Shown here one piece after another: positions 1 to 64,000 of a DNA stretch of 64,000 nucleotides (the stretch's first letter is position 1; every line of letters starts with the position of its first letter). The DNA is taken from NCBI GenBank assembly GCA_012295275.1, contig CM022674.1, positions 15,810,001 to 15,874,000 of the forward strand. The letters run 5' to 3'. The stretch comes from Chrysomallon squamiferum (taxonomy: Eukaryota; Animalia; Mollusca). The position numbers were made by a program, and so were the translations under genes. A model generated the notes under the pieces. The model ran no database searches and was not told the origin of the DNA. It saw only the letters and a program-made list of their open reading frames with translations.

Positions 1-872
1 ATACGGACAGCCAGATAGACAGACAGATCACTGGATGAAATGCTTGGCTGTTATTATTTTTATTAGTATTATTTTTATTAGTACTAGAGATAAACAAGTC
101 AATTAAATAATATTTTTTATGCATTCATATTAACATATTGTATTATCTTGATTACTCATAAACAATAAATAAAATTTACCGAATTGTTATATTCAAAAGT
201 TAATTACAGCACAATTTAACTATTTCATGAAGTTTAATGTTTAAGTCTTGTGTAATTTCCACACACAACAAATACTAACTGTAAAATATATAAATAGTTA
301 ACTACAAAATGCTTATTTCCCGTTCTAGATATATCATACGAAAATTGATTAATAAACACTTTTTCATCTCAGCAATTTATTTCTTTAAAAGAAGCATAAA
401 CAACCAGAAACAGTAACTTGAAAAGTGTAATGACCGAGTTCAAAGAAATTACATAAAGAGATTTTCAGAGAGAAAGAAATCAAAACTAAATCACACACAC
501 TTTACAGCCTTAGTTCAGTTATTTCAGAAATGCAAAATAACAAGGTTTGAAACTGTACACATTTCGTAGTTTAAATGTGATCTATGGCTACAGTATCATG
601 GACAGTTTCAAGTCACAGCATACATGTACAGGGGGAAAGACCGCTTTTGTGTGTGTGTGTGTGTTTGTGTCTGTTTCTAAGGTGAAGGCACACATTCGTA
701 TGATTCTTTCTCTTTCGTTTACAGATGCATTAATATTGTATGTAATTTACACTAGTACTGTTAATAATATGCATATTTTAAACGTTATTTACAAACAAAC
801 AAAAGCATAATAAAGTTTCAAAAAACAAAACCCTCAGTACCATTAAAGAGATTGTTTTTAACATTTGTTTAC

Positions 873-1043
873 CTCTGTTGCCCATTCTACAACGTGTCCC
901 CGTAGTGAGAACTTCTCGTCAATATCTAATTGTCTCATCTTGACAAAACCAATCATTCCTGCTTTCTCAACACACGAATGAGCCTGAAACGTGTCAAAGT
1001 AGATCTCGTAGTTTTCAGTACGAAACGTCTCAGTGAAAACAAA
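873..1043 (-). CDS. Isolated internal exon of an unidentified gene (57 codons, phase 0/0)
   Basis: Pyrimidine tract plus CAG acceptor and GTAAAC donor. Open frame FVFTETFRTENYEIYFDTFQAHSCVEKAGMIGFVKMRQLDIDEKFSLRGHVVEWATE, more GC-rich than the flanks. Family not recognised. Confidence 0.5.
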
Positions 1044-1299
1044 CTGGTAAGTAAAAGTGTGGAATCCAAGAAAACAGATATCAAGATGGATTGATGGACG
1101 GACGAACGAACAAAATAGTCTGACTGATTAGGAGGCTACAGATGGAGAGACTGACACTAATAAATAGATATACAGACAGAGAGATGGATGTACTGACAAC
1201 GATACATACGTGTATATAGTCAGAAATGGACGGACAGAGAGAGAAAGACAAAGGTACAGAAGAATAGTTTTGACAGACAGATAAACAGATGAGACAATA

Positions 1300-1482
1300 A
1301 GTAAATAAACTAAGAGATAATACAGTAACTAAACTAAGAGATAATACAGTAAATAAACTAAGATATAATACAGTAAGTAAACTAAGATATAATACAGTAA
1401 ATAAACTAAGAGATAATACAGTAAGTAAACTAAGAGATAATACAGTAAGTAAACTAAGATATAATACAGTAAATAAACTAAC
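1300..1482. repeat. 24-bp minisatellite (AAATAAACTAAGAGATAATACAGT), about 7-8 copies
   Basis: Visible directly; explains the 8-aa periodicity of ORF 1081..1494. Confidence 0.9.
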
Positions 1483-2228
1483 AAACTGAACCATAAAGGA
1501 GACATGCTGAAGGACAGATCACATAAAATTAATACTGACTAGTTTTGACGAATAAGCTACGAGTCTCGGTAACAACATTCCATCTTCGATGAAACATATC
1601 TTTATCCAGAACATAAATTAAAATAAAATAATTCAGCAACATTTGTTTATGTAAATTTACATGTAACAACTTTTCCCAAAGAAAACAAACATAAAATTAA
1701 ATTTCACAAGTGTTATAAATTTACATTTAGCAATTGTTTCAAAATTAGCAGTTTATGGATTTATATCAAATAAAAGCTAAAACACATTAACAATTCAAAC
1801 ATTTTCTTTCATATTGCTTTCTTGTTTTTTATTAATTTGGGAAACCGTCTTTCGGTTGTTGTTATGTTGTTGTTTTTTTGTTTTGTTTTTTGTTTTTGTT
1901 TTTATTTGAATGGCATTATTTACAATATTTTGGCAATAAAAAATTCCTGTCACTCGGAATTGTGTTTCATACATATTTGTTTATTACTCTAGCTAATTTT
2001 TTTTTTTTCATTAGGCTAGTACTATTGCTTCATTTGAACTAACAAAACACGCGTCTAGCTATCGTGGTAGCAGTACTGAGCTGTTGCTGTCTGATATAAA
2101 TAAAAATATTCACGTTTTAGAAAATGAGTGAAAACGAGCTTTTAAGACGTAAACAGTTAACAACCAGCAGAACATTTTAAAATTATTTTCAGATAAAATA
2201 TAATTCTTGTCTCTGCGAGTTTTTCAGT

Positions 2229-2265
<37 letters not shown>

Positions 2266-2559
2266 ATAGACGTGGGTGCCACATAATTAAGAACATAATT
2301 TAGATTCTTAATGACTGTGATTATCTACTATTATCTTTTATTATAATAATTATTATTATTATTTGACTTTCACGGTAAACAAAGGGAATCCTGAGAGCAA
2401 AGATTTGCTATTTAATTTTCTGAGATATTTTTCTGCCCCGTCTCTGTTTATGATTTAAATTTGCTTGGAATCTAATTCACAAAATGTGAATATAGAATGT
2501 ATTTCACTGGTTTGTCGATAAACGATGTTCGAACCTGCGTATTAATAACTGAAAAAGAG

Positions 2560-3433
2560 GAAGAAGAAGTAGAAGAAGAAGATAACATTCAACAATCTAA
2601 ATGCAGCAAATAATAAAATACATCTGTTTACTTTTTCTTTTCATATTTTATAATATATTATTGTTGTTTCTCTCGCTATTTTTGCTATTGAACATGTGTT
2701 ATTATATATCTTGAATGTCGATAAACGTAAATTACTTCATATTTTCCTATTTATTTCTACACTTACGCGCAGACACCGTATAAACAGTGAATTTTTCAAA
2801 TCGTCGTAAATAGCTCTCGGCTGTACCTCTGTGTATCTCGTGCAGCAGTGACAGACTATTGTTATCTGACGTACATAACAAACAAACACAAATTTGCTAT
2901 ACTGGGTATCCGAGTATCATTTGAGTACCATTATATGTACAGGAATATATTTGGAAAACGAAAACAGCTTTATAAAATTATCTTTACGTATGCTATAACG
3001 ATATATAACATAAAATAACAATTAGAAAACAAACAAACAAACACACGGAAACAACAACAACAAACAGGCAACAGCTGCACAATATTTAACATTAATCTAC
3101 AAAAGTCGTATGTATAGAATCATTCAAAACCGCAAAGTACGAAACGGACTAGTTTCCGCTCGAAATATCATAAAATATTTAAAGTTGTCGTCAGTCCGTG
3201 TTTAGCACTGAGAAACAGTCGTTATATTTTAACATATTTAACATCTAAGTGTCCTTTTGTTAAGTGTCAACAATCATATCTAAATAGTATCCTTTGTCTG
3301 CTCGTTTATGCATTGTGAAATAGTCGTATCAAGATATAATCCTGCAACGTGCACAGTTGGTTTAAGTTTGCTGTCCGGTTACAAAATACTTGTATTATTT
3401 GTTTAGTCTGAGATAAACAGTATACAAAAAAAT

Positions 3434-3476
<43 letters not shown>

Positions 3477-5640
3477 TTTTTTGTCTCTGTGTCTGTTTAT
3501 GAATTGTCAAAGAGTTACATTTACAATAATTCTACAGTGTATACATCTGGATTCAGTTACCTTTCCGATTATAAGATTAAGATTAGTCATTCAGAATGCT
3601 ATGTGTATAAAGACAGGAATCAGGATAAACATTGAGTTAATTGTGTCTGACAGAGGCAAAATTATTTGTTCAGATTTTTAATAAGTAATATGAATTTTTC
3701 CTTATTTTTAAATTGATGTACTTTTTATAACTACAGTTGTTTAATGTAGCTATAATGTTTATTACAATATAAATTGCATCACACATACTCGATTTGAGCA
3801 TTCAGCAAACAAAATTTGGCGACCTAATTACGTTCAAATCAAGCGATTAAATTTCTCAGGAACAGTACATGATACTGGGAATGCAGAATAAGGAGACTTG
3901 TGTTTAAATAAAGTGTGATCATCAATGAACGGAATTAATAACGTGAACTGAGAGAGAAAACATTACAAAAATTCACTTTATTGTAGACCAAAAAAAAAAA
4001 AAAAAGAAGATAATATTAAAAAATAAAATAATTTTAATAATGTGAAAGAATATATTAAAGAAAAAAGTGAAAGAAAAACTGTGTATGCTGACAGACATCA
4101 AATTCTATTGAAGATGAAGAAGAAGAATAAGATAACGTTTAACAATCTAAATGTACCAAATAATAAAATGCATCTGATTACCTTTATTATTATTATTATT
4201 TTTATACTATATTATTGTTCTTCTTCTTGTGTTTGTGTTTTTTTCGTTATTATTGTTATTGAACATGTGCTATTATTTATCTTGAATGTTGTTGCACGTA
4301 AATGTTTTCGTACTTTCCTATTTATTTCTACACTTACGCGCAGACCTCGTATAAACAGTGGATTTTTCAAATCGTCGTATATAACAATCGGCTGTACCTC
4401 TATGTATCTCGTGCAGCTCTGACACACTGATTGTATCTAACCTACATAACAAACAAACATACATTTGCTATACTGGGTATTCGAGTATGATTTGAGTACG
4501 ATTACATGTACAGGGATATATTTGGAAAACGAAAACAACCACAACAAACAAATAAACAATAACTGCACAATATTTAACATTAATCCACAAAAGTCGTATG
4601 TATAGAATCATCGAAACCGCAAAGTACGAAACCGACTATTTTCCCCCGTAAAATGTAATAAAATATTTAAGTTTCGCATCAATCCGTGTTTAACAAGTAT
4701 ACACCATTATTATTTGTTTAGCACGGACGAACAACACATACAGCTTGACGTATTTAATGTATGTCTATTTTCACTACTGTTAACTATTTTCCCCGCGAAA
4801 TATAATAAAATAGTTAAAGTTGTCGTCAGTCCGCGTTTAGCACTGAGAAACAGTCGTTATATTTTAACATATTTAACATCTAAGTGTCCTTTTGTTAAGT
4901 GTCAACAGTCATATCTAAATAGTATCCTTTGTCTGCTCGTTTATGCATTGTGAAATAGTCGTATCAAGATATACTCCTGCAACGTGCACAGTTGTTTTAA
5001 GTTTGCTCTCCGGTTACAAAATACTTGTATTATTTGTAATATTATATTTGTCTGTGTGCCTGTTTACGAATTGTCAAACATTTACATCTAGAATAATTAT
5101 ACAGTGTATAAATCTGGATTCAGTTAGGTTTCCGATTATAAGATTAAGCTTAGTCAGTCAGAATGTTATGTATACAAAAACAGGAATCAGGATAAACATT
5201 AAGTTAATTGTGTCTGACAGAGGCAGAATGATTTGTCCAGTTTTTAAATATGTAATATGAATGTTTCCTTATTTTTAAATTGATGAACTTTTTATAACTA
5301 CAGTGGTTTAATGTGTATAATGTTTTAGCATTCAATAAACAAAATTATGCTACCTAATTAGGTTCAAATCAAGAGATTAAATGTCTCAGGAAGAGTACAT
5401 GCTACTGGGAATGCATAATAAGGAGACTTGTGTTTAAATAATGTGTGATCATCACTGAAAGCAATTAATAGCGTGAATTGAGAGAGAAAACATTACAAAA
5501 ATTCACTTTATTGTAGAAAAATAAAAAGATAATATTATTATATTTAAATAATCTAAAAATAAAGAAAACAATATATTAAAGAAAAAAGTAAAAAAAAAAA
5601 AATGTTCTGGAGCAATCTATATGCGGATAGATATCAAATC
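2560..5640. repeat. Tandem duplication of a roughly 1.5-kb unit (about 2560-4110 and 4110-5640)
   Basis: Shared blocks such as CTACACTTACGCGCAGAC (2757, 4328), GCACTGAGAAACAGTCGTTATA (3205, 4840) and ACAGGAATCAGGATAAACATT. Further copies at 43393-44580 (inverted) and 50720-53160, and a diverged relative at about 13170-13970. Confidence 0.9.
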
Positions 5641-6027
5641 CTAATCGCAGAATGTCGACACAATTTTTATTTAAACTGAGTCAGTGACTGAGAGAAAATA
5701 CAAGTGAAACAAGATGATAATCATAACGAATGAACCCATAACGAGAATCAAGTGATAAGTTTAGATATATCAGATTATTGTAATTATTGATTGATGCATT
5801 TATTTAGTTATTGTAATGTATTCACTCAGTTAATTTAAGTCTGCGAGTTGTATGTATGCCAGAGCAGTTTTTATGTGAACGATCTTTAAAAATTGACGAA
5901 TTATGAAATCAAAATGTTTCAGTTTAAATAATATCATTAATTTCATTATTTAGATTTTTGCTTAAAAATCATGTTTTCAATTATTCTGTTACTGGTTGAT
6001 GACAACACTTCCCGGTTCACAAGTAAG

Positions 6028-6094
6028 ATCGATGTTCGGCTTAATGGACGATATTACGTGTTAATATTGTTCACCTCTTCCGTTCTGTGTATAG
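6028..6094 (+). pseudogene. Candidate decayed signal-peptide exon of the SRCR receptor (second copy at about 53564-53630)
   Basis: Reads (I)DVRLNGRYYVLILFTSSVLCI-G, with ATC where ATG would be expected and a phase-1 GCGAG donor. The phase matches the first SRCR exon. Confidence 0.35.
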
Positions 6095-9000
6095 GCGAGA
6101 AAACCAAATATTAAAATGACGCATTAGCTATATTTTATTATCATAAATTTAATAATTTAGTTTAATAATTACTATAATAATTCCTATAAACATTAGTCAC
6201 ATTCACATATAATTATTAATACGTGCATACATGCATATTTAAACGGATACATATATACATATGTACAAACATGTATACATACACACATACGCATAAGTAT
6301 CCAAATTTTGTTAAAAACAAATTGGTATAAATAATAATGATAGTAACAAAAAAAATAGCCTTATCACTACTTTCTATTCTGATTACTGATTGGCTAAAGT
6401 AAAATACTGAGAAAATGTCATGTTTTTGAAGCAGAGAACTTAGATGTAAATAGGTCTCCAGCTGTGCAAGAAATTAAATACATTTAACAAAATATTGAAA
6501 TCATAGCAGTGTTTATTAAAATTAAAATGAAATATCAGTGTGTGTAGGTAAGACAGTATTAAAGGTTACAAATTATTGTGCACTCATTTTATTTAATTTG
6601 ACATTGTTGTCTTGTTATGCAATATCACAACTTATCTAGAGATAATTATAATGCTTTTTTTTTTTTTTCCAAATATAATGATACACTGGTTTTAGTTTTG
6701 TGATTAAACTAGCATGACCAGTACATAAAACTAACACTGCTTGTTTGAAATGTAGGCCAGATAAATGAGTGTGTCATTGATGCACAAGATATACAAAGAT
6801 ATACTCGGTTAATATTTACAAGGATCAAATTTGTTACTGTGGCTAAGAGGACAACCGACAGTTCTATCTGACTCTGTGTGTGTGTGTGTCTGTGTATGTG
6901 TTTGTGTATATTTGTGTTGGTCTGTGTATGATATGTAAATCTCTGATTGTGTGTATGCATATCAAAATGTTTGACTGTACCTATGGAGAAAAAGATACAT
7001 ACTTTAAATATATTTTGACTACTACCGAACTTTTTTATTTCATTTTGTCTTATCCACTATAAGGACAATTCCACGGTATCAGAATTCAGAAGGTTTAATC
7101 TAAAAAAATACCACAGATATATGTGGCTTGATGTGTAACAGGAACTATCTGTATGTAACTCCAAACGGACGTGAGAAAAAAAAATAACCTTATTTCCAAA
7201 TTGTCTACAATTTTTGGGATGGTCAAATAAACATTTACCATTTGCTTAAAAAGGAAAGCATGAATTGTTTAATAGTTAATGTATGTTGACAACAGCTTCG
7301 GAATGTGACTGTGTTGATAAATCACCAATAACATGATTGTTCGATACTTACAAACTAATTATTTGTCTGTGTACAATATTCAAGACAATAAAGATGTTTA
7401 TTCGCTGAAGAATTTTTTAGAATTTATTACTGAACCAGTATAGAAATTCAGAACAGAATATCTGTAAAAAATATACGGACATACGAACCGTTGTTCACAG
7501 CATCAGACGCACACAAACAGAACCACACAAACACTATCGCGCCCATGCAATCACATTTAGACACATTCATGGAGGTATATACGTATCTCAAATATATATA
7601 ATTACAAACCATTTGGAATAAATAAATACAGATCGATAGATAAATCAAGATGAATAGAAAGACAGGTAGACAGACTATACAAATACAGGTTTTATTCACT
7701 GTTCTTGATAACAATACTGTTTTACCTCATCTGTCATACGTTCCATTCCAGCTACTAAGAACAAACATGCGTACGATTACAAAATAAACTTCGTCAGTCA
7801 ACTAGTCATGTATATAAGGCTAGGAACGAGGATCTGAATTAAAGTAGTTGTGTTTGTTGGAGACGGACTGATGTAGTCAGCTTTTATATTAAGAAATGTA
7901 TTTCTTACCATATGTATGGATTTATTACTAAATTAATTTCAGGTATGTCATATTATTTGTATGTATATAGTTATAAAGAAAGAAATAATCGATAGTTGTA
8001 ATAATAATTAAAATTGTGAATCAGTGAGGTATGGAATTATGAGGATCGTGAATTGAAAAATGGATAAGTCTGCATGGACAAAAGATTCACAATAGAACAT
8101 TTTCACCTTTTGCTCGACCTTGAAATTACTTTAATTGAAAATTAAAGTTCAAAGTATTATTTCAACCCAAGATGTAATATTTGGAGTTTAATAGTGATAT
8201 TCACTTAAAATGGACATGCTGACCACACAGTGTCCATTTTCACACCTTTAGAGATTAAATAATACAGAAATGCACTAGGCTGTAATACTTTTAAAAACTA
8301 AGATTATGAAATTACAGATTTTTATTATTTCTTTTTTTGTTGTTGTTGTATATATATTGTGTGTGCTGAATGTGTTGTTATTCTTATGTTGATAGGGTGT
8401 AATGTGCAGTTAATCTGTGTCAATAACGTTTATTACACCCACAATTTTAATGTTTTATTGTGTTCTCCGTGCAGATTCTTATTTTGTCTACAGACGTAGT
8501 AGATTCAAATTTGTTCACAACCACAACATAATTAATTGTTCTTCAAACACATTACACGCGGAATTCCTATCGATGAGATTTTTAAAATTTCAAATATTTT
8601 TGTTAGAAATAATGATAATTGTAGCAGTTGTAGTATTAGTATTATTAGTAGTAGTAGTATTAAATGTAAATAATTATGTTGATTATATTTACACTATATT
8701 AATGGTATTATTGTATCAAACATTGTCCATTAAAATTGTTTCGAAACAATTTAGAAAATAAGTATATTCTTCCGAAAACCTTAGAACTAAATGCCCGTCT
8801 GTTGAACACGTTTCCAAAGAATGTTCCATAATTGAAATAAAATTAATAAGTATTTTACAGATGTAGTAGATCCAAATTTACTCACAACCACAAGATAATT
8901 AAGTGTTGTTCAACTGCATTACATGCGAAATTCTTCTCTATGGTATTTTTAATATTTCAAATATGTTTGTAAGAAATAATGATAAATGTAGTAGCTGTGG

Positions 9001-9291
9001 TATTAGTATTAGTATTAGTAGTAGAAGTAGTAGTAGTAGTACTAGTATTAGTAGTAGTAATAGTAGTAGTAAATGTATATAATGCTGTTAATTATATTTA
9101 CATTATTTTAATGGTATTATTGTATCAAACATTGTCCATTAAAATTGTTTCGAAATAATTCAGAAAATAAGTATATTTTCCGAAAGCCTTAGAAATAAAC
9201 GCACGTCTGCTGAACACTTTTCCAAAGAATGTTTCATAATATTTATTTTATTCATTGTATTTACTCATTTTATAATAATAATAACAATAAT

Positions 9292-9351
<60 letters not shown>

Positions 9352-9612
9352 AAGAAGAAGAAGAAGAAGAAGAATAAAGATAAAACACAAAAAATAGAAG
9401 TAATGATGATGAAGAATCGTATTTCACTTAGGATATTTAAACTATGTTTTCATTATCAACGCATTCTTACATTAAACGTTGTTGGAATCACGTAGAAAGT
9501 AATAACTTACTTCTCAAAACTTTGAGACTAAAATGAGATCTGTTGAAGATGTTTAGGAAACCTTGTTGTATAACACTCATTTCACTATACATATTATTCA
9601 TTTGTTTTGCAG

Positions 9613-9771
9613 CTTTAATGCAACATCATATCAAAGTGCTCACTTTGGAGAGGGAACTGGACACATTTGGCTTGATGATCTGAGATGTGATGGAGATGAA
9701 GACAGTGTTGAAAATTGTTCATTTCATGGCTGGGGAAAACACAACTGTGGTCACAGAGGATGCTGGTCAAT
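9613..9771 (+). pseudogene. SRCR domain 1, second-half exon (frameshifted at its 3' end)
   Basis: [47 protein letters not shown] matches the SRCR FGxGxGxIWLD...C...C...WGxHNC signature. Confidence 0.92.
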
Positions 9772-10383
9772 GTCAGTTTACATTAGACTTTTTATTTCAT
9801 TGTGTATCAATAACACAATGTTTTAACTTGTTGGCATCAAAATTATAATTCGTGTGTTTAATGTTGTCGTACTGAAGTGTGTATCTATCATTATTTGCCT
9901 TTAATAATAATGAAACAATACAAAATAATATCAGGATTGAGTACGATATTCAACTAAAAAGCTAGGCTTAAAATAACCTGAATTCAAATGAGATATATTA
10001 ATGATGCAGTTATTCGTATTTATTAGTTACTTTACTTGCTTGTTTGTTTCCTTGATTGTTGTTTGTTTATTCCTTCCCTTATTTTACTCTTTGAGTATTT
10101 GTAATTTATGTACGACTTATAATAGGCATCAAAGCTAAACATATACCACTACGATAGTTACAACAGAGGAAACTCATTAGTGAAACTGTACAGATTATTC
10201 TTGTTGACTTGCATACAAATAGGAAAATAAAATCGGAGGGGAATGAAGCAGCTTGTACGAAGTTTTCAGAAGAAATATAGTTACAAGAGTATTAATCCAT
10301 CTTACTAAATCGATTTTCTCAAGTAGAAGTAAACATGGAGAGTTACTGAAAATATACATCAGAAAGATCAAAAATATAATAAA

Positions 10384-10485
<102 letters not shown>

Positions 10486-10724
10486 GTTGTTTAGTAATTT
10501 AAAATTATAATAAGAATCGTACTGTTTAATAATTTTAAACACCAGCCTTCCTTCAGAAGGTAATTTCAACCAACAGATGACCGCCCCTGCATGTTTGTCT
10601 GTAATGAAATTTGAAGACATCCAATATCTTTATGGTTCTCTAAATATAGCATATAGAAATTAGAATGAAATATCAAAATTATATAATAAATATATATATA
10701 TATATATGGGTTTTTTTTTTATAG

Positions 10725-11219
10725 GTTTTATCAGACTAGTCAATGGTGGAGGTATTTCAACACAGTGTCGAGTTGAGATCAAACTTAACGATACATGGGG
10801 AACTGTCTGTGGTGACAAATTTGACGACAAAGACGCAGGCTTTATCTGTACACGTTTAGGATTCAGTCAGTAAGAATGTTTTACTTTCAGTTAAACTGTT
10901 CAATTTATAAACAGTAGTAAAATATGAGTACGTTTCTATTTGCGCAATACAATATAAGACAAAAGGTGAATAATTGCATAGTACAGATTGGCCAATATTT
11001 CTAACGAAGATCAATGAAATCAGTTGTATTTTCTAAATCCTAGATTCAACGCAAAGACATATAAGAATGCTCACTTTGGAGAAGGAACGGGACCAGCGTG
11101 GGTTGATGATATTAACTGTGTTAAAGATGAAAATGGAGTGAATCACTGTTCTTTTTATGACTCGGGTAAAAATAACTATAGTCATAAACAGGATTTGGGA
11201 ATTAGCTGCTACCCTCAGA
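10725..11219 (+). CDS. SRCR domain 2, exons 10725-10869 and 11044-11219
   Basis: [47 protein letters not shown] / [37 protein letters not shown]...[13 protein letters not shown]. Canonical AG/GT boundaries. One conserved Cys is replaced by Tyr (NNYSH). Confidence 0.88.
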
Positions 11220-11336
11220 GTATGTTGTTTGTTTTGTTGTTGTTGTTTGTTTTTGTACCATTTTAAGAACAAAACATTTAGCGTTGAATGTGAAATGCAA
11301 GAACCACTTATTTATAAAACAACGCCACATGACATT

Positions 11337-11479
<143 letters not shown>

Positions 11480-11529
11480 TGAATTGTTATTTGTATTAAT
11501 ATTATTACTATTATTAGTAGTAGTAGTGG

Positions 11530-11575
<46 letters not shown>

Positions 11576-11837
11576 TGTAGTAGTATTTTTTTTCTTTTAT
11601 TTGTCTTTATTTTATTTTTTTCTAAGATAGTTACTGAAACAAATATTTGGCTTCTAGATTTTACAAGTAAAAGTTGACTGTAGAAATGTATTGCTAATAA
11701 TATAGCTCGATGTTGAAGTCATATCGCTCGGTAATATTATTTACGTATATCTATAAAGCGAAACTTAATCTGGAACCGGACAGTTAAAGAAAACAAATGA
11801 AATTTTGAAAATAGATGTGTTGTGATCGTGACTTCAG

Positions 11838-12486
11838 TTTCTATTCGATTGGCCAATGGCGGAGGAATTGCAACACGAGGCAGACTTGAAATAGAAAACA
11901 ACGGGACATGGGGAACTGTCTGTGCTAGAGAATTTGACGACAGAGTTGCTGCTGTTATCTGTTACATGCTGGGTTTTAGTAGGTAAATAAATATTTTCCT
12001 ATAATCTATTTATTTATATCTAGCAACGTTATACCTTAATTTTAATATACTTTTCTTTTTTAAGCATTTTCTTAACTAAAATGCTTATTATACGGTCACT
12101 AAAATTCGAATTATATGAGATAATATTATTGTGTTTTTTTGTCTTATTTTTTGTTCTGTTTTTACTGTTTTGACAGCATTAAATTATTATTGAGTATTAT
12201 ACAATAATACAAATAATAATTTAGGAAAATGTTTAACCCTAAAATTAGTGTACGCTGTATTAATAAATTAGTGATGAAAAAATACGGATTCAAGAAGAAT
12301 TGAATTGTGAAATATAAGTATTAATACATTATTTGTAAAACGTATAACCTAAAAGTTACAGAAAATGACCCGACTATAAATTATTACTTTCATTTCTTCG
12401 TCACATTCTTTTACATTTTTGTTTTACTTTTTACACGATAATCCATCAGCAACATGAGGAATGAATCTTATTATTCTATATATTAT

Positions 12487-12544
<58 letters not shown>

Positions 12545-12767
12545 GCTACTACTACTATTATTATTAGTCTTATTATTAAAATTATTTTCAGTTTCGAAGC
12601 AACATTATATCAAGCATCTGAGTTCGGACAAGGCAGTGGACCTATTTGGCTTGATGGACTTGACTGTAAGGGAGATGAAGAAAGTGTAGAGGATTGTTCC
12701 TACTCTACTTGGGGTGAAAACAACTGTAGTCATAAGCAAGACGTGGGAATCAGCTGTTTGAATCGCT
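11838..12767 (+). CDS. SRCR domain 3 (group A, 6 Cys), exons 11838-11982 and 12592-12767
   Basis: IRLANGGGIATRGRLEIENNGTWGTVCAREFDDRVAAVICYMLGFS / FEATLYQASEFGQGSGPIWLDGLDCKGDEESVEDCSYSTWGENNCSHKQDVGISC. Splice sites intact. Confidence 0.92.
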
Positions 12768-14040
12768 GTAAGTAGAGACATAAAAGTTAGTAAACTTAAT
12801 AATAACAAGACATTTAGTGAACAGACTAAGAGTGACCAATCTAGGAGATGTAAGAAAAAAATAATAAAATAAAAATGAAAATCTGAAGCTTTATGTTAAT
12901 CAGACTGTTGTGTCTGTTATTTTAATTGATGTGTTATCCGTGTGTGATGAGTTTCTTTTTCATATCAGAATAAGACAATATGAAGAGTTTGACTGTTTTA
13001 CTAATACATGTACATACAAAGGTAATAGTGCAGGTCCGATTTGAAAGTTTTCCTTATTGATTCTTAAAGCAGTGATAAACCATTTTATTATTATTATTAT
13101 TATGATTATTATTATTATTCATTTATTTATTTTTTTATTTATATTTTTATGTTTTATTAATTTTTGTTCTTCCCATACAACAGTGTTCTTTATTTAATAG
13201 TAACATTTGCTACCAAAAGATATCCGTTTACTATTTCTACGTGTCGATAATGTTTACTAGAGGATCAGTCTGTACCAGACGAAGTAGCCCGCTAAAAGTC
13301 GAATACCACCTACTTCATGATCTGGTAACAAACGTAAGTAAAACCCGGGTATACTTCAGTGTATCTTATTTAACAGTGAGAGAATAATTGTATCTGCCCA
13401 ACACAAAAAGCACACATTAACTTGCTATACAGGTAACGCCAGTATCGTTTCAGTACCATTACATGCTCATTGTTATAGATAGAAAACGAAAAAAGCTTTA
13501 TAAAGTTATAACATAAAATAAGAAAAAAAAGCTGCAACATAATTGACGTTAATCTACAATGGTTGTATATATTGAACCGCAAAGTGAGAAACACACTATT
13601 TTCACCTGCCAAGATGACAAAATATTTAAGGTTGGCATCAGTCCGTGTTTCACAAGTATAGCTATTATTATCTGTTTAGCACGGACGAACAGAACAAACA
13701 TCTTAACGTATTTAATATATGTGTGTCTTTACTTTTGTTAACTATTTTCGCGCGATATATAATAAAACATTTGTATTTGTCGTCAGTCCCTGTTTAGGAT
13801 ACACGAACAATCGCTATATTTTCAGTATGTTCGGTATCTGAGTGTGCATCCTTTTAACTGTGAAACTGTGATACCTGAAAATTATGATACAATTTGCACA
13901 GTTGGTTTTAGTTAGCCGACCGGTTACAAAATCCTTGTATTATCGTTTTTATGCGATAAACAAAGGATGTAACTAATTTTTTTTATTTATTTATTTATTT
14001 ATTTATTTTTCTGTTGATGTGTCTCAGTTTGAAGTTTTTT

Positions 14041-14088
<48 letters not shown>

Positions 14089-14099
14089 TATAATAATTT

Positions 14100-15357
14100 G
14101 CGGATACTAAATCTGCTTTTGTGCTGACATAAAATTCAATATACTGCTGACGAAAGTAAGCGCGTTTCCATAATTTATAGATAACAATATTTTATTCGTT
14201 ATTTTATTTGAATTTCTATATACATTTTTGCGGGTCTTAATTTATTTTGATAGTTCTTGGTCAAGTTATTGAAGAAGGCTAGCCTGATAAAAAAAACCTC
14301 TGAAATTAGTGTTATCAAAAAATTCTCATACTAAATGTTGACTGAATGTTCTCTACAGTCTTACTTCAGTCAGAACATGTTACTGAACTTAGAGACTGGA
14401 AGTGAAGAGTCGCTCGCCTAACTTACTTCTATGTACACTGGTCTGTGTTAGAACTGACACTGTATTTTTCCACTTTCTCACTGGATATTTCCATTTTGTG
14501 ACTGAATCCTTCAAATAACCATCCCAAGCACCGTGGCAAGAACCGTAGATGTTCTCCATTTGTGATACTGATGGCCTAGCAGATATTACGATACGTCATT
14601 TTTGTTTTTCTGTTGACACTGATTCAAAGGATAACGCACGAATATGCATTAGCATCTCTGTATCAGTTTCGATAAATGACTTCACAGATACATTATCGTA
14701 TCTAGCTTATTCAAATGTTTATAATGATATGAATTTAAACAACAGCTTATGAACAACCACTGGCTTCTTTCTTGTGTCAGTTTGTATGTAATCTGAAAGT
14801 TCTCGAAATTGGATCAGTAGCATATAATACTAAAGTAAACGAAAATTAGTAACTATCTAGTATCCTGATCAAATCAGGATATGGAATATGTCACATAATG
14901 CAGGCTAACTGTTTCGTGTCGTGTTCGAATTTGTCAATTAATGAGGAAACATAATGAAGATGATACACAGCAGTGAGTCATGTCAGTGTCACTCGATTGG
15001 ATTGTTCATCTTTTAAACTAGCAGAGTTAGTATATTTAGCAGAAACGTAAGCATGAGTTTCGAATGACTTATTCCAGTCTTTATGTGTCAGAATGTTGGT
15101 TTATCGCCTTGATGATGCTGTGAATAGCTCTTTCTTTTACGTTTGATGTTATTGACGCATTTTTTTTGGTGACATCTAGCATTCTGATATTCAGACCATT
15201 GTCTAGTGGAACTCTGTTAAGCACGAATGGTACATTACAGAAAAAAGTTAAGATGAATGACAGTATCGTTGACATCAGCATTACGTGTTGTTTGGTCTGT
15301 TATCACAAAATCAGTTTCTTCACATGAGCTTTTGAAAGGGATTGGACTGGCAGCCTC
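14100..15357 (-). pseudogene. Decayed long exon, possibly a leucine-rich-repeat (TLR-like) ectodomain
   Basis: About 1.2 kb of coding-like composition after a CAG acceptor, with many stops and frameshifts. Fragments include NVSVKSFIETDTEMLMHIRALSFESV, FFYQASLLQ*LD and NYGNALTFVSSILNFM. Confidence 0.3.
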
Positions 15358-15849
15358 TGACACTTATTACTTTTTCTATCTTTAAACTTATTATTTTCGA
15401 AGAGAGCTATAGTAACAAGACGCCTGTATATCAGAACTTATGACGTATTTTACAATCTCTTTTATTAATGCTAAAACAAATTTGAATTATGTCATCGTAT
15501 TTACTATAACGATTGTAACAAATGTAAAGTATTTATAAAAAGTTTTAAAAAAAACAACAACGACAGATTGTTATTTGTAAAAAAAAAAAAAAACATCAAC
15601 ATTGTCAGTAATTTCTGTTCTAGTTACTGATTCCAAGGAAAATTTTTGAAAAAATAAAAAATAAATAAATAAAATAAATAAAACGTACGTACTTGAATAA
15701 GAGAACTTAGATATAGATAGGTCTCCAGTTGTGGAAAAATTTAATATTTTTGAAAAAACAAAACAAAAACAAAACAACTTCAGGCTGAATTATTATCTCA
15801 GAACCTATAAGTCAGTGAATTAGTGTATCTTTATAGATTTGAATCTTTG

Positions 15850-15991
15850 AGTACATTAATATTAGAAATATTGGTTGCCGATTTATAGCAAAACTAGAGA
15901 TAGAGCGAAATCTTTATTTTACTCAACTTTATGAATTTGACGACAGAGACGATGCTGTTATCTGTAACATGAAGGACAACAATTTTAGTCG
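15850..15991 (+). pseudogene. Degenerate SRCR first-half exon
   Basis: KLEIERN...EFDDRDDAVICNM...FSR followed by GTAAAT. The downstream intron (to about 16400) resembles 11983-12360. Confidence 0.7.
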
Positions 15992-17500
15992 GTAAATAAA
16001 TATTTTACTACATTTTTCTTCTTATTATTTTTGTCTAGCAGTAGAATTTTATATGCTTAATATATACTTCTTTTTTAACCATTTTCATTACTTAAACGAT
16101 TATAATACATTCATGTAAAATTCGAATTATATGAAATAATATTATTGTGGTTTCCTGTTTAAGTTCCATGTGATACTGGCAATTACATTGCTGCACATTA
16201 TGTTATTGTTGTATATACATCTCACACCATTAAGTTATTATTCGTTGTTGTACAATAATACAAATTTCAACTTAGGAAAATGCGTTAACTCTACAATTAG
16301 TGTACATTCTATTAATACGTTTGTGATGAAAAAGTACAGATTCGAAAAGAAGTGAATTATGAATTATAAGTATTTATGAATTATTTTTTAAAACGTATCA
16401 AGTAATATTTATAGAAACATCTGAGTTAGAAACATCTTAGAATTCTTTTCATTATATTTGCACTTGTGTTTGCGTGTATCCATTTGTATATAGTTGTACA
16501 TATTTATAAATTTAGTTAAAAAACTGAGTAAAGTTTAAATAACCTGTATATTGCTGTGGTTGTATTAATTTACAATACAATGACAAAATATTTAATCTGT
16601 AAAGTAGATGATACCAGGCTTTGATGAAAACATGTAATTTACACGTAAATTAAATAACAACGCACTGAGCTGTCTCTGCTTAGGAAACAACTGCGAGAAG
16701 AAGAAAACTCAAAATTCTGAGATGTTTAACTGAATACATGCTGGTTATATTTGATAATTTATGTCTAACAACAGACCATGTTCCTTCAAAGTTGTTAAAT
16801 TTGTTTCTTACCTGTCAGCTGTAATTAATTATATTCCTCTTTGGATAACAAAATGACTACATAAATTAACAACAGGAAGATGGTAAAACAATAGGTGGAT
16901 CCCACAGTCTGTCTGCTGTCAGTTCAAATATTCAAAACTAACCAGTTTATATTAAAATTTGAAGAATAAATTATGAAGCTGTGCAGTTTTATATCTTATA
17001 ACAAATTTTAATGTTTCTATTTATTTCTTTTAAGACTGTTTTAGTTCATGCAGTCAAAGGTTCTAATATTTTCGGTTGTCCAGATCATCTGATGTGTGTA
17101 TATATAGTAAATGAAAAGAAATATTTAAAACCAAGAAAAACAAAAAGAAACATTTGTGTAATAATTATTATAGTAGCAATATAGAACAGTGCTGTAACAT
17201 TTATAGAGTACAGGTTTCAAAACTTTGATATATAGGGAAAGTCTATTTACTAGTTTGAGATATCTATCTGTCGGCCTCTGTGTCTACCTATTTATTTTTT
17301 GATCAGTTTGTCTATCTGTCTCTACATCTACATATCTGTCTGTGCAGATCATGACAAGAATTTACCACTGAGTGTGTGGGTAAATGTAGGTGCAGATAGA
17401 TTATTAAACTTGTAAACATATGTTTGTTTTTAAAGAAACATTTTAAAACATTTTTGTCCACAGATTTTTCACTTCTACAGATGAACTCATTCAGTAAAGC

Positions 17501-19228
17501 ATGCAACTGCAGACATGCCAGTCTTGTTATCATGGCAACAGGGTTTTCTGCCTCCTTTTCATTTTTGTCTTTCTCCCTGTTGTGATATGCACCCAGTCAC
17601 TGACATTGAGTGGAGAGAAGAAAATTGATCATTTTGACCACAGGGGAAACCACGAAGACACACCGTGCTGGACGGTGAAAATCCACAAGAGAGTTCAACA
17701 TTCCATACCACTTCAGGGGAGACAACTTGTCATTTCTGCTGCAGACATCAGACTTGACTCTGTGGGACAGATATCAAATTTCCTAAACCATTTCACTTTC
17801 TGTTTCTGGCCAGAGACTTTAGAACTGAGTGACACAAGTAAACTGAACTTTGAAGATTTACACAAAGTACACCAGTTTATCTTGAAGAAAACACGTCACA
17901 GATTCAACACTTTGAGGAAAACAGTAGAGAGCTGGTTGCAGGGAGACAACTCTGTTGAGTGGTTTAGTCCCAATGTTGTGAGAGTCAGACAGAAAAGTTC
18001 TCTTCATTTTGAAGATCCGTTCTTCACACGACAATGGCACTTGGTAAGTAAATAATCTGCATAATTTATCTCCAGTTGTAGTGAAAGTAGATCTTAGCTC
18101 CATTGTGTAGCATCCACTCAAACAGTGACATCTGATCTGATCTGGATTCACTAACCAGTTTCTTCTTAACACACTTTGATTAACATTTTAATTTTACATA
18201 TTTTCATGCATATGAAATACCAGACTGTGACAATGAGAGATAATTTATTGTGTTAATTTAAATTACAAGTATTTTATCTAAAATTACTAAAATCATTTAT
18301 ATTTTGTTTTATTTTATTAATATATGTATTTATTTGTTTATTTATTATGTTTATTATATTTATTTATTTATTTGTTGATTTTTAATTTAATTTATTTATT
18401 TATTAAACAGAGCAATAAGTTGTCTGGAATGGATATCAATGTCACTGGTGTCTGGGAACGAAACATAACAGGAATTGGGGTCACTGTTGCTGTTGTTGAT
18501 GATGGGAAGTAAATGTGTGATATAACTAAACACTGTTCTTGCAGTTAATAATAGTGAATAAATACTTTTGTTTTTGTTGATCAATAAATATTACTGTTGA
18601 TTTTTAAAGTTAACATATTTCAAAACTCAAATTTAGTTATCTGTATTTTGGTTTCAGTTAGATTTGTTCAAGTTCTTTGGGTACAATTTTTGTATTCTGT
18701 ATAGATATAGCTGTATTGAAATTTTCTCTCTCTCTTTCTGTTCTGTTTATATATTTGTAATCTATCTCTTTTTTCTCTCTGTGTAACCTATGTCATTCTC
18801 AAAAATCTGTCTCCTTTTTGTCTCTCTGACTCTCTCTCTCTCTCTCTCTCTTGGTATCTGAAAGGGCAATACCATTTTTGTCTAATAAGAAAAATAAACC
18901 TCATTTCAAATGTTGGATATGAAAGTGAAAAAAAGAGAAAAACAAAAAAGGAAATTATATTCATCCAAACAGAAATGAAATGAAATGGGAAATAATAATA
19001 AAAAAAAAAAAAAAAAAAAAAAATAAAATTATAATATTCTTATATGTGTAGTTATTGTTATTTTGCTTTTACTCTAACTGTACTATTTATGGAATTTTTC
19101 ATATTACTGATATTTTTTATTTCCAGGCTTGTAGTGGACAAACACTGATATTCATGACATCTACAACTACCACGGCAGCTGGGATCTCAATGATGATGAT
19201 TCTGATCCTATGCCTAGTGACCACAAAG
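17501..19228 (+). pseudogene. PCSK7: PCSK7-like proprotein convertase 5' fragment, copy 1 (coding exons 17501-18043, 18411-18504, 19127-19228)
   Basis: Signal peptide, prodomain, then SLHFEDPFFTRQWHL / [27 protein letters not shown] / GSWDLNDDDSDPMP. These parallel PC7 (SVHFNDPKYPQQWHL...[27 protein letters not shown]...GSYDLNSNDPDPMP). Exon-2 donor is GT>GG, there is a TAG at 19132, and no catalytic His/Ser exons follow. Confidence 0.9.
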
Positions 19229-19772
19229 GTGAGATGAGTGGCTGTTAATTTTTTTTATTAACTCTGTGTACCTTGAGTTAAACCATTTTGATTTGGGTAG
19301 TACTTGTACTTGTTCCATTATCATCACTATTGTCATAATCATCTCATTATCATAAACAATATTACATTATTCATACTTTGTTTTGATATTTTCATCCTAA
19401 CTGTTTGCAGTTTATTGTAAGACCTGTGTAATTATATTATTTCTCAAATTATTGTGATGTTTCAACCACACAACTGATTCAGTTGATGGAAATATACTTG
19501 AGTTTTGTGTTTGTGAGCGTGGTAAGTTTGTTTGTTTACGTGCGTGTGGGAATAGTGATGAACTAACAGTTACAGTGCAGCAAGTATAGTACATCATAGA
19601 ACGTCAGCTGGTTTTATTTGTCTGACTAAAGTACTTTTTGTGCGGGATACTTCTTTATTAGTATTTCTTTTTTTAAACTACCGGAGCTTTTCATCGAGTA
19701 TCCTGGTTCAATTCAAAAGTTTGCTGGGCAAAATGTTAGAAATGTTTCAATACAAACTTTGTTTAATTTCAG

Positions 19773-20090
19773 TACCGCCGTCATCAGTAGATACCTCTTA
19801 CTCTACACTGACTGTGTCTGACTGTGACTCAATTATTGTGAAGAAGATTATTGTCTCCCGTTCTAGAATCACCTATTTCCGATGGGTTAACAGAAACATG
19901 AAGGTTATGAAAAGTGTAATTAACGAAAGTGACGATTCTGTTAAAATCTACAACAAAACTGTCAACGCCAGTGGCTACCTGATTTCAATGGACATTGGTC
20001 AGTTTTCAGACAGTGAACGAGGGTTGTACAATCTAACAGTCTGTAACAAATTTGGATGTGACAATTTCTACACTTACCTAAAGTCATCAG
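19773..20090 (+). CDS. Ig-like domain exon (106 codons, phase 1/1)
   Basis: Open exon with a C-strand Trp (YFRWV) and F-strand motif DSERGLYNLTVCNKFG. AG/GT intact. Confidence 0.75.
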
Positions 20091-20606
20091 GTTCGTGTTA
20101 TTGTAGAAGTGCAATGTTTATACAATTATTCTCCATATTAAATTTCAGATTAATATTATCCTGTTCATCCTGTTAAAATATTTCACCAACTTTTAGTAAA
20201 CAAATACTTTATCATTAAACTGAAACGAAAGATTTCACGAGCTTATATTAAACAAATACTTTACCTTTAAAAAGAAATGAAAGATTTCATTAGTAATCAT
20301 TTCACTTTATTTAAAGAGAATTACAACCTACATTTTTTGTTACATCACTTTCGTATTTCCCAAAGAATGACCTGTATACTGAAATACGTGAAAGATTATT
20401 TAAGATATCCCAGTCTACATCGATGCAAACAATATTTTCATTTTGCATTTAATTGTAATAATTTATTTATTCATTTATTGTCCTATTCTCTTCGTATGTA
20501 TATATATGTACGTGTGTATATGTGTCTGTATGTGTGTATGTAGATATGTATGTTTCTTTGTATATTCAGTTTACGTATTTAAATTAATGAATATTTATCT
20601 TTCTAG

Positions 20607-20738
20607 AAGAACATACCGAGTCTAAATTTGACAAGATGTCTGTCTACATTGTTACTGCAGTATTGGGTATCATCATCCTGATCATCCTCGTTGTAGTCTG
20701 TGTAATGAGGCAGAGGAGGAAATCAGAGGATAACGAAA
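20607..20738 (+). CDS. Transmembrane exon of the receptor, copy A (donor mutated)
   Basis: EEHTESKFDKMSVYIVTAVLGIIILIILVVVCVM-RQRRK: a hydrophobic helix followed by a basic stop-transfer cluster. Confidence 0.85.
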
Positions 20739-20893
20739 CTAAGAAACAATGACGATATCTAGTAATGAAAATAATTAGCAATATTTACTTATTTTATAAT
20801 TCTATTTAACAACTATGTTTATTATTTTTGCATTTCTTTCTTACATTCTATTTTGTCTTCAGTTTTTCAATAACGTTTGTTTTTGTGATACAG

Positions 20894-21824
<931 letters not shown>

Positions 21825-22527
21825 GTAAAGTGAAAATTTTATATTAATAACTTGTTGGTCATCCTAGCGACATTAGCAAATTTAGAAATAGTTTTATCAT
21901 TACAGCAACGTTAGTAGTAGTTGTAGTAATAATATAAGTTATAGTTGTGTAGTAGTAGTAGCAGCACCAATAGAATAAGTAGAAATGTTGATGGTAATGA
22001 TCGTAGTCGTAGCAGTGGAAGTTCTACCAGCAATAATAATGATAACATTCACAGCAGCAGCATAATTGTCTTGGTGACAGAGGCAGTTTTGGTTGCTGTG
22101 GAAATTATACAACTAATATGGTAATAGTTGTAGTTGTACGTTTTGTAATTCTACAAGTGATTGTTGTAGTGGTAGTTGTACTTTTTGCAGTTCTACAAGT
22201 GATTGCTGTAGTGGTAGTCGTAGGAGTAATTTGTTTTATGCACGTTCGTGGAATGCTCACTGTCTTCCATCTGACCTAATATCTTTAATATTTCCACAAA
22301 ATACTGTATTTATTTATTTATTTATTTATTTATTTGATTTGATTTGATTTGATTGTTTATTTCAGGTTAAAATCAATATGAAAAGAAAAGTAGATGATTG
22401 TAATATTATTATATGTTAACATGTCTGTTTCAAGAAGGATCTTCACGTGGACATTCTCTGACATTTTTTATCTTTATGTCCATGGAATCAACGTGAACGT
22501 CAAAATAACAACAACAACAACAACAAC

Positions 22528-22598
<71 letters not shown>

Positions 22599-23424
22599 TA
22601 CATAAATAAATAAATAAATAAAAACAACAAAGGAAACAACATAGAGGTATGTTTGCTCGTGGGATCGTAGCACTTAGATGTGTGTTACAGGCGAGACGTA
22701 GGAATTACTTTCTGTTTCTGAAGGATGGCGCGGTTCAGAGAAATTAATCTGGCACAGGTTTAAATAGAGAGAAAAACAAATAGTTTAACTTTATTTATTT
22801 ATTTGTTGTGATGAATTGTTATACCTGAATATTTTACGAAGAGTTAATGAACACATTATAGTCTTGTGTTTTAACATAATTTAACACTAGATATGTTAAA
22901 AAGTTAACTGGCATGTATAACACACCATTCTCAGTGTGTTCAGATTTTCTCGTTTTTTTAGGTTTTTCTGACAATGAATTCAAGAACTATAAACAATGTA
23001 GTTCTTAGCTGTGGATTTTAGTTTTCTAAAATATATTTCCCATCATACCTCTGTAAAAAGAATTGACACAAGATAAATAACATCAACAAGAGAACAGTTT
23101 TAGTTCATTATTTATATACAGAGTATGTCTCGTAATAATATGAAAAACTAGAAGCGGAACTAAATTATTTACGTTTTTGTGGAAACGTCAGTTAAAACAA
23201 TTAAAGTCGGGAGAATCAAGTTATTACGTTAATATGTGAGTGTGTGCGTGTGTGTGTGTGTGTGCCTGTGTGTGTGCGTGTGTGTGTTCAACAGTTTACT
23301 GATTACACTGCCTATTGACGGTAAAAAAACAAAAATAAAAGTATCTTAACAGACGCCGTCCAATTTATGCTGCTATAGGCAACATCCCTCTTGTCGCTTC
23401 CCGAATCAGAGCATGAATTTCAAA

Positions 23425-24041
23425 TTCGCCTCAACCTCGTCTCAACTCTCGCCTCAACTCTCGTCTTTCCCTCGTCTCAACTCTCGTCTCAACTCTCGCC
23501 TCAACTCTCGTTTCAACTATCGCCTCAACCCTCGTCTCAACCCCCGCCTCAACCCTCGTCTCAACCTCGTCTCAACCCTCGTCTCAACCTCGTCTCAACT
23601 CTCGTCTCAACTCTCGCCTCAGCCTCGTCTCAACCCTCGTCTCAACCTTGTCTCAACCCTCGTCTCAACCCTCGTCTCAACCCTCGTCTCAACCCTCGTC
23701 TCAACCTTCTCAACCCTCGTCTCAACCCTCGTCTCAACCCTCGCCTCAACCTCGCCTCAACCTTCGTCTCAACCTCGTCTCAACCTTCTCAACCCTCGTC
23801 TCAACTCTCGTATCAACTCTCGTTTCAACTCTCGCCTCAACCCTCGTATCAACCCTCGCCTCAACCCTCGTCTCAGCCCTCGCCTCAACCTTCGTCTCAA
23901 CCTCGTCTCAACCTTTTCAACCCTCGTCTCAACTCTCGTATCAACTCTCGTTTCAACTCTCGCCTCAACCCTCGTATCAACCCTCGCCTCAACCTCGTCT
24001 GAACTCTCGTCTCAACCCTCTTCGCAACTCTCGTCTCAACC
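23425..24041. repeat. 12-bp C-rich minisatellite (CTCGTCTCAACC), about 50 variant units
   Basis: Visible directly; produces stop-free ORFs in all three + frames. Confidence 0.95.
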
Positions 24042-25379
24042 GAGGAATCAAAGACAAAAACAAAGACACGCGTGTTGACAAATTTCAAAGCTGTCTTAGT
24101 TTATTAGTCAAAACTAGCTGTATCCTAGCCTGTAATTAACGTAACTACGAAATTTAAAAATAATAATAATAATAATAAAACAAATAAAAAATGCCTTTAA
24201 AGGTTCGACATGGCATTTTTTTCCAGTAAAAGGGCATTAATGATGGTCAAACAGAACTTTAATTATCTGCATATATCGACATTTTAATACAGTTTATTTA
24301 CAGATTACAATCATTAATACATATTTATTTACTACCTGTCGTTGTTTTATCTTTTGTTTATCTCATAAAACTACATAATCTTTGGCTTTCTCTCGGTCTC
24401 TTTGCTTTTTCTGTAGACACTTTTGTTCTCTAAATATACTTTCCCGAAGACAAATAGTAATGTCGACTAACAATGGACAGCCTTTCTCTCAGATACATGA
24501 AAAGGAGAACTTAGGCTAAATAAAAGTCATTATAAGAGACTGATGTTCATGCACTGATTGTGTTCTATCACTTTCTAAACGTCAAGAATTGTATTACATT
24601 CACACGAAATATCTATTCTCAGCACGACACTAAAAAATACTCTCTCTGTGTTTGTCTTTATAACAAAGCAAATCTCATATTGATTATACTAGTAAAGCGA
24701 ATACTGTCCTCCATTGTCAGTAAAACTAGAACCACAGTTGGTAGAAAAAACCTTAATGACGTACTTTCTTCTGAATTTATTATTGATATATCTTAATAAC
24801 CTGTTTTTAAATGTTTATAATCTCAAATAATCTTCATTGTTTAATGTGTCAAATCCTCACAGTCAAGCAGTCTGTTTTCTTATGTTTATTCAATTGAGAT
24901 GACAACTTGTCTTGTCCTTCACCTGTCAGACTTCAAATAAAGTCAAGAGAATGAGTTATGCCGAGGCATTGACAGAATAAAAAAAGTGTCAAGAGGTTTG
25001 AAGCGGATGCAGTCAAAGAAAACGCTGAGGTGCAGACTTGAAAGATATTACAAATATACATGACTAATTAGTATTAAACAATATAAAAATACATCATGAA
25101 TATGGTTTACTATTTCCAGCACTACTATTAGTTTCTGTTCCACTATTATTAGCCTACTATATCCAGTACTACTATTATTACTGACCATACCATTTCCAGT
25201 ACTACTACTATTACCAACACTACTATTTCCAGTGCTACTACTATTATTATTATTATTAGCCATACTATTTCCAGTACTACTATTATTGCGTTTATCTAAC
25301 TTATCTTGATGTTCCCCTTAATTTACCTTAATTACCTGATGACCGACATCACCTGGAACGAGAAAGGAAAGGTAAATTA

Positions 25380-25460
25380 TCCGAGCGGAGCAAGGATTTG
25401 AACTCCAAGCAGCGAGCGTAGCTAGCGTGAACGCTAACCACGACACCATCCGATCTCGGA
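25380..25460 (-). ncRNA. tRNA-like / Pol III type-2 promoter segment, left arm
   Basis: Closing stem TCCGAG...CTCGGA, A-box-like TGGTGTCGTGGTTAGC, B box GTTCAAATCC. No clean anticodon arm. Confidence 0.6.
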
Positions 25461-25872
25461 CGACCACCAACGAAAAGAACTTCTAGTCAATCGTGCGATC
25501 GATGTTGTGCAATCGATTTGGAGTTACCTCCCAATATGGCGATTATCTGTAGAAGCCGCCATTTTCGAAATTTGCATAATATCCTGCAATACTATAAGAA
25601 TTATATAACTTGCGGGGATAATGACATCATGTTTATTTTTAGAAACTATGTAATGCAATTCTTTTAATTTTATATAAATGTTTATTTTATTAAATATTTT
25701 ATTTTATATGCTAAATATTAACGAATGTGTGGATTTATATTTAAAATAGTCAGATAAAATAAAATGAAAATGACGGCTTCTGCAGATAATCGCCATGTTG
25801 GGAGATAACCCAAAACCGACTGCGCAACATCGATCGCAGGATTGACTAGAAGTTATTTTCGTATGTTGTTCG

Positions 25873-25952
25873 TCCGAGATCGAATGATGTCGTGGCTAGA
25901 ATTCACTCTCGCTACGCTCGCTGCTTGGAGTTCGAATCCTCGCACGCTCGGA
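25873..25952 (+). ncRNA. tRNA-like / Pol III type-2 promoter segment, right arm
   Basis: Closing stem TCCGAG...CTCGGA, A-box-like TGATGTCGTGGCTAG, canonical B box GTTCGAATCC at 25930-25939. Confidence 0.6.
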
Positions 25953-26649
25953 TAATTTACATTTGATTTCTCTTTCCAGGTGATGTCGGTGATGTCGGTA
26001 ATTAAGGTAAGTTAGGTAAACGTCAACAGTAGTAGAGTTAGAAATAATACTAGTACTGGAAATAGTAGGGCTAGTAATAATTGTAGTATCGGTACTGGAA
26101 CAAGTATTGGAAGTAATAACAGTAGAACTGGAAATAGTAGGCCTAGTAATAATAGTAGTAGTACTGGAAATGGTACCGCTAGTAATAATAGTAGTAGTAC
26201 TGGAAATGGTACCGCTAGTAATAATAGTAGTACTACTGGAAATAGCAGGGCTAGTAATAATAGTAGTATTGGTGTTGGAACAAATATTGGAAGTAATAAC
26301 AGTAGAACTAGTAACAATAGTAATGGAAATAATAGGGCTAGTAATAATAGTAATAAAAATAGTAGGACTAGTAAAAACAGTAGTAATACTAGAAATGGTA
26401 GAGGTAATAGTATTGGAAATAGTAGGGATAGTAATAATAGTTGTGAAAATATTAGCGCTGGTAATAATGGTGGTGCTGAAAAGCTCTCTGCTATTAGACA
26501 CGTGAACTAAGTAATAATACATTTTGTTTTATTTTATTTTAAATTTTATTAAAGCAAAAGCAGCAAATACAAAACAGTCGTGGGAAATTGGGAAATCACA
26601 TGACAATGTTTATAATAATACAAAACCAGATACATTTTGTGTTAGAATC

Positions 26650-41640: not shown

Positions 41641-43251
41641 CTGAAATAACACTTGTTCATTTGAACACAAATATACCATGCAAACTATTCCTGCTTGATT
41701 TATCTACAGCATAACAAAATATAACCTAAAGGTACATGTATTAAAACGCAGTAAATATAGTGAAATAAAGATTTAAAATATGACAGATATAAATAAGGAA
41801 ATAAAAGTAAAAGTTAAAAAAAAAAAAAAAATTCCAATGAAATGATATATAAAACTATTAATTAATATTGTTATGATTTAGGAGATAAAAAGGCTTCATA
41901 TATTAAGATCAGTTAGCATTAACGTTCAGCTGTATTGCAGCACAGTTTTAAAAATCAATATGTGAAAATACTGAGGATATTTATAAATTTGTTTATTTAT
42001 TTACAAATTTCGTTATCGAACATTTCGCGGTGTGGTAATATTTAGACCCATGTTTCCGCTCAATCGCTTAATCAAATTTCTTAAAGATACAATTATTTCA
42101 ACTGGAATTGTTTTTCTTTGATATTCTTAGGCAACTAAAAGTTTGCTAATAAGTTTACTTCGTCTGTGATGTCAGAGACTCTATCACTGTTGTATGGGTT
42201 GTATGTAGACGACGTCCTGGAAATTTCTCTATGAAGTTGTTCCAGTGTGTTGACGTGCTTTCTCTGAGATGGAGGAAGAGTAACGGCCAACAGTTGGAAG
42301 ATATGCTCGGTGGACAAAAGTAAAGGAATTTTTGAATGAAAAAATGAATGAATAATCAAATATTATCAATAAATGCCACAAAAATCGATTAATATGAAAA
42401 ACCGACCGAAAAAAAAAAAAAGTGTGAACTGTAATCGAAACATACTAACTTAAAAAACAATAATAATAATAATTATGCAAATATTAAAAATAATTTATAC
42501 ACATTAACAAATATAATTAAAAGTAAAGAATAAAGAAAATCTAAAAACATTTTGGAGAGAAATTGTTCAACAATACAAAAGATTTGAAATAAATATCCAT
42601 CTATATAGCTCAGAAGTATAATGTATTAAAGAAAATCTTAATTATAGGTATCATATGGGCAAATATAAAAATAAACAACTTAAAAAAAAAAAAAAGAAAG
42701 AAATGTATGTAAATGAAATATTAAAATGACAATAAACCTACTGAAATAGATATTTAAAATGATAACCCATAAAATTATGTAAACAATACTGAACAGTACA
42801 TGTAAACTAACTATTTAAATACAGTAAGATCAGTATTAACAAAACACTCTAAGTATATTTTCAAATATTAGCAAAAGAAGATGGTATACCTGTATTAAAC
42901 ATGAAAATAATTAATATGTTCAGCTTACGTTTCAGAAGTGAAAGGCTGCATCAGAAAACTTCAGCAGAAGCTTCACCATTTTTGTCCGGTGATTCATAGA
43001 TGTAAATAACAATATAATCAAGATACGTTTCTGTAAATTGCTAATGAACAATAGTGCGTATGTAATGCAAAGCACAAAACAAAATACTTAACTATCCCAT
43101 AAAGCTGGTTAGTAAACTAGAAATATTTATATACAAAATAATCTATTTTCACTCGTTCAAGGTAAAAAAAAAACCAGGTTACTGACATAAAATATCAGTT
43201 GGTTTTCTGTTAAATATATATTACAAACAAATGTTTGTATGTGTATGCTTG

Positions 43252-45449
<2,198 letters not shown>

Positions 45450-45649
45450 NNNNNNNNNNNNNNNNNNNNNNNNNNNNNNNNNNNNNNNNNNNNNNNNNNN
45501 NNNNNNNNNNNNNNNNNNNNNNNNNNNNNNNNNNNNNNNNNNNNNNNNNNNNNNNNNNNNNNNNNNNNNNNNNNNNNNNNNNNNNNNNNNNNNNNNNNNN
45601 NNNNNNNNNNNNNNNNNNNNNNNNNNNNNNNNNNNNNNNNNNNNNNNNN
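45450..45649. other. Assembly gap (200 N)
   Basis: Run of N of round length, typical of a scaffold join. Confidence 0.99.
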
Positions 45650-45836
45650 CGCAGCGTACTTGACTGGACCCTGTCAATTCTTTTGAAGGATCTCCTGCAG
45701 GTTTCTTATCTTTGTACTGTGGTAACTTTCGAAAAGTCTTACGAGTACCAAGCTCGGAATTGGCTAAAGAAACAACGATTATCAGAATTGCTAAAACACA
45801 GAATATTATCTCGTGGATCTTTTTTATTATCTCCAT
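45650..45836 (-). CDS. N-terminus of a secreted protein, possibly a PAN/apple-like domain, cut by the gap
   Basis: MEIIKKIHEIIFCVLAILIIVVSLANS signal peptide, then TFRKLPQYKDKKPAGDPSKELTGSSQVRC, resembling the SxxxCxxxC start of PAN modules. Confidence 0.5.
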
Positions 45837-46523
45837 TTTATAAATGGTATCAATGTCGAAATTCAGATATCTGTATTCAGAAATAAATTAATTTACTTAT
45901 ATGAAGAGATTTCAATCGTTATTCCACAGAGCCAAATAAACTAGTAATTTCTTCTCCGAATGTTTCCAAGGCACTGTCACTACCAAACTGAACTTTTCAA
46001 ATATATTAAACGTTTGACACAAGCTTCTGTGTTCAGTTCTGTGTTAAATAAAACCTTTTCTAATAATTCCTGCAGCTTCTCTCGGTTCAGCTGAAACACA
46101 CAGAAGCCAAACAGAACGGTAATCAAATTCGGTGAACAAATATGTTATGCTACAGTGAATATGGATAATTTTATTAATAATGTAGTGATTATTGATATTT
46201 TTGTGTAAGTTATACTGATTCTTTCAATTCATCTGAAATAAATAGAAGGCGAACAGAATTGTTTATTCGTATAATAGTCATCAGGGAAATGATCATTTGA
46301 AATATGATTTGTTCTGTCTTGCTTCAGCGATTGATTTAGGGCGAAATGTTTGCTATCTTTCTTTTTTGTTGCTGTATCTTTGTTGGTTTTTGTTACTGAG
46401 GGGAGTGTGTTTCTATATGGTTGTTCTGTGTATTTGTTATTGAGTCATGTTGTTGCTTTTGTTGTTCGTACTGTTGTTTTATTCTATTAATATATATTTG
46501 TAAATGTATATCGTCTGGGACCT

Positions 46524-47055
46524 AGTAGGTTTAGAGGAAGCTAGTATGTACATCTTGTTAAATTTTAAGTAATAGTATAAGTAGTAATAGTATAGTAGGT
46601 TTAGATGTAGCTAGCTTGTATATCTTGTAAATGTTTTAGTAGTAGTAATTATAGTAATAGTATAGTAGTTTTAGAGGCAGCAAGTATATTTATTTTGTAA
46701 TTTTTTGGTAGTAGTAATTGTAGTAATAGTATAGTAGATTTTGGTATAGCTAGCATGTATATCTTTTTTAATTTTTTAGTAATAGTAATTATAGTAATAA
46801 TACAGTAGGTTTAGAGGAAGCTAGTATATACTTCTAGTTAATGTTTTAGTGGTTGTAATTACAGTAATAGTATAGTAAGTTTAGAGATAGATAGCATGTA
46901 TATCTTGTTAATTTTTTAGTAATAATAATTGTAGTAACAGTATAGTAGATTTAGAGGAAGCTAGTATGTACATTTAGTTAATTCTTTAGTGGTTGTAATT
47001 ATAGTAATAGTAGAGTAGGTTTAGAGGTAGCTAGTACGTACATCTTGTTAATTTT
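46524..47055. repeat. Minisatellite, unit about 61-63 bp, about 9 copies
   Basis: Recurring TAGTAGGTTTAGAGGAAGCTAGTATGTACATCTTGTTAA...GTAATAGTA. Confidence 0.9.
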
Positions 47056-47092
47056 GTTCTAATGTCACTAAACAAAATTCAAGTCAAATCAC

Positions 47093-49292
47093 CTTTTCAT
47101 ATTGCTGGTTGTGAAAATAATTCCATTCCATGGGATAAAAGTTATATCACCCAGAAATGTTCTCGGATTGACTGGGATTTGAACGAGATCTTCACCCCAC
47201 ACATTCTCCCATATCAACAGCAACTGATCGTTATTTGTTCAAATTAGTCAGTGATCTGATGATAATAATTACAAAATAAATAAATAAATAAATAAACGAA
47301 GAAACAAACAAACAAACAAATAAATAAATAAATAGATAAATAAATAAATAAATAAGTACATTCGAGATACACTGACTTTTAACAGGATTAATTATGTATT
47401 TTTATTTTTTATTTTTGTTTAAATCTTATTATTTTTATTTTTTTCAATTTGTTTTATTGTTTTGTTTATGACCTCCATCTCCTGTTCTGGTCGTATCGTT
47501 ATTCTCTCTTTCATTCAATACTTTCTCTTCCTATCTCTCTCTCTATCTCACAAAGGTGTTTCATCATCTCTTCGTATTTAGTATCAGTAATTATTTATTT
47601 ATTTAGGTGGTTAGGTAGTTAGAAACATAGATAGATGTCCTGCTGTTGGCTCGTAAATTTGAATGAATTGTAAAAGTCAAAAGAGAAGGAAAATGGGTAC
47701 ATTTCGCATCGAAGGAGATATGATATATCTCTGCAAAGCCAGAAATTGTCTGCGTTGTTTTGTTATCATAGTCAGTATGTATAATTCCTTCAGAAGGAAT
47801 CTCAGGAAAGATAAACCTATCACAGAGAGAAAACAAATAATATAAATAAATATGACAAACACAATCAACTAATTTTAGTAACTCATTTTTATATCAACAT
47901 TCGCTTTAGTGCCTGACATAGGCTTAATTCAAACACAAATAAAGTGTCATATTAGGATCAGAGATTTCCAGGAATGAAAACTAAGAAAGAGGAGACTACC
48001 TGTGAACAAAATGAAGAAGAAGAACACCACCACCACCAACAACAACAGTAATAAGAACAACAACAGCAGCAGCAACAACAATCGCTACTGCTCATAACAT
48101 AATACCGTTATTACTACTATAACTACAGCGAATTAACCAAATACTACTGTTTCTACTACAACTGCTACTACTATTACAGTTACTAATTCTGAAACCACCA
48201 CAACTATAACTAGAATACTTACTACCACTACTTTTACTACTGCTTTTTCTGCTACTGCTACTCTATTACTACTACTACTACGGCTACTACTACTGTTTCA
48301 ACTACATCTTTTCTGGGTCAACGTACAAATGTCTCAAATTGGCTCCAGTTTCTGTTAGAACTTTCCTCTGTTTGCCACTTTGAAGGTCAATGAACTCTAT
48401 ATTGTTGCCACCGGAATAATAGAGTCTACGGTTTTTGCTATCCAGTGCTGTATCAAAAATCTGCGGAACGTCTGAAATTAAGTAACGAAAATAGAAATCT
48501 GATATTTTTAAACTAGAAATTACTGAGAAATATAATACAGGATTGTTTTTCAAAAAAGATCTTAAACACAAATATTATTAAAAACAGAAAGCCATAGACA
48601 CAAAAGTGTTAAAATGTTTAAAATAAAAAAGGTACTGGTTATTAATATTTTTGATAGTGTAGGATGATCAATGTGGGTCTTTAACATAAAGTATTAATAT
48701 TTTTTAAAAAGGCTTCGTAAAAAAATGATACAGATAAAAACACAGATAAATAAATGCAAATAACTGAAACTACTTTGTGTTACTTGTAAGTACATATTAG
48801 ACACTACATTTACTTGTACAGTTAAAATATTCATGATATGTATTCGGCCACAATTGCTTAATTATTTCCCACTTGGTATAGTGCTGTATAATTTTAAAAA
48901 TAAAACAACTAAAGCAAAGTTATGGAGTATATAAAACTAAAAATAGCCAAGCGATATGATTTATTTTATTTAAACTCGATTGTGATTGTGTTACAGATTT
49001 AAAGACAAATTTAATATAATTTACCCGATTTATATATATATATATTTTTAATACACATAATATTTGTTATTATTGGTGTTATTATTTGTATTATCATCAT
49101 TATTATTTGTCAGTATTCTTCTACTAATAATTGTTAACTCATTAAGAACGAGAACTTTGCTATTTCACCAAATATGACTGTGAGACTTACCTCCCTTATA
49201 CGATGTTGAAGCCCTTAAACGCAGTTGTTTGATAGAAAAGAACCACAAAGTTTCAGATATCGAAACCGCCTGCTTGAAGGTGTTCCCCATTG
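47093..49292 (-). pseudogene. LDL-receptor class B (YWTD) beta-propeller gene fragment (exons 48471-48306, 47816-47701, 47255-47093; possibly also 49292-49191)
   Basis: TALDSKNRRLYYSGGNNIEFIDLQSGKQRKVL...LYVDPEKM|FIFPE...HISFDAK|YH*LI*TNND. Phases are compatible. Two in-frame stops fall where R and W are expected. Confidence 0.7.
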
Positions 49293-50480
49293 CTGATAAA
49301 TGAAATCATTATTAATCAATTATAATTTTTTTTTTTTAATGATTTTATTGACAATACTGTCCTATACAGATCAGGTAATGTAATTATTATTATTATTATA
49401 TTTATTATTACTATTATTATTAGTAGTAGTAGTACTATTATTATGCACTGGCACAGAAGAAATCGCTCAGTATTTAAGGGCAACTAGAAGTTGTTTATAA
49501 TGAATATATCATCAAACTTATTATTCATTATATGTAAATATGTGTGTGTGTGTGTGTGTGTGTTTGTGCGTGTGTGTGTGTGTAAGCTTAAGAAAGAAAG
49601 GGCAAAGAAAAAACGGAGCACCATAAACCCCTTAGCTATCAGTATCGGTACGGTATATCGCCACAGTATATCGCTATAGTATATTGCTAAAGGAGATATA
49701 AATACTCTCGTGTTAGGTTGATATGGGAGAATAGGTTTTAAGTCCATGTAACGATAAACAATATAATTGTGACACATTCAGTTTTCTGCAACGTTTAATA
49801 ACTAAGACTACAATTCTATGCTTATGGTAAGTACCCGTATGTACTTCTGTATTTAATCTCTGAACTACGTCAGATGTTCTCTGTCCTTACAAATATCACT
49901 AGCAGCACAAGAACAAATCGTAAAAAAAATATTAAAATATTCAGTAAAATATCTGTTGATATGGCCATGATTGAAATTGCAAGATTACATCAATTTATAA
50001 CTTAGCTTTTATCGGTTAATATTTATTTATTTAAGTGCTTACGTATATACATACTTACTTACTCACTTACTTATTTACTTACTTATTTATTTACTTATTT
50101 ATTTATTTATTTGTTAGATACTTAGTTTGTTTCTTTGTTATTTATAATTATTGTTAATATTATTATTATTATTATTTCCTTTTTCTCTTGTTTCAGAAAG
50201 TAGCAAAATTATTTTATACTTATTATTTTTTAAATATCCATTGTCTATTTTACATTTATAATGCTATTTTCGGGGATTGAAACATGTACAAGAAAGAGGT
50301 AGAATGCTTGGCAGCTAGAATTTTACAAATAGTACACAAACTTACCAAAGTTTTGATAATTCAGTATTAAATGTATTTTAAAAAATAGAAAACCTGTCAA
50401 TGTTACATTTAATGACGAAAATACCACAACTGGTGAAGATTTAAGAGAAATCACTGATTCACTGTTATATTTTATTTCAG

Positions 50481-50739
50481 AAGTATATCTCACTTTGATA
50501 CATTTGATGATACTGACGTCTTCGAAACGAGTGGGTGGTATTACCAAGATGATCTTCCAGAACAGGAACAATTTGACAGGAAAGTAAAAGAAGATGCAAT
50601 AGAAGATTTAGAAGAGAAACCACTTGATTTGAAAGTAAAACTAGATCTAAAACAGGTATCAAGGCAAAAACAACTTGATGTCAAAGTGAAAACTATTCCG
50701 TCTCAAAAACAGCAGAAACATCTAAATAGTATCCTTTGA
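50481..50739 (+). pseudogene. Orphan exon fragment (acidic then Lys-rich, PLDL motif) fused to the start of duplication copy B
   Basis: TTTCAG acceptor and an open frame of about 85 codons: SISHFDTFDDTDVFETSGWYYQDDLPEQEQFDRKVKEDAIEDLEEKPLDLKVK... It ends only after crossing the duplication junction. Confidence 0.45.
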
Positions 50740-53700
50740 CTGCTCGTTTATGCATTGTGAAATAGTCGTATCAAGATATAATCCTGCAACGTGCACAGTT
50801 GGTTTAAGTTTGCTGTCCGGTTACAAAATACTTGTATTATTTGTTTAGTCTGCGACAAACAGTTCATAAAATTTATTTTTATTTATTTATTTATTTATTT
50901 ATTAATTTATTTTGTTATTTATTTTTTGTCTCTGTGTCTGTTTATGAATTGTCAAAGAGTTACATTTAGAATAATTCTACAGAGTATGCATCTGGATTCA
51001 GTTACCTTTCCGATTATAAGATTAAGATTAGTCATTCAGAATACTATGTGTATAAAGACAGGGATCAGGATAAACATTGAGTTAATTGTGTCTGACAGAG
51101 GCAAAATTATTTGTTCAGATTTTTAATAAGTAATATGAATCTTTCCTTATTTTTAAATTGATGTACTTTTTATAACTACAGTTGTTTAATGTAGGTATAA
51201 TGTTTATTACAATATAAACTGCATCACACATACTCGATTTGAGCATTCAGCAAACAAAATTTGGCGACCTAATTACGTGCAAATCAAGCGATTAAATTTG
51301 TCAGGAACAGTACATGATACTGGGAATGCATAATAAGGAGACTTGTATTTAAATAAAGTGTGATCATCAATGAACGGAATTAATAACGTGAACTGAGAGA
51401 GAAAACATTACAAAAATTCACTTTATTGTAGAAAAAAAAAAGATAATATTAAAAAATTAAATAATTTAAAAAATGTGAAAAAATATACTAAAGAAAAAAG
51501 TGAAAGAAAAACCATGTATGCGGACAGACATCAAATTCTACTGAAGAAGAAGAAGAAGAAGAAGAAGAAGAAGAAGAAGAAGAAGAAGAAGATAACGTTC
51601 AACAATCTAACTGTACCAAATAATACAATTCATCTGATTACCTTTATTATTTTTCTCTTTATTTTTTTTGTATACTATATTATTGTTCTTCTTCTTGTGT
51701 TTTGTGTGTTTTTTTTTTCGTTATTATGGTTATTGAACATGTGGTATTATTTATCTTGAATGTTGTTGCACGTAAATGTTTTCGTACTTTCCTATTTATT
51801 TATATACTAACGCGCAGACCTCGTATAAACTGCATTTTTCAAATCGTCGTATATAACAATCGGCTATACCTCTGTGTTTCTCGTGCAGCTCTGACACACT
51901 GATTCTATCTAACCTACATAACAAACAAACATACATTTGCTATACTGGGTATCCGAGTATGATTTGAGTACGATTACATGTACAGGGATATATTTGGAAA
52001 ACGAAAACAGCTTTACAAAATTATCTTTACATATGCTTTAACGATCTGCAACATAAAATAATAATTAAAAACAAACAAAAACAACAAATAAAGAAACAAT
52101 AACTGCACAATAATTAACATTAACCTACAAAAGTCGTATAGAATCATCGAAACCGCAACGTACGAAACCGACTATTTTCCTCCGTAAAATGTAATAAAAT
52201 ATTTAAATTTCGCATCAATCCGTGTTTAACAAGTATACACCATTATTATTTGTTTAGCACGGACGAACAACACATACAGCTTGACGTATTTAATGTATGT
52301 CTATTTTCACTACTGTTAACTATTTTCCCCGCGAAATATAATAAAATATTTAAAGTTGTCGTCAGTCCGTGTTTAGCACTGAGAAACAGTCGTTATATTT
52401 TAACATATTTAACATCAGAGTGTCCACCCTTTTGTTAAGTGTCAACAATCATCTAGTATCCTTTGTCTGTACGCTCGTTTATGAACTGTGAAATAGTCGT
52501 ACCATGATATAATCCTACAATGTGCAAAGTTGGGTTAAGTCCGGTTACAAAATACTTGTATTATTTGTAATACATATTATATTTGTGTGTGTGCCTGTTT
52601 ATGAATTGTCAAACATTTACATCTAGAATAATTATACAGTGTATAAATCTGGATTCAGTTAGGTTTCCGATTATAAGATTAAGCTAAGTCAGTCAGAATG
52701 TTATGTATACAAAAACAGGAATCAGGATAAACATTAAGTTAATTGTGTCTGACAGAGGCAGAATGATTTGTCCAGTTTTTAAATATGTAATATGAATGTT
52801 TCCTTATTTTTAAATTGATGTACTTTTTATAACTACAGGGGTTTAATGTGTATAATGTTTTAGCATTCAATAAACAAAATTATGCTACCTAATTAGGTTC
52901 AAATCAAGGGATTAAATGTCTCAGGAATTCTACATGATACTGGGAATGCAGAATAAGGAGACTTGTGTTTAAATAAAGTGTGATCATCAATGAACGGAAT
53001 TAATAGCGTGAACTGAGAGAGAAAACATTACAAAAATTCACTTTAATGTAGAAAAATAAAAAGATAATATTATTATATTTAAATAATCTAAAAATAAAGA
53101 AAAAAATATATTAAAGAAAAAAGTAAAAGAAAAAAAAATGTTCTGGAGCAATCTATATGCGGATAGATATCAAATCCTAATCGCAGAATGTCGACACAAT
53201 TTTTATTTAAACTGAGTCAGTGACTGAGAGAAAATACAAGTGAAACAAGATGATAATCATAACGAATTAACCCATAACGAGAATCGAGTGATAAGTTTAG
53301 ATATATCAGATTTTTGTAATTATTGATTTATGCATTTATTTAGTTATTGTAATGTATTCACTCAGTTAATTTAAGTCTGCGTGTTGTATGTATGCCAGAG
53401 CAGTTTTTATGTGAACGATCTTTAAAAATTGACGAATTATGAAATCATAATGTTTCAGTTTAAATAATATCATTAATTTCATTATTTTGATTTTTCCTTA
53501 AAAATCGTGTTTTCAGTTATTATGTTACTGGTTGATGACAACACTTCCCGGTACACAAGTAAGATCGATGTTCGGCTTAATGGACGATATTACGTGTTAA
53601 TATTGTTCACCTCTTCCGTTCTGTGTATAGGCGAGAAAACCAAATATTAAAATGACTCATTAGCTATATTTTATTATCATAAGTTTAATAATTTAGTTTA

Positions 53701-54420
53701 ATAATTACTATAATAATTCCTATAAACATTAGTCACATTCACATATTATTATTAATACGTGCATACATGCATATTTAAACGGATACATATATACATATGT
53801 ACAAACATGTATATATACACACATACGCATCAGTATCCAAATTTTGTTAAAAACACATTGATATAAAAAATAATGATAGTAACAAAAAAAATAGCCTTAT
53901 CACTACTTTCTATTCTGATTACTGATTGGCTAAAGTAAAATACTGAGAAAATGTCATGTTTTTGAAGCAGAGAACTTAGATGTAAATAGGTCTCCAGCTG
54001 TGCAAGAAATTAAATACATTTAACAAAATATTGAAATCATAGCAGTGTTTATTAAAATTAAAATGAAATATTAGTTTGTATAGGTAGGACATATTAAAGG
54101 TTACAAATTATTATGCATTCATTTTATTTAATTTGATATAGTTGTCTTGTTATGCAAGATCACAACTTATCTAGAGATAATTATAATGCTTTTTTTTTTC
54201 TTTTTTTTTCAAAATATAATGGTACACTGGTTTTAGTTTTGTGATGAAACTAGCATGACCAGTATATAAAACTATCTCTGCTTGTTTGAAATGTAGGCCA
54301 GATAAATTAGTGTGTCATTGATACACAAGATAAACAAAAATATACTCGGTTAATATTTACGAGGATCAAATTTATTACTGTAGCTAAGAGGAAAACCAAC
54401 AGTTATATGTGACTCTCTCT

Positions 54421-54472
<52 letters not shown>

Positions 54473-56445
54473 TTGTGTTGGTATGTGTATGATATGTAAA
54501 TCTCTGATTGTGTGTATGCATATCAAAATGTTTGACTGTACCTATGGAGAAAAAGATACATACTTTAAATATATTTTGACTACTACCGAACTGTTTTATT
54601 TCATTTTGTCTTATCCACTATAAGGACAATTCCACGGTATCAGAATTCAGAAGGTTTAATCTAAAAAAATACCAGAGATATATGTGGCTTGATGGGTAGC
54701 AGGAAATATGTGTATGTAACTCCAAACGGACGTGAGAAACAAAATAACCTTATTTCCAAATTGTCTACAATTTTTGATATGGTCAAATAAACATTTACCA
54801 TTTGCTTAAAAAGGAAAGCATGAATTGTTTAATAGTTAATGTATGTTGATAACAGCTTCGGAATGTGACTGTGTTGATAAATCACCAATAACATGATTGT
54901 TCGATAGTTACAAACTAATTATTTGTCTGTGTACAATATTCAAGACAATAAAGATGTTTATTCGCTGAATAATTTTTTAGAATTTATTACTGAATCAGTA
55001 TAGAAATTCAGAACAGAATATCTGTAATTAAATATACGGACATACGAACCGTTGTTCACAGCATCAGATGCACACAAACAGAACCACACAAACACTCGCG
55101 CCCGTGCAATCACATTTAGACACATTCATGGAGGTATATACGTATCTCAAATATATATAATGACAAACGATTTGGAATAAATAAATACAGATCGATAGAT
55201 AAATCAAGATGAATAGAAAGACAGGTAGACAGACTATACAAATAAAGGTTTTATTCACTGTTATTGATAACAATACTTTCTTACCTCATCTGCCATACGT
55301 TCCATTCCAGCTACTAAGAACAAACATGCGTACGATTACAAAATAAACTTCGTCAGTCAACTAGTCATGTATATAAGGCTAGGAACGAGGATCTGAATTA
55401 AAGTAGTTGTGTTTGTTGGAGACGGACTGATGTAGTCAGCTTTTATATTAAGAAATGTATTTCTTACCATATGTATGGATTTATTACTAAAGTCATTTCA
55501 GGTATGTCATATTATTTGTGTGTATATAGTTATAAAGAAAGAAATAATCGATAGTTATAATAACAATTAAAATTGTAAATCAGTGAGGTGTGGAATAATG
55601 AGGATCGTGAATTGAAAAATGGATAAGTCTGCAAGGACAAAAGATTCACAGTAGAAAGCATGTATGTTAGATGACATTGGTATAACAGGCTCAGTAATAT
55701 TCGCCCTCGAATGTTGACATTTTGGTGCAAATGGGCATAACTGCCACTATTTTTTATTGATACTTTGCTAATAAGTAGGTACATTTTTATGAAAATATTT
55801 TATTGGAAAGATAATTTGGTAAGGATTCCAAATGAGCCCATAACAGGTAGCAAATACATTTTGGAACATTTTTACCTTTTGCTCTACCTTGAAATGACTT
55901 TAATTGAAAATTAAGGTTCAAAGTGTTTTTTCAACCCAAGATGTAATATTTGGAGTTTAATAGTGATATTCAATTAAAATAGACATGCTGACCACACAAT
56001 GTCCATTTTCACACTTTTAGAGATTAAATAATACAGAAATGCACTAGGCTGTAATACTTTTAAAAACTAAGATTATGAAATTACAGATTTTTATTATTTC
56101 TTTTTTTTTTGTTGTTGTTGGCGGTATATATATATATATATGTATATATAGTGTGTACTAAATTTGTTGTTATTCTTATGTTGATAGGGTATAATGTGCA
56201 GTTAACCTGTGTCAGTAACGTTTATTATATCTAAAATTTTAATGTTTTATTGTGTTCTCCGTGCAGATTGTTATTTTGTCTTTGTTCACAATATTACCTT
56301 ATTCATATCATTAATCAAAATTACTTAAGCATATGCTTTCTGATTGTATAATATGTACACATCAAGTCACCTGTATATCATATTTAAATAATTAACGTGA
56401 AAATTAACTTGCGTTGTGTTTATTTCTCTAGTGGTTAGATATACT

Positions 56446-56688
56446 TATTGATTTATATAAATTGCTGTCAATTTAGCGTTTATATTCCTTGTTAAATCAC
56501 CTTGTTGCCTCAGACTGAGCCTTAATAAAACATCCAAGGTGTTTAAAGGTGTGAACCTTGTCTCAACAAGCATGCATATATATTTACAGATATATATATA
56601 TATATATATTAAGGCTCAGTCTGAGGCAACAAGGTGATTTAACAAGGAATATAAACGCTAAATTGAGAGCAATATATATAAATCAATA
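56446..56688. repeat. Foldback: near-perfect inverted repeats of about 80 bp around a spacer of about 80 bp (MITE-like or local inverted duplication)
   Basis: 56446-56526 is the reverse complement of 56607-56688 with about two mismatches. Confidence 0.9.
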
Positions 56689-57973
56689 GATATATATGCA
56701 TAAGCATGCATATTTACTTTCTTTCATACACACATACTTAACACAGATAAATATACATACATTAATACGAATAAAACATAAACACAAGCATGAACGACAA
56801 AACATAAATTTGCTAATTTGAATTTATTTTGAATTTTAAATATTCAGTGTGATGTGTTGGATGACTGTGTTGATATTTAGTGACTAACACGTTTTAGTGT
56901 TTCACTTCCGGGTCTTGCGCTGTTTTTGTATGTGATTAAAAATTCGGCTTTATCAATTTTTTTTATTTATTTATTTAAAGTTAAGACCTCTTTACGTTTC
57001 CAGTTTAAAACTGATCCCAACTGAGTCATTGAAAAGTGTGATTTTAGAGTGAACTGTTTGTTTCCACCTACTACTGATTAAATTGAGATATTTTAGAGTA
57101 AAAATGCTTTGTTAAAATGCTTTATATTTTGTGTTCATTCAAGGAGTAATAAAGCTAAACTTAAATATTAGACACATTAATAACGTTTAAATAATGTACT
57201 GATAAAGCTGAATTGTCTGGTCCTGTTAATCATAATAATTGTCAATTATGCATAATATTTATTCTCAAAAATCAAATAAAAATAAAACGAAAAAAAACCC
57301 AGAAAAACGACTGTTAATTCTATCAAATAAAAAATAATGTCACTACTTTCTATTCTGATTATATATTAAAGTAGAAAATATTTAATTTAAAAAGAAAATG
57401 AATTATTCCTTCAGACAAATTATACTGTGTGTTCATTCAAACACTAATAAAGAGAAACTTAAAATTAGAAAGCTGAATTATAATTATTTAGCTTTATCAC
57501 TATTTTCTATTCTGACTTTTTATTTGCTAAATTAAAATGCTGAGAAGAAGAAAAACATATTTATTTTGAGCACAGAACTTGGAGGTAAAGAGGTATGCAG
57601 TGGTGGAAAAATTAAATATTTTTGGAAAATTGAAAAAACGAATCAGTGTAAATTATTATTTCCTTAATTATATATTAACCATGGCTGTGTCAGTTCATAT
57701 CGAAACCTTTCAGTATTTCATTATTATTATTATTATTTTTATTATTATTATTCTGTTTTCATTAAAATAACTATAATTAAAATCCTTGATAATGACACAA
57801 ACGTTTGATGTTGGTATCTACAACAACGCCAAAGATATGACGGTATCTGTATTATACTTTAATAAATATCTTCGTAAATGAAAATTATCATATTTCTCTA
57901 TATACTGTTTTTTTTCTGAATAATTTGCACTGTCATAATTGACTGATCATATATAAACCTGTTATTATTTCAG

Positions 57974-58978
57974 AACCAGTACGGTTAGTTGATGGAAGAG
58001 GAATACCAACACAAGGTCGAGTTGAGATTCAAGTAAACGGGACGTGGGGAACAATCTGTGATGATGGTTTTGATGAGAAAGATGCTTCTGTTTTATGTCA
58101 CATGTTAGGATTTTGTCGGTAATTTGTTTATTATGCTTTTATTTATTTATTTTCGTGATTTAATGAAATAAAATAAATAACTCATTTATAGACGTAGTAG
58201 ATTCAAATTTGTTCACAACCACAACATAATTAATTGTTCTTCAAGTACATTACACGCGGAATTCCTCTCGATGCGATTTTTAAAATTTCAAATATTTTTG
58301 TTAGAAATAATAATAATTGCAGTAGTTGTAGTATTAGTATTAGTATTATTATTAGTAGTAGTAGTAGTAAATGTAAATAATGATGTTGATTATATTTACA
58401 CTATATTAATGGTATTATTGTATCAAACATTGTCCATTAAAATTGTTTCGAAACAATTTAGAAAAAAAGTATATTCTTCCGAAAACCTTAGAACTAAATG
58501 CCCGTCTGTTGAACACGTTTCCAAAGAATGTTCCATAATTGAAATAAAATTAATAAGTATTCTACAGACGTAGTAGATCCAAATTTACTCACAAACACAA
58601 GATAATTAAGTGTTGTTCAACTGCATTACATGCGAAATTCTTCTCTATGGTATTTTTAATATTTCAAATATGTTTGTAAGAAATAATGATAAATGTAGTA
58701 ACTGACTTCTCAAAACTTTGAGACTAAAATGAGATCTGTTGAAGATGTTTAGGAAACCTTGTTGTATAACACTCATTTCACTATACATATTATTCATTTC
58801 TCTTGCAGCTTTAATGCAACATCATATCAAAGTGCTCACTTTGGAGAGGGAACTGGACAAATATGGCTTGATGATCTGAGATGTGATGGAGATGAAGACA
58901 GTGTTGAAAAGTGTTCATTTCCTGGCTGGGGAAAACACAACTGTGGTCACACAGAGGATGCTGGTATCAGCTGTCAAT
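57974..58978 (+). CDS. SRCR domain 1, intact in copy B (exons 57974-58118 and 58809-58978)
   Basis: [47 protein letters not shown] / ...[45 protein letters not shown]. Confidence 0.93.
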
Positions 58979-59580
58979 GTCAGTTTACATTTGACTTTTT
59001 ATTTCATTGTGTATCAATAACACAATGTTTTAACTTGTTGGCATCAAAATTATAATTCGTGTGTTTAATGGTGTCGTACTGAAGTGTGTATCTGTCATTA
59101 TTTCCCTTTAATAATAACGAAACAATACAAAATAATATCAGGATGGAGTACGATATTCAACTAAAAAGCTAGGCTTAAAATAACCTGAATTCAAATGAGA
59201 TATATTAATGATCCATTTATTCGTATTTATTAGTTACTTTACTTGCTTGTTTGTTTCCTTGACTGTTGTTTGTTTATTCCTTCCCTTATTTGACTGTTTG
59301 AGTATTTGTAATTCATGTACGACTTATAATAGGCATCAAAGCTAAACATATACCACTACGAGAGTTGCAACAGAGGAAACTCATTAGTGAAACTGTACAG
59401 ATTATTCTTGTTGACTTGCATACAAATAGGAAAATAAAATCGGAGGGGAATGAAGCAGCTTGTACGAAGTTTTCAGAAGAAATATAGTTACAAGAGTATT
59501 AATCCATCTTACTAAATCGATTTTCTCAAGTAGAAGTAAACATGGAGAGTTACTGAAAATATACATCAGAAAGATCAAAA

Positions 59581-59665
<85 letters not shown>

Positions 59666-59853
59666 TAGTAATTTAAAGTTATAATAATAATCGTACTGTT
59701 TAATAATTTTAAACACCTGCCTTCCTTCAGAAGGTAATTTCAACCATCAGATGACCACCACTGCATGTTTGTCTCTAATGAAATTTGAAAAAATCCAATA
59801 TCTTTATGGTTCTCTAAATATAGCATATAGAAATTAGAATGAAATATCAAAAT

Positions 59854-59894
<41 letters not shown>

Positions 59895-59905
59895 TTTTGT
59901 TTTAG

Positions 59906-60394
59906 TTTTTATCAGATTAGTCAATAGTGGAGGTATTTCAACACAGGGTCGAGTTGAGATCAAACTTAACGATACATGGGGAACTGTCTGTGCTGACAAA
60001 TTTGACGACAAAGACGCAGGCTTTATCTGTACACTTTTAGGATTCAGTCAGTAAGAACGTTTTACTTTCAGTTAAATTGTTCAATTTATAAACAGTAGTA
60101 AAATATGAGTACATTTCTATTTGCGCAATACAAGACAAAATCTGAATAACGGCATAGTACAGATTGGCCAATATTACTAACGAAGATCAGACAAATCAGT
60201 TGTATGTTCTAAATCCTAGATTCAACGCAGACATATAAGAATGCTCACTTTGAAGAAGGAACAGGACCAGTGTGGGTTGATGATATTGACTGTGTTAAAG
60301 ATGAAAATGGAGTGAACCACTGTTCTTTCTATGACTGGGGTAAAAACAAACTATAGTCATAAACAGGATTTGGGAATTAGCTGCTACCCTCAGA
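59906..60394 (+). pseudogene. SRCR domain 2, copy B (second half frameshifted)
   Basis: [47 protein letters not shown] is intact. The next exon has a 2-bp deletion near 60230 and a 1-bp insertion near 60349 relative to copy A. Confidence 0.88.
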
Positions 60395-60549
60395 GTATGT
60401 TGTTTGTTTTGTTGTTGTTGTTTGTTTTTGTACTATTTTAAGAACAAAACATTGAGCGTTAAATGTGAAATGCAAGAACCACTTAGTGTGAAAAGTATCG
60501 GCTGTATCTTTAACATTCTTTGATTTATAAAACAACGCCACATGACATT

Positions 60550-60643
<94 letters not shown>

Positions 60644-60821
60644 AATAGCTCTCTCTGTCTCTCTCTCTCTATCTCTCTCTGTCTCTCTCTCTCGCAATGT
60701 CTCTCTCTGTCTCTCTCTCTCGCTGTCTCTCTCTGTCTCTCTCTCTGTCTCTCTTTCTGTCTGTCTCTCTCTCTCTCGCTCTGTCTCTCTCTTTGTCTCT
60801 CTCTCTCGCTCTCTCTCTCTC

Positions 60822-60892
<71 letters not shown>

Positions 60893-61650
60893 GTCTGTCT
60901 GAAACAGAAACATGAAGGTTATGAAAAGTGTAATTAACGAAAGTGACGTTTCTGTTAAAGTCTACAACAAAACTGTCAACGTCAGTGGCTACCTGATTTC
61001 ACTGGACATTGGTCAGTTTTCAGACAGTGAACGAGGGTTGTACAATCTAACAGTCTGTAACAAATTTGGATGTGACAATTTCTACACTTACCTAAAGTCA
61101 TCAGGTTCGTGTTATTGTAGAAGTGCAATGTTTATACAATTATTCTCCATATTAAATTTCGGATTAATATTATCCTGTTCATCCTGTTAAAATACTTCAC
61201 CAACTTTTAGTAAACAAATACTTTATCATTAAACTGAAACGAAAGATTTCACGAGCTTATAGTAAACAAATACTTTACCTTTGAACAGAAACGAAAGATT
61301 TCATTAGTAATCATTTCACTTTATTTAAAGAGAATTACAACCTGAATTTTTTGTTACATCACTTTCGTATTTCCCAAAGAATGACCTGTATACTGAAATA
61401 CGTGAAAGATTGTTTAAGATATCCCAGTCTACATCGATGCAAACAATATTTTCATTTTGAATTTAATTGTATTAATTTATTTATTCATTTATTTTCCTAT
61501 TCTCTTCGTATGTATGTATGTATATATAGGTACGTGTGTATATGTGTGTCTGCATGTGTGTATGTACGTAAATGTGCATGCATGTAGATATGTATGTTTC
61601 TTTGTATATTCAGTTTACGTATTTAAATTAATGCATATTTATCTTTCTAG

Positions 61651-62790
<1,140 letters not shown>

Positions 62791-64000
62791 GTAAAGTGAA
62801 AAATTTATATTAATAACTTGTTGGTCATCCTAGCGACATTAGCAAATTTAGAAATAGCTTTATCATTACAGCAACGTTAGTAGTAGTTGTAGTAATAATA
62901 TAAGTTACAGTTATGTAGTAGTAGTAGGAGCACCGATAGAATAAGTAGAAATGTTGATGGTAATGATAGTAGTCGTAACCTCGTGTTGACAAATCTCAAA
63001 GCTTTCTTAGTTTATCAGTCAAAACTAGCTGTATCCTAGCCTGTAATTAACGTAACTACGAAATTTAAAAATAATAATAATAATAAAAAAAACAAATAAA
63101 AAATACCTTTAAAGGTTCGACATGGCATTTTTTCCAGTAAAAGCGCATTAATGATGGTCAAACAGAACTTTTATTATCTGCATATATCGAAATTTAAATA
63201 CAGTTTATTTACTGATTACAATCATTAATACATTTTATTTACTATCTGTCGTTGTTTTATCTTTTGTTTATCTCATAAAACTACATAATCTTTGGCTTTA
63301 TCTCTGTCTCTTTGCTTTTTCTGTAGACACTTTTATTCTCTAAATATACTTTCCCGAAGACAACTGGTAATGTCGACTAACAATGGACAGCCTTTCTCTG
63401 AGATACATGAAAAGGAAAAATAAAATCATTATAAGAGACTGATGTTCATGCACTGATTGTGTTCTATCATTTTCTAAACGTCAAGAATTGTATTACATTC
63501 ACACGAAATATCTATTCTCAGCACGACACTAAAAAAATACTCTCTGTGTGTTTGTCTTTATAACAAAGCAATTTGATTATACTAGTAAAGCGAAAACTGT
63601 CCTCCATTGTCAGTAAAACTAGAACCTCAGTTGGTAGAAACAACCTTACTCACGGACTTTCTTCTGAATTTATTATTGATCTATCTTAATAACCTGTTTT
63701 TAAACGTTTATAATCTAATATAATCTTCATTGTTTAATGTGTCAAATCCTCACAGTCAAGCCGTCTGTTTTCTTACGTTTATTAAATTGAGATGTCAACT
63801 TGTCTTGTCCTTCACCTGTCAGACTTCAAATAAAGTCAAGAGGATGTGTTATGCCGAGGCATTGACAGAATAAAAAAGTGTCAAGAGGTTTGAAGAGGAT
63901 GCAATCAAAGAAAACCTTGAGGTGCAGACTTGAAAGATATTACAGATATATGACTAATTAGTATTAAACAATATTAAATACATCATGAATATGGGAGCCA

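What the first reader, a model, noticed from the sequence alone, without database searches (positions are those of the whole stretch)
25260..26070. Divergent head-to-head pair of tRNA-like Pol III cassettes with YY1-like sites, an octamer and downstream micro-exon signals
Seen: each arm reads outward as AAAATG(G/A)CGGC and CGCCAT(A/G)TT (YY1-like), then an 80-nt segment closed by a TCCGAG/CTCGGA stem with A- and B-box-like motifs. A pyrimidine tract with TTCCAG, about 17-20 nt, and several GTAA donor-like sites follow. The spacer contains ATTTGCAT at 25570. The arms differ by roughly 20% by eye, yet both keep the closing stem, the B box and the acceptor. The tRNA-like part begins about 105 bp inside the repeat, not at the 5' end as in a normal SINE. 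Inference: a bidirectional promoter module or a VA-RNA-like small RNA gene of the adjacent element.
Basis: partly seen in the sequence, partly recalled or inferred. Interest (0 to 1): 0.75.

Follow-up and report, generated by a model that had tools for sequence, protein, structure and literature searches.

The report
Twin promoter arms beside parvovirus-like relic
Two back-to-back 250-base repeats, each holding a promoter-like part and a tRNA-like part, recur as one unit in many copies in this animal genome beside a broken gene with a parvovirus-like helicase motif, so they are likely the decayed control region of a virus-like element rather than working small-RNA genes, and one RNA contig suggests the host edits their transcript as double-stranded RNA.

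Summary
The inverted pair is real. The arms (25566-25321 on -, 25766-26012 on +) are 86.6% identical. Arm-spacer-arm recurs as one multi-copy unit in public contigs. YY1-like cores and B boxes exceed chance; the octamer does not.

The small-RNA-gene reading is weak. There is no tRNA or Rfam match and no four-T terminator for 291 (left) or 570 (right) bases. The cassette is no better conserved than the rest of the arm, and family variants break the apical stem.

New results: (1) a broken minus-strand gene (27830-26550) ends tail-to-tail with the right arm and carries a parvovirus-type SF3 helicase Walker B stretch (window-wide E 0.006; nuclease domain by eye only). (2) One RNA contig spans the whole left cassette unspliced, with 7 A-to-G changes on the outward strand; 6 are absent from three DNA runs. 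This looks like ADAR hyper-editing.

Best reading (0.45): a decayed bidirectional control region of a parvovirus-like endogenous element, now giving edited double-stranded RNA. Main rival (0.3): an inverted duplicate of a SINE-like unit, spread with the neighbouring SRCR gene array.

The parts
25461..25566 (-). Left arm, upstream 106 nt: two YY1-like cores in opposite orientation, a 12-codon uORF and a donor-like GAG|GTAAC
   Evidence: promoter role inferred
25380..25460 (-). Left tRNA-like cassette: closing stem, degenerate A box, 11-bp apical hairpin, B box at 25403-25394; folds at z -4.95
   Evidence: no ARAGORN or Rfam hit
25321..25379 (-). Left pyrimidine tract, TTCCAG acceptor-like site, short exon-like stretch and GTAA donor-like sites
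   Evidence: sequence; unspliced in the one RNA contig that spans it
25106..25290 (-). Left AGT/AAT minisatellite tail
25567..25765 (.). AT-rich spacer (about 19% GC) with ATTTGCAT at 25570; bridged to both arms by high-depth contigs
   Evidence: (X2 records 6 and 7)
25766..25872 (+). Right arm, upstream 107 nt: one YY1-like core (reverse), 12-codon uORF; the donor-like GT is absent
25873..25952 (+). Right tRNA-like cassette, B box at 25930-25939; apical stem partly broken, fold z -1.27
25953..26012 (+). Right pyrimidine tract, CAG at 25977-25979, short exon-like stretch (9 nt shorter in another copy) and GTAA sites
26043..26468 (+). Right minisatellite tail (periods are multiples of 3), followed by ATTAAA at 26548
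26550..27830 (-). Broken NS1-like gene: open 5' part 27830-27293, nuclease-like motifs near 27640 and 27508 (by eye), SF3 Walker B/B' stretch near 26825-26710; many stops and frame changes; AATAAA signals at 26528 and 26545
24071..25105 (.). Unique 1-kb left flank that travels with the pair; 93% paralog at 62982-64000; no protein identified

Best explanation
The two arms are an old inverted duplication that recurs as one unit, and they are likely the decayed two-way control region of a parvovirus-like endogenous element whose broken NS1-like gene lies tail-to-tail with the right arm. Shown: the inverted pair; arm-spacer-arm joined in high-depth contigs; a helicase-like stretch next door; convergent polyadenylation-like signals at 26528-26553; one RNA contig with clustered A-to-G changes. 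Inferred: each arm once worked as a Pol II promoter (YY1-like sites, short uORF, 5' intron) with a Pol III-type A/B-box cassette inside it. The layout would arise if an ambisense linear genome integrated through a circle or concatemer (terminal repeat joined to terminal repeat), or if a circular genome with divergent promoters was opened elsewhere. The genes then decayed into minisatellite tails, and the unit was amplified, at least partly by duplication with the neighbouring SRCR gene array. Today long transcripts through an arm would pair with the opposite arm or with antisense RNA and be A-to-I edited by host ADAR. The 80-nt cassette is probably no longer a selected small RNA.
For: Pair as a unit: X2 contigs 25482-25620 (depth 192) and 25591-25850 (depth 124) bridge arm-spacer-arm, against listed contigs of depth 7 and 19 in that run; X5 25708-25849 has depth 1275. 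Helicase: the same 37-38 residue stretch is the best hit in all six frames of the window for three profiles: 17 densovirus-type helicases, E 0.022; 63 parvovirus-type, E 0.17; all 80 together, E 0.0056, with the best reversed-sequence control at E 3.7. A frameshift-aware score was reached by 1 of 300 local shuffles. Linkage: X4 record 12 (26333-26632) and the diverged X6 record 23 (26457-26659, 18 other letters) cross the tail/NS1-like junction. RNA: X9 record 26 (25328-25464) has 7 T>C among 8 listed differences; 6 of the 7 have zero depth in DNA runs X4, X5 and X2. The chance under the DNA change spectrum is about 1e-6 to 1e-7. Seven of 23 A's on the outward strand are changed, 0 of 6 after a G (Fisher p 0.12). 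The pair folds back with 232-233 long-range pairs, and 5 of the 7 sites are paired in that fold.
Against: No database search found a relative of the NS1-like protein. The nuclease domain was not detected by either N-terminal profile, and the single-sequence model is uninformative (pLDDT 39). The helicase family was chosen after seeing the motif. No capsid-like gene was found. In 16 of 18 densovirus-type loci the terminal repeats are 94-100% identical and hold no strict B box, whereas these arms are 87% identical. The NS1-like part is several-fold shallower than the pair, so most copies may lack it. The editing evidence is one contig of depth 2.8, with no DNA from the same sample.
Confidence: 0.45

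Rival explanations
1. A tRNA-headed SINE-like unit with its 5' flank was duplicated in inverted orientation once. The pair was then spread passively by segmental duplication of the SRCR gene array or inside another mobile element, and the NS1-like relic is an unrelated neighbour.
For: Each arm reads tRNA-like head, short body, simple-repeat tail, with no nearby terminator, which is SINE anatomy (established knowledge). Identity is uniform along the arm, 85-88% in four segments, as for neutral decay. The left flank's paralog (93%) is about as diverged as the adjacent gene paralogs (91.5-91.7%). Depth suggests tens of copies, not thousands (rough inference).
Against: No pool of free heads was seen: the tRNA-like part is 1.11, 1.38 and 1.27 times as deep as the upstream part in three runs, and loose ends do not pile up at the cassette's 5' edge. 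The shared upstream part is GC- and CpG-rich with YY1-like cores, unlike random flank. A diverged copy keeps the junction to the NS1-like gene.
Confidence: 0.3
2. A foldback-type non-autonomous DNA transposon: long inverted repeats with an outer tandem-repeat domain and an inner unique domain, moved by a transposase in trans.
For: Both arms have inner unique and outer tandem domains, the foldback layout (recalled). The unit is multi-copy.
Against: The outer ends diverge from each other. The best flanking direct repeat is an AT-rich 7-mer found over many trial ends. The 1-kb left flank is about as deep as the spacer, so the unit does not stop at the left tail.
Confidence: 0.12
3. A pair of working Pol III small-RNA genes (VA-, BocaSR- or vault-like, about 80 nt) kept by selection.
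For: B box and closing stem are intact in both arms, with no variant at 35% or more there in DNA runs. The left cassette folds far better than shuffles (z -4.95). Between the window's two arms the apical stem shows one double and one single pair-keeping change.
Against: First T4 lies 570 nt (right) and 291 nt (left) past the stem. The double change is private to this copy: at 25907 all covering contigs carry another letter, and variants at 25423 (40-69% in X4 and X5) and 25433 (35-50%) break pairs. Two of 11 apical pairs are broken in the right arm. The cassette is no more conserved than its flanks. No Rfam hit at E 10. The RNA contig extends beyond both ends of the cassette.
Confidence: 0.1

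Closest known systems
Human bocavirus 1 BocaSR and adenovirus VA RNA (PMC8242256, passages read)
   Same: Internal A- and B-box Pol III cassette closed by a terminal stem, in a parvovirus-like context
   Different: BocaSR is one discrete 140-nt RNA in a non-coding region of the viral genome. Here there are two 80-nt cassettes in inverted, promoter-like arms, with no nearby terminator and no discrete RNA shown.
Ambisense densoviruses (loci L009-L026) and endogenous parvovirus-related sequences of invertebrates (PMC5013282, passages read)
   Same: SF3 helicase stretch; genes on opposite strands that converge; inverted repeats at the 5' ends of both units; degraded endogenous copies are common in invertebrates
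   Different: The repeats here face outward from a central spacer, are 87% identical and carry B boxes (none strict in the repeats of 16 loci). No capsid gene was found.
tRNA-derived SINEs (SINE2)
   Same: tRNA-like head, short body, simple-repeat tail, distant terminator
   Different: 106 shared bases precede the head; no free heads were seen; the copies occur as a fixed head-to-head pair.
Helenus TRIMs (PMC10886601, abstract and passages read)
   Same: A non-functional tRNA-like sequence with boxes A and B embedded inside a terminal repeat, not at an element's 5' end
   Different: Helenus has two LTRs around a primer-binding site and polypurine tract, with 4-5 bp target duplications. Here the repeats are inverted.
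ADAR hyper-editing of repeat-derived dsRNA in animals (PMC5625713, PMC9989829; search listing only)
   Same: Clustered A-to-G changes on one strand of a repeat that can form long double-stranded RNA
   Different: Nothing unusual in kind; here it rests on one contig.

Membership tests
tRNA gene | Cloverleaf found by ARAGORN or Rfam | tested here: not met
   0 genes; no Rfam tRNA hit at E 10; only at 85% of ARAGORN's threshold does a mis-registered call appear on the left arm
tRNA-derived SINE | Internal A and B boxes | tested here: met
   B box in both arms; A box degenerate, judged by eye
tRNA-derived SINE | Element begins at the tRNA-like head; free dispersed copies | tested here: not met
   106 shared upstream bases; depth ratio 1.1-1.4; no pile of loose ends at the head
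tRNA-derived SINE | Target-site duplication and LINE-derived tail | not testable with these tools
   no genome held; no repeat library
VA RNA / BocaSR-type Pol III RNA | Terminal stem with internal boxes | tested here: met
VA RNA / BocaSR-type Pol III RNA | T-run terminator right after the stem | tested here: not met
   first T4 is 291 and 570 nt away; only T3 runs follow the stem
VA RNA / BocaSR-type Pol III RNA | Abundant discrete small RNA | not testable with these tools
   only contigs of one RNA run were available; contigs cannot show RNA ends
Parvovirus-derived endogenous element | SF3 helicase motifs in NS1 | tested here: met
   Walker B/B' stretch, window-wide E 0.0056, control 3.7; moderate, family chosen after seeing the motif; Walker A not recovered as a hit
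Parvovirus-derived endogenous element | N-terminal HUH endonuclease domain | tested here: inconclusive
   motif order fits by eye (recalled); profiles and fold searches gave nothing
Parvovirus-derived endogenous element | Capsid gene | tested here: inconclusive
   no match to ORFs of 18 densovirus-type loci in 22000-29100; decay could hide it
Ambisense densovirus | Near-identical terminal repeats | tested here: not met
   87% here against 94-100% in 16 of 18 loci; could be drift after integration
Helenus TRIM | Two LTRs (direct repeats) with PBS and PPT between them | tested here: not met
   the repeats are inverted
Penelope-like pseudo-LTR pair | Hammerhead ribozyme in the repeat and an RT/GIY-YIG ORF nearby | tested here: not met
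   no hammerhead core with stem II in 22000-29200; no Rfam hammerhead; no Pfam RT in the 15 flanking frames scanned
Foldback transposon | Matching outer termini with target-site duplication | tested here: inconclusive
   only chance-level direct repeats; the element's true ends are not defined

The most novel reading that the evidence does not exclude
An undescribed lineage of invertebrate parvovirus-like elements carries, in both terminal repeats, a hybrid control unit: a YY1-type Pol II promoter whose first intron holds a Pol III small-RNA cassette, an invertebrate counterpart of VA RNA and BocaSR. Deleted copies of it have spread in this genome as a mobile unit, and their fold-back RNA is edited by ADAR.
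Probability: 0.2. Interest if true: 0.75.

Novelty: new variant of a known kind. Interest (0 to 1): 0.45.

Why it matters
PMC8242256 calls BocaSR the first Pol III RNA found in small DNA viruses and unique among parvoviruses. If the link to the NS1-like gene holds, this is a fossil showing such cassettes in the terminal control region of an invertebrate parvovirus-like element. It would also show an endogenous viral control region outliving its genes as a source of edited double-stranded RNA beside an immune-type (SRCR) gene array. If the link fails, it is an ordinary duplicated repeat with ordinary editing.

Tried and rejected
No whole genome is held, so copies could not be collected or aligned, and family variation comes only from laid contigs.

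Pattern scans for the arms found 0 matches in viral contigs and 0 in prokaryote genomes. The 8 matches in metagenomes were all limited to 20-33 bases in unrelated sequence. A 22-base resemblance to related marine phage loci is chance.

Rfam gave only E 1.9-9 noise. Protein searches of the neighbouring ORF were all blank. The fold was low-confidence, with no match at E 0.001 or Z 5. The full-length densovirus NS1 profile was not significant (best domain E 0.32).

RNA run X9 had no cover over 26570-27800; this is no proof of silence. An X9 contig joining 25355 to 25844 does not fall on the splice acceptor and was not seen in three DNA runs. It may be a template switch or a deletion copy.

In one search my brackets for the closing stem were out of register, so that helix's row is void; the other two helices are correct. 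I dropped a tRNA-Sec reading of the TTCA loop (no Rfam support) and a hammerhead reading of CTGATGA at 25337 (left arm only, no stem II).

Literature: searches found no paper describing Pol III or VA-like cassettes in densovirus terminal repeats. The Galleria densovirus paper (PMC228461), which I recall may discuss this, is not held. Searches found no description of this element. No supplements were read. Earlier-finding look-ups by sequence, place and one word set were empty.

Full report
Setting. The window is about 30% GC, rich in microsatellites and holds duplicated SRCR-domain genes, so it comes from an animal; the taxon is not known. No whole genome is held.

Observation. The two arms align over 247 bases at 86.6% identity, 25566-25321 on the minus strand with 25766-26012 on the plus strand. 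Both continue outward into AGT/AAT minisatellite tails. Identity is even: 87% upstream, 87.5% in the tRNA-like part, 85% in the pyrimidine tract and 85% in the exon-like part. The YY1-like core occurs 3 times in the window, all here (0.64 expected). The B box occurs 4 times, twice here (0.44 expected). The octamer is at chance level. The arms are about 50% GC with CpG o/e 1.5-1.6, and the spacer is 19% GC.

Is the cassette a known or working small RNA? ARAGORN and Rfam find nothing. The left cassette folds well (z -4.95) and the right does not (z -1.27). Between the window's two arms the 11-pair apical stem has 7 unchanged pairs, one one-sided change, one two-sided change and two broken pairs (the closing-stem row of that call is void through my bracket error). 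Contigs of other copies remove the apparent covariation. At 25907 all covering contigs differ from the window. Variants at 25423 and 25433, at 35-69% of depth in X4 and X5 and absent in X2, break pairs. No variant at 35% or more falls in the closing stem or B box in DNA runs, but an invariant 12-base stem is expected 18% of the time. The first four-T run is 570 bases past the right stem and 291 past the left. A selected, discrete 80-nt Pol III RNA is therefore unlikely, though Pol III read-through into the tail, as in SINEs, is possible (inference).

The pair is one repeated unit. Nine of 11 listed runs from three studies hold part of the stretch; I laid six different runs in two calls. In X2, contigs 25482-25620 (depth 192) and 25591-25850 (depth 124) overlap and join left arm, spacer and right arm, while other listed contigs have depth 7 and 19. 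The tool warns that depth is no copy number; tens of copies is my rough inference. Summed over both arms, the tRNA-like part is 1.11, 1.38 and 1.27 times as deep as the upstream part, so there is no large pool of free SINE heads. The 1-kb left flank is about as deep as the spacer and has a 93% paralog at the window's end, next to a 91.7% paralog of the host gene's 3' part. At least some copies thus arose by segmental duplication.

The neighbour. A minus-strand frame is open from 27830 to 27293 and then broken by stops and frame changes down to AATAAA signals at 26545 and 26528, which face an ATTAAA of the right arm's strand at 26548. All public protein searches were blank and the fold was uninformative. 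By eye the motif order resembled parvovirus NS1 (recalled), so I fetched 18 densovirus-type loci and 63 parvovirus-type loci and built profiles; one short densovirus frame was left out of the helicase profile. The same stretch near 26825-26710 was the best hit in all six frames of the window: E 0.022 (17 sequences), 0.17 (63) and 0.0056 (80), with the best reversed control at 3.7 for the combined profile. One of 300 local shuffles reached the frameshift-aware score. N-terminal profiles found nothing and no capsid-like match appeared. This is moderate evidence for an SF3 helicase relic and weak evidence for parvovirus specifically. Two contigs cross the junction between the right tail and this gene's 3' end, one of them a diverged copy. 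The gene region is several-fold shallower than the pair.

RNA. One metatranscriptome contig (X9 record 26, depth 2.8) covers 25328-25464 and runs 18 more bases upstream. Of its 9 differences 8 are listed; 7 are T>C, that is A>G on the left arm's outward strand. Six of these have zero depth in DNA runs X4, X5 and X2, and the seventh is a DNA variant at about 5%. The chance of such a skew under the DNA change spectrum is about 1e-6 or less. Seven of 23 A's are changed and none of the 6 that follow a G (p 0.12). The pair can fold back with over 230 long-range pairs, and 5 of the 7 sites are paired there. Several changed A's lie in the T-loop and beyond the closing stem, which the local fold leaves unpaired, so a long duplex explains them better. 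This fits ADAR hyper-editing (established knowledge; PMC5625713 and PMC9989829 seen in the search listing only). It is one low-depth contig without DNA of the same animal. It is longer than the cassette and unspliced at the acceptor.

Mechanism. The best reading (0.45) is a decayed two-way control region of a parvovirus-like endogenous element: a joined pair of terminal repeats, or the control region of an opened circle. The right unit converges on the NS1-like gene; the left unit would have fed the rest of the genome. Promoter activity, past Pol III function and the route of integration are inferred. Rivals are an inverted SINE-plus-flank duplicate carried by the gene array (0.3), a foldback transposon (0.12) and working Pol III genes (0.1). 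Earlier findings e1-8669850 and e1-9978287 prompted the Penelope test, which was negative, and parallel the passenger-SINE rival; they are not evidence.

Comparison. BocaSR is a 140-nt Pol III RNA with internal A and B boxes, described as unique among parvoviruses (PMC8242256, passages). Helenus elements carry non-functional tRNA-like sequence inside LTRs (PMC10886601, abstract and passages). Degraded parvovirus-related sequences are widespread in invertebrate genomes (PMC5013282, passages). Known densovirus-type terminal repeats are 94-100% identical and lack a strict B box (16 of 18 loci with repeats). The feature works like a mix of these but passes the membership test of none. Four searches found no report of Pol III cassettes in densovirus repeats; one relevant paper is not held.

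Verdict. A real, multi-copy, probably transcribed and edited structure. It is best filed as a new variant of a known kind, an endogenous virus-like or repeat control region. Interest 0.45; the bold reading has probability 0.2 and would merit 0.75.

Noticed in passing
window 12458-12775, 58753-59055, 19562-20950, 60903-62200: Duplicated + strand gene with SRCR exons (Pfam E 8e-13 and 9e-14), an Ig-like exon (by eye) and a transmembrane exon. Paralogous blocks are about 91.5% identical. This suggests a tandem immune-type receptor array.
   Followed up: partly
window 62982-64000: 93% paralog of the left flank. Its last six bases match an 8-letter insertion that contigs show at 25105, so a second copy of the pair probably follows just past the window's end.
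   Followed up: partly
window 25610-25618: Nearly all laid contigs differ from the window at 25612 and 25617, which gives a STAT-type TTCNNNGAA site in the spacer of other copies (motif recalled; such sites are common in the window).
   Followed up: no
window 25562-25524 (-) and 25770-25808 (+): Both arms open with a 12-codon uORF that stops at the same place. In the left arm, splicing from the donor-like site to the acceptor would give the same peptide and stop.
   Followed up: partly
window 16419-18437 and 32901-34938: Inverted 93% duplicate pair of a gene fragment with a weak peptidase S8 pro-domain match (E 0.014), so inverted segmental duplications occur elsewhere in this window.
   Followed up: no
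window 24190-24219: A 10-bp perfect hairpin stem; seven X6 contigs leave the window's sequence at 24219. This is a possible left boundary of the unit.
   Followed up: no
window 23426-24041, 27816-28400, 29950-32300: Arrays with 12-bp, 27/54-bp and about 40-bp units. The 27/54-bp array sits where the start of the NS1-like gene would be.
   Followed up: no
window 45450-45649: 200-base assembly gap.
   Followed up: no
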